From positions 1 to 44,795 of IMG/VR virus record IMGVR_UViG_2911509878_000001: 44,795 bases of DNA. One strand, written 5' to 3'. The notes under the pieces were generated by a model. It was not told the DNA's origin. It saw only the letters and a list, made by a program, of their open reading frames with translations, and did not search any database. The DNA comes from a virus. Below are positions 1 to 44,795 of this stretch, piece by piece. The position numbers and the translations under genes were made by a program. Each line of letters begins with the position of its first letter. Positions within the stretch are counted from its first letter, which is position 1.

Positions 1-55
1 GCCGTCAGTATTAACAGTTTCCGTCTCGGGTAAAAGAACGCCAGCTACCGAACCA
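1..55. repeat. Terminal overlap, copy 1 (identical to 44741..44795); marks a circularly closed assembly
   Basis: Bases 1-55 GCCGTCAGTATTAACAGTTTCCGTCTCGGGTAAAAGAACGCCAGCTACCGAACCA recur exactly as the last 55 bases of the window. Confidence 0.95.
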
Positions 56-153
56 CGCACGCCCGAGCGGAATATGAATTTAAACTCTTGATTTGCTAAA
101 AGATTTCCAGCGCGATCCCGCACAATTCCTGTGATGGTGCATAGCGTTGTCAT
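1..153 (-). CDS. Tailspike/tail fibre, N-terminal 51 codons; the gene continues across the circular junction into 42560..44740
   Basis: ATG at 153..151 reads MTTLCTITGIVRDRAGNLLANQEFKFIFRSGVRGSVAGVLLPETETVNTDG to base 1. It stays in frame with SGNISISLYTGYYLVETTVEGKVWRFTIVVPNEATATF starting at 44740. ATGA overlap with the stop of the 150..740 gene. Confidence 0.8.
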   Translation of the reverse strand, partial: MTTLCTITGIVRDRAGNLLANQEFKFIFRSGVRGSVAGVLLPETETVNTDG

Positions 154-740
154 TCAGATGCCTCCTTAACCACTTCCGCCTCAATGATTTCTCCCCGCGC
201 GGCCTGCAAAGCGCGTTTGCGGGAATTTTCCAGCCGTTCGCTGAAATCAACAGTGACGTCTTTCTTGACGGAACTGGATGGCCCGTGACCGGAACGATCC
301 AGGGCGAGCGTTGCAGTTTCTCGCAAATCCTTCAGGGAAAACTTTCCTGGTTCCGTTTCCAGTCGATCCCGTATTTCTGCAATCGCTTCTTCGCCCAAGC
401 CTGCAAGGTTTTCCAGGGTCGTAGAAAACTGCATATCGACTTCGTTTTTGTAAAGCGCTACAAGCTCCTGAAACGCAGGGCTGTTCTGCAGGATGCTAAT
501 GCGGGAATTGTCATATCCGGTAATAAGCGCCACCTCACCCGGGGGCGTCCCGGCGGCGAGAAGCCGCGCAACGGAATGATGCCGCTGCGTAATGCGCTGC
601 AAAGGCGGAGGCACAGAGACCGGCCCCGCCCCTGCCGCCAGGAGCGCCGCGTCCGCCGCCTCAAGCTCCCGCACGAGCGTCACCGTCACCGGCGCGGGCT
701 TCCGCCCCCTCCCGACAACCGTATTTAAGTCCAGCCCCAT
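150..740 (-). CDS. HTH-type DNA-binding protein, first gene of the leftward arm (possible small terminase subunit or regulator)
   Basis: 196-aa ORF. GGAG lies 11 nt upstream of ATG 740. Helix-turn-helix-like segment GEVALITGYDNSRISILQ. Stop is coupled (ATGA) to the tailspike start. Confidence 0.6.
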   Translation of the reverse strand: MGLDLNTVVGRGRKPAPVTVTLVRELEAADAALLAAGAGPVSVPPPLQRITQRHHSVARLLAAGTPPGEVALITGYDNSRISILQNSPAFQELVALYKNEVDMQFSTTLENLAGLGEEAIAEIRDRLETEPGKFSLKDLRETATLALDRSGHGPSSSVKKDVTVDFSERLENSRKRALQAARGEIIEAEVVKEASE

Positions 741-775
741 ATGGCTAATCTCCGTTTTCGCGTCTTCTCCCCTCC

Positions 776-804
776 ACTATACCACACGCGCGAGCGCTTG
801 GCAA
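776..804 (-). promoter_or_regulatory. Sigma70-like promoter for the leftward arm
   Basis: Minus strand reads TTGCCA (804..799), a 17-nt spacer, then TATAGT (781..776), about 35 nt upstream of ATG 740. Confidence 0.55.
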
Positions 805-1063
805 TCGATTGTGATATTGCGCCATATCGAAGCTGGAGCGATAAAGTTTGGGTGGGGTGGTTAGCAGGGGCCAAGGGGGTGGCGGCGTCGAAAGGGGGGT
901 TCGCCTTTTTGACAAATGATGGGGGTGGGGGCCTCGATTGCAGGGATGCGCACGGACGGGAAAAATTGAAACATTATGTGATGAGGTGGGGGCTTGTGGT
1001 TGCGTGCGAATTGGTTTACGTTTGTGGTTGTGGGAATGATCCCATCTGAAAGGAGTCAATCAA

Positions 1064-1585
1064 ATGGCAAAGTATGATCTTAACCTTCCCGAAACGTTTG
1101 ATGTAAGCGCGGGCGGCTCAAGCGTCACCGTGAAAGTGAGTGCGTTGACGGAGGAGTTGATTGCGCGCTTGGTGTTGCATGGATTGCGGCAGAAGGTCGC
1201 GGACGCGGCGGCGAGTGCGAAGAAACTTTCCGAAGCGGATGATGAAACGCGGGACAAAATGACGATTGCGGGCGACTTGATGTCGAAGGTGGCGACAACG
1301 CTTGAGCGCGGCGAGTGGGGCGTTGAACGTGGTGCCGGTGGTTCGGCTGACCCGCTTGACCGCTTCCGCCTCGCGATTGTCCGGGATCAAATGAAGCGGC
1401 CTGGCAATGAGGATGTGAAGAAGGCGTATGATGCTATCGCCTCCGACGATCAAGCGAAGCGCCGGGCGTTCCTGATGGACATTGCCGGTAAGAACGCGGA
1501 AGCGATTGACCCGGCGGCTCAGTCGCTTTATGAACAGGATCAGAAGCGGAAAGCTGAAGCGGCCAAGATTTCCATCGACCTGTAA
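1064..1585 (+). CDS. Hypothetical protein (173 aa), stand-alone unit ending in a strong terminator
   Basis: SD AAAGGAGTCAA 8 nt upstream of the ATG. Clean ORF, with a terminator directly downstream. Confidence 0.75.
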   Translation: MAKYDLNLPETFDVSAGGSSVTVKVSALTEELIARLVLHGLRQKVADAAASAKKLSEADDETRDKMTIAGDLMSKVATTLERGEWGVERGAGGSADPLDRFRLAIVRDQMKRPGNEDVKKAYDAIASDDQAKRRAFLMDIAGKNAEAIDPAAQSLYEQDQKRKAEAAKISIDL

Positions 1586-1596
1586 GCGCGACGATT

Positions 1597-1625
1597 GGGC
1601 GGGGGCAAGTTCCCCGCCCTTTTTC
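1597..1625 (+). terminator. Rho-independent terminator
   Basis: GGGCGGGG (1597-1604), 7-nt loop, CCCCGCCC (1612-1619), then TTTTT. Confidence 0.8.
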
Positions 1626-1630
1626 TGTCA

Positions 1631-1899
1631 ATCCGGGATAATCCTGATACCCCATCTACATACCCCCTGGCTCCCTGGAAAATGGCACTTTTCGGTGTGT
1701 ATGGCGGGTTAATTCATTTAAAGCGCCATATCGTTTCCTGCAGCCCTTTTTTTCTTTTCTCAGTAAATTTTTTTTTTTTTAGAGATTTTTCAGGAAGACA
1801 TATGGCGGATTTGAACGGCCCGCCCGCCGGGTGGTCGAAAATCGGGGTTTTCCAGGGAGCCAGGGGGTATGCATAGCATACACCAGAATTATCCCGAAA
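1631..1899. repeat. Large imperfect palindrome with 24-bp perfect arms flanking an AT/pyrimidine-rich core; candidate origin or regulatory element
   Basis: CATACCCCCTGGCTCCCTGGAAAA at 1659-1682 is the exact reverse complement of 1848-1871. Outer blocks CGGGATAAT (1634-1642) and ATTATCCCG (1888-1896) are also inverted. The core contains T13 (1768-1780). Confidence 0.9.
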
Positions 1900-1931
1900 T
1901 CTTCGATTTCGCCCACACCTGCACGACCGCA

Positions 1932-1959
1932 TTGACATTCCCGCGCAAATGTGCACAAT
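1932..1959 (+). promoter_or_regulatory. Candidate sigma70-like promoter for the small-gene block
   Basis: TTGACA (1932-1937), 16 nt, CACAAT (1954-1959), preceded by TGTG (extended -10-like). Confidence 0.35.
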
Positions 1960-2040
1960 GGGATGTGGACGGGGCGCAATCGCCGAGCGGAGGTAATAGG
2001 CCCTGACCATGCACAGTCGCTTTATCACTTCGAGGTTGCG

Positions 2041-2086
2041 GTGACGAGGGCGTAAACTTAACGGGGAAGGCTTTCGCCCTCGTCAC
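2041..2086 (+). other. 12-bp perfect-stem hairpin in the leader upstream of the first small ORF
   Basis: GTGACGAGGGCG (2041-2052), 22-nt loop, CGCCCTCGTCAC (2075-2086). No T-run follows; an SD and ATG lie 12 nt downstream. Confidence 0.6.
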
Positions 2087-2097
2087 ACAAAGGAAAA

Positions 2098-2202
2098 ATG
2101 ATGGACTTTCTACTCTTTTTCATTGGCGTTTCTGCGCAGGCGTTATTTACCCTCGCCTTCGTTTGGATCGTTGTTATGCTGCTGCACAAGGTGATGAAAT
2201 GA
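2098..2202 (+). CDS. Mini-ORF encoding a 34-aa hydrophobic peptide
   Basis: AAAGGAAAA then ATG. Reads MMDFLLFFIGVSAQALFTLAFVWIVVMLLHKVMK. Stop is coupled (ATGA at 2199-2202) to the next gene. Shorter than the ORFs listed in the supplied track. Confidence 0.45.
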   Translation: MMDFLLFFIGVSAQALFTLAFVWIVVMLLHKVMK

Positions 2203-2411
2203 AACACGAAGTGTTGACGAAACGCGGTAAGGAACTCGAAAACATTGAGGCGAACTATCGCTCAAGTATGCACAAACTCGGTCCGCGCGCGGCGCTTGAT
2301 CAGGCCCGTGCGGCGCTGGCAAAATATGCGCAAGCACATCATACGTCTGATTCCTTCTGGTACGGACGTGCGTTGGCGCGCCTTCGCAACGGCATGGAGA
2401 TTGAGGCGTGA
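2199..2411 (+). CDS. Hypothetical protein (70 aa)
   Basis: MKHEVLTKRG... start is coupled to the upstream mini-ORF. The track ORF 2163..2411 has a longer N-terminal extension with no SD. Confidence 0.6.
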   Translation: MKHEVLTKRGKELENIEANYRSSMHKLGPRAALDQARAALAKYAQAHHTSDSFWYGRALARLRNGMEIEA

Positions 2412-2450
2412 AAATAGCCTATATTACTATCAAGAACAACGGAGATAGAC

Positions 2451-2651
2451 ATGACTGCAATTGAAATGCTAAACGCAATGAAATCTGACCACATTAATAT
2501 CCTGTGGCTAAACAAGGATCGCCGTGTAGCCTGTTTCCATGATGGTGAGATCGGCTATGATGTGGACTACAACGATGCTGTGCTTGTTCGCTCTGATCCG
2601 TCAATCAAACTCATTGACACAACGGACGGCGAAACACTGCAGGCTGTTTAA
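2451..2651 (+). CDS. Hypothetical protein (66 aa)
   Basis: SD-containing CAACGGAGATAGA lies immediately upstream. Confidence 0.7.
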   Translation: MTAIEMLNAMKSDHINILWLNKDRRVACFHDGEIGYDVDYNDAVLVRSDPSIKLIDTTDGETLQAV

Positions 2652-2672
2652 TACAGCAACGGAGATAGAAGA

Positions 2673-2828
2673 ATGAAAAAGGCAAAACACTACTGGCGGG
2701 CGATACCATGTCAGGTTTATCGTGCTAACGCCATCCCGGAGGATTGGGACTTTCTTGATAAGCCAACAATCCTGACGGATAGGAATGGAAAAGTTCTTTT
2801 GAAGGAATTGCCTAATGCGACTGCATGA
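2673..2828 (+). CDS. Hypothetical protein (51 aa)
   Basis: The same CAACGGAGATAGA box lies upstream. Reads MKKAKHYWRAIPCQVYRANAIPEDWDFLDKPTILTDRNGKVLLKELPNATA. Shorter than the ORFs listed in the supplied track. Confidence 0.55.
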   Translation: MKKAKHYWRAIPCQVYRANAIPEDWDFLDKPTILTDRNGKVLLKELPNATA

Positions 2829-3003
2829 GGTGAAATCACCAGCGGGCCTTGCGATGTATCTGTTCAGCCCCGAAAGCGCCAAGGCACGCTCGTGGGAGTA
2901 TCTTCTTTATTCCCGCGCGCTACGCTTAGCCGGGTTCCCCCGCTCCGCAAAGGCTCAGCTGTCCCGTGCAAGCGCTTGGCGCAAAAAAGCACAAGCAAAA
3001 TGA
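2815..3003 (+). CDS. Hypothetical basic protein (62 aa)
   Basis: ORF overlaps the upstream stop by 14 nt and is coupled (ATGA) to the next gene. Confidence 0.5.
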   Translation: MRLHEVKSPAGLAMYLFSPESAKARSWEYLLYSRALRLAGFPRSAKAQLSRASAWRKKAQAK

Positions 3004-3191
3004 TTCAACTTATCAAACTCCCCTCGCCAGAGCTTCGCGCGGAACAGGCGAAAGCAATCGCCTCCGCCGAGGGCCTCGTCCTGCGCCTCGCGCTTGAGGA
3101 AGGTTGGGACATAAACTGCGCCATCCTGGCGGTATCATTCAACATCAAGGCTGAACTTCAAAACATGTACGTGGAGGAAGAAAATGACTGA
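3000..3191 (+). CDS. Hypothetical protein (63 aa)
   Basis: ATG 3000 overlaps the stop at 3001-3003. Reads MIQLIKLPSPELRAEQAK... and ends in the AATGACTGA junction. Confidence 0.6.
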   Translation: MIQLIKLPSPELRAEQAKAIASAEGLVLRLALEEGWDINCAILAVSFNIKAELQNMYVEEEND

Positions 3192-3486
3192 AACGCCCAA
3201 ACCAGAACGTAACCGCGAAAAAGTCCCCGCGAAAAACCTTTTCAACTTAGTCGAAAAGACCGACGTGCAACACGTCAGTGAGGCCCTTGGCTATTCCTTC
3301 AGCGCCATCAACGTTATGATTCGTGAAGGCGTTTGTGTAAAAGTGGTGGAAATCGCAGCAGGAGCACTTCTTCACGAGAGCCGTAAAGATAAAATCCTCA
3401 TCGTTCGCTGCCCAAATGAAAAGCTTTCCGCCTTTACCGAAATCACAAAGGCGCTTGCACTTTCCGTAACCGAAATGAAGGCGTAA
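3184..3486 (+). CDS. Hypothetical protein (100 aa), possible HTH
   Basis: Starts in the ATGACTGA junction. Segment VQHVSEALGYSFSAINVMIREG looks HTH-like. Confidence 0.6.
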   Translation: MTETPKPERNREKVPAKNLFNLVEKTDVQHVSEALGYSFSAINVMIREGVCVKVVEIAAGALLHESRKDKILIVRCPNEKLSAFTEITKALALSVTEMKA

Positions 3487-3488
3487 AA

Positions 3489-3869
3489 ATGCCCAAAGGT
3501 CTTTCCCGCTCCTCCGCACATTACAACGACGTGAAGCCGATCATGGATAAGGCCCTTGAACGCCCTGGCCTGATTTACGAACTGAAATCAATCAATCAGG
3601 CACATCACTTTCGGCAGAAGTGTTACAAATATAGAACCTTCCTGCGCGCTTTGGAAGAGGAGCGTGTTGGCGATATTCCCGGCCATTCTGTCACAATCGC
3701 CTACGACATTCTAGTCATTCGCTTCACGCGAAAACCGGAAGGTGAAAAGTTTTCCCGCTTCCTGCAGTTTGATCACAATTCCACCGGCCCTGGCAAGCTT
3801 ATCGACCCCGACACCGGGCAGGAAATCAAGATCGACACGGACTCCCCGCAAGGCGGTGTCATTGAATGA
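3489..3869 (+). CDS. Hypothetical protein (126 aa)
   Basis: ORF begins 2 nt after the upstream stop. Confidence 0.65.
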   Translation: MPKGLSRSSAHYNDVKPIMDKALERPGLIYELKSINQAHHFRQKCYKYRTFLRALEEERVGDIPGHSVTIAYDILVIRFTRKPEGEKFSRFLQFDHNSTGPGKLIDPDTGQEIKIDTDSPQGGVIE

Positions 3870-3942
3870 GGGACATCTGGGTTATTCCCGCATCGCTACT
3901 TACTTTCTATCTAACAATCCAGCTTGTAAAGGTATTCATCGG

Positions 3943-4371
3943 ATGAAAAAGCTAACCTTAATATTATTCCTTTCCGCCTGCGCGCCGGTCGTCGTAGAAA
4001 ATGATTCCGGCGGGAGCCTTAACGAACGTCTTTCAATGCTTGAAGAGCTTAACGGAAGGCAGGTTGAAATTTCTGGCTATTGCGCTTCCGCGTGTACGCT
4101 GTTTTTGAGCCTGGAAAAGGTTTGTTTGCATCCAAGCGCCCGACTGCGTTTCCACGGACCTACAGCTTCTCACGCCTTGTTCCTGCCAATCATGGAACAT
4201 CGCCCCGACTTAAACCGCCGCAACATTGAATTGATGGCACAGCATTATCCGCCCGCAATTTCAGATTGGTTCCTCTCCGGTCCCGCCTATCTTACTGGAT
4301 CAGACTTTGAAACCCTCACCGCGACGCAGGTGATTGAAATGTCCAACGGCGAAATCGAGTGGTGTGAATGA
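3943..4371 (+). CDS. Putative lipoprotein (142 aa)
   Basis: MKKLTLILFLSAC has a signal peptide with lipobox L-S-A-C. The longer track ORF from 3742 overlaps the previous gene and was not used. Confidence 0.65.
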   Translation: MKKLTLILFLSACAPVVVENDSGGSLNERLSMLEELNGRQVEISGYCASACTLFLSLEKVCLHPSARLRFHGPTASHALFLPIMEHRPDLNRRNIELMAQHYPPAISDWFLSGPAYLTGSDFETLTATQVIEMSNGEIEWCE

Positions 4372-4415
4372 GACGCCTTAGCCTGCCTTCGTGAAGCATT
4401 GGGAGGAGCAATGTG

Positions 4416-4892
4416 ATGACACAAAGCATTCGACTAACTCATTGGAGTTTTAAACCACTAGAACCCCTCCGTTCAGTCACAAATGATTATTCGGACAGGG
4501 TGCGTGGGCCTTTTAAAAAACCCAACGGATTTTGGCTTTCCGATGAAACTGACGACATGAGTTGGTCTAATTGGTGCGAAATGGAAGAGTTTAATCGCGG
4601 AAACATTCGAACTGATTTTGAAGTCGACTTAACCAACGTCCTTCATCTTTCCTCTTATCTAGACATTAGTGATTTTGATAATGAATACAACAGGCGTAGA
4701 GCAGACGGGCTTAGTGACGGAATAGATTGGCCTGCAGTAGGACAAAAGTTTTCCGGCCTTCTCATAACTCCATACAATTGGGAGGCTAGACTAAAGTTCA
4801 ATTGGTACTATACTTGGGACTGCGCCAGCGGTGTCTTCTGGAACACCTCCTGCTTAACACGCCTTAAAACTTCGGAGCAATGTGATGAATAG
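4416..4892 (+). CDS. Hypothetical Trp-rich protein (158 aa) in a visibly AT-richer segment
   Basis: SD GGGAGGAG upstream. The ORF is intact. Confidence 0.65.
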   Translation: MTQSIRLTHWSFKPLEPLRSVTNDYSDRVRGPFKKPNGFWLSDETDDMSWSNWCEMEEFNRGNIRTDFEVDLTNVLHLSSYLDISDFDNEYNRRRADGLSDGIDWPAVGQKFSGLLITPYNWEARLKFNWYYTWDCASGVFWNTSCLTRLKTSEQCDE

Positions 4893-4992
4893 AAACAAGC
4901 GCCTACCAGCCGGAAGCGGCATAATCATCGTCTCGATTGTTTGGCTTATTTTCTTGGCCGGAATGGCTCTGATCGTTTGGGGGCCGTTCTGA
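4885..4992 (+). CDS. Mini-ORF encoding a 35-aa single-TM peptide
   Basis: MNRNKRLPAGSGIIIVSIVWLIFLAGMALIVWGPF. It is in the same reading frame as the ImmA-like ORF downstream, separated from the open frame that leads into it by one TGA (4990-4992). Confidence 0.4.
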   Translation: MNRNKRLPAGSGIIIVSIVWLIFLAGMALIVWGPF

Positions 4993-5159
4993 TGTCGGCT
5001 GATCAAAGGTGTCTTTGGGTTCCTCGAAAGGCGCTTTCACGAACTCACACAAAGTGGACGTGTCTTTCCTGCGGAGACATCCGTAAAGTGTTCGGCTCCG
5101 ACCCGCCCAAAACGTGCGCCATATTGCCTCCACACAAAAGAGGCCGTGATGGCGTATGA
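4992..5159 (+). CDS. Hypothetical Cys-containing protein (55 aa); alternative reading of a region open in two frames
   Basis: ATG overlaps the TGA at 4990-4992. Reads MSADQRCLWVPRKALSRTHTKWTCLSCGDIRKVF... Confidence 0.35.
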   Translation: MSADQRCLWVPRKALSRTHTKWTCLSCGDIRKVFGSDPPKTCAILPPHKRGRDGV

Positions 5160-5367
5160 CAGCCTGATGGAAAAGGAAGCCAACCTATTCGCTATGGAGC
5201 TTATGATGCCGGAAAAATTCCTCCGAGAAGATATCGGACCTGATGGGGTTGATGTCTTTGATGACGCTGCAATTAACAAGCTAGCTAGAAAATACAAAGT
5301 ACCCGCCTCTGTCATGGCGGCCAGGCTAGTGCAATTGCATCTTGAGGTAACGGAGCAAGAGACATGA
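5149..5367 (+). CDS. ImmA/IrrE (peptidase M78, COG2856)-like C-terminal fragment lacking HEXXH
   Basis: EKEANLFAMELMMPEKFL matches the E-x-EAN-x-FA-x-x-LLMP signature. No HEXXH is found in the ORF or in the open frame upstream (only FHELTQ). Confidence 0.5.
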   Translation: MAYDSLMEKEANLFAMELMMPEKFLREDIGPDGVDVFDDAAINKLARKYKVPASVMAARLVQLHLEVTEQET

Positions 5368-5810
5368 CACATGATGACCTCATAATTCGAATGGCTCGGG
5401 CAATGCATGACGGGCCGTTGGGGGCCGATGATCATGTTTTTGACGCCACTACAGCACAAGGACGTTGGTGCATGGACATGGCCCAGGCAGCGTTGGACGC
5501 GATTGATCTGAGTGAGCTTACGCCCACACCGGAACAGGTAGATGGTTCCCCCGCGCCAGACCTTTCACCTGCGCCAGACCACCCGCGCCTAGATTACTTT
5601 CGAGGCTTTGAAGCGGCACGAGAGGCGGCTGTGCAAGTGGTGGAACAGTGCAATCGCGAAGGCCCCTATGAGGCAATCGCGGCGGCCCAAAAAATCAGGG
5701 ACATTCCGACGCCTCCACACAAAAGCGGATATGTTACCTACGCTGAAACCGCGCCAGACCCCGCAAAGGAGCGGGACGAGGCCCGGCGCGCTCTAAAGGA
5801 AGAAGAGTGA
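5364..5810 (+). CDS. Hypothetical protein (148 aa)
   Basis: ATGA-coupled to the upstream gene. Confidence 0.65.
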   Translation: MTHDDLIIRMARAMHDGPLGADDHVFDATTAQGRWCMDMAQAALDAIDLSELTPTPEQVDGSPAPDLSPAPDHPRLDYFRGFEAAREAAVQVVEQCNREGPYEAIAAAQKIRDIPTPPHKSGYVTYAETAPDPAKERDEARRALKEEE

Positions 5811-6121
5811 TGGCTGAACCCAACCCGCGAAATTGTTCCACATGCAAGCATGCTACTTGCGGTGAACAGGTGTTTTGCTCCGCCCCAGTCCCACTATGGG
5901 TTCCAATGGAATTGTCCCGCATTGTCGATAATCCTGAGCGCCGCTGCGATGCACATGTGGTGGCCAAAGGCACCTTCGCCCGCATCTGCCTCAATTGTGG
6001 AAACCCGATCCGCACGCATCACAAATACACCAAGCTTGGGAAAGACCAATGGATTCACAAGTGCTGCGAATTTCCAGAGTCCTACAGCGCTTATCACCAT
6101 AAACACGTGGAGGCAAAATGA
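5810..6121 (+). CDS. Cys-rich, putative zinc-binding protein (103 aa)
   Basis: CSTCKHATC...C and CLNCGNP...CC clusters. Start overlaps the upstream stop. Confidence 0.6.
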   Translation: MAEPNPRNCSTCKHATCGEQVFCSAPVPLWVPMELSRIVDNPERRCDAHVVAKGTFARICLNCGNPIRTHHKYTKLGKDQWIHKCCEFPESYSAYHHKHVEAK

Positions 6122-6855
6122 CTGACCACCCCCTAGACCTCCGCCCGCACGAAGTCCGCGCCTCCCTTGATGGCCGCTTGTCGCTGATCGTGAGGCCGTT
6201 GAAGCCGCAGCCATGGAACCCGGAACGGGAAAGCGACCCTGATTTTGAAGGCTGGAAATCTCACGAGGTTTTTCAGAATCAGTGCAGACGCGGAATGATG
6301 TCTCACGTTTTTGGTATCGGAACAACGCTCTGGTGCCGCGAGGCGTGGCGTGTGGGCGCTTGGCACTACAACAACGCAACGGTCGCGCTGGATTACGTGG
6401 ACGGCCCGCGCAAAGAGTGGCTGGAAGTTGATGACATCGACCAATTTCACCGTCTGCTCAATCAATCTCATGAGAATATGCGAAGGGCCGGAGTTTCGTT
6501 GAGTGATTTAGGCTATCGAGAAACACTCTGGCGACCCTCCATCACCCTGCCTCGATGGGCTTCCCGCCTGACCCTGACCGTCAAAGGTGTGGACGTGAAG
6601 CGGGTCCAGGAGATCGGCGAAAAGGAGGCCGTAGAAGCTGGGGTAACGCTTTGCCCCCATAGACGGCCAGACTATCGTGTTGAGCTTCCAACGCCAAACT
6701 ATCTAGGCGCTGACGCAGTAGACGCCAACAAGGCGCGGTCTTGTTTTAAGAGCCTTTGGAACGCCGCTCACGGCCCCGACGCCTGGGACCGCAATCCATG
6801 GTGCGCTTTCTACAGCGTCACCATCCACCCCACCAACATAGACATGGAAGGATAG
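6118..6855 (+). CDS. Hypothetical protein (245 aa); N-terminus resembles ASCH/PUA-like phage proteins (weak)
   Basis: LRPHEVRASLDGRLSLIVRPLKPQPW motif. ATGACTGA junction start. Confidence 0.55.
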   Translation: MTDHPLDLRPHEVRASLDGRLSLIVRPLKPQPWNPERESDPDFEGWKSHEVFQNQCRRGMMSHVFGIGTTLWCREAWRVGAWHYNNATVALDYVDGPRKEWLEVDDIDQFHRLLNQSHENMRRAGVSLSDLGYRETLWRPSITLPRWASRLTLTVKGVDVKRVQEIGEKEAVEAGVTLCPHRRPDYRVELPTPNYLGADAVDANKARSCFKSLWNAAHGPDAWDRNPWCAFYSVTIHPTNIDMEG

Positions 6856-6859
6856 AGCG

Positions 6860-7111
6860 ATGACCAATAAACCTTGGTGGTGGCCGCAGCGAGTAGATCA
6901 GGAATGGCTGCAACGGCTTCGACAAGATTATCCAGACAAAGCGGATTGGAGTGACGATAGTCTAATCGACTATTTTAACGATGGTCGAATGAAATTTTCG
7001 GATACCTGGGATCACCTTGGGGACGCCCGGGATGAATATGAAAAATTAGCCTCCGCCTTTTTGGACTTGGTTGAAAAGCACGGCCTTTCTCCGAGTGATT
7101 TTAACAACTGA
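6860..7111 (+). CDS. Hypothetical protein (83 aa), bracketed by 13-bp direct repeats
   Basis: ATGGAAGGATAGA occurs at 6844-6856 and 7113-7125. Confidence 0.65.
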   Translation: MTNKPWWWPQRVDQEWLQRLRQDYPDKADWSDDSLIDYFNDGRMKFSDTWDHLGDARDEYEKLASAFLDLVEKHGLSPSDFNN

Positions 7112-7127
7112 TATGGAAGGATAGAAG

Positions 7128-7715
7128 ATGGACGAAACCAGTAGAGACGGAGGGGCGGCGTTCCCGATCGCCACAATCGATGGCTTTTCGCAAGAAGGCA
7201 TGAGCCTGCGGGATTGGTTCGCAGGTCATACTTTGGTTATCATGATGACGCGTCATGGTATTGCCTCACCAGATGATGCAGCGCGAGCAAGCTATAGAAT
7301 GGCAGACGCCATGATCGCCGCCCGCCAAGAGGGGGGGAATGTGATGACCAAAGCTGATGCACTGATAGAGCTACGGGAGAAGGTGAAATCAGGGGAACGC
7401 ATCTCGTTCGATGATACCGATAGTCTGTGCGCTCAACTCATTGATGGATCGACTCTAGAAGATGCGGGAAAGTTTCGTCAGGCGATGGAGCCACGTGGGT
7501 TACATGATACGCACTGGCTTCATGAGACGGTGTTACCGACATGGTCGTGGTCTTTAAAAACACTTTCAAACGGAATGCACCAAGCCTGGACTGATGAACG
7601 ATACGGCTTGCGGCGTCCTGGGCATGTAGCGGCTCACTCTAACCCCGCCCGCGCTTGGCTTCTAGCAATACTTGACGCCCTCATAGAACAGGAGAAGAGC
7701 GATGCCGATCAATAA
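7128..7715 (+). CDS. Hypothetical protein (195 aa)
   Basis: SD GGAAGGA upstream. It contains the GMSLRDWFAG-type motif, which I recall as common in small phage proteins. Confidence 0.65.
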   Translation: MDETSRDGGAAFPIATIDGFSQEGMSLRDWFAGHTLVIMMTRHGIASPDDAARASYRMADAMIAARQEGGNVMTKADALIELREKVKSGERISFDDTDSLCAQLIDGSTLEDAGKFRQAMEPRGLHDTHWLHETVLPTWSWSLKTLSNGMHQAWTDERYGLRRPGHVAAHSNPARAWLLAILDALIEQEKSDADQ

Positions 7716-8037
7716 GCATGATCAACCACAAGAGGCGACCTACGATTTCGCTGAATTTCTTCGGGAATTAAAAGGTGCTGACCGGGTGATCATAGAAACT
7801 CGTAATGCCTTGAAGTTGATGGATGTGCACTGCATACCCGCCCGCGCGCTCCTAGAAACCCTCGCCTCTGACAACGCCGCCAAAGACGCGGAGATAGCTC
7901 GGTTACTGTCCAAAGTTTCAGAATTAAAGGCTCAAGTTTTTTACGAGAAGGAGGAAAATCGTTGGGCTTATATTCAAGCCGCCTTTGAAGACAGTTGGAA
8001 TCAAATACGCGAGGAAAAAGAAAATGAAAATGACTGA
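7702..8037 (+). CDS. Hypothetical coiled-coil protein (111 aa)
   Basis: Intact ORF that overlaps its neighbours. Confidence 0.65.
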   Translation: MPINKHDQPQEATYDFAEFLRELKGADRVIIETRNALKLMDVHCIPARALLETLASDNAAKDAEIARLLSKVSELKAQVFYEKEENRWAYIQAAFEDSWNQIREEKENEND

Positions 8038-8263
8038 AAAGAAAGCTGATATTATTGGCCTAATCTTACTATGGTTCGTGTCTTTTTATTACGGGCCTCT
8101 AAGTTTTCATTTGATAGAAAACACTCCTACCTTTCGCGGTATGCTTTCCTTTATTTCCTCTATGTTCTTTGTCATCGGCACTGTTTACTTTTTAGTTTTT
8201 AAATGGGGAATTGTCTTCACCTGGTTTTGGAATAAACTTTTTTACGAGGGAGATGAAGAATGA
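8024..8263 (+). CDS. Small membrane protein (79 aa, two hydrophobic helices)
   Basis: IIGLILLWFVSFYYGPL and MFFVIGTVYFLVFKWGIVFTWFW. Confidence 0.6.
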   Translation: MKMTEKKADIIGLILLWFVSFYYGPLSFHLIENTPTFRGMLSFISSMFFVIGTVYFLVFKWGIVFTWFWNKLFYEGDEE

Positions 8264-8565
8264 CTGAAACCACAGCCGAGGAATACACTTTCAGCGCACA
8301 ACGCTACGTCGCAACGCAATACATCATAATCCCCCACGAGGACAAGTTCCTCCTCGGAACCGCCTACGGCCAGCACCGCACCTACAACGGCGTATTCACC
8401 GCCGAAGAGCTTCTAACTCACTTAACCGAGGACTTCAACCACAACCTGAAGAACGCCGAGCACCAGCGCAAGCACGCAGAAGCGATAGCCGCCGAACGAC
8501 AAGCCCGGGAAACTACAATCGCAAGCGTGGAAAATTCCATGCTCAACATCAAACTGGACCTTTAA
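8260..8565 (+). CDS. Hypothetical protein (101 aa)
   Basis: ATGACTGA junction start. Confidence 0.65.
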   Translation: MTETTAEEYTFSAQRYVATQYIIIPHEDKFLLGTAYGQHRTYNGVFTAEELLTHLTEDFNHNLKNAEHQRKHAEAIAAERQARETTIASVENSMLNIKLDL

Positions 8566-8576
8566 AGGAGTCAACC

Positions 8577-8855
8577 ATGTCACTTAAATTACACAGCCTT
8601 ACAATCGAGCCTCGTCTTTCTTATCACGATGTAAGCCCAACAAATCCACTACGGGCTAAAGTAAAACTTAAATCAGACTCCACGATAGTCGAGTCAATCC
8701 TTCCAGATGACGCAATGGAAAGGATTCTAGAAGTGTGTCAGGTCTTGATTGTCGAAGGCGCTGACCGGGCAATGACGGAGTTTGTAAACTCAAGTCGCGC
8801 TTTGGAAAATGAAAGTCCACTGCAAATAGAAGACGACGACGAAATCCCCTTCTAA
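8577..8855 (+). CDS. Hypothetical protein (92 aa)
   Basis: SD AAAGGAGTCAA upstream. Confidence 0.7.
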   Translation: MSLKLHSLTIEPRLSYHDVSPTNPLRAKVKLKSDSTIVESILPDDAMERILEVCQVLIVEGADRAMTEFVNSSRALENESPLQIEDDDEIPF

Positions 8856-8866
8856 GGAACACCCCC

Positions 8867-10288
8867 ATGCCAAAGCGTAAAACCCCAAAAAGTTACAAGT
8901 ATAAGCCTATGTATAAGTTGCCGGACATTGATTTCCGTAAGTATGAACCCAGAACCTACTTATATAATCTAGAAACTAACAGTCGCCCGCGCTGCGCTAC
9001 ATACGACCCCTGTCCTATCTGTGATCCGAAGGACGCAGCCTATCGAGTCGTTTTCAATAACGAGAAGATAGACCCACGAACAAAAGATGAATGTAGTCCA
9101 TCAAGATGGGACGTTTTCATGCGCTACTTAGATCAAGCAAGTCGAGAAAAGAGAAAAATGGAACCCTCCAAATCTAACCCCTCTATTACTGATTATGATG
9201 ATTATTTAGATGAGGTTAGAAAAGCATTTGTTTCAGCCCCCTACACAATTGCTAAACCAGAACCAAAACCTGAACCACCCGCTGTTCCCTCCGAAGTCGC
9301 CCCATTCCTAACCGACGCCCCTGCCGGTTCTTTCGAGACCATCATCGGACAGGAAGAAGCACTATCCGAATTGCGCGCGGCTATTGAAGGCCCCATTAAG
9401 CAGAAGGGGCTTTATCAAAAATATTCCCTCCCACATCCGAAAGGTGCGCTTCTATTCGGTCCGCCCGGTTGCGGCAAGACCCTCTTCGCCAAAGCCGCCG
9501 CTTCCGAGCTTTCCCGCCTCTACAACACTAACAATTCCAAACTCATAAGCCTTTCCGGCACAGAACTACAGTCGAGTTACGTCGGGGAAACCGAAAAACG
9601 CATAAAGGCAATATTCAATTACGCGCGGGCCTACAAGGCTCATTACGGCCATCCCCTTCTCATCTTCTTTGACGAGGCCGAAGCCTTGTTCCCCGACCGC
9701 AACAGCAAAGGCCGTCGCGTCTACGGTTACGAAGAGTCACAGGTCGCCACTTTCCTCGCAGAGATCGACGGCATGAAAGAAAACGGTGCCTTTCTACTCC
9801 TAGCAACCAACCGCCAGCACGCGATTGATGAGGCCCTTCTCCGTGACGGACGGTGCGATTTCAAAATTCAAATCACCCGGCCTTCACGCGAGGCGGTGGA
9901 AACAATCCTTCGCCTTGAGTTTGAAAAGAAGCCCATTGCCGACACCATCGAGGACTTAACCTTCGCCGCACTTGAAAGCCTGTACAGCCCCCACAATATC
10001 TTGAAAGAAGGTATCATCGTTGATATTGATTTCGAGAAAAAGAAGATAAAGAAGGAAGGCCAGGCTTTTTTGCTCGAGCACATAATGTCAGGCGCAATCG
10101 CCGCAAGCATTCCCAATCGCGCTGCCCGTGTCGCCTTCGCGCGGGAGGTAAAAGGCGAAGGCCCTTCCGGCATTTCTATCCCCGACGTCCTGACAGCCAT
10201 CACACGATTGTTTGAGGAAAACAAACCCCTCGATCACTCCTTTGCCCTCAAGGAGTTCGTCGAAAATTTGCGAAAGGAACACCAATGA
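8867..10288 (+). CDS. Classical AAA-family ATPase (Cdc48/FtsH/katanin type) with an N-terminal Cys cluster and a Pro-rich linker
   Basis: Walker A GPPGCGKT, Walker B LLIFFDEAEA, second region of homology ATNRQHAIDEALLRDGRCD. N-terminus has CATYDPCPIC and a KPEPKPEPP linker. Confidence 0.85.
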   Translation: MPKRKTPKSYKYKPMYKLPDIDFRKYEPRTYLYNLETNSRPRCATYDPCPICDPKDAAYRVVFNNEKIDPRTKDECSPSRWDVFMRYLDQASREKRKMEPSKSNPSITDYDDYLDEVRKAFVSAPYTIAKPEPKPEPPAVPSEVAPFLTDAPAGSFETIIGQEEALSELRAAIEGPIKQKGLYQKYSLPHPKGALLFGPPGCGKTLFAKAAASELSRLYNTNNSKLISLSGTELQSSYVGETEKRIKAIFNYARAYKAHYGHPLLIFFDEAEALFPDRNSKGRRVYGYEESQVATFLAEIDGMKENGAFLLLATNRQHAIDEALLRDGRCDFKIQITRPSREAVETILRLEFEKKPIADTIEDLTFAALESLYSPHNILKEGIIVDIDFEKKKIKKEGQAFLLEHIMSGAIAASIPNRAARVAFAREVKGEGPSGISIPDVLTAITRLFEENKPLDHSFALKEFVENLRKEHQ

Positions 10289-10551
10289 CTTCCCTATCCA
10301 CCTGCATTAAAACCGGCGCAGTCGTCTACCTCGCCCAATACAACGAGCACATCATCACGGACTTAATGGAACTCGGAGATGTTTATCATTTCCTCGTTTG
10401 GACTGAAAATCATGTCGTCAGGGGAAAGCCAGACATGTGTAATCTTGTAGTTCATGAGGTATCAACTCAACGAAAGGTAGGACGTGAGTGCCTTGCCCAC
10501 AAAGATTATTGTTCCCGCTTCGTATATGAAGGCTTTCCCCTGACTGCTTAA
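10285..10551 (+). CDS. Hypothetical protein (88 aa)
   Basis: ATGA-coupled. Confidence 0.6.
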   Translation: MTSLSTCIKTGAVVYLAQYNEHIITDLMELGDVYHFLVWTENHVVRGKPDMCNLVVHEVSTQRKVGRECLAHKDYCSRFVYEGFPLTA

Positions 10552-10576
10552 AACAACCACAACCGGAGTCATCAAA

Positions 10577-10804
10577 ATGAACCACAAACTCACAAAAGAA
10601 GAACGTAAAAACCTAGTTGATAAGATCAACAAAATAATCGACAGCACTAATATGACTGATAAGGATTTCATGATAATAATTACCATTCTAATAGCGGCTC
10701 GTTTTCCCGATCCGAAACAATACGCCTTCTTTACACAAGAGATTTCAATAGGCGGCGTAAGGTCTCTTTTAAAATATGAAGAAGAACATGGAGCAATGCA
10801 ATGA
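10577..10804 (+). CDS. Hypothetical protein (75 aa)
   Basis: SD CGGAGTCA upstream. Confidence 0.6.
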   Translation: MNHKLTKEERKNLVDKINKIIDSTNMTDKDFMIIITILIAARFPDPKQYAFFTQEISIGGVRSLLKYEEEHGAMQ

Positions 10805-12249
10805 ACCTCACCGCCGAACAAACTGCCATCATTGACGCCGCCGTCAACACCTCAACAAACCTTTCAATCATCGCCCGAGCAGGCGCAGCGAAGACCACAA
10901 CCCTAATCAAAATCGCGGAAGCTCTCCCAACCGTCCCAATGCTTTGCCTCGCCTTCAATAAATCAGTTGCAGAAGAAATGCGTATGCGCCTCCCGCGTAA
11001 TTGTGAAAGTAAAACTCTACACGCCATAGGCTACAAAGCCTGGTTCGATTTCATTCGTCGCAAAACCACCCTCGACAACGGCAAGGTTTATCGCCTTACT
11101 AAATCCCTCATCAGCACCTACGACGAAGACGAGCGAGTTCTTCTTTACGAGGAGATGGGAGACCTCATGAAATTCATTAACGACGGGAAAACTGCAGGTT
11201 GGCTTCCAGAAGAATACAAAGGCCATTGGCGTCCTTTGATAAATGATGAGGAATTTTTTGAGGAGCTTCCCCGTGAGTTATCTCCGGTGGAAGAGGACTT
11301 AATCAAAACCGTATCCGTCCAATCCTTCAAAGAAAGTCTTAACGGTTCCATCGACTTCAACGACATGATATTTTGCCCCGCGATTTGTGGAGTAAGTTGG
11401 CCTTCGTTCCCGCTTACATTGATTGACGAGGCCCAAGACCTCTCTCCTATCAACCACCATATCCTCAAGAAGATGGTACGGAAGGATAGGATTATCGCCG
11501 TAGGCGACCCCTTCCAGGCCATTTATGGTTTTCGCGGGGCTTCCACTCGATCGATGGAAAACCTCATCGAAATGTTCGACATGCAAACCTTCAAACTCAC
11601 AATCACTTTCCGTTGTGGAAAAGAGATCGTGCGAAACGCACAGTGGCGCGCGCCGGACATGACTGCTTTCCCCTCCAACGTTGACGGACAGGTAGAACGC
11701 CCCATCAGTTGGAAGACGGAAGACTTGTCCGCAGGCGACGCTATCATTTGCCGCAACAACGCGCCTTTGTTTTCAGTTGCAATCAAGCTGATCAAGGAGG
11801 GCCAACTCCCCGAGCTTTCTGGCCGCGACATTGGTAAGTCAATCGTCAAGGTTATTAAGAAGCTTGGCGCTGACGATCTTCCTAAGGACGAGGCACGAGA
11901 AAAGCTGCAAGAGTGGCGGGACAGGGAACTTGACCGCGCGCGCGCAGGCGCCGAAGGGCGGATACATGATATGTTCGCCTGCGTCAACATTTTGTTAGCC
12001 GAAGTCGAAACGCTTGGCGAAACAAAGGCCTATCTAAATCATCTTCTATCCCGTGAGGGACGTATCCTTTTAATGACGGGACATAAATCAAAGGGCCTGG
12101 AGTTCAACAACGTCTGGTTTCTTGATCAGTTCCTTTGCCGATTAAAGTACGAACAGGACGCAAACCTTAAATACGTCATTGAAACGCGCGCGAAGGAACG
12201 CCTAACATATATCCAATCGGAAGACTTTGTATCTGCCCGAGTTGAATGA
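10801..12249 (+). CDS. UvrD/Rep-like superfamily-1 DNA helicase
   Basis: ARAGAAKTT (Walker A-like), LIDEAQDLSP (motif II), VGDPFQAIYGFRGA (III), TGHKSKGLEF (V) and YVIETRAKERL (VI). Confidence 0.85.
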   Translation: MNLTAEQTAIIDAAVNTSTNLSIIARAGAAKTTTLIKIAEALPTVPMLCLAFNKSVAEEMRMRLPRNCESKTLHAIGYKAWFDFIRRKTTLDNGKVYRLTKSLISTYDEDERVLLYEEMGDLMKFINDGKTAGWLPEEYKGHWRPLINDEEFFEELPRELSPVEEDLIKTVSVQSFKESLNGSIDFNDMIFCPAICGVSWPSFPLTLIDEAQDLSPINHHILKKMVRKDRIIAVGDPFQAIYGFRGASTRSMENLIEMFDMQTFKLTITFRCGKEIVRNAQWRAPDMTAFPSNVDGQVERPISWKTEDLSAGDAIICRNNAPLFSVAIKLIKEGQLPELSGRDIGKSIVKVIKKLGADDLPKDEAREKLQEWRDRELDRARAGAEGRIHDMFACVNILLAEVETLGETKAYLNHLLSREGRILLMTGHKSKGLEFNNVWFLDQFLCRLKYEQDANLKYVIETRAKERLTYIQSEDFVSARVE

Positions 12250-12515
12250 TATGGTTGACATTTCCAACCGTTTATGGTAGAAACAACAACCTACGGAGTC
12301 AACCCATCATGTCAATTTTTGGATACCCCTCGAATGAGGATTTCATCAGAACCGCCGCCTGTCCGGTATGTTGTTCTATGATAAACGAGCCGTGTGTCTT
12401 CGCACGCTGCGATGACCCCTACGGCAAACGTATGGCGGCACGTAAGTCCCATGATGAGCGCGTTTTGAAAGCCCGTGAACGGTTGGCCGAGTCAACAATC
12501 AAACTATCTATGTGA
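12246..12515 (+). CDS. Hypothetical Cys-containing protein (89 aa; alternative start 12309 gives 68 aa)
   Basis: ATGA overlap at 12246. An internal ATG at 12309 has SD ACGGAGTCAA. CPVCC...C...C cluster. Confidence 0.55.
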   Translation: MIWLTFPTVYGRNNNLRSQPIMSIFGYPSNEDFIRTAACPVCCSMINEPCVFARCDDPYGKRMAARKSHDERVLKARERLAESTIKLSM

Positions 12516-12525
12516 GGACGAAAAG

Positions 12526-12798
12526 ATGAATGAAACAACTGATGCACCAATAACGACTGAAATGATGCAGTTGGTTGAAATAGTTGAGGGCTTGATTGGT
12601 CGAATGCGCTACAACAATAAGGTTTTGGAAGATATTATCTACCGAGTTTATGGTATTTACCCAAGCCCTGAAGACGCACCTGAAGAACAAGTCGATAGTA
12701 AAGAAGGAAGTCTCCCAAAAATGAATGAAGGTTTGAATAAAATCGAAGCTGAAATCAACGCTACTTGCGGATACTTGGAGTTATTGGGACGGCTTTAA
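12526..12798 (+). CDS. Hypothetical protein (90 aa)
   Basis: SD GAGGA upstream of MNETTD. Confidence 0.6.
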   Translation: MNETTDAPITTEMMQLVEIVEGLIGRMRYNNKVLEDIIYRVYGIYPSPEDAPEEQVDSKEGSLPKMNEGLNKIEAEINATCGYLELLGRL

Positions 12799-12876
12799 TT
12801 TGCAGGTTTGTGTATGGCTATTAAATCCACTTTAACCGCCATATCAACCCCGAATAATTCGCAATGGCCGCGCGAT

Positions 12877-12906
12877 TTGTTCTTGAATAACCCAGGCCGA
12901 TAGGAT
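12877..12906 (+). promoter_or_regulatory. Candidate promoter for the 12943 gene
   Basis: TTGTTC, 18 nt, TAGGAT, within a 144-bp non-coding gap. Confidence 0.3.
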
Positions 12907-12942
12907 ACCGTTTTCGCGTATCAACAAAAAGGAGTGCCAACC

Positions 12943-13449
12943 ATGGCAGATACAGAGACCAAAACCAAGACTGTAACCATTGCCGGAATTTCTTTCGAGA
13001 TCGGCCAACCATTTGACGAGGGTCACACTTGCACCGCCGCTGAGGCCAAAGTCCTCAACCAAGTCCGCGCCGAAAACATCGGCAACAATGTTCGCAAGCG
13101 CATCAACGAACTGAAGGACGAGGAAGGCAACATCGACGCCGCCGGTTCCAAGGCCGCTGTCAAGCTTGTAGCCGAAGTCGATGAAGGCTACGAGTTCACC
13201 CTCGCAACCGTGGGCGCGCGGCGTGTCACTGATCCACTCGAGCGGGAAATCTTGTCCCTCGCACGGTCCGTTGTTGCAAACAACATCAAAGAGTCCGGCA
13301 AGACTGTCAAAGATTTCCGCGAAGCCGAGGGCGGCGAGGAGCGTTACGCGCAACTCATCGAACAGGTTTCCGAAATGGATGCTGTCAAAGACGCGGCCAA
13401 ACAACAACTGCAAGCCAAGAGCGGCTTGACGGAACTCAAGCTTAGCTAA
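12943..13449 (+). CDS. Hypothetical protein (168 aa), stand-alone unit with its own terminator
   Basis: SD AAAGGAG upstream, a non-coding gap upstream and a hairpin terminator downstream. Confidence 0.75.
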   Translation: MADTETKTKTVTIAGISFEIGQPFDEGHTCTAAEAKVLNQVRAENIGNNVRKRINELKDEEGNIDAAGSKAAVKLVAEVDEGYEFTLATVGARRVTDPLEREILSLARSVVANNIKESGKTVKDFREAEGGEERYAQLIEQVSEMDAVKDAAKQQLQAKSGLTELKLS

Positions 13450-13479
13450 TCCTCCCCAGGCAGCAAGCTAAGTTTGACA

Positions 13480-13526
13480 GGGGGCGAGGATTTCCCCTGA
13501 CTCCAAGTCCTCGCCCCCGCACTTTT
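13480..13526 (+). terminator. Rho-independent-type terminator
   Basis: GGGGGCGAGGA (13480-13490), 17-nt loop, TCCTCGCCCCC (13508-13518), then GCACTTTT. Confidence 0.65.
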
Positions 13527-13546
13527 CGCAATCACAGGAGCTTAAA

Positions 13547-13903
13547 ATGAAAGCCCCCACCTTCCCAAATGTTAAAGTAGTCGGAATGCACTTTCGCGGA
13601 GACCACGCCAAAGCCTGGGCAGAAGCAGTTGAGCCTGGCACTGAAGTCTTCTACGAACGTGAGCCGGAAAACAAATATGACTCCTACGCCATCAAAGTCC
13701 TATATAACCTGCAACACGTAGGTTACATCGAAGCCACACAAGCCTGTTTCATTGCGCCTTGGATGGACGAGGGCACGGAATTTACCTGCATCGTCACAGA
13801 CAAACAGCCCGGCGCGCGCGCAAACATTCATCCCATTGTTTGCTTTACGCCGCTGGAAGAAGCCGAAGAGGTCGTTGAAGAGCAGATTGAAGAAACTGTT
13901 TAA
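13547..13903 (+). CDS. Stand-alone HIRAN-domain protein
   Basis: VKVVGMHFRG...VFYEREPENKYDSYAIKV...VGYI matches the HIRAN pattern (VG-x-x-[FY]-x-G...REP-x-N-x-YD-x-x-AI-x-V...GY[IV]). Confidence 0.7.
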   Translation: MKAPTFPNVKVVGMHFRGDHAKAWAEAVEPGTEVFYEREPENKYDSYAIKVLYNLQHVGYIEATQACFIAPWMDEGTEFTCIVTDKQPGARANIHPIVCFTPLEEAEEVVEEQIEETV

Positions 13904-13905
13904 GA

Positions 13906-14139
13906 ATGACAAAGCGTGACATGCAAACTGAGGCGACACTCCTTGACATTCTTTACCGCGCCTATCGTTCCGAGCTTGGTGTTGAAATAGAGGCAAGTAA
14001 TCCGACGTTGGTCACGCAACGGCTGTATAAAATCCGGACGGAAAACGAGGAGCTAAAAACCCTCACAATCCGCCCGGCCCCGCTCAAACCCGACACTCAC
14101 ATATGGATTGTTAGAAGCGATGCCTCAGTCGAAACTTAA
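13906..14139 (+). CDS. Hypothetical protein (77 aa)
   Basis: Intact ORF 2 nt after the upstream stop. Confidence 0.6.
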   Translation: MTKRDMQTEATLLDILYRAYRSELGVEIEASNPTLVTQRLYKIRTENEELKTLTIRPAPLKPDTHIWIVRSDASVET

Positions 14140-14308
14140 AAAACACACACTGTTTTTAAACGCGGGCGATTACGACTACCTCGCAGAAGTCGGCGCAGCC
14201 AGCGGCAAACCAGCGGCACAGATCATCCGCGAGCTTGTAACAATTTACGTCAACAAGCTTAAAGACCAGGAACAAATCCCTGACATCAAGGTGAATATAA
14301 ATGACTGA
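14120..14308 (+). CDS. Ribbon-helix-helix (CopG/Arc-like) protein (start 14108 or 14120)
   Basis: KKHTLFLNAGDYDYLAEVGAASGKPAAQIIRELV fits a beta-strand, helix, helix layout. Confidence 0.55.
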   Translation: MPQSKLKKHTLFLNAGDYDYLAEVGAASGKPAAQIIRELVTIYVNKLKDQEQIPDIKVNIND

Positions 14309-14504
14309 ACTCACCCCAACCGAAATGACAGCCCTCTATATGAAAGACCCACTTGAGCTTACTGACGAAGACATCGGACACATCATTCAGCGCGAGCGAG
14401 AGCGGCGGAAAAATTTCAAGGCCATGCCCGCGAAATCCGCCGGTAAAACCTCCAATACCAAAGCAGGCAAGGCCGGTCTCGGCGCAATCAAGCTGGAGAT
14501 TTGA
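14301..14504 (+). CDS. Hypothetical protein (67 aa)
   Basis: ATGACTGA junction start. Confidence 0.6.
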   Translation: MTELTPTEMTALYMKDPLELTDEDIGHIIQRERERRKNFKAMPAKSAGKTSNTKAGKAGLGAIKLEI

Positions 14505-14505
14505 C

Positions 14506-14724
14506 ATGGTGTTGTTTGATTTAGAGGTTGAGCTTGAAGATGGCAAGCTCGTCAAAGAAGCCTGCTTCAACATGATTGAGGCCTTGCGAGACGCTGGCGT
14601 ATTGTTTGTTTGCAACGAAGGACACATTCATCTTGTTGCAGTTGTCCAGCCAAACGCAGACCCAGAAGCGATTGAATACAATTTCTGCATGGAGGTAGCG
14701 TCCGGTGCAAAGACTCTCAACTAA
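14506..14724 (+). CDS. Hypothetical protein (72 aa)
   Basis: ATG 1 nt after the upstream stop. The longer track ORF from 14353 overlaps the previous gene. Confidence 0.55.
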   Translation: MVLFDLEVELEDGKLVKEACFNMIEALRDAGVLFVCNEGHIHLVAVVQPNADPEAIEYNFCMEVASGAKTLN

Positions 14725-15640
14725 AAAACGTTCATTCGAGGAAGGCGTTCAATTCGCCTGGGATGGCACATCACTTGAAATCGCCCAGACATGCTTGCGC
14801 AAATACGCCTACAGCATTGTCTACGGTATCAAGCCGAAAGAGGAATCAGTTCATCTTCTGTTCGGAGGCCTTTACGCCTCCGCGCTTGAACTTTTCTACA
14901 AACTTCGTGCGGAAGGCTCTTCACACGAGGAAGCTTTGCATAAGGTCGTCAAAGAAACCATGATTAATTCTTGGGACCGCGACGAGGGCTGCCCCACAAC
15001 TTTCAACGACTCTGCAAAAACGCGCCCCAACCTCATCCGCACAATCGTCTGGTACATCGAGGAGTTTGGCCGGGAAAATGAAGGAGCCATGTCAACCTAT
15101 CATTTGCAAAACGGCAAGCCCGCAGTCGAGCTTTCCTTCGCTCTTGAGTTAACCGACGACATTATTTATTGTGGGCACCTTGATCGGGTTTCCCTTCTTG
15201 GTGATGACAAATACGTTATGGATCAGAAGACAACCGGCGGTGCACTTGGTAGTTACTTCGCCTCCCAATTCAGCCCCAACAACCAAATGTCTGGCTACAG
15301 TTGGGCGGGACATATGTTGCTTAACAGTCCCATCAAGGGCGTCATCATTGACGCGGCTCAAATCGCAGTCAATTTCACCCGCTTTGAGCGCTATGTAACT
15401 TACCGCAGTAAAGCCCAGCTTGAAGAGTGGCGAAACTCCACAATCTTTTCAATTAGCGTCGCGCGGCAAGTCACTGCCTCGGCCGAAAGTATTGAAGACT
15501 TTCCAATGAACCTTTCCGCCTGTGGCAACTACGGCGGCTGCCCCTTCCGCCTCCTGTGTTCTCGCGATCCTGGCGTCCGAGCCAATTTCATTAAGTCCGA
15601 TTATATCGAGCACAACTGGGACCCCTTGGAGGAACGCTGA
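14705..15640 (+). CDS. PD-(D/E)XK nuclease with Cas4/AddB-type Cys cluster (phage exonuclease)
   Basis: N-terminal CLRKYAY, GHLDRV...VMDQKT (D...D-x-K), QMSGY, and a C-terminal CGNYGGCPFRLLC. GTG start. Confidence 0.75.
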   Translation: MQRLSTKKRSFEEGVQFAWDGTSLEIAQTCLRKYAYSIVYGIKPKEESVHLLFGGLYASALELFYKLRAEGSSHEEALHKVVKETMINSWDRDEGCPTTFNDSAKTRPNLIRTIVWYIEEFGRENEGAMSTYHLQNGKPAVELSFALELTDDIIYCGHLDRVSLLGDDKYVMDQKTTGGALGSYFASQFSPNNQMSGYSWAGHMLLNSPIKGVIIDAAQIAVNFTRFERYVTYRSKAQLEEWRNSTIFSISVARQVTASAESIEDFPMNLSACGNYGGCPFRLLCSRDPGVRANFIKSDYIEHNWDPLEER

Positions 15641-15864
15641 TGATAAAGGTTCTATACACAAACGCAAAGGATTATTGGGCAGCGTCTGTAGGTGCTTACC
15701 CGCATCGAGTAGTTTGCAGCATCGGTGAACCTTATCCTCGTGACGCTGAAAGAGACTTAAAGCTTAAAAGCTCCTACATCGTCTGTCACGTTGACGGCTT
15801 GGCGCATTGGGGCTTCAAACACAAAGCTGACCTAGAACTATTCAAAGACTTCTACGAGATATAA
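15640..15864 (+). CDS. Hypothetical protein (74 aa)
   Basis: Start overlaps the upstream stop (TGATG). Confidence 0.6.
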   Translation: MIKVLYTNAKDYWAASVGAYPHRVVCSIGEPYPRDAERDLKLKSSYIVCHVDGLAHWGFKHKADLELFKDFYEI

Positions 15865-15868
15865 GCCC

Positions 15869-16669
15869 ATGCCAAATCTAGCCGACTACCAAAAATCCAA
15901 ACTTGTAAAGCTTATGATGATAGGCAATTCAGGTTCCGGCAAAACCGGCTCGCTGGTTTCACTTGTCCGCGCGGGATACAAGCTTCGTTTCCTTGAGTTC
16001 GACCAGGGCCTTGACGCCTTGATAAGCCATTGTGAAGACGAGGGCCTTGACATTTCCAAGATCGACTTCATGTCTTTCCGCGATAAACTCAAAGCCACCC
16101 CCGCCGGAACCAAACCAGACGGACCGCCGAAGGCGTTTTCAAAATCTTTGCAAGCCCTTGACACTTGGGAAGACGGGAGCGATCCGTCAACCTGGGGTGA
16201 TGACACATTCTTAATCGTGGACTCGCTAACCAACGTAGGCCGCGCTGCTTTCTTATGGTCACAGGCAATTGACCCTACAAACCGCGATCCCCGCCGTTGG
16301 TATAACAACGCACAATCCAGCATTGAGGATATGGTAGCCAACCTTACCAACGAAGCCTTTCAAACAAATGTGATCATCATCAGTCACATTGAAATTACCG
16401 AAAACAAAGACGGAACAATTAAGCACTACGTTTCATCAATCGGTAAGGCCCTCGGCCCCAAACTTCCACGCTTCGTCAACACTCTTCTTCTATGCGAGTC
16501 ACGGGTGCGTGGCGGAAGCGTTCAGCGCCAAATCCACACAATCCCTACCAACATGTTGGACGTTAAAGTCCCTGCGCCTAACAAGGTTGAAAAGTCCTAC
16601 GACATTAGCGACGGAATGGAAAAAATCGTTCGGGTAATTAGAGGCCGTCCTCACCCAAACGATAAGTGA
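15869..16669 (+). CDS. RecA-fold P-loop ATPase, Sak4-like recombination protein
   Basis: Walker A GNSGSGKTGS, Walker B-like FLIVDSLT. The size and the position next to a nuclease are typical. Confidence 0.65.
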   Translation: MPNLADYQKSKLVKLMMIGNSGSGKTGSLVSLVRAGYKLRFLEFDQGLDALISHCEDEGLDISKIDFMSFRDKLKATPAGTKPDGPPKAFSKSLQALDTWEDGSDPSTWGDDTFLIVDSLTNVGRAAFLWSQAIDPTNRDPRRWYNNAQSSIEDMVANLTNEAFQTNVIIISHIEITENKDGTIKHYVSSIGKALGPKLPRFVNTLLLCESRVRGGSVQRQIHTIPTNMLDVKVPAPNKVEKSYDISDGMEKIVRVIRGRPHPNDK

Positions 16670-16742
16670 ACACTCAGGCGGGACGCCGTTTTGAGGAAGT
16701 CTAAAATTGCGGGGACGCCCGTCTAAACCTATAGGAAAACCA

Positions 16743-17213
16743 ATGTCACGTTTCGCTGATATTCTAGATCGTAAACTTGAAGAGTTCGAACGTCCCCCAA
16801 ATCTACCCACCGGCCATTTCATTTGGCAGATCACAAAGCACCCTGAATATTCCGAGTTTACCTCCAAGGATGGTGTGCAGTTTGATCGGGTTACATTCTC
16901 CTGCAATCCCGTCTCCCCGATGGATGATGTAGATGAGGACGAGTTGTCAAGCTTTGGCGACTACACCAAAACACTCGTGCGGAAATCTTTCCTGGTCCCC
17001 GACTCTTCCGATGATGCGGCAGGCCACGATCGTAGTCTGTTTATGATTCGCACATTCCTGGGCCACTGTGGTGTTGACGAGTCGCTTCCGATGGGCGAAG
17101 CCATGAGCGAATCCATCAACGGTCAGTTCGCGGGGGAACTTACTCACCGCCCTGACCCAAACAACCCCGAGGTTGTGTATCAGGAAATCGGACGAACCTC
17201 GGTTCCTGAGTAA
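16743..17213 (+). CDS. Hypothetical protein (156 aa); candidate ssDNA-binding partner by position only
   Basis: ATG 16743 with GGAAAA upstream. It follows the Sak4-like gene. No acidic C-terminal tail is seen. Confidence 0.5.
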   Translation: MSRFADILDRKLEEFERPPNLPTGHFIWQITKHPEYSEFTSKDGVQFDRVTFSCNPVSPMDDVDEDELSSFGDYTKTLVRKSFLVPDSSDDAAGHDRSLFMIRTFLGHCGVDESLPMGEAMSESINGQFAGELTHRPDPNNPEVVYQEIGRTSVPE

Positions 17214-17223
17214 TTCAAGAAAC

Positions 17224-17246
17224 GAGGGGGCAGCGTTTGCCCCCTC
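17224..17246 (+). terminator. GC-rich hairpin (possible terminator or attenuator; no T-run)
   Basis: GAGGGGGCA, loop GCGTT, TGCCCCCTC. Confidence 0.45.
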
Positions 17247-17267
17247 ACTTACATGGAGTTAAAAAGA

Positions 17268-18569
17268 ATGTCGAAAAAAGAATATGATCTTGTGCCTATC
17301 GAAAGCATCTTCGTAGCTCCAGATCGACAGCGCCAGGAATTTAATGAGGCAAAACAACTCGAGCTAGATAACTCCATCCGCAAGCACGGCCTTATTCACC
17401 CCATCGTAATTTCAGAAGACAATACACTTATTGCAGGTGAGCGCCGCCTACGTTCTTACCAACGCCTTGATTATTCCATGATCGAGGTTCGTTACATTTA
17501 CGACCTCAATGAACAAGAACGCCAACTCGTTGAGTTCGAGGAAAACATTCGCCGGTCCGATTTGACCTGGCAAGAGCATACGCAGACGATTGCCCGATTT
17601 CATGAATTGAAGAAGACAGTTGAGGAAGATTGGTCGCAAGAAAAAACCGGAGTCGAACTTGACTTAACCGCAGCAGCAGTAAGCCAACACTTGTTAGTAA
17701 GCAAGGCTATGGAGGAAGGAGTCGAACAAGTAAACGAGGCGCCAAAGTTTTCTTCCGCCTATAGTTTCGCGCAGCGCCGAAAGGAACGGCAGCAGACCGC
17801 AAACAAGGCTGACATCAAAGACACCGTTGAAAGCCTGTTTGTTGATACAGCCTCTTCCAGCGAAGAAGCGAATGAAGAAGTGGAATTTGTTCCTGTCGAG
17901 TCTGAGGTTGCTGAAATAATGAACGGCGATTTCATTGAGTGGTGTAAGACACCCGTCAAAATCCCATTCAACCTTATTCACTGTGATTTTCCTTACGGTA
18001 TTAACGCCACGAAGATCGGACAGTCTGCGGCGAAAAGCGCGGGCGGCTACAACGACGATAAGGAAACGTATTGGAAATTGTTGGAGGCTTTTATAAATAA
18101 TCTAGACAACTTTTGCGCCCCCTCAGCCCATCTTGTCTTTTGGTTTAGTATGAACTATTACGAACAGACAAAAGAAATCCTGGAGTCTGCCGGGTTCCGA
18201 GTTTTCCTCCCCTTACTTATTTGGGGTCGCAGTGACAACAAAGGTATTCTCGCAGATCAAAACCGTGTTCCTCGCAACATTACCGAGACCGCCTTGCTTT
18301 GCAGTCGCGGGGACAGAAAGATTGTCCGCGCAACCTCCAACGCAGTTTGGGCAACAACAACTAAAGAATACCACATGTCGGAAAAGCCTTACGTCGTCAC
18401 CACGCATTTCCTGCGAATGTTGGTTGATGAGTCAACCCGCTTACTTGATCCCACCGCCGGTTCAGGAATGGCCGTTAAATGTGCCCGCGAACTCGGCGCG
18501 GAATACTCCCTCGGCATTGAGCTTAATCCCGATTACGCCTCCGACGCGCAAAGGAACCTTGAGTCATGA
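17268..18569 (+). CDS. ParB-like nuclease domain fused to a DNA N6-adenine/N4-cytosine methyltransferase (alternative start 17253)
   Basis: ParB-N: PDRQRQEF...HGLIHPIVI...IAGERR. MTase motif IV DFPY precedes motif I LDPTAGSG (beta-class order). Confidence 0.85.
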   Translation: MSKKEYDLVPIESIFVAPDRQRQEFNEAKQLELDNSIRKHGLIHPIVISEDNTLIAGERRLRSYQRLDYSMIEVRYIYDLNEQERQLVEFEENIRRSDLTWQEHTQTIARFHELKKTVEEDWSQEKTGVELDLTAAAVSQHLLVSKAMEEGVEQVNEAPKFSSAYSFAQRRKERQQTANKADIKDTVESLFVDTASSSEEANEEVEFVPVESEVAEIMNGDFIEWCKTPVKIPFNLIHCDFPYGINATKIGQSAAKSAGGYNDDKETYWKLLEAFINNLDNFCAPSAHLVFWFSMNYYEQTKEILESAGFRVFLPLLIWGRSDNKGILADQNRVPRNITETALLCSRGDRKIVRATSNAVWATTTKEYHMSEKPYVVTTHFLRMLVDESTRLLDPTAGSGMAVKCARELGAEYSLGIELNPDYASDAQRNLES

Positions 18570-19618
18570 AGGTCGCTATCGTCGGGGAAGCTTGGGGAGA
18601 AAAAGAAGAGGAAGCCGGAAAGCCTTTCGTGGGTGCTTCCGGCTGGGTTCTTGACAAAGCATTACAACAGGCTGGCATCGTTCGAAGCGAGTGCCTCATC
18701 ACCAACACTTTCAATTTCCGCCCGCTTGGTAACAAGCTTGAAACACTTTACGGAACCAAAGCCGAAGCCCTTCCAAACTATCGGCCAATCACCAAGGGTA
18801 AGTATATCCACAAAAAGTATTGGCCTGAACTTGAACGCCTTTACCACGAGATAGCAGCGTATGATCCAAACGTCATAGTCGCCTGCGGCAACACAGCGCT
18901 TTGGGCACTTTGCAAAAAGTCCGGCATCGCCTCCTATCGCGGTTCGCCGTTGGAAACTTTTGATTTCAAAGAGCAGATGAAGGACGCGCAAATCCCATAC
19001 GAAGGCAGACGCACTTACAAAGTTCTTGCAACCTGGCACCCCGCAGCGGTATTGCGCCAATGGCAGCTTCGTCCGATTTTGGTAGCCGACTTGCAGAAAG
19101 TTAAACAACAAGCAGCCTTCCCAGAAGTCCGCCGCCCTTCGCACCTTATTTACATGGAGCCAACGCTTCAAGATATTGAAGATTTTTACCACAACTTTCT
19201 ACTTAACCAACCTTTTCTTTCCGCCGACATTGAAACCAAGGATCGTTCCATAACCGAGATCGGCTTCTCCACTGCTGACGCAAGCCGGGCAATTGTAATT
19301 CCATTTTGGGATCGGTCGCAGCCATCTGGAAACTATTGGCAAACTTTGAAGGACGAACTTACCGCCTGGCGTTGGGTCCGCCGCATTTGCGCAGAGTTTC
19401 CATTGGTCGGACAAAACTTTCAGTACGACATGAAATATCTTTGGCGTACAGTTGGCATTCCGTGCCCCTATTTCCTCGATGACACCATGCTGATGCACCA
19501 TTCACTTCAGCCTGAAATGCGAAAGTCACTAGGCTTTATGGCTTCAATATACACCGATGAGCCGTCATGGAAATTCATGCGCACGGATCATAGCACCCTA
19601 AAGAAGGAGGATGAATAA
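18566..19618 (+). CDS. DNA polymerase fragment 1: family-4 UDG-like domain plus the 3'-5' exonuclease Exo I and Exo II motifs
   Basis: GEAWG...GKPFVGASG...ITNTFNFRP...WHPAAVLR, then SADIETKD (Exo I) and VGQNFQYDMKYL (Exo II). The ORF stops before any Exo III motif. Confidence 0.8.
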   Translation: MKVAIVGEAWGEKEEEAGKPFVGASGWVLDKALQQAGIVRSECLITNTFNFRPLGNKLETLYGTKAEALPNYRPITKGKYIHKKYWPELERLYHEIAAYDPNVIVACGNTALWALCKKSGIASYRGSPLETFDFKEQMKDAQIPYEGRRTYKVLATWHPAAVLRQWQLRPILVADLQKVKQQAAFPEVRRPSHLIYMEPTLQDIEDFYHNFLLNQPFLSADIETKDRSITEIGFSTADASRAIVIPFWDRSQPSGNYWQTLKDELTAWRWVRRICAEFPLVGQNFQYDMKYLWRTVGIPCPYFLDDTMLMHHSLQPEMRKSLGFMASIYTDEPSWKFMRTDHSTLKKEDE

Positions 19619-19764
19619 TGATTGTAATTCAATTGACAGGCGCACCCGGATCAGGGCGAACTGATGCTATAAATATAATCATTGAGTCTTTGGAGGGGCA
19701 GTTTGAAATCGTTAAAGTGGATCGCGAACATAGCGCAGTAAGTGTTATTAGGAAGTCATCATGA
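19618..19764 (+). CDS. Mini-ORF (48 aa) with a degenerate P-loop-like motif
   Basis: MIVIQLTGAPGSGRTDAINIIIESLEGQFEIVKVDREHSAVSVIRKSS. TAATG and ATGA coupling on both sides. Shorter than the ORFs listed in the supplied track. Confidence 0.45.
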   Translation: MIVIQLTGAPGSGRTDAINIIIESLEGQFEIVKVDREHSAVSVIRKSS

Positions 19765-20036
19765 TCCTCGGAACCCTACGCACTCACATAATCGAAGACC
19801 ACTTTCATTCTGTTCCTGAGGGCGGCTTCTTCACCCTCGACGTAAACATCGACGAGGCAATCATGCAACGCAGTGGAGACGTAAAGGCATATGGTTACAC
19901 GACTATTGCTGCTTGGCTTGCTTCCGCTATCAAAGATACAAAGGTTCCAAAGGAAAAATGGACCTTTGAATTTTCCGAGCGGGCGCGACGCCGCTATGAT
20001 TTCCCTGAGTTTCTAGATTTTGGGGTAGTCAAGTGA
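19761..20036 (+). CDS. Hypothetical protein (91 aa)
   Basis: Coupled to its neighbours on both sides. Confidence 0.6.
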   Translation: MILGTLRTHIIEDHFHSVPEGGFFTLDVNIDEAIMQRSGDVKAYGYTTIAAWLASAIKDTKVPKEKWTFEFSERARRRYDFPEFLDFGVVK

Positions 20037-20239
20037 ACCCACACAAACGCAAACAGGCTTTGGCAAAAATCCGCTTCTGCCCTGTTTGTAAAATCCGTGC
20101 ACTGTCGGATAAACGTTACAGCCTTTGCAATCACTGTGAAATGCAGAGGCGCTGGGATAAAGGTGATTATGATTGGCGAGAACAGCCGATTATAGAAGAA
20201 CCTAAAATAACATTAAACAAAGCTCCGTGGGAGAATTAA
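20033..20239 (+). CDS. Zinc-ribbon protein (68 aa)
   Basis: CPVC...14 aa...CNHC. GTG start overlaps the upstream stop. Confidence 0.55.
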   Translation: MNPHKRKQALAKIRFCPVCKIRALSDKRYSLCNHCEMQRRWDKGDYDWREQPIIEEPKITLNKAPWEN

Positions 20240-20240
20240 A

Positions 20241-20567
20241 ATGATCTACCTTGCATCGCCCTACAGTCATCCCGACCCTGTCATAATGCAGAACCGTTAC
20301 GAGCTTGCGCGCAACTATACGTTCAAGGAAATTCGTAAAGGATTACCAATGTTCAGCCCAATTGTTCATTGCCACGACATGTATCTGAATTGCAAAGGCG
20401 CGGAGTCTAACTTCAACTATTGGCGCGAATACAATATTCAAATGCTGCGTTTTTCAACTGAATTACACATCTTGACCTTACCGGGTTGGCGCGACTCGCA
20501 AGGTGTAGCCTTTGAAATGTTTGCCGCAGAAGAGCGCTCAATTCCTACGGTATACGTCAATGGCTAA
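20241..20567 (+). CDS. DUF1937-like (nucleoside 2-deoxyribosyltransferase-like fold) protein
   Basis: MIYLASPYSHPDP...MFSPIVHCH resembles the DUF1937 N-terminal signature as I recall it. Confidence 0.55.
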   Translation: MIYLASPYSHPDPVIMQNRYELARNYTFKEIRKGLPMFSPIVHCHDMYLNCKGAESNFNYWREYNIQMLRFSTELHILTLPGWRDSQGVAFEMFAAEERSIPTVYVNG

Positions 20568-22119
20568 ACTATTCGACACTCAACATTTAACCGAAAAGAC
20601 AATGAAGATGCTTTCGGCTAACGAGGCATCTTGGGTTTACAACGGACTGGACTGTTGTGTAACTTCCGAGGTCTATAATAATCTCCGCGAACAACTGGAT
20701 GGAGAAGAACCCCGTGTTCAGGAGACACATAAGTTTGCCAAAGCCAAGCTTGCGCCTTACATGGAAATGTCCCTGCGTGGATTGCATGTAGACCTTGCGG
20801 CTAAAGAGCGCGCACTCCAGGAATTAAAGAAAACACGGGACGACCTGGACCGAAAATTTCAACGCATTATGGTTGAGGTGTTTGGCGGGCCGATCAACTG
20901 GAACTCACCCACGCAAGTCAAGCAGTTACTTTACACGCAGATGGCATTGAAGCCTGTGAGGAAAAGAAACTCCAAAGGCTTTTACATGCCCACGGTGAAT
21001 GAGGAGGCCCTTGAGTATCTTAAAATTTACATTCATGCCAGGCCAATAATTTCATTCATCCTTACTTTGCGCGGCATTGCGAAGACTATCAGCTTTCTTA
21101 ACACAAAGCTCGACACCGACAACCGCATTCGCACCTCCTTCAACCTCGCTGGAACTGTAACCGGCAGGCTTTCCAGCGCCGAGTCCGAGTTCGGCTCCGG
21201 CACAAACTTACAGAATGTTGACAGGTCCATCCGTTATATTTTCACACCCGATCCTGGAATGTATATGGTGAACATTGACCTAGAGCAAGCCGACGCGCGG
21301 AACGTTGGCGCAATTATGTGGAACATGTTCTACGATAAACACGGCCCTGAGTTCGCCGGATCGTATCTTAACGCCTGCGAATCTTCCGACTTACACACAG
21401 CCGTATGTCGCATGGCGTGGCCGAACCTGCAATGGCCCGACGATGAGTCCGAATGGAAGAAGTATTGCTCCAGCGTAATCCTCTACGGCCAAGACTCCTA
21501 CCGTCAAATCGCTAAGAAGCTTGGACACGGGACAAACTATTACGGCACTCCCCCAACAATGGCACGACACACTCATACGCCGGTTCAGATCATCAAGGGC
21601 TTCCAACGAAACTACTTCAACGCTTTCCCCGTCATTCCGTTGTGGCAGAACGAAACAATTTCCCTGATCCAGGATCAAGGGGTTCTTTACAACTTGTTCG
21701 GACGCAGGCGGCATTTCTTTGGTCGCGGAAACGACGCCAAAACTCACCGAGATGCCATCGCGTATTCTCCTCAATCCAGCACAGGCGAACAAATCGACCG
21801 AGGCCTTTTCAACGTCTGGCGCAGCTTCGATATAAAGCTTGTTCAATTCCTCGTCCAAGTCCATGACTCAATCCTCTTCCAAATACCCTATGCAGAAGCA
21901 GAAGAACTAATCCCACTCATATTACAGAAAATGCAGGTTGTTTTAGAATTAAAAGGAGGCCGTTCTTTCACCATCCCGCTTGAGGTAAAAGCGGGATGGA
22001 ATTGGGGCGACTATGATGATGACAACCCGGACAAAAATCCACTAGGTTTAAAATCCTGGACTGGAAAAGAAGAACGGGAACGCCCGTCGCCAAGGCGGAG
22101 ACTGAAGGACTATCTATGA
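20560..22119 (+). CDS. DNA polymerase fragment 2: Exo III motif plus the family-A polymerase domain
   Basis: WVYNGLDCC (YxxxD), motif A VNIDLEQADAR, motif B RQIAKKLGHGTNYYG, motif C VQVHDSILF. ATG 20560 overlaps the upstream stop by 8 nt. Confidence 0.85.
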   Translation: MAKLFDTQHLTEKTMKMLSANEASWVYNGLDCCVTSEVYNNLREQLDGEEPRVQETHKFAKAKLAPYMEMSLRGLHVDLAAKERALQELKKTRDDLDRKFQRIMVEVFGGPINWNSPTQVKQLLYTQMALKPVRKRNSKGFYMPTVNEEALEYLKIYIHARPIISFILTLRGIAKTISFLNTKLDTDNRIRTSFNLAGTVTGRLSSAESEFGSGTNLQNVDRSIRYIFTPDPGMYMVNIDLEQADARNVGAIMWNMFYDKHGPEFAGSYLNACESSDLHTAVCRMAWPNLQWPDDESEWKKYCSSVILYGQDSYRQIAKKLGHGTNYYGTPPTMARHTHTPVQIIKGFQRNYFNAFPVIPLWQNETISLIQDQGVLYNLFGRRRHFFGRGNDAKTHRDAIAYSPQSSTGEQIDRGLFNVWRSFDIKLVQFLVQVHDSILFQIPYAEAEELIPLILQKMQVVLELKGGRSFTIPLEVKAGWNWGDYDDDNPDKNPLGLKSWTGKEERERPSPRRRLKDYL

Positions 22120-23303
22120 GTTGGGTGGACAACTTTGTATCATTTACATCAAACACAACCTCACCAGAACTTTTCAGACGTTGGGCAGGAATAAGCACCA
22201 TCGCCTGTGCGCTTGAGCGACGGACCTGGGTTGTCACTTACGGATCGAAATTGTATCCTAACCTATACATAGTCCTGTGTGCTCCGCCAGGCGTGGGTAA
22301 GACTGAGGTGCTTTGGCGCATCCGCGATGTGCTAGAGTATGTTGATGAACTTAATTTAGCAGCGCCTTCATTAACGAAGGCGTCTTTGATTGATGAGCTT
22401 AACGAGGCTGAACGGAGTGTGGTGCGTCCGCAGGATAATCCTTCCGTCATCAAATTCAACTCCTTGTCCTTAATCGTCAACGAGCTTGGAGTCTTGCTTC
22501 CAGCGTATGAAAATGATTTCATGAACACTTTGACGGATTTATATGACTGTAAGTTTTACGCCGAAAAACGCCGAACCAACAAACTTGAGATCAACATTCC
22601 CGCGCCTCAAATCAATATGATTGCGGGCACTACACCTTCCTATCTTAACAGCGTCATTCCTGAGGGCGCGTGGGATCAGGGCTTTCTATCACGAACTCTT
22701 CTAATCTACACCGGCGAACGTCACCTACGTGAACTATTCGATGTGTTAGGAACCAACGATGAAGAAAGCAATTCTCTTAAAGAAGGCATCGCCAAGATCA
22801 GTGACATTTACGGAGAAATAAAATTCACTGACGAGGCAAAAGAACTTATAAACAATTGGCACCTATCCGGTGGCCCGCCTTCTCCCGAGCATCCAAAGCT
22901 TATTCACTACAGCACCCGACGTACGGCGCATTTGCTAAAGCTTTGCCAAATTGCTTGCGTTGAGTCGCGCCTGGAATTAGTGATACGTCCGGAGGATTTC
23001 AACAAGGCCCTTGATTGGCTTATCGAGGCCGAGCATTACATGCCGGAAATCTTCAAAGCTATGTCCTCAGTCGGCACCGGCAAAACAATGGAGGAGGCTT
23101 GGTTCTATTTATTCCAAGCCTGGACCAAGGATAATAAGCCCGTGCAAGAACACAGGCTTATTCAATTTCTTCAGGAAAAAGTTCCGATCCATCACATCAA
23201 AGTTACTATTGAAATGATGGAGAAGTCAGGGATCATTACTCCGCAATTAACCAAAACCGGAAAGGCGTATGTTCCGCGAGGTAAAAAACCTAACTCGGGG
23301 TAA
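22116..23303 (+). CDS. P-loop NTPase, putative replicative helicase (DUF3987-like); no primase domain seen
   Basis: Walker A CAPPGVGKTE, Walker B-like SLIVNELG. Last gene of the rightward arm, ATGA-coupled to the polymerase. Confidence 0.55.
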   Translation: MSWVDNFVSFTSNTTSPELFRRWAGISTIACALERRTWVVTYGSKLYPNLYIVLCAPPGVGKTEVLWRIRDVLEYVDELNLAAPSLTKASLIDELNEAERSVVRPQDNPSVIKFNSLSLIVNELGVLLPAYENDFMNTLTDLYDCKFYAEKRRTNKLEINIPAPQINMIAGTTPSYLNSVIPEGAWDQGFLSRTLLIYTGERHLRELFDVLGTNDEESNSLKEGIAKISDIYGEIKFTDEAKELINNWHLSGGPPSPEHPKLIHYSTRRTAHLLKLCQIACVESRLELVIRPEDFNKALDWLIEAEHYMPEIFKAMSSVGTGKTMEEAWFYLFQAWTKDNKPVQEHRLIQFLQEKVPIHHIKVTIEMMEKSGIITPQLTKTGKAYVPRGKKPNSG

Positions 23304-23529
23304 CGCATTCGCGGTCAAAGTGCTGATTGATTTCTATCGACCTTCGCACGTTAGCGGAGTCTTCAGCTATCGCTCGTTCCCACCCTTCAATAGTCCAACG
23401 GAACCGCTCTGTAACAAGGTCGCAAAACAGCGCCTCCTCAATCGGTTCCGTTATCGGTTCCATCTGGCGCTGGGAGCAGCCATTCAGCAGGAATATCAAA
23501 AGTGGTAAGATCATCAGGTATCGAAGCAT
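23290..23529 (-). CDS. o-spanin (outer-membrane lipoprotein, Rz1-like)
   Basis: MLRYLMILPLLIFLLNGC has lipobox L-N-G-C. The start lies inside the 3' end of the i-spanin gene. Confidence 0.75.
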   Translation of the reverse strand: MLRYLMILPLLIFLLNGCSQRQMEPITEPIEEALFCDLVTERFRWTIEGWERAIAEDSANVRRSIEINQHFDRECVTPS

Positions 23530-23728
23530 TGCTTTCTGCAGCCTCCTGTAGATTTTGTAGCCGGTGACTACAGGTTTCTAGACTTCCACGCGCTCGCGCT
23601 TCACTGGTTTGAACCGCTATCAACGAGGCTTTCAAATCTTTGACTTGAATAGTCTTGTATCCACCCCAAGCCGTCAAGCCTATTGTAACACCAACGGTGG
23701 CCTTCATCATTATACTATTGAGTATCAT
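23438..23728 (-). CDS. i-spanin (Rz-like)
   Basis: N-terminal TM ATVGVTIGLTAWGGY, then a coiled-coil-like segment. It directly follows the endolysin. Confidence 0.7.
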   Translation of the reverse strand: MILNSIMMKATVGVTIGLTAWGGYKTIQVKDLKASLIAVQTSEARARGSLETCSHRLQNLQEAAESNASIPDDLTTFDIPAEWLLPAPDGTDNGTD

Positions 23729-23730
23729 GT

Positions 23731-24360
23731 TTAAATCCTCATCCTGAGTTCATCTCCGATAGTCCGCGCATTCCGTGTTTTCACGTCCCCCGGCATAACA
23801 TTCAAGTCCCACTTTTGGCGCTGCCTAACATTAAGGTTCGGTTGCACTTCTGAGTGCATCAGCACGGTCCACGGGCTTATGGGAATATTATAATCCTGAC
23901 ACAATCCCCGCGTAACCAGCAGCATTTGATCAATTTGTTTTTCCGTAAGAGGAAAATCTCCCCAACTAAACGAGACTTCCTGCGCGCCTGCCATTGCGGC
24001 ACAGGCAATACCAATTGAACCCGTGTTAAGCTTCCAAACATGTGCGCCATAAATTCCATCCATAGCATCAGTGTTGTCTTCGGGTTCGTTCTCTCCAGGC
24101 ACTACATTCCCATCACCCTCAATAATAAAGTGGTAGTGCTTTTTGTCGGTGCTCGAGGCTTTATGCGTCCCGCCCGTCCAATGCCAAATGATCCGATGCA
24201 ACCCAGATCGGTGAAAATCGTGTTCTATGGGGTGCCCCGTGGCGTCGTGGAATGCCCGCTTTGCGCGCCGTGTCATCGGCCCCATGGCCCCGTCTATCGG
24301 CCCCGGATCGAACCCATACGCGGCCAAACGGCATTGCTTATCTAGAGTCGTATATCCCAT
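23731..24360 (-). CDS. Endolysin: N-terminal PG_binding_1 domain plus N-acetylmuramoyl-L-alanine amidase (Amidase_2/PGRP, T7-lysozyme type)
   Basis: AAYGFDPGPIDGAMGPMTRRA, IIWHWTGG, HYHFIIEGDG and GAHVWKLNTGSIGIA. Start taken at ATG 24360, which has a GGAGA SD. Confidence 0.85.
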   Translation of the reverse strand: MGYTTLDKQCRLAAYGFDPGPIDGAMGPMTRRAKRAFHDATGHPIEHDFHRSGLHRIIWHWTGGTHKASSTDKKHYHFIIEGDGNVVPGENEPEDNTDAMDGIYGAHVWKLNTGSIGIACAAMAGAQEVSFSWGDFPLTEKQIDQMLLVTRGLCQDYNIPISPWTVLMHSEVQPNLNVRQRQKWDLNVMPGDVKTRNARTIGDELRMRI

Positions 24361-24472
24361 TGCATATCTCCTCTGGGTCACAAGGGTTTTTGTTTTCGAC
24401 AAGTTCCTCAGGCGACAACAACGCACTAAGAAAGAAAGCCGCCAAAGCTAAAAGAATCAAATAGGTAGACAT
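24338..24472 (-). CDS. Small hydrophobic N-terminus peptide (44 aa) within the lysis cassette
   Basis: SD AGAGGAAAA. Reads MSTYLILLALAAFFLSALLSPEEL... and overlaps the endolysin start by 23 nt. Confidence 0.45.
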   Translation of the reverse strand: MSTYLILLALAAFFLSALLSPEELVENKNPCDPEEICNGIYDSR

Positions 24473-24503
24473 TCTATTTTCCTCTTTCAACTTTTGTTTG
24501 ATG

Positions 24504-24806
24504 CTATTCATTGTTAGAACCTCCAAGACGTTTCCTGATTAGCTCCTTCACGAACTCACGATCCCGTATCAAGGATGTAATCACATCTAAAACTAAATAG
24601 CCTGTTGTGGTTATAACCACCACCGCCAGGATTTCACTATGCCCGGACCATTCGGCGAGGTCTTCGGAAAGCGAAGCGCCAAGGCCTGTTGATGAAATAA
24701 CCAACAGTATTCGACTGGTAATTTTCTTTTCGTGTCCGCGTTCGTAAACATAGGCCGCCGCCGCAATCAGCGCCACCCAAAATTCCCAAGGTTTATCTAA
24801 CCACAT
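24504..24806 (-). CDS. Holin (three predicted TM segments)
   Basis: FWVALIAAAAYVY, ILLVISSTGLGASL and ILAVVVITTTGYLVLDVITSL, with a charged C-terminus. It lies upstream of the endolysin. Confidence 0.65.
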   Translation of the reverse strand: MWLDKPWEFWVALIAAAAYVYERGHEKKITSRILLVISSTGLGASLSEDLAEWSGHSEILAVVVITTTGYLVLDVITSLIRDREFVKELIRKRLGGSNNE

Positions 24807-27800
24807 TAGTCAATCCCCAATTCTTCGTTACCCATTTCCTGTATCATATCAAAGGCCCAAGCGAGTGCAGAATGGTTTTGATACGGAAACAGCCGTCTCA
24901 TTGCATTGGTAGTTCTTTGTGTAGGATCGTTTACAGTTGTTGCAATGGTTTGCACATCGCTGGCCAGTCCCACTGTTGGCCCTGCCATCCGTCCGATAGG
25001 ATTTCCAAAAGATGCGCGGGATGATGTTTCCGCGCCAAGCGTTGCGAGCCCCCGCGTATAAGGAAGCTCTTCGCCAAAGTTCTTAACCTCCGCCAACACA
25101 CCTAAAACGCCACTGCGGTTAACCGCCTCGTTAGCCCACCGTTCTGGCCCCGCATTGAGCATTTCATTTCTTGTTTCACTGCCTCGCACGTTAGCCCAAA
25201 GATAATAACTAACCGCGCCCATGGCTAAACTGGTAAGGACGCCGGAGGTTACGGGAACGATGTTGCCGATCCGAGCCTCCTGCATAGATGCAGTGACGAG
25301 ACGGAATTGAGAGGAAAACGTAAAAGAGCGGAACTGAAAGATCAACCGCGCAATCATATTTTGATCGCTCCAATTGGGCCTTTCTGTTCCGGGCGTCACG
25401 ATTTCACTTTCGACCTGTCGTCCCAGAGCCGCCCGATACATTCGCGCGAGTTCTTGATCGCCCCAATCCATGGTGTTGGGAAGCCAAGCGCCGTTAACTC
25501 GATTACCGCCTCCCGGCGTTTGAGTAATTTCCTGCCACATACGCCCCGCGTCAATAGCGTCAATACCGTTTGCGGCAAGATAGGCAATGTCCCGTGTCGA
25601 GCGGTCGCCCTCCGCTACATTCCCAAGCGCTCGCATCATTCGTCCATTAATCAATGCGCCCGCAAAACTTTTCATTCCACTATTGTAATGGTCCATGCCG
25701 GAATACAGGCCGAACTTATTGGCCATGGTTTGAACCGCCCGTTCAGGCATTGTCCCGTGTTCAACCTCATCCATTATATCATACAACGCAGCCATACGAG
25801 AATGAAGCGCAACGTCTAGGTTAACGCCCGCATGTCGCGCCTCATCGACCGACATTTTAAAGCTTTGAAAATCTCGGATCATGGGGACAAAGCCGTCACG
25901 GAAGGCGTTAAGCAAGCCATGTCGCGCGATGACAGAACCCATATCGGGGAGACTGGAAATAACCACACCTCCCATCAATCGAAGCAAATTTACATTCAGG
26001 GCAAAACGTCCTGCACGGAATGGTATCGCTTCAGGATCATCCGGTATCCCACGAACATAGCGCAGGCGATCAATTTGAACATTCAAATCTTGCAGCGCCT
26101 GGCTCCATTGCTTGTTCAATTTATCAATCTTTTTATTCCGTTGCGTCTCAGTAAGTTTAGTATCCCGCGAAACTGCTTCAAGGCTTTCGTGAAACTCCTT
26201 ATTAATTTTCGCGAGGATTGGACTATCTTTGCCAAGCGGCTGAACTGTCCCAAAGGCTCTCTGCAATTCAATATCCGTAGCCATGGTGCGCATGTAGCGC
26301 CGGGACAGCTTTTCAATATCACGCTCAAGAAATTCCTCATAAGTACGACCGTTGGACCAGACGTGAGTCGGATCAATGTTAAGAGTCCGCGCCAGTTCCG
26401 GCCCCCGCTCCTGCATCAACGTAAGGCCCGGCAACCGCCCGTTTTCCCCTGTCATTCGTCCGTAAGTGTCAAAAGCAAGTTCTTGCGCAGCCTCACGAAA
26501 TGACACCGCGTCTTTGAGACTTTTCTCTCCCAAGTTCATTCGACCTGCCGCGTCTGTCTTAACAAGCACGTTTGCACGTTGGTTGATTTGCAGCCGTTCC
26601 ATAAAGTTAAGGCGGCGATTGTCAATCTTCTGACGCAATTCCGTTTGCATTTCTGCCGTGCGTTTGGGGTCCAACGACCTCGCCCGCTCTTCCAGCTTCG
26701 CAATGCGCAAGGCTCGCCGACTGTTAAGCGTGTTAGTCGCCGTCATCAAATTATCGTAATTTTCCTTAACTGCCTGATAAAGTTCATCCTGCGGACGACC
26801 CGCTTCCAAATCATTCAGCCGTTCGATCAATTGATCCAGTGCGACTTGGCGTTGCGCCTGCCGATCTTCCAGCTTTGAAATAGCTTCACTGCTTCGTAGG
26901 TCCGAATGCACCAGGTGCTCAAAGCCTTCCGGCATCTCCCGCAATTTATCCAGCCGCGTTGCCCCGCGTTCAAACGTTAAGTAGGCTCGTTCAAATTGTT
27001 CCCGCAACTTGTTGAGTTCATCCGCTTGAATAACTTCACCACGTTCGTATTTACTCAACAGTGCATTTGCGCGTTTGGCTGTGCGTTGCAGAGTGCTGAG
27101 TTGTTGTTCCTCAATCTGATCAATCTGATTAAGCGCGCGTTGTTGCCGAGCCTCGAAGCCTGAACGAGTATTGGTAAGGTTTGAAAACCGTTTCTTCAAC
27201 GCACGTTCAGCGGCTTTAAAATTTTTGAGAATATCCTTGTGTTCTTTTTCTAGCGCCTTCGCGGCTTCTCGCATAGCCCTCGCTTCCACAGTCCGTTGAC
27301 CCCGCGCCTCTGCCCGCATCGCCCTTATTTGTTCCGCGATCTCCCGCGCCTCCGGAAATTGTTGAGGTAGTGTAGAGATTTCCGTTTCCAGTTCTTCACG
27401 CAAAGCTTGCGCTTCATCCGCGTCCAGGCCGATGTCGGATAATGTTTGTTCATCACGTGTGGTAAGTCCTTCTAACCGTTCGTACTGACGTTTGAAACGC
27501 GCAAACATAACTTCCTCAAAATGTTCCGTGAGTATTTGTTCCAAGTCCATTCGGTCGCGTTGTGCAATGCCTTGACGAAGCACACGCGGAATATATGACA
27601 TTGCTTCTTCATCCGTAATGTTATCAAATCCTCGCATCCCTACGCGGCGTGCTTCTTGTAGCATTGGAATGAATAATTCCTCCCGATAGGCTTGTGCCAG
27701 CCTTTGCACATGTTCATTCTCATGCACGCCACCACGTTCGAGGGCCTGACCAACTGAACGGTAATAATCCTGCAGGTTCATGCGTTGACCAACCGGAGTT

Positions 27801-28768
27801 GCTTGAATGTAAGCATTCCAAATATCAGCTTCGCGCTGCTTGACATTGTAAAGAAGGGTGTAATGTTGGTTACGAAGGGCACCGATTTCCCCACCGCGCA
27901 CGGCAATGCCTTTCAAATTTCCCGTCAGATAAAGGCCGCCAGTGTTAAGACGTGCCTGGAATGCCCGAAGTGTAGGTGAAAATCCTTGGTTTAAGTTCCG
28001 CGTCACCGGGCTTAGGAATGTCGAGGCGCGGTCTAAGCCTACCCGAAGCGTTCCGCCTGGATCAATTAAGCTTTCCGGTTCCGCTACCTGCGCACCAACA
28101 GGCTCAGCCGTGAATGGTTGTATCGCAAGATTTTCGCCCGGATTGGCCATGTCAGCCTCAAACCGTGCAATCTGTCGCCGAGTCAAAAGTCCCGCGCCGC
28201 CGCCGAACAGGCCGCCCAAAATAGCTGCAGTGCCAACCCCAAGAACAAAGTCCTCCGGCCTCCGAGTTTCTTGCGTAACGTAAATAAAGCCTTCGTCAAT
28301 CGCGCCCCCGACCATATTCCAACCGGCGCCGCTAGCCGCTGTACGCCCAAGCGCTACACCACCTCGAATATTTTTATAGATTGCGCCACCAGGAAGAAGG
28401 ATTGTAGGCGACAACATTCCTGAAACCATCGCTGCACCAATCCCGGCCACGCCTGCGGCTTCCAACGTCTGACGATCTTGAGTCTGTTGTCTCACCCGAT
28501 TGAGAACGTAGTCAAATTCCTCATCCGACTCAACGGCTGCAAACAAATTTGGTTCAACCAATGCTTCAGGCACCTGGCGTAGACGTGCGGCTAAATCGAA
28601 ATCAGGATTGGGGGTAAACGCGGGGCGAGTAATAGCCGCGTAGGCGTTGACAACAGGATTTTCCTGACGAAACGCCGCACCCCAAATAGATTGTTCTTCC
28701 TCAGTAGCTGGCCGTGCAGTAGCGAGATAATTCTCCGGCACTGTGTCATCCCAAGGAACTAGAGTCAT
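24806..28768 (-). CDS. Large internal virion/ejection protein (T7 gp16 size class, 1320 aa)
   Basis: Position after the other core proteins. Gly-rich hydrophobic N-terminal segments and a long Glu/Arg/Gln-rich coiled-coil region. Confidence 0.55.
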   Translation of the reverse strand: MTLVPWDDTVPENYLATARPATEEEQSIWGAAFRQENPVVNAYAAITRPAFTPNPDFDLAARLRQVPEALVEPNLFAAVESDEEFDYVLNRVRQQTQDRQTLEAAGVAGIGAAMVSGMLSPTILLPGGAIYKNIRGGVALGRTAASGAGWNMVGGAIDEGFIYVTQETRRPEDFVLGVGTAAILGGLFGGGAGLLTRRQIARFEADMANPGENLAIQPFTAEPVGAQVAEPESLIDPGGTLRVGLDRASTFLSPVTRNLNQGFSPTLRAFQARLNTGGLYLTGNLKGIAVRGGEIGALRNQHYTLLYNVKQREADIWNAYIQATPVGQRMNLQDYYRSVGQALERGGVHENEHVQRLAQAYREELFIPMLQEARRVGMRGFDNITDEEAMSYIPRVLRQGIAQRDRMDLEQILTEHFEEVMFARFKRQYERLEGLTTRDEQTLSDIGLDADEAQALREELETEISTLPQQFPEAREIAEQIRAMRAEARGQRTVEARAMREAAKALEKEHKDILKNFKAAERALKKRFSNLTNTRSGFEARQQRALNQIDQIEEQQLSTLQRTAKRANALLSKYERGEVIQADELNKLREQFERAYLTFERGATRLDKLREMPEGFEHLVHSDLRSSEAISKLEDRQAQRQVALDQLIERLNDLEAGRPQDELYQAVKENYDNLMTATNTLNSRRALRIAKLEERARSLDPKRTAEMQTELRQKIDNRRLNFMERLQINQRANVLVKTDAAGRMNLGEKSLKDAVSFREAAQELAFDTYGRMTGENGRLPGLTLMQERGPELARTLNIDPTHVWSNGRTYEEFLERDIEKLSRRYMRTMATDIELQRAFGTVQPLGKDSPILAKINKEFHESLEAVSRDTKLTETQRNKKIDKLNKQWSQALQDLNVQIDRLRYVRGIPDDPEAIPFRAGRFALNVNLLRLMGGVVISSLPDMGSVIARHGLLNAFRDGFVPMIRDFQSFKMSVDEARHAGVNLDVALHSRMAALYDIMDEVEHGTMPERAVQTMANKFGLYSGMDHYNSGMKSFAGALINGRMMRALGNVAEGDRSTRDIAYLAANGIDAIDAGRMWQEITQTPGGGNRVNGAWLPNTMDWGDQELARMYRAALGRQVESEIVTPGTERPNWSDQNMIARLIFQFRSFTFSSQFRLVTASMQEARIGNIVPVTSGVLTSLAMGAVSYYLWANVRGSETRNEMLNAGPERWANEAVNRSGVLGVLAEVKNFGEELPYTRGLATLGAETSSRASFGNPIGRMAGPTVGLASDVQTIATTVNDPTQRTTNAMRRLFPYQNHSALAWAFDMIQEMGNEELGID

Positions 28769-31700
28769 TCTACAGACCCTCCCATAATAGTTTGCGCGGC
28801 GACCGGATCAAGGGCGAACAAACCGCTTGTAGTAATCTGGGAAGCAACGTTCTGACGTCCTACATCCCCCTGCTCGCGCAGTCGTCGGGAAATATCCACT
28901 GCCTCATTCAGCAATTCTTGATAAGCTTCCGGCTCGAGTTCAACTTCCTGATGCAGGTGAGAAGTCATTTGAGTTATCAAATCACTAAGCGCGGCCTGCG
29001 TCTGCAGCTGTCCCCGAATACCGATGACTTCTTGAATTGAGTTTTCAATAACCTCTTGAGATTGATCAAACATTATACGACTTGGGCGAATACCATCCAT
29101 TGCAGGGAGGAAGTGACCAAACTCATTTTCTACCACGACGCCGTAAGTAGGCATTTGACCTGATTGGATATTCGCCTCGGTTATGTGATCGGAATAAAGG
29201 CGGAACTGTTGATCCTCATTAAGCCCTAAATCATTCCGCACTACCTCATTAATCCAATCATAAGAGCCGTTAAGATCGGCGGGATAATAATTTTCCGGCG
29301 GCCTGCGCATAATAACGCCAGTACGGTCGCTTATGCGGCTTTCCCCCCACCGAGTACGCAATGCTTCATGCGCCTGATCTCGAGCATCTTCCGGCCCTAT
29401 ACCCGCGTTGAGGCTTTGACGAAAGAGTTCCGCAAATTCAGCTTGAAGCGACGCTGCCATCTGAGGCGTTGCGATTGGGCTTTCCCGTCCTCTATCCAGC
29501 GCCGCGTCTGCAATCGAACGAGCGGAGAACCAATCGGGATGCTCACGAATTGAGGCGGTGTAGGTTTGATCCGCAACACGCAGGATTTCTGCGTTTGAAG
29601 GATTACGAATTTGCTGCACTACCGCCATCGCCTCATCACGGGGAACAGCGCCACCAAGCGTAGACATGTAACGGGCGACTCGCGTTTCCGTGTCATTGAA
29701 ATCCTGTTCAAACACTTGCGGGTTGTTGGAATAAAGCGCGGCCAAAGACTGCATTGCGAAATCAACGTCCTCAGGGTTAGCTGAGCGAGAAAGCCGCAAC
29801 AGGTTTTCACTTACGGGCGTGGGCACGTAACCCATCTGCTCCACATCGCGCACAACACGTTGATTGAATGCTTCACTATCGCGGTCAGCGATGCTCTGCA
29901 TGTGGCGTTCGGTTGAGTAGTTATCTGCTGCGGTACGATTAGTTTGTTGGCTTCTATCGAAAGTGAAGAGATCAGAATTAATACGGGCGTCAAAGGAGGC
30001 TACAGAGGCAACACTATCCCGAGCCCTATTAAGGCTTCTATAAAGGTCTTCGATTTCCGTGGGCACAAGGCCGTAATCATTTATAGCCTGTTGAATATCT
30101 TGTTCGCCTGCTTCGCCTAGGCCTATCCGCGCATTAAGCTGATCAAGGAAATTCCCTCGTGACTCATTCGCGCGGGACTGAATATCAATGATATTATTGT
30201 TGGCGTTGTTGAGGGCATCTTGAAAAATACTCACGCGCGCGTCAATTGAGATACCGGAGAAGCGTTCATCGTATACTACTGACGGCAGTGTAGGCCGAGA
30301 ATTGGTAACAGTGCGGTAGAACTGCTCCACAGGAACATCTGCTATGTAGGCGAAACGTTGTTCATCAGTGCCCGGACGGGTTTGCGCAAGCAGTACCTGC
30401 CGTGCTCGTTCGATAAGAACCGGATCGGCGGAGGATAAATCCGCCTGCAAGTCCCGACCCGTGGCTTGATTATAGGCCTGACCCATAAGCCACCAAGCCG
30501 CGCGATCCTGATTTTCAGGTGCAAAGTTCGGCAGGTTAAGTGTCGTGCGGGCGATTTCCCAATCCTCAGGAGTGATTAAATAACGCCCTGCAGGTTCGTT
30601 CCCCGGATGCGAAGCGTAATCGGAAAAACTTCCGCCGCCATCGAGCTGTTGATAATTTACTTCCCCCTCAAAATTCTGCATGATGTTAAGCAGGCCAGGG
30701 ACTTCCGCCGCTTCTGACCAAACGTGGCCCTCGCCATTTTGATAAGCTTCAGGCGGAAACACATCCATATGAAAAGAGTTGCCCATGTAGTCACTGCCGT
30801 AACCAATGCCGTGAATACCCGCGCGGGCGGCCTCGAGCAGGAAGCGGTTCACAATATTATTCCCGCGTGGGTCCATGTAAGGTAGAACTGACCCATCAGG
30901 AAGTGTAATCGTGAAATCAGCGGCAGTGCCTGCGGGGTGACGGCGAGTGCCAGTGGCGCGCCCTTCGTGCCCCGAGCTTATGTTAATTTGCGCGCCCCGA
31001 CCGAAGACGGTTTCAACAGTGTTGGAAAGGATATTTAAAAGGCGTTGATCAGGAGAACTAGTATCCGGCTGAATATTGATTTGAACATTTGCCGAGGGTG
31101 AGCCTTCGGCCCCACCTACAATATTCAACAATCCCCGCGCCTCACCTGTAAGACCCGTCGCCCGCGTGTCCCTACCATCCACCGGCCCGGGCAGCGCGCC
31201 TCTATCCATCGAGGGGTTTTCCGCCGCTGCGCCTACTTCCAATGTATACTCAGCTATATCAATGCTGTCGAGTGTTGCGTTGAGAATTGTTTCCGTTTGC
31301 GCCTGGTCAAGGGGGCTATTCGCCAAAATCTCAACCATTTCCTCCCTCCAAACTTCAGGATCACCCTCGCCTGTTTGTATTTGATTGATAGCGGTTTGGA
31401 GCGTTTCCTCAACGTTGTTAATGTAGGCCGTGTCGCTCGCGCGCAACTCCTCCGTATACGCCTCGACAGAAAAGGCGGTTTCAATACGGGCAAGCCGTTC
31501 CTCAAATTCCGGGCGCAAATTTTCAGGAATGGCTGAACGCAATTCTGCCGTTCTGGCCGTTACTAACTGTTCAACCTCATTTGTGAAACCGGAACCATCA
31601 ACAGGCGCATTGCGGCGAAGCTCTTCAACTTCCTGCGCCATTGCTGCTTCGGCGCGGATAAGATCAGTGGCGATGTTGGCGCGTTCGAGTCGTTCGGCGC

Positions 31701-31914
31701 GTTGCAGATGCGCTAACTCTAAATTCTGACGCGCATCTAGAACTTGTTCCTCCGTCATTTCAAAGGCGTTCATAGAGTCGCCTAGGCCGCCGAGCGCCCT
31801 TGCAACGCCTGCACCAAAACTTTGCGCGGTTGCTGTTGGACTACCGCCACGAACAGGACGTGCCGTCGCGCGAACATTACCGATAGGACCGAATGTATCA
31901 GACATTTCCTGCAC
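28765..31914 (-). CDS. Internal virion protein with two cell-wall hydrolase domains (LAS/M15-like peptidase plus lambda-lysozyme/GH104-like transglycosylase)
   Basis: SSGHEGRATGTRRHPAGTAADF...GNSFHMDV (H...G-x-A-x-D...H-x-D) and PAGRYLITPEDWE...NFAPENQDRAAWWLM. Alternative ATG start at 31905. Confidence 0.6.
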   Translation of the reverse strand: MQEMSDTFGPIGNVRATARPVRGGSPTATAQSFGAGVARALGGLGDSMNAFEMTEEQVLDARQNLELAHLQRAERLERANIATDLIRAEAAMAQEVEELRRNAPVDGSGFTNEVEQLVTARTAELRSAIPENLRPEFEERLARIETAFSVEAYTEELRASDTAYINNVEETLQTAINQIQTGEGDPEVWREEMVEILANSPLDQAQTETILNATLDSIDIAEYTLEVGAAAENPSMDRGALPGPVDGRDTRATGLTGEARGLLNIVGGAEGSPSANVQINIQPDTSSPDQRLLNILSNTVETVFGRGAQINISSGHEGRATGTRRHPAGTAADFTITLPDGSVLPYMDPRGNNIVNRFLLEAARAGIHGIGYGSDYMGNSFHMDVFPPEAYQNGEGHVWSEAAEVPGLLNIMQNFEGEVNYQQLDGGGSFSDYASHPGNEPAGRYLITPEDWEIARTTLNLPNFAPENQDRAAWWLMGQAYNQATGRDLQADLSSADPVLIERARQVLLAQTRPGTDEQRFAYIADVPVEQFYRTVTNSRPTLPSVVYDERFSGISIDARVSIFQDALNNANNNIIDIQSRANESRGNFLDQLNARIGLGEAGEQDIQQAINDYGLVPTEIEDLYRSLNRARDSVASVASFDARINSDLFTFDRSQQTNRTAADNYSTERHMQSIADRDSEAFNQRVVRDVEQMGYVPTPVSENLLRLSRSANPEDVDFAMQSLAALYSNNPQVFEQDFNDTETRVARYMSTLGGAVPRDEAMAVVQQIRNPSNAEILRVADQTYTASIREHPDWFSARSIADAALDRGRESPIATPQMAASLQAEFAELFRQSLNAGIGPEDARDQAHEALRTRWGESRISDRTGVIMRRPPENYYPADLNGSYDWINEVVRNDLGLNEDQQFRLYSDHITEANIQSGQMPTYGVVVENEFGHFLPAMDGIRPSRIMFDQSQEVIENSIQEVIGIRGQLQTQAALSDLITQMTSHLHQEVELEPEAYQELLNEAVDISRRLREQGDVGRQNVASQITTSGLFALDPVAAQTIMGGSVE

Positions 31915-32458
31915 TCACATCTCTGGCTTGACGATTTAGGCGCAACGCTGTTCGGCGGTTAACTAGGCTGGCCCCATCGACTAAGCCGGTAGTAAAGTCA
32001 AACAGCCCCGACAGGATAGAATTTCGTCCCGCGCGGCGGAAGTTTTGCGCGGTAACGACTTCACCTTCAGCTTGATTTTCCAAACTTACAGCTTCTCTAT
32101 CCGCGTCTGCACGAATACGAAGGGCGTCCCGCCGAGCCAGTACCTGCGCTGCCCGATTGCGCCGCACGAAACTGGTGGAACTTACCGAAAAACCTGATCG
32201 AGCGTTTCGAGCAATAACATCAGACATGATGGCAGCAGCCTCCATATCCCGTTCTTGCTGATTAGCCTGTCCAGCCTGTCGGGTGTCCTCGGCGTTTTGA
32301 CGAAGCAGTTCCGCGTTGCGCATGGCGATAGAGGAGCGGAAACGGTTCGCGCGGGTTTCGGCTACAGCGCCTACCGCTGCACCCCCAAGGCCGAGGATAG
32401 ACCCGAGGCTTAAACCCCCTTTGGTTATCGCCGCACCAATCGGCGCTACAAAAGACAT
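31898..32458 (-). CDS. Internal virion protein (T7 gp14 size class, 186 aa)
   Basis: Gly-rich hydrophobic N-terminus FVAPIGAAITKGGLSLGSILGLGGAAVGAV. Position in the core-protein block. Confidence 0.5.
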   Translation of the reverse strand: MSFVAPIGAAITKGGLSLGSILGLGGAAVGAVAETRANRFRSSIAMRNAELLRQNAEDTRQAGQANQQERDMEAAAIMSDVIARNARSGFSVSSTSFVRRNRAAQVLARRDALRIRADADREAVSLENQAEGEVVTAQNFRRAGRNSILSGLFDFTTGLVDGASLVNRRTALRLNRQARDVSAGNV

Positions 32459-32763
32459 TATTCTTTCCTTTCATACAGGCGACCTTGACTCGTCACTAAA
32501 TCCTGACGAACCAAACCAAACGCCTCAGCAAATGTTTCCGCGATTTCATTTTCTTCGACATAGGCGTAAACGTATTCACCGTTGTAAAGCTCTTTAAATT
32601 TCCGCCGCATTTGACGAATGGCGCAAAAGTCGATCTTACCTAACACCAAAAAAGCGAGGTAATATTCTTCCTCGAATAAATCCGTTTGCACTATGCAACA
32701 ATGACAAACGGCTTTGCCCTCTTTATTGTAGAATAGGATTTCAAAGTCCGCCCAATCAGTCAA
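32458..32763 (-). CDS. Hypothetical virion-module protein (101 aa)
   Basis: Coupled between the tubular B gene and the core genes. Confidence 0.55.
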   Translation of the reverse strand: MTDWADFEILFYNKEGKAVCHCCIVQTDLFEEEYYLAFLVLGKIDFCAIRQMRRKFKELYNGEYVYAYVEENEIAETFAEAFGLVRQDLVTSQGRLYERKE

Positions 32764-35638
32764 GAGAAATCTCCGAATTTACAGTAAACCCGAGGACAGT
32801 GCTGCGGAACGGCTTGGACTTTCGCAACACCAGACCATCATCTTCGCGCCAATCGGCTCCGATGTGTATTTCATTGATAGTCGTTTCGACAAACTCGGTT
32901 AGGAAATAATCAAGATACGGGGAGTCTTCAATCGTGTAAAAGTCCCCGGCTGAAAGTGTTCCAGCGGTTAGTTCCTTCGAGTCAATCGTTCTAACGCTTA
33001 TGTCCGAGGCGCGTTTTTTCTTATCCTGAATATCTTGCCCGGCCATGCGAAACGGAAGCGTTACCAAATCGGCCTGATAAGGGAACCCAACGAACGCGCG
33101 GGAGGTGTTAGTGGTTATGACTTTTGCATCAGTTGTTGCGCCGCTGCTGAAAGTGAGTTCATTAATTTCTCCAACCGCCTCAACGGTTTCACCAATAAAT
33201 TGAAAGCCACCACGAATAGTATTGCTGGCTTCATCAATGTTCCAGGAACTATATTTATACGGAGCAGTGTCCTGGAATTTATTTGGTTGGACAGGCAGAA
33301 GAATTGTAACCGTGCAGAAGGTTCCGCCCGCGTCGATGGATTTAATAACGGCTAAGCCTTTATCGACTCGAATATAATCTCCAACGGAATAGGCGGAAAA
33401 GAAATTAGTCGCGTTTTCCATGGTGACTGTTACGTCATCGCCCTCAAGCGCGGAAAGAATTATGGTAGTTGTTTGCGGGGCAGTTAGGCGAGGTTCTTTG
33501 TAGCAATCGACTGCGAAGAGCCTCTCCCCAATCGTGGGAATATTTAAGTCAAGGCGTTCCAAATAACGCCGGGTGGTAGAATTAATTTCCCGCTCCACGA
33601 TGAAATAAACCCGATCATATCCGTTTTCCCGAATAACTGAAACGTCGAGGAACTTTCCTTTGGTCGAATGATCAGTCCAAGCGTATACATTTTGATTTGG
33701 AATGTAGGTCATAGACAGCGCTGTGCCATCCTCTCGCACCGCCCAAACCTGCTTTTCGGGTCGATTGGCATAGGCCCATCGAATGATTTTATTTTCCTGA
33801 CGAAAGAAATGCGATGAAAGCAAGGACCGATCTACCACCTCATATGAATTACGAAGGTTGGTAGGTTGAATGGAATTGACGCCGGAAGAGCCGGAAATGA
33901 CATAAAGGATGTGGTCTTCTACTTTTATCGGCCTAATCTCCTCCGCGCCATCATCGGTGATAGGATCGGAACGCAAGGAGTCCGTTGAAATAATCTGATC
34001 GTCTGTCCCGCGAATGTGAAACACCTGTTGATCAGTGAAGGCGAGCAAGCCTAAACTCACTGGCGTTAAATTGTGGATTGGAGTAAGCTCCGGGGAGTCG
34101 AGGGATAAATCAATCGCATCAGCGGTTACACTGATGGGAGTAAAATCGAAACTATCAGGCTCACCAATCCGAGAAAGAAACAGGGACATGGGGAGGTTTT
34201 CCGTCCCCGCGTAAGCCTGACGTTGTTGAATGCGCGTGCTACATGCGGGATTGTTGCCGGTTGCCGGGCTGGTTACAATTGTTGCAGTGGCGCCTGTGCC
34301 AGAACCGGAGTCGGTAATCGTGACAACGGAACTATCGGAATATCCTTCACCAGGGTTTAAAATCCGAATGCCGTTAACCTCTCCAGCTCCGTCAATAATA
34401 ACCGCGCCTTCAAAGCCCGTTCCGTCAGCAATAGAAACCGTTGTAGTGGTTTTGCCGTAGCTTGATCCAGCGGCAGTTATGTTGATTGATAGAACGGCTC
34501 CGTCCGCGAAGGGGTTGTCAGGAACAAGCGGTGTCCGAGTAAAGTCCGGCACCACATTATGATCAACAAACTGGGTTGAAATACTTTCACCCAAATAGCC
34601 AAGTTGCATCCCAAGCGTAGCTTCGTGTCCTTTCGGGATTAAAATACTGCGATAAATATTATACCGAACCGCCCCCGCAACGGCGTCCCACATAACTTTT
34701 AGTGAGCCTGCATTATTGGTTATGTCAATGATTGTTTCAGAGATACCAATGCCCTTTACATAACTTTCTATCCCATCCGCGTTTATCGCGGTGACAGCAT
34801 AAAGAACGCCTGAGTCTTGTGAAGCGTTATCGGGGTTGTAAACGGCTCCGCCGTTAGTGCTTGTGGAGGTGGAAATGGCGGGCGCGCTCGGTGCCGCGCG
34901 ATTCCCCTGAAAATCTATTCCTGTGATTTGCCAATTGTCATCGGAAAAGCGTGTAAGTTTTCTCGGGCTGTAATTATTAGAAGTTATTCTAACCTCATCA
35001 CGAAACTGATTGATAGACAAGGATGAAAGGTCTGCCTCAGTATAAGGAGAGGCGAGTTCATAAACAAGATCAAGACGGTTGATTAAATTAACCGACGCGC
35101 CTGTATGGTTCAAGTTGAGGTAATTCGGAGTCGGATCGCCCGCAACTTTCAAAAAGATATTATTAATATCATCAACCTCAACCTCCCAAAGATAATCTTC
35201 CAGATAAAAAATCTCCGTAGATGTATCAAAGAGTCGGCAATAAACTTTCTGTCCATTCGTTAAGTTGTGCCCCACGACAGTAAAGCGCGTTTTAGTCGCG
35301 TATATGCCTTGGTTATCATAATCATCCACCTGCTTGCTGGTGCTGGTAATGAAACGTCCATCCTGCACGAAGTTTATTTTCTGATCGCTGAATACGATTA
35401 AATAAGTATTACCGGTCTGCTTATTGAATTGAAACGGAAATAGGCGAGAAACTTCTGTGTTGCTGAGCGGAAGGATAAATTCAAGCGGCGGACGAACTGA
35501 GGCGCCACCGCGATAATCAATTGTCCAATTGACTCCGTAGCGTAGGCCAAGTTCAAACTTTTCAATATCGGACCGCTGTAAGTACGCCGGGGATAAAACC
35601 CCGGCAGAAAAGGCGAAGGTTACAAAACTTTCGGTCAT
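32756..35638 (-). CDS. Tail tubular protein B / nozzle (T7 gp12-like), 960 aa
   Basis: Size and position after the tubular A-like gene. N-terminus FAFSAGVLSP...SDIEKFELGL is typical of gp12-like proteins as I recall them. Confidence 0.6.
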   Translation of the reverse strand: MTESFVTFAFSAGVLSPAYLQRSDIEKFELGLRYGVNWTIDYRGGASVRPPLEFILPLSNTEVSRLFPFQFNKQTGNTYLIVFSDQKINFVQDGRFITSTSKQVDDYDNQGIYATKTRFTVVGHNLTNGQKVYCRLFDTSTEIFYLEDYLWEVEVDDINNIFLKVAGDPTPNYLNLNHTGASVNLINRLDLVYELASPYTEADLSSLSINQFRDEVRITSNNYSPRKLTRFSDDNWQITGIDFQGNRAAPSAPAISTSTSTNGGAVYNPDNASQDSGVLYAVTAINADGIESYVKGIGISETIIDITNNAGSLKVMWDAVAGAVRYNIYRSILIPKGHEATLGMQLGYLGESISTQFVDHNVVPDFTRTPLVPDNPFADGAVLSINITAAGSSYGKTTTTVSIADGTGFEGAVIIDGAGEVNGIRILNPGEGYSDSSVVTITDSGSGTGATATIVTSPATGNNPACSTRIQQRQAYAGTENLPMSLFLSRIGEPDSFDFTPISVTADAIDLSLDSPELTPIHNLTPVSLGLLAFTDQQVFHIRGTDDQIISTDSLRSDPITDDGAEEIRPIKVEDHILYVISGSSGVNSIQPTNLRNSYEVVDRSLLSSHFFRQENKIIRWAYANRPEKQVWAVREDGTALSMTYIPNQNVYAWTDHSTKGKFLDVSVIRENGYDRVYFIVEREINSTTRRYLERLDLNIPTIGERLFAVDCYKEPRLTAPQTTTIILSALEGDDVTVTMENATNFFSAYSVGDYIRVDKGLAVIKSIDAGGTFCTVTILLPVQPNKFQDTAPYKYSSWNIDEASNTIRGGFQFIGETVEAVGEINELTFSSGATTDAKVITTNTSRAFVGFPYQADLVTLPFRMAGQDIQDKKKRASDISVRTIDSKELTAGTLSAGDFYTIEDSPYLDYFLTEFVETTINEIHIGADWREDDGLVLRKSKPFRSTVLGFTVNSEISLD

Positions 35639-36318
35639 GGATTAGTTACCGCTGCGGAAAAGAATGAGCCGTAAGGATAAATAAAGCGATGTGACGTTGT
35701 GTCACCGCCGTAGCCCCGCGCGATAAATTCTGGGGGAATATGTTCAACTGGAATGTGATCATCGTCAACGGCTGTTTGCGCTTTTTGAAGAAACTCATTT
35801 GCCAAGTTGATATTCTTTTGAATAAGCTCGCCTCGTCCGGTAATCGGTCCAGCAATGTGGCCAGCAAGGCCATAAACAGTGGCTTGAACTAAATCAGGTT
35901 CCCATACAGTTAAATCATCCTGACTCATCGTGTAAACCAAAACGGCGTCATCCGTGTTGGTGTTCAAGCGAATTGATTGAGTAAATTGATCAAACGTTAA
36001 GGTGAAACGGTCGTAATTTGTGAGATACCGCGCGCGGAGGTAGTTGTAGGGGAGTTCGTAAGAATACTTAAATTGAGGATCGGGATCGCCTTCCTGCCAG
36101 TCGTTTTGAAAATTTCTAGTTTTCTTATCTGTAAGCTTGGTTATGGTTTTGTTTGAAGGCCAAAAAGACGCTTCTTGCGTAACCTTGAAAACCATCTCAT
36201 ACCAACGATCACACTCGAAACGTTCACGCTTATTGTCAGTAAGCGCGGTCAATCGGCCCCTGGCGTGCACTGCACTAAGGGCGAGGTTATACACATCAAG
36301 GGCCGATGACACGATCAT
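35635..36318 (-). CDS. Tail tubular protein A / adaptor (T7 gp11-like), 227 aa
   Basis: Size and position, ATGA-coupled to the tubular B gene. Confidence 0.55.
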   Translation of the reverse strand: MIVSSALDVYNLALSAVHARGRLTALTDNKRERFECDRWYEMVFKVTQEASFWPSNKTITKLTDKKTRNFQNDWQEGDPDPQFKYSYELPYNYLRARYLTNYDRFTLTFDQFTQSIRLNTNTDDAVLVYTMSQDDLTVWEPDLVQATVYGLAGHIAGPITGRGELIQKNINLANEFLQKAQTAVDDDHIPVEHIPPEFIARGYGGDTTSHRFIYPYGSFFSAAVTNP

Positions 36319-36545
36319 TTTTTGCTACCCGTCTTAGCGTCTGGAGCTGTCTTATCGCTCAACTCCTTCAAGGTTGCAGGTTCAACTTCTTCCTCCTTTT
36401 TAGGTTCCTCGCCTACTTGAGACGGAACCTCCTTTGCGGATTTGGGGATTGGCAGTTCTTTAGGCCAATCCGCTTTTTCATAAACCCCCGGACGCATGTG
36501 AGTTCCGTTTGGGAGCACTAGGCTGGTGATAAGTTTAATAGCCAT
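36315..36545 (-). CDS. Hypothetical Lys/Glu/Pro-rich protein (76 aa)
   Basis: Coupled ORF between the capsid and tail genes. Confidence 0.5.
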   Translation of the reverse strand: MAIKLITSLVLPNGTHMRPGVYEKADWPKELPIPKSAKEVPSQVGEEPKKEEEVEPATLKELSDKTAPDAKTGSKK

Positions 36546-36546
36546 T

Positions 36547-36993
36547 TTAGTTCACCGCATCTGGATAGGAGTCGTTGTTCTGAACGTCCCAAACAAGGAA
36601 AGCACTGATGGCACCTGCGGTAGTCGCAGCGCCGGCAGTAACAACCTGAAGACCCAGGTAACGTTCATAATTTCGACCTTGTGGTAGGGCTATGGTAAGA
36701 ACCGTTCCGACCGGTAGTTCGCTTTCATCGAACGTATCGGAGACGTAATGGACTGTCTGCGTGCCGTTGGTTGCAATAGCGGCGACGGAGTCCGAGGCCA
36801 ACTGGAAAGTGACATCGGAAGAAGTGCCGGAGGTGAAGGCTGTTGTTACTTGAATTACCAAGTAAATAGGCTGCCCTCGCCCTGGGTTTACCGCGTTTGC
36901 AGTAAGGTCAATTACATCACCTACCAAAGCAGTGCCGGTTGCTGCTGAAACGTCAAGCGCATCAGCAAATTTAAGGTTTTTATCAAGGATCAT
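36547..36993 (-). CDS. Putative capsid decoration/cement protein (BPP-1 Bbp16-like, tentative)
   Basis: 148 aa, directly downstream of the major capsid gene, with a beta-rich Thr/Val/Ala composition. Confidence 0.4.
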   Translation of the reverse strand: MILDKNLKFADALDVSAATGTALVGDVIDLTANAVNPGRGQPIYLVIQVTTAFTSGTSSDVTFQLASDSVAAIATNGTQTVHYVSDTFDESELPVGTVLTIALPQGRNYERYLGLQVVTAGAATTAGAISAFLVWDVQNNDSYPDAVN

Positions 36994-37004
36994 TTTCTTA
37001 CTCC

Positions 37005-38006
37005 TTAAGTAATCCGCGCTTCGTCAACGGCGAGCTTATCGACGCGACGAATGGGGATTTCATCTTGGAACATCGGGGAGCGCACGCCGCCGACATCTTT
37101 CACCATCAAGGTCGATTGCTTAGTTGCGTTCGACAATTGCTGGCGATAGAAGGTACGAACATCACGGCTCATGTAGAAGGCCGCACGACCCATTCCGAGG
37201 GACGGAATAAGTTCCGTGGCTTCAAACATAAGGTCGGGAAGGTTTGCGCCGGACGATGCATCTGCGGTCAGATTGGACTTGTCAATATTCGCAATGCGAA
37301 CTACATAACGCCAATCCTTCAGCGTAAGCCCCGCATCCATACGGAAGTGGGTACGATAGGCTTCCATCCGCCCGCCGTTTCCGTCCGCATCTTCAACCGT
37401 GACCTGGCCTTTATCGTTGACCTGTAGACCCGCTTGAGAGCCTTTCGGAACGATGCCATGACAGGTTTCATTTGACCAAACGACTAGCCAAATGGAACGG
37501 TTGTCGGAGCCTGTGCCTCCGGCGTCAATGATGTTATCACCATTGGCAGCGCTTTTGCTGTTGTAACGAGGAGCCAGACCCATAAAGCGTTGTGGGGTGG
37601 TATCCGTGTTGCCGTAGATAGCAGTCTCTTGAAGTTCCTGCGTCATACCTTCGATATGCGCGCGGGCTTCGCTGAGGCGGAACTCGTTTGTGTTTCCGTT
37701 AAGGTCGGCCAGGGCTTTATCGACTTCCGCGTAAGCTTCCAACATACCACACGAGTCAGTGACTTGTTCACGTGTGGATTTGGTAGGCTGAACGCCGCCG
37801 TAAAGTTTCCGCCACGTAGGCGCGGGGAGACCAGTACGAATTGTGGTTCGGTGTCCGGTGGGGAGATTTCCTTCAATGAACGTCATGTCTGCGAGCATTT
37901 CATTCGTTTGATTGAGAATTTCCACAACCGCTGCAATCGAACCGTCAGGATCAAGCGCCTTCGCGTGATCCATTAGAGTCGGGTTGTTTGAGGCAAGAAC
38001 TGCCAT
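37005..38006 (-). CDS. Major capsid protein (HK97 fold, BPP-1/epsilon15-like family)
   Basis: 333 aa. LDPDGSIAAVVEILNQTNEMLADMTFIEGNLPTGHRTTIRTGLPAPTWRKLYGGV is a signature I recognise from this capsid family. It follows the scaffold gene. Confidence 0.8.
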   Translation of the reverse strand: MAVLASNNPTLMDHAKALDPDGSIAAVVEILNQTNEMLADMTFIEGNLPTGHRTTIRTGLPAPTWRKLYGGVQPTKSTREQVTDSCGMLEAYAEVDKALADLNGNTNEFRLSEARAHIEGMTQELQETAIYGNTDTTPQRFMGLAPRYNSKSAANGDNIIDAGGTGSDNRSIWLVVWSNETCHGIVPKGSQAGLQVNDKGQVTVEDADGNGGRMEAYRTHFRMDAGLTLKDWRYVVRIANIDKSNLTADASSGANLPDLMFEATELIPSLGMGRAAFYMSRDVRTFYRQQLSNATKQSTLMVKDVGGVRSPMFQDEIPIRRVDKLAVDEARIT

Positions 38007-38759
38007 TTACTTTCCTCCGAAGAGTTTGTCTGCGAGGCTAAGTTCACCCGCAGTTTTGGGATTACCCAAGACCGGTTTTGCTTCCTGTGGCAAAGCATCA
38101 TATACTTTATTCAGGAAACTGATCATGGAACTATGGTTGCTGGCTCCGGTTAGTTTAAGCAAGTTCAAAAATTCTTCCCCGCCAAACTCCTTTGCCAACG
38201 TTTTTGCTTTGGATAGACTCTCTTGCAACTTTTCCCCACCAAACTCAGGGTTGTTGCGCGCGTCGTCTTTCCACTGCTTTTGTAGGGCATTCCATTCGTC
38301 GACTTGTTTCTGTTCCAGAGCGTCAACATTAGTGTTGTAAAGACCCAACAACTTCTGGGCCAGGTCTTGACGATTTTCCGCGCCTTCAACCAGGTCCAAA
38401 AATTCATTAAACTGTTCTTCGTTTTCGATTTTATAGCCTTCGGGAATGGCGGCTTTGACGGCTTCACGATCGAGTGTTTCCGCAGGCGTAGTGTCGCCTT
38501 TGGATGAGTCATCGTCATCATCATCAAGAAGGCTTCCGGTGTCATCATCCCCTGACTTAACCGTATCGTCAAGAAGACTACCTTCGGTGGTGTCCTCGCC
38601 AGAAGTAGTATCCGCAGGCGTGGTGTCCTCGCCACTTACTACAGTGTCATCCCCGCTCGCTACGGTATCATCGCCTTGCGTTCCGGTGCCGGTTTCCTTG
38701 TCAGGCTTGAATACCAAACCCGCGAAAAAGGGGTTAGGCTTCATCATCGTCAGAAACAT
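38007..38759 (-). CDS. Scaffolding protein (acidic, repetitive N-terminal half)
   Basis: Position between the portal region and the capsid gene. GDDTVASGDDTVVSGEDTT...DDDDDD tract and a helical C-terminal half. Confidence 0.65.
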   Translation of the reverse strand: MFLTMMKPNPFFAGLVFKPDKETGTGTQGDDTVASGDDTVVSGEDTTPADTTSGEDTTEGSLLDDTVKSGDDDTGSLLDDDDDDSSKGDTTPAETLDREAVKAAIPEGYKIENEEQFNEFLDLVEGAENRQDLAQKLLGLYNTNVDALEQKQVDEWNALQKQWKDDARNNPEFGGEKLQESLSKAKTLAKEFGGEEFLNLLKLTGASNHSSMISFLNKVYDALPQEAKPVLGNPKTAGELSLADKLFGGK

Positions 38760-39081
38760 TTTCCATTTCCTTTGCTAGTGCAGTTTTTAACGCCTGATCC
38801 CTCTCAACATTCTCTTTCAACATGTTAATGTAAGAGTTGGGATCGACATCCTCGATAAGACCGATAATATCCTGACCCACGCTTTGGCGCCCGGCTGCGA
38901 AAGCAGTGTTGAGGGCATTGCCGCTGTGCGGATTCATATACATGCCGGATAAGGAAAGAAGACGCCAAAACAACATTCGCCCGGCTACAGTAGATAACGC
39001 GGCTGTGAGGCCCTCTTTAACCAAGGTATCCTCAGCCGCTGTATGGCGCATCTCGATCTTTTTAATCTTCTTATCGGTCAT
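38734..39081 (-). CDS. Hypothetical head-module protein (115 aa)
   Basis: Intact ORF between the portal and the scaffold. Confidence 0.55.
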   Translation of the reverse strand: MTDKKIKKIEMRHTAAEDTLVKEGLTAALSTVAGRMLFWRLLSLSGMYMNPHSGNALNTAFAAGRQSVGQDIIGLIEDVDPNSYINMLKENVERDQALKTALAKEMENVSDDDEA

Positions 39082-39123
39082 GGGTCACTATACCAATTTT
39101 CTGCCCGAGTCGCAACCATTAAA

Positions 39124-40839
39124 TTAAGAGGCTCCGAGCAGCCGCGCCATCGCATTTTGCCCTCCACCGACATCAGTTTCGGAAAGATTCTTTGCGGCCT
39201 CGGTCAAATCCTTACCAACAAGCGCAGACTCACGTTCTTGTGTAAGTTGGGCGTTTTCGGAATTGATCGCATCCGCGTCCTCGCGAGAGCGGAAATGCGT
39301 AGCGGGGATGGATAGACGGTCGCCGTAATCCCGCAACACCTCGTTGATGTCAACGGTTGGGATGACTTCAGGCTGAAGCGCAGACACCTGCGCATACATT
39401 TCAAGGAACCGCTCGATTGTGGCGGTGCCAACCGCGCGCTGGGCGTCCGTGAGGATACTTACATATTCAATTTCAATGTCACCGTCCTGCATTGACTCAG
39501 GCGGCTCCGGCAACAAGCCTTTCCGTTTCATAATATTGTAGACGCGACGGATGATCGGATCGAGGGACTCATTTTCAAAACGCTCCAAAACGGAACCGAG
39601 GAGGACTAACTTTTCTTCCTTCCGTGCATCAATTTCTGTAGCTGATCGAACGGTGTCGAGGGAGGAAATCATGCGGAAAAGATCGTTGTGGAAGGCTTGT
39701 TGAATACGGATGCGTAAGTCTTGGTTATCGAGGGTCATTGCGTCCAAGGGTGGGTTTACGGTATAGACCGCTTTTGCGCCAAAGCTTGCGCCAGCCGGAG
39801 CGGTTGTGCGCCCACCGGGCAACAAGCTGGATTGCTTCGCCGCCATAAAACCTTCCATCACAACCGGCGGATTGACAATCTTGTCCATCGCCTGGCCTTT
39901 GCGCAAGATGGAATGTTGAAGTTGGATCACGTCAGGAAGAGCGTCCATTGCAGGGGAGGTTCCGTATACGTCGTTTCCAACCGGTTCCCAACGAGGCCAA
40001 GAACCCGGCTTTTCTTGATAACCGGCTTGTGCGAGGATATGTCCAGTGTTGTCGGAGGCGTCCCAATAAAATTCCCTGTACGCGAACTTAGACGGGAGGG
40101 AGACTTCTTCATTTTCCGTATTCGGCTCAATCAAATGCGAAACAACAATGAATTCCTCAAGGCGCTTACCGCCTTCTTTCAACTGCGGCTTATACTTTTT
40201 AGGAAGGTTTCCTTCTCCAAACTGTTGCGCGGCTTGGCGGATAGTCATTACAATCGTGCGACTGAACGTGTCAACCATCCGTCGATAATCCTGAGCAAAA
40301 CGAAATTCCCCAATTGGACTATTATAAAAACGAACTACATCATCGAAATCCTCATACGCAAGAACGGCGGCTGAGCCGAAAGCGCCTAGGTCAAGGAACT
40401 GAATTGCCATAGCACTGTAGAAGTTTGACTCGGCCAGCACAATATACATGCGGCGGGTTACTTCGTCGGTGTAGGCTTTTTGCTCCAGGTCTTGATTGTT
40501 GAACTCAACACCGCCAGGACGCAGGCGAAGCCACGGACGGGAAGGGGAGGTAATGCCGTTAAGCATCCCCGCCGCCATATCGCGGAGGGCCTTCGTTCCG
40601 GTCGGATCAAGAATGTATTCATTCTTTTGCTTGGAGGCGCGGTTAGCGTTTTGTTGACTCCGCGTGTCGGAGGAGGAAGAAGACTGTAAAGGCGACTTTT
40701 CAGAAACCCAAACGTAGCGACGAGGAAGCAGGTATTTAGCCAGCTCCTGAAAATGGGGTCGCCACTGCATGAACTCCATTTCCATCGCTGCGGCTTTGCC
40801 CTGCAAGCGTTTCAGCGCCTTTACAGAAATCTCAGGCAT
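39124..40839 (-). CDS. Portal protein
   Basis: 571 aa, downstream of the terminase and a small coupled ORF, upstream of the scaffold and capsid genes. Confidence 0.75.
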   Translation of the reverse strand: MPEISVKALKRLQGKAAAMEMEFMQWRPHFQELAKYLLPRRYVWVSEKSPLQSSSSSDTRSQQNANRASKQKNEYILDPTGTKALRDMAAGMLNGITSPSRPWLRLRPGGVEFNNQDLEQKAYTDEVTRRMYIVLAESNFYSAMAIQFLDLGAFGSAAVLAYEDFDDVVRFYNSPIGEFRFAQDYRRMVDTFSRTIVMTIRQAAQQFGEGNLPKKYKPQLKEGGKRLEEFIVVSHLIEPNTENEEVSLPSKFAYREFYWDASDNTGHILAQAGYQEKPGSWPRWEPVGNDVYGTSPAMDALPDVIQLQHSILRKGQAMDKIVNPPVVMEGFMAAKQSSLLPGGRTTAPAGASFGAKAVYTVNPPLDAMTLDNQDLRIRIQQAFHNDLFRMISSLDTVRSATEIDARKEEKLVLLGSVLERFENESLDPIIRRVYNIMKRKGLLPEPPESMQDGDIEIEYVSILTDAQRAVGTATIERFLEMYAQVSALQPEVIPTVDINEVLRDYGDRLSIPATHFRSREDADAINSENAQLTQERESALVGKDLTEAAKNLSETDVGGGQNAMARLLGAS

Positions 40840-41060
40840 TAGGAAGCTCCACCTGATTGTTGTCGAAGTGGGGCAATGGCGCCGCCTCGTCGCGTAAGTG
40901 CGGGGTTACGGAAAAGCCCGAGGTTACTAGTGAACACACCAGCGAGGGAAAAATTCCGCGTATTTTGATTAAGCTCCGCGCCGCCGGATTGCGCCAAGAT
41001 TGGCGGAGACGCGCCTTGCTTTGGTCGGGGAGTGGAAACATTAGGTGAACGACTGGTCAT
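40839..41060 (-). CDS. Small Gly/Pro/Ser-rich protein (73 aa)
   Basis: Strong SD AAAGGAG 8 nt upstream of ATG 41060. TAATG coupling to the portal start. Confidence 0.5.
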   Translation of the reverse strand: MTSRSPNVSTPRPKQGASPPILAQSGGAELNQNTRNFSLAGVFTSNLGLFRNPALTRRGGAIAPLRQQSGGAS

Positions 41061-42546
41061 ATAGAAACTCCTTTGCATAGGGGTTGTAGCTTTCGTTTGC
41101 GGGGGTCTCAAACTTTTGCAGCTGCAATTCTTGATAATTCACCGGATAGGCGAATGTAAGCGCCAGCGCGTCTGCAACGTCGGGGGAGGCTTCGCCTCGA
41201 CGTTTCATTAAGTCCTTCGACTCCAACAAGATTTGGCTTTTGGCATTCAGGTTGTAGGTTGGGGCGGTTAACTCCTTTACTAGGCTGATGTCGGTTTGAT
41301 GTATTTTATCCGGGATGGAGCCGGTGTTGAGGAAGTCCCGCATTGCGCCCCACATCTCCGCGCGCTTGTTGGCGTAGCTGACGCCAGGGTTAACCGTATT
41401 GGAGCCGTCGGGTTTAAAGGCGAAGTTGACTTCGATGACGGGCAAGCCAAGTTCTGCAAGACGGTCGAAGACGCCTGCGCCGATGCCGCCGGTATCAACG
41501 AAAATAACGGCGGCCTGAAGTTCGTAATAAACCTCCATCACCCGCGTGACGGTTTGCATGGTGTTGAGGCCTTGGTAGACTCGAGGCGGTTCGGAAAAAG
41601 CATCTCGACCTTTGCGGGGATAAATGACTGTTTTATCATCACCAAAACGCGCAACATCAACGCCGAGGACGAATGGAACATTCTGTTCAATAACGACTCG
41701 ATCGACGGCCTCTTTGGCGACGGCATAGCTTATGAAGGTGTTTGCGTCTGCACGGGGGAAGCGTCCGAGGATGCGGACGCGGGCGAAGTCGGAGTCCTCG
41801 CCGTAATCCTTAATCCAGTTATTAAGCTGTTGTTTATTGGTACGTTTGACTGCGCGGGAGTCGACTTCACGAGTTGTCCAACGATGCTCGAAGTCACCGC
41901 CGGGGAAACAATGGCGGAAACGGCCAGTGTTTTTTGTTGGGTTCCCGAAAACGCACCAAATGATTTCAGTGTCCTTGTCAGTAAGCGCGCCCTCGGTAGT
42001 TTCCCAAATCAAATCATGGATAGCGGAGGCTTCGTCGAAAATAATGAGAAGACGCTTGCCAGCGTTGTGGAGGCCTGCGAAGGCTTCAACGTTCTTTTCC
42101 GACCACGGCACAATGTCAATCCGCCACTCCCGCGCCTGTTCCTCATCAACGCTGAAAAGAGCAGTGGCGGTGAACTTAAACAACTGTCGGGCGATGAAGA
42201 GGCGGTGCCACTTGGCGATTTCTACCCAGGTTTTTGTTTTAAGCTGGTTTTCCGTATTCGCGGTGACTACCCCGCGTGTGCCTGGGAAGGTGCAGAAGGA
42301 CCACAGAACGATCCAGGCAACAAGTGCGGACTTGCCAATGCCGTGACCAGAAGTGACTGCGATTTGAATTGCCCGATCAACGTTGATGATGCCATCGCGG
42401 AGGTTTGTAAGAACCCAAAGCTGCCATTCGTCTGGGCCTTCTTCCTCTATAAGCTCTCCCGACTCACCCCAAGGAAACGCCCAATAAACGAATGTTACCG
42501 GGTCGTAGGCGTAGGTGCCGAGTTCCTCGATCAGTTCATTTGACAT
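41041..42546 (-). CDS. terL: Terminase large subunit
   Basis: Walker A SGHGIGKS, Walker B LLIIFDEASA, and nuclease-domain LGVDVARFGDD. Start taken at ATG 42546 (the track start at 42603 would overlap the tailspike gene by 44 nt). Confidence 0.85.
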   Translation of the reverse strand: MSNELIEELGTYAYDPVTFVYWAFPWGESGELIEEEGPDEWQLWVLTNLRDGIINVDRAIQIAVTSGHGIGKSALVAWIVLWSFCTFPGTRGVVTANTENQLKTKTWVEIAKWHRLFIARQLFKFTATALFSVDEEQAREWRIDIVPWSEKNVEAFAGLHNAGKRLLIIFDEASAIHDLIWETTEGALTDKDTEIIWCVFGNPTKNTGRFRHCFPGGDFEHRWTTREVDSRAVKRTNKQQLNNWIKDYGEDSDFARVRILGRFPRADANTFISYAVAKEAVDRVVIEQNVPFVLGVDVARFGDDKTVIYPRKGRDAFSEPPRVYQGLNTMQTVTRVMEVYYELQAAVIFVDTGGIGAGVFDRLAELGLPVIEVNFAFKPDGSNTVNPGVSYANKRAEMWGAMRDFLNTGSIPDKIHQTDISLVKELTAPTYNLNAKSQILLESKDLMKRRGEASPDVADALALTFAYPVNYQELQLQKFETPANESYNPYAKEFLYDQSFT

Positions 42547-42559
42547 AAAATATTCCGTT

Positions 42560-44795
42560 TTACCCGCGTAATACGTTCCAATAGCGCGACCACTTTGTGA
42601 CAAGCGGCTCTATCCGCGCGATGCCGTACTCCATCTGCGTCCCAAAGGCGACGGTTACGCTGTGGGAAGTGGCCAAGTTTTCCGTAGTATTTCCAGTGTC
42701 GGCGGTGCCAAAGTGCATTGAGATAATATCAGCATTTGATGTCTCGCCGTTGCCGAACGCACCGCCGTGTAACTTGGTGAAGCTGATTTTTGACTTATGC
42801 GCGGAGGCTTCAAACACACCCGTGATCGTCACGAGATAGACCGCGCCACCGGCATACTGGATATTTGTTGTGCCGCCGGTTCGCCCCTGCCCTCCGAGAA
42901 AGAGGAAAAAGGTAATCGGGGTTCGCGAAGAGGCGTTCGTCCAGCCTGTCTGAATTGTAAACGTCGCCTTCTTTTGCCCGGTCGTGCCAGTGGCAGCAAT
43001 AGATAGGTGGCCGTCTTCCAGAATATCGCGGAAGGTGTAGGGGTCGGGGTTCTTGATATAGGACCGCAGAGAACGTGCGATTTGCTTTGTGGTTGTCGCT
43101 CCAACCGCACGCATCGCGTTGCTGAATGTGGTGTCATCCACATCAATTCGGAATCCATCGTGCGGATTGGCTACCAAGCTATCAGTCTTTGCGACCAGTG
43201 CGCCCTCAGCGTTTCCGAGGGTAAAGAAGCCACAATCTTTAAATGAAACGCTGGCGGGGTATTTAAGCAGGTAAACAAGGCCGCTTTCGGAATTGCCGTT
43301 CTCATACATAACGCCGTGAAAGCCGTTGATTGAACAGGCGTGGAAATTGATAGTAGGCGTCAACGTTTCTTCTTCGCCTATAACATCGTAATCATTCACG
43401 ACGATTGTGTGATTTGACCCCTCATTTGAGAAGCGACAATCGCTAAAATGCACGCCTCGATGCTGCTCTGTGGTGGTGCCTCCTGCGCCGTTGTCTTCCG
43501 TCAGTCTGACCCAAGAGCCACCGATGGTTGCCGATCCCGCAGGAATAAACATGCAGCCGCTGAAATTAATGAGCGAGTTGACGTGGAATGTGTCGGTGGA
43601 GCTACTGCGGCAGGCGATCCAGCTATCGCGAACGTTGATGCAATCGACATACGCTTGCGCAACCTGTACAACATCGCTCTCAAATACACAGCTATCAAAG
43701 TTTACTATCGTGCTTCTTGAGAGAGCGTAGGTGTCTGTATCCAAGAATAGATTTGTCGAGTCGCAAATCACATCCCGAAAAACATATTTGGACGAGTTCA
43801 GGTTGCCGGAACTTATAACAAAAGCCTTGTTTAGGTTATTGAATTGCACACCCTCAACTTCAAGATAACGAACTCCGGAACCCGAGAAGGCCGTCACCGT
43901 CTTTGTGCCGGAGGTGTTGCCTACTATAAGTGCACGCCCGTCACTTACCAAACGTACAAAACGGTGTCCTTCCACATTTATCGTTGAGTCGATACGAAAC
44001 TCTCCTCCGTCTGGGAGGAGTACTTCAGGAGACACACTAGCGAAAGTTGAACTACCTGGCCACTGTGCGCTATTGGCAACAACTTCAACAGCATCAAACG
44101 CGGCTTGAATTGCTGCAGCATCGTTTGTCAATCCATTTCCTAACGCGCCGAAGGCCTTTACGTTGTAACGGTTCTTGTCGGGAATAACATTAAATCCAGC
44201 AGCGTCGGGGATTTGGGTTGAACCAGCCGTAGCTTTATAGTCACTTTCAGCTGTGATAATTGTACCATCAGGCCAGGTTTGATTTCTCCCTATAGCTGCA
44301 ATAAATCTTGCGCGGGTGGTGAAAGTTGGCCCGGCTTCGTAAAGTTTAACCCCGTCAGTACGAGTTTCGTCTGGAGACAATTCTGAAGATGGAGCCACTT
44401 TAAAGGAGGTTTTACCGGTGGTTATGAACAGAGTATCCCCCTCGGCAAAATTTGTGGTGTCAGCCAGCAATTCCGCCATGCTATCGTAGTATTTTGAAAC
44501 TAATATTTCAGTTGCGTTTGCAAAATCTTGTGCCTCGTTTTTAGCTGTAACCGCATCGTTACGAGCTTGTATTGTTTGTTCGAGACTATCAGTCGCAATA
44601 ATCACGTCTTGGGTTATTAAATTACTAAAGGTGGCAGTGGCTTCGTTAGGCACCACTATAGTAAAGCGCCAAACTTTACCCTCGACTGTGGTCTCGACGA
44701 GGTAATAGCCTGTGTATAAGGAAATAGAAATGTTACCGGAGCCGTCAGTATTAACAGTTTCCGTCTCGGGTAAAAGAACGCCAGCTACCGAACCA
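42560..44795 (-). CDS. Tailspike with pectate-lyase-type beta-helix (putative polysaccharide depolymerase); the 5' end continues at 56..153 across the circular junction (777 aa in total)
   Basis: YNVKAFGALGNGLTNDAAAIQAAFDA is the Pectate_lyase_3 signature. The frame stays open upstream of the track start (GTG 44656) to the window end and stays in frame with 1..153. Confidence 0.8.
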   Translation of the reverse strand, partial: GSVAGVLLPETETVNTDGSGNISISLYTGYYLVETTVEGKVWRFTIVVPNEATATFSNLITQDVIIATDSLEQTIQARNDAVTAKNEAQDFANATEILVSKYYDSMAELLADTTNFAEGDTLFITTGKTSFKVAPSSELSPDETRTDGVKLYEAGPTFTTRARFIAAIGRNQTWPDGTIITAESDYKATAGSTQIPDAAGFNVIPDKNRYNVKAFGALGNGLTNDAAAIQAAFDAVEVVANSAQWPGSSTFASVSPEVLLPDGGEFRIDSTINVEGHRFVRLVSDGRALIVGNTSGTKTVTAFSGSGVRYLEVEGVQFNNLNKAFVISSGNLNSSKYVFRDVICDSTNLFLDTDTYALSRSTIVNFDSCVFESDVVQVAQAYVDCINVRDSWIACRSSSTDTFHVNSLINFSGCMFIPAGSATIGGSWVRLTEDNGAGGTTTEQHRGVHFSDCRFSNEGSNHTIVVNDYDVIGEEETLTPTINFHACSINGFHGVMYENGNSESGLVYLLKYPASVSFKDCGFFTLGNAEGALVAKTDSLVANPHDGFRIDVDDTTFSNAMRAVGATTTKQIARSLRSYIKNPDPYTFRDILEDGHLSIAATGTTGQKKATFTIQTGWTNASSRTPITFFLFLGGQGRTGGTTNIQYAGGAVYLVTITGVFEASAHKSKISFTKLHGGAFGNGETSNADIISMHFGTADTGNTTENLATSHSVTVAFGTQMEYGIARIEPLVTKWSRYWNVLRG
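44741..44795. repeat. Terminal overlap, copy 2 (identical to 1..55)
   Basis: Exact 55-bp identity with the window start. Confidence 0.95.

Follow-up and report, generated by a model that had tools for sequence, protein, structure and literature searches.

Essential replication enzymes can be made as two reassembling polypeptides, as for nrdA of phage Aeh1, gp43 of T4-related phages and, in archaea, the PolB of Methanothermobacter, also a two-piece replication enzyme. In Aeh1 (nrdA/mobE) and in the T4-related phages, such genes in pieces arise via free-standing homing endonucleases. Among family-A DNA polymerases (PolAs), split forms are already known from LUZ24, S-SBP1 and MEP401. The LUZ24-like Pseudomonas phages (Bruynoghevirus) carry on one strand a separate exonuclease gene, gp25 (annotated 'DNA polymerase exonuclease subunit'), and a gene for 'DNA polymerase part II', gp34, with small unrelated genes between them (eight in LUZ24, an endonuclease among them). 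For the S-SBP1-like T7-like cyanophages, fission of PolA into two adjacent overlapping genes is conserved in a subclade, and the AlphaFold-modelled products superpose on an unsplit relative, leaving the new termini solvent-exposed (Czernecki et al., 2023, PMC10201439). UDG-PolAs (N4-like cluster 17, SPO1-like and SP15-like) combine an N-terminal family-4 UDG-like domain with a 3´-5´ exonuclease and PolA, and all described members are single chains (PMC10201439; bioRxiv 10.1101/2025.03.26.645540).

A family-A polymerase encoded in two ORFs

The window, by which we mean the whole stretch of 44,795 nt analysed here, is the complete circularly closed genome of a marine phage (44,740 bp with a 55-bp terminal overlap) and corresponds to NCBI contig WVLN01000011.1, in which the gene order is identical. 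Because this order recurs in an independent Logan assembly of SRR13334950 and in a Tara Oceans scaffold ~90% identical to the window, the split arrangement is not an assembly artefact, a concern that had been raised in the initial annotation. ORF1 and ORF2 lie on the same strand in different reading frames, and the ORF1 stop codon (19616-19618) is followed after exactly 941 nt by the restart of ORF2, the intervening DNA being filled by four tightly packed + strand ORFs (Table 1). The ORFs, motifs and gap were all found where the initial annotation had placed them. The stop/start overlaps that it read at the boundaries of the gap ORFs (TAATG, ATGA, GTGA and ATGGCTAA, the last between the 108-aa ORF stop and the ORF2 start) are also present, but the 68-aa and 108-aa ORFs are separated by a 1-nt spacer and do not overlap. 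SD-like sequences and overlapping stop/start junctions continue through the polymerase region, and no enrichment of promoter- or terminator-like sites was detected at the locus.

Table 1. Features of the split polymerase locus (window coordinates)
Feature	Position	Strand	Remarks
ParB_N-N6/N4 DNA methyltransferase fusion, upstream neighbour	17253-18569	+	Stop overlaps ORF1 start
ORF1, putative polymerase subunit 1, 350 aa	18566-19618	+	Ends ...TLKKEDE, then stop
UDG motif IVGEAWGE	18578-18601	+	ORF1
UDG motif TWHPAAVLRQ	19031-19060	+	ORF1
Exo I SADIETKD (D221, E223)	19220-19243	+	ORF1
Exo II VGQNFQYDMKYL (Y287, D288)	19406-19441	+	ORF1; aligns to Klenow VGQNLKYD
48-aa ORF, P-loop-like GAPGSGRT	19618-19764	+	Start overlaps ORF1 stop (TAATG)
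91-aa ORF	19761-20036	+	Family also present between the halves in 13 related loci
68-aa ORF, zinc-ribbon-like CxxC...CxxC	20033-20239	+	Singleton
108-aa DUF1937-like protein	20241-20567	+	Pfam PF09152, E 9e-11; phrog_355
ORF2, putative polymerase subunit 2, 519 aa	20560-22119	+	Pfam DNA_pol_A, E 5e-38
Exo III WVYNGLDCC (YxxxD; Y27, D31)	20632-20658	+	ORF2; aligns to Klenow YAAEDAD
Polymerase motif A	21268-21300	+	ORF2
Polymerase motif B	21502-21546	+	ORF2
Polymerase motif C	21853-21879	+	ORF2
DUF3987 primase/helicase-like protein, downstream neighbour	22116-23303	+	Start overlaps ORF2 stop

Like the UDG-PolAs, ORF1 starts with a family-4 UDG-like domain (aa 2-168; Pfam UDG, E 2e-19), with PDB matches to the family-4 UDGs 1l9g and 1ui0 as well as to UdgX, and the GE..G and HPA motifs of this domain are largely kept. 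The initial annotation mentioned neither this domain nor the known split PolAs. The remainder of ORF1 corresponds to the N-terminal two-thirds of a 3´-5´ exonuclease fold, with a weak match to Pfam DNA_pol_A_exo1 that falls under the gathering threshold, and the protein terminates 14 aa past a conserved 'SWK'. In ORF2, which aligns to KlenTaq and Klenow in PDB matches, the Exo III helix is preceded by a conserved N-terminal extension of 24 aa and followed by the thumb, palm and fingers; a protein listed at NCBI as 'DNA polymerase [unclassified Roseobacter]' is 100% identical to ORF2. From the N-termini of homologues, we infer that ORF2 starts at the ATG at 20560 rather than at a TTG at 20512. 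Polymerase motifs A, B and C together with a Klenow-like fold identify a family-A polymerase, and Exo I (DxE), Exo II (NxxxYD) and Exo III (YxxxD) of the family-A exonuclease are all present, though spread over two ORFs, such that no single polypeptide carries both activities.

Position of the cut in the exonuclease domain

ORF1 and ORF2 match successive stretches of the PHROG DNA-polymerase profile phrog_17 (positions 480-789 and 809-1244, respectively), making them two parts of one protein, in agreement with the proposal of a family-A polymerase in two ORFs. When a profile of unsplit relatives was aligned to Klenow, 'vgqnflYD' paired with VGQNLKYD (Exo II) and 'wtYnckDa' with RYAAEDAD (Exo III), while alignment with the unsplit polymerase of Microcystis phage Mel-JY34 and the split polymerase of Caulobacter phage Kuura placed the cut between 'WK' and 'YNGxD'. 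According to the Klenow profile alignment and two AlphaFold models, the loop that joins Exo II to the Exo III helix is where the chain is cut. As originally read, the break thus lies inside the 3´-5´ exonuclease domain, which leaves Exo II on the ORF1 side and Exo III on the ORF2 side; in alignments to unsplit relatives and Klenow, ORF1 has no Exo III of its own. This sets the locus apart from an exonuclease/polymerase domain-boundary split (LUZ24 type and, presumably, S-SBP1 type), in which Exo I-III all reside in the exonuclease subunit. LUZ24 gp25 holds all three Exo motifs, including Exo III ('YCLQD'), and the LUZ24 gene is therefore cut after the exonuclease domain and not inside it. LUZ24 also differs in having no UDG-like domain and a polymerase part that is interrupted again by an endonuclease VII gene.

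The AlphaFold2 models, in both of which ORF1 and ORF2 were covalently concatenated as one chain, show that the two chains are compatible with one Klenow-like fold (pLDDT 88.7 and 93.9; pTM 0.89 and 0.91). Disorder was predicted only in the ORF1 tail (339-350), and the Exo III helix (370-397) scored >90. The top Foldseek match of the concatenated model was E. coli Pol I/Klenow (8oo6_A; E 3e-28, TM 0.79), in an alignment of 674 columns against its 604 residues; the model also matched viral polymerases of ~820-1050 aa, presumed to be UDG-PolAs, with TM about 0.7. Because the cut runs through the middle of the proofreading domain, the proofreading site most likely has to be rebuilt from both pieces, which supports the earlier suggestion that an active enzyme would depend on two polypeptides coming together.

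The two ORFs could instead act independently, ORF2 as a proofreading-deficient polymerase with a structural exonuclease remnant (as reported for CCPol) and ORF1 as a separate UDG-like protein whose exonuclease fragment is dead. PolAs that have only three exonuclease helices and no complementary gene are known (Czernecki et al., PMC10201439), and the sub-threshold Pfam score of the ORF1 exonuclease part fits such decay. We nevertheless consider this unlikely, given that all five catalytic residues of the exonuclease are kept on the two halves among 146-151 diverged homologues: D221, E223 and D288 of ORF1 are 100% conserved in 146 representatives, and Y27 and D31 of ORF2 are present in 150/151 homologues. 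Furthermore, linkage and order of the two genes do not vary among the IMG/VR split loci, and the concatenated chains are modeled confidently as one exonuclease fold. On codon comparison with the ~90%-identical Tara relative, ORF1 has 69 synonymous against 8 non-synonymous changes, which shows purifying selection.

Conservation of the break and contents of the slot

The initial annotation attributed the split to the four-gene insert. Its suggestion to look for relatives in viral metagenomes yielded both an unsplit sister clade and split relatives with varied inserts, and the comparison does not favor that history. Approximately 43 IMG/VR contigs (37-61% identity) encode a protein with the same end position as ORF1, as does Kuura, an isolated, plaque-forming phage (PMC9959647). 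When homologues are clustered at 50% identity, the cut is shared by 150/150 of the best cluster representatives (37-62% identity to ORF1), whose lengths run from 204 to 407 aa and whose C-termini lie 8-19 aa beyond WK. The lengths of the top 120 of 1731 ORF1 homologues fall between 331 and 368 aa. As judged from these homologues, the split is common to hundreds of related phage lineages, with genomes of ~42-46 kb. The new termini beside the break are conserved across the clade; the ORF1 tail is conserved yet predicted to be disordered, and an embedded Shine-Dalgarno sequence may constrain it (AAGGAGG, inside the ORF1 coding sequence, precedes the start of the 48-aa ORF). The spacer between the halves, in contrast, ranges from 0 to 1630 bp with variable content, and in two loci (L020 and L021) the halves are adjacent and insert-free, with only a TAATG stop/start overlap. 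These two loci resemble the S-SBP1-like arrangement, in which two separate co-oriented genes are likewise conserved in a clade; what distinguishes the window from S-SBP1 as described is that its cut divides the exonuclease active site and its junction hosts variable genes.

In the sister clade (Mel-JY34 and metagenomic relatives), the UDG-exo-pol protein is unsplit, about 760-940 aa long (mostly 765-835 aa), with 31-36% identity over the whole length. Domain order and neighbors (ParB-methyltransferase upstream, DUF3987 downstream) are the same and genome size is similar, but the protein is encoded by one ORF of about 780-830 aa, with a ~15-aa loop where the split clade has a stop, spacer and restart, and in Mel-JY34 the DUF1937-like gene is located upstream of the polymerase gene instead of inside it. 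Split and unsplit forms separate cleanly in a neighbor-joining tree, which suggests a single origin of the fission, the tree being midpoint-rooted and drawn from biased sampling.

Only the 91-aa ORF and the 108-aa DUF1937-like ORF of the window's four gap ORFs recur in relatives. The DUF1937-like protein belongs to a family with a nucleoside 2-deoxyribosyltransferase (NDT)-like fold (PDB 1t1j, E 4e-9); its gene is the commonest occupant of the slot: 28 of ~42 split loci have it in the gap, and none has it elsewhere in the flanks. Relative to the Tara sequence, it has 25 synonymous and 4 non-synonymous changes, and the 91-aa ORF, for which no Pfam or PHROG match was found, has 23 and 7. The 68-aa ORF is probably coding, as its frame and Cys motif are kept in the Tara relative, where 22 of 38 differences are at third positions. 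For the 48-aa ORF, coding status is uncertain: it is kept in the Tara relative (6 synonymous and 7 non-synonymous changes) and annotated as a gene in one of two assemblies, and no homologue was found among the related loci. Elsewhere in the clade, the slot sometimes contains MazG or HNH endonuclease genes, with HNH_3 genes in two loci only (L023 and L041).

Could a mobile four-gene cassette have recently cut an intact polymerase gene in this genome? Four foreign-looking ORFs sit exactly between the halves, HNH homing endonucleases occupy the same slot in L023 and L041, as in genes in pieces, and mobile elements do target the gene, since a 94%-identical relative (P0122) has a 292-aa intein-like insert in ORF2, at a site other than the split. 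This history is very unlikely, however, with the same break point and conserved flanking termini throughout the clade, inserts that differ or are absent, unremarkable GC content across the insert, and no uninterrupted gene in any relative of >90% identity among all those sampled. No endonuclease, transposase or integrase is recognisable among the window's four gap ORFs by Pfam or PHROG, and the gap thus lacks the homing endonuclease gene expected of genes in pieces; the enzyme families also differ.

Group I introns and inteins are frequent in phage polymerase genes (PMC10580990; LUZ24), and one polypeptide might be restored here by a self-splicing intron, translational bypass or protein trans-splicing of a split intein. 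We regard this as highly improbable: the halves are in different frames, the spacer is full of conserved, selected ORFs with their own SD sequences, and even insert-free loci show a stop and restart. Group I and group II introns were rejected, as a search of positions 18000-22600 at Rfam E<=1 found no ribozyme and only a chance snoRNA match. The initial annotation was also right to exclude a frameshift error and an intein; a contiguous intein would require both halves in one frame, and split-intein halves would not fit in the 14-aa tail of ORF1 and 24-aa head of ORF2, which have no Cys/Ser/Thr junction. Finally, the contig does come from a bacterial genome assembly, but we find it scarcely credible that the locus is chimerically assembled or a pseudogene decaying in a defective prophage, given the identical architecture in independent assemblies, the Tara scaffold and isolated phage Kuura (PMC9959647), the strong purifying selection and the complete, circularly closed genome.

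A proposed two-subunit UDG-PolA

We think it likely that the locus encodes a two-subunit UDG-PolA whose proofreading site is composite. It would derive from an old gene fission, now fixed in a large clade, that left a junction serving as a slot for small accessory genes. The same break throughout the clade with a variable insert or none indicates that the fission is old, and the four ORFs are current occupants of a variable slot and not the cause of the split. Fission of a single UDG-PolA gene would have given rise to a naturally two-subunit family-A replicative polymerase. Subunit 1 would contribute the UDG-like domain and the Exo I/Exo II part of the exonuclease with three catalytic carboxylates, and subunit 2 the short conserved N-terminal extension, the Exo III helix, which bears a catalytic Tyr and a catalytic Asp, and all of the polymerase domain. 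The two would be translated separately from a single compact operon in which stops and starts overlap, and would associate non-covalently by fragment complementation into one exonuclease fold with a composite active site. The junction would have become a permissive slot for 0 to about 5 small genes depending on the lineage, most often the DUF1937/NDT-like gene and occasionally MazG or HNH homing endonuclease genes. Apparently, neither a cut at this position within the exonuclease domain nor such broad conservation of it has been described so far.

It is doubtful, though conceivable, that the fission is adaptive rather than neutral and that the DUF1937/NDT-like protein is a functional third partner of the holoenzyme. 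If this is true, separate Exo I/II-UDG and Exo III-polymerase modules would allow the phage to adjust or swap its proofreading and its handling of uracil, for instance via subunit stoichiometry during infection, and the DUF1937/NDT-like protein would be coupled to the UDG-like domain as an enzyme of the nucleotide pool or of base modification.

The divided polymerase locus and the position of the cut

The ORF map, the raw sequence of 19560-20640 and a coordinate check agree with the first description of the locus, confirming the ORF and motif coordinates of the initial annotation, the 941-nt gap and the four same-strand ORFs within it. These four ORFs, all on the plus strand between ORF1 and ORF2 (the two parts of the family-A polymerase gene), encode 48, 91, 68 and 108 aa, and the junctions are, in order, TAATG, ATGA, GTGA, a 1-nt spacer and ATGGCTAA. 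Embedded in the final codons of ORF1 (AAG AAG GAG GAT GAA TAA TG) is the Shine-Dalgarno sequence of the ORF that follows. Promoter-like and terminator-like sites were not enriched in the region, and the polymerase region looks like a single operon whose genes are translationally coupled. Since nt 1-55 of the window are identical to 44741-44795, an assembler k-mer overlap, the window corresponds to a complete 44,740-bp phage genome that is circularly closed (or terminally redundant). The search for tRNA genes in the window was negative.

Pfam searches assigned aa 2-168 of ORF1 to the UDG superfamily (E 2e-19), gave a weak DNA_pol_A_exo1 match in the same protein, and assigned ORF2 to DNA_pol_A. 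In the PHROG polymerase profile phrog_17, ORF1 aligns to positions 480-789 and ORF2 to 809-1244, indicating that the two are successive pieces of one protein. The N-terminus of ORF1 resembles family-4 UDGs and UdgX of solved structure, with G7, E8, H158 and P159 conserved in most of 146 representative homologues.

A profile (A3) built from 88 unsplit relatives together with the two concatenated chains of the window was aligned to Klenow. The profile segment vgqnflYD pairs with VGQNLKYD (Exo II) and wtYnckDa with RYAAEDAD (Exo III), and the cut maps to the Klenow loop directly before YAAED. Invariant columns include D221, E223, Y287 and D288 of ORF1 as well as Y377 and D381 in concatenated numbering (Y27 and D31 of ORF2). 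Aligned to KlenTaq, ORF2 begins at the vestigial Exo III helix. ORF1 contains no Exo III motif of its own, and the reading of the initial annotation thus survives this check. The break thus lies inside the exonuclease domain, as had been proposed, with Exo I and Exo II in ORF1 and Exo III in ORF2.

Features of the polymerase locus and of related loci (locus identifiers precede coordinates outside the window)
Feature	Position	Strand	Remarks
ParB_N-N6/N4 DNA methyltransferase fusion	17253-18569		438 aa; upstream neighbour kept in split and unsplit clades
ORF1	18566-19618	+	350 aa; C-terminus ...TLKKEDE*
UDG-like domain	18566-19070		ORF1 aa 1-168; begins directly at motif A IVGEAWGE; HPAAV kept
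Exo I SADIETKD	19220-19243	+	in ORF1
Exo II VGQNFQYDMKYL	19406-19441	+	in ORF1
Last codons of ORF1 (AAGAAGGAGGATGAATAATG)	19601-19620		strong Shine-Dalgarno and TAATG restart for the following ORF
48-aa ORF	19618-19764	+	P-loop-like
68-aa ORF	20033-20239	+	zinc-ribbon-like
ORF2	20560-22119	+	519 aa; Exo III and polymerase motifs A, B and C
Exo III WVYNGLDCC	20632-20658	+	in ORF2
HNH_3 homing-endonuclease genes	L023:7023-7451; L041:6978-7406, 8161-8625		directly abut ORF1 stop or ORF2 start
LUZ24 polymerase pieces	L058:1147-6306		Pseudomonas phage
P0122, ORF2 relative	L059:6491-8926		811 aa
VS-ABTNL-3 polymerase	L003:3905-7039		Vibrio phage

Conservation of the split and the contents of the spacer

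Caulobacter phage Kuura, the closest relative among GenBank phages, shares the two-gene layout, with its ORF1 homologue annotated as hypothetical and two different small ORFs between the halves for which no similarity to the spacer ORFs of the window was detectable. Microcystis phage Mel-JY34 carries the same polymerase as a single 810-aa ORF. In an alignment of the three, the window and Kuura stop ~14 aa past a conserved SWK and restart ~24 aa ahead of YNGLDC, and Mel-JY34 has a ~15-aa loop at the cut position. Using ORF1 as the query, we retrieved 48 IMG/VR loci, ~43 of which (37-61% identity) share the stop residue, with an ORF2 homologue 0-1630 bp downstream in any frame. In two of these loci (L020 and L021) the insert is missing altogether, the halves being joined by a TAATG stop/start overlap (...GAC TAA TG AAG...).

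A search of 5.8 billion proteins gave 1731 ORF1 homologues, the best 120 of which are all 331-368 aa long. After clustering of the library at 50% identity, 922 representatives matched ORF1 with E < 1e-30; every one of the best 150 (37-62% identity) is 204-407 aa long, and in the 146 that exceed 300 aa the C-terminus lies 8-19 residues past WK. With Mel-JY34 as the query, a large set of unsplit UDG-exo-pol proteins was returned, ~760-940 aa in length (for the most part 765-835) and encoded on contigs of 41-48 kb. Split and unsplit proteins form clearly distinct groups in a neighbour-joining tree that is midpoint-rooted and built from biased sampling. The location of the split within the exonuclease domain and the two-chain reading of the initial annotation were upheld, but the four-gene insert did not cause the split, given that the same stop residue is found clade-wide with other inserts or none. 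Nor is the split peculiar to this genome, being shared by Kuura, ~43 of the IMG/VR loci and the best 150 representatives.

When the spacer ORFs of all loci were clustered, two families recurred, one of DUF1937-like proteins and one, present in 13 loci, that includes the 91-aa protein; the 48-aa and 68-aa ORFs of the window are singletons without homologues in the related loci. For the 48-, 91- and 68-aa ORFs, Pfam and PHROGs gave sub-threshold matches at most. The 48-aa and 68-aa ORFs are called inconsistently by gene finders, and a clear coding signature was not seen for the former. A DUF1937-like gene, which in the window matches PDB 1t1j, occupies the gap in 28 of ~42 split loci and was not detected by HMM elsewhere in the ±6 kb flanks; other split loci have the related DUF7768 in the spacer. 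Three MazG, three HNH_3 endonucleases (one in L023 and two in L041, one of the three with an AP2 domain) and one FkbM methyltransferase were also found among the spacer ORFs. The junction is thus a permissive slot in which small genes reside, most of them with links to nucleotide metabolism. A DUF1937-like gene also lies immediately upstream of the unsplit Mel-JY34 polymerase, which raised the idea that an upstream small-gene slot was relocated into the gene. The pattern is not clean, as many split loci keep 0.1-1.1 kb of variable DNA between the methyltransferase and ORF1, and we do not claim a simple relocation.

Predicted fold and alternatives to a two-chain enzyme

ORF1 and ORF2 were modeled as one covalently concatenated chain. 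With an alignment of unsplit relatives, the model reached pLDDT 88.7 and pTM 0.89, with values below 50 for the junction residues 340-352 and the extreme C-terminus and above 90 for the Exo III helix (370-397). A second alignment (A7), composed of unsplit relatives plus 34 ORF1-type and 34 ORF2-type fragments, gave pLDDT 93.9 and pTM 0.91, though the fragments were unpaired and this model therefore yields no evidence of inter-chain co-evolution. Here the ORF1 tail (339-350) was still disordered, and the ORF2 head was confidently predicted (~89) to form a strand (353-356) and a helix (362-367). The tail (LKxxDx) is conserved despite its predicted disorder, possibly because its codons double as the Shine-Dalgarno and restart signal. 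The top Foldseek match in the PDB was E. coli Pol I/Klenow (8oo6_A, E 3e-28, target TM 0.79; 674 alignment columns spanning both the exonuclease and polymerase domains), and the top viral structure matches were polymerases of ~820-1050 aa, presumably single-chain UDG-PolAs. The models show that the two predicted chains are compatible with one fold and leave assembly in trans unproven.

Other ways of restoring a single chain were ruled out. No intron was found with Rfam (E<=1), ORF1 and ORF2 lie in different frames, and the new termini of both halves are far too short for split-intein halves, in line with the earlier view that there is no in-frame continuity and no intein.

An assembly artefact or a pseudogene was likewise ruled out. 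In NCBI, the window is deposited as contig WVLN01000011.1 within the Roseobacter assembly GCA_013108115.1, the genome is closed, the gene order is repeated in the independent SRR13334950 assembly, and a Tara Oceans scaffold with ~90% DNA identity has the same four-ORF spacer. Between the window and this scaffold, synonymous and non-synonymous codon changes numbered 69 and 8 for ORF1, 23 and 7 for the 91-aa ORF, 25 and 4 for the DUF1937-like ORF, 11 and 15 for the 68-aa ORF, in which the frame and Cys motif are kept, and 6 and 7 for the 48-aa ORF, whose coding status is uncertain. D221, E223, D288, D306 and K336 of ORF1 are 100% conserved (n=146 representatives), and Y27 and D31 of ORF2 are present in 150 of 151 homologues. 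That the proofreading residues stay invariant in ORF1 and ORF2 alike is an argument for joint function of the two halves. Collectively, the initial interpretation is partly supported: the cut lies within the exonuclease domain and the enzyme is encoded as two chains, with chain assembly and a composite proofreading activity putative.

Other interrupted polymerases and implications

Split PolAs are already documented. The genes of the S-SBP1-like split PolA overlap, and their products, modeled as a complex by AlphaFold, superpose on Syn5, an unsplit relative (PMC10201439); a small ORF cuts PolA within the polymerase domain in the OM43 phages MEP401 and MEP402 (PMC10580990); and a split polymerase is also known from one lineage of marine cyanophages (bioRxiv 10.1101/325100). 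In LUZ24-like phages, an "exonuclease subunit" and a "part II" are eight genes apart. The LUZ24 polymerase is annotated as three pieces (gp25, gp34 and gp36), with eight genes between gp25 and gp34 and an endonuclease VII gene between gp34 and gp36. Translated gp25 has all three exonuclease motifs, Exo III being YCLQD, and the LUZ24 cut thus falls after the exonuclease domain. UDG-PolAs have been described as single chains only (PMC10201439; bioRxiv 10.1101/2025.03.26.645540), the Kuura paper annotates the polymerase half alone and does not mention the split, and our literature searches found no description of the split in this clade and nothing on DUF1937. The novelty lies in four features occurring together: the enzyme is a UDG-PolA, the cut falls within the exonuclease fold and leaves each of two polypeptides with part of the catalytic residues, the arrangement is fixed throughout a very large clade, and the junction holds a slot of variable gene content.

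Related polymerases are also interrupted elsewhere. P0122, a 94%-identical ORF2 relative, has a 292-aa intein-like insert (CVLPS...VTGN, then T) between SEFGSG and TNLQNV, equivalent to about 21200 in the window, which lacks the insert; this site differs from that of the split. Lengths of 719-852 aa were seen for about nine further ORF2 homologues. Vibrio phage vB_VspS_VS-ABTNL-3 has a related UDG-PolA split just past the NLQN motif by a 184-aa ORF without a Pfam match. This is essentially the P0122 intein site, suggesting a second interruption hotspot.

ORF1-type proteins are now annotated as "uracil-DNA glycosylase" or "hypothetical", such that split phages seem to have an exonuclease-less polymerase and would be misinterpreted by annotation pipelines and PolA-based virioplankton surveys. 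If the two-chain reading is true, these phages would provide a natural, evolutionarily stable fragment complementation in which a proofreading active site is formed jointly by two polypeptides, repeated over hundreds of phage lineages and with the unsplit sister clade serving as an internal control. The system would be a model for exonuclease-polymerase communication, for the tolerance of gene fission in essential enzymes and for the recruitment of accessory genes by new intergenic slots.
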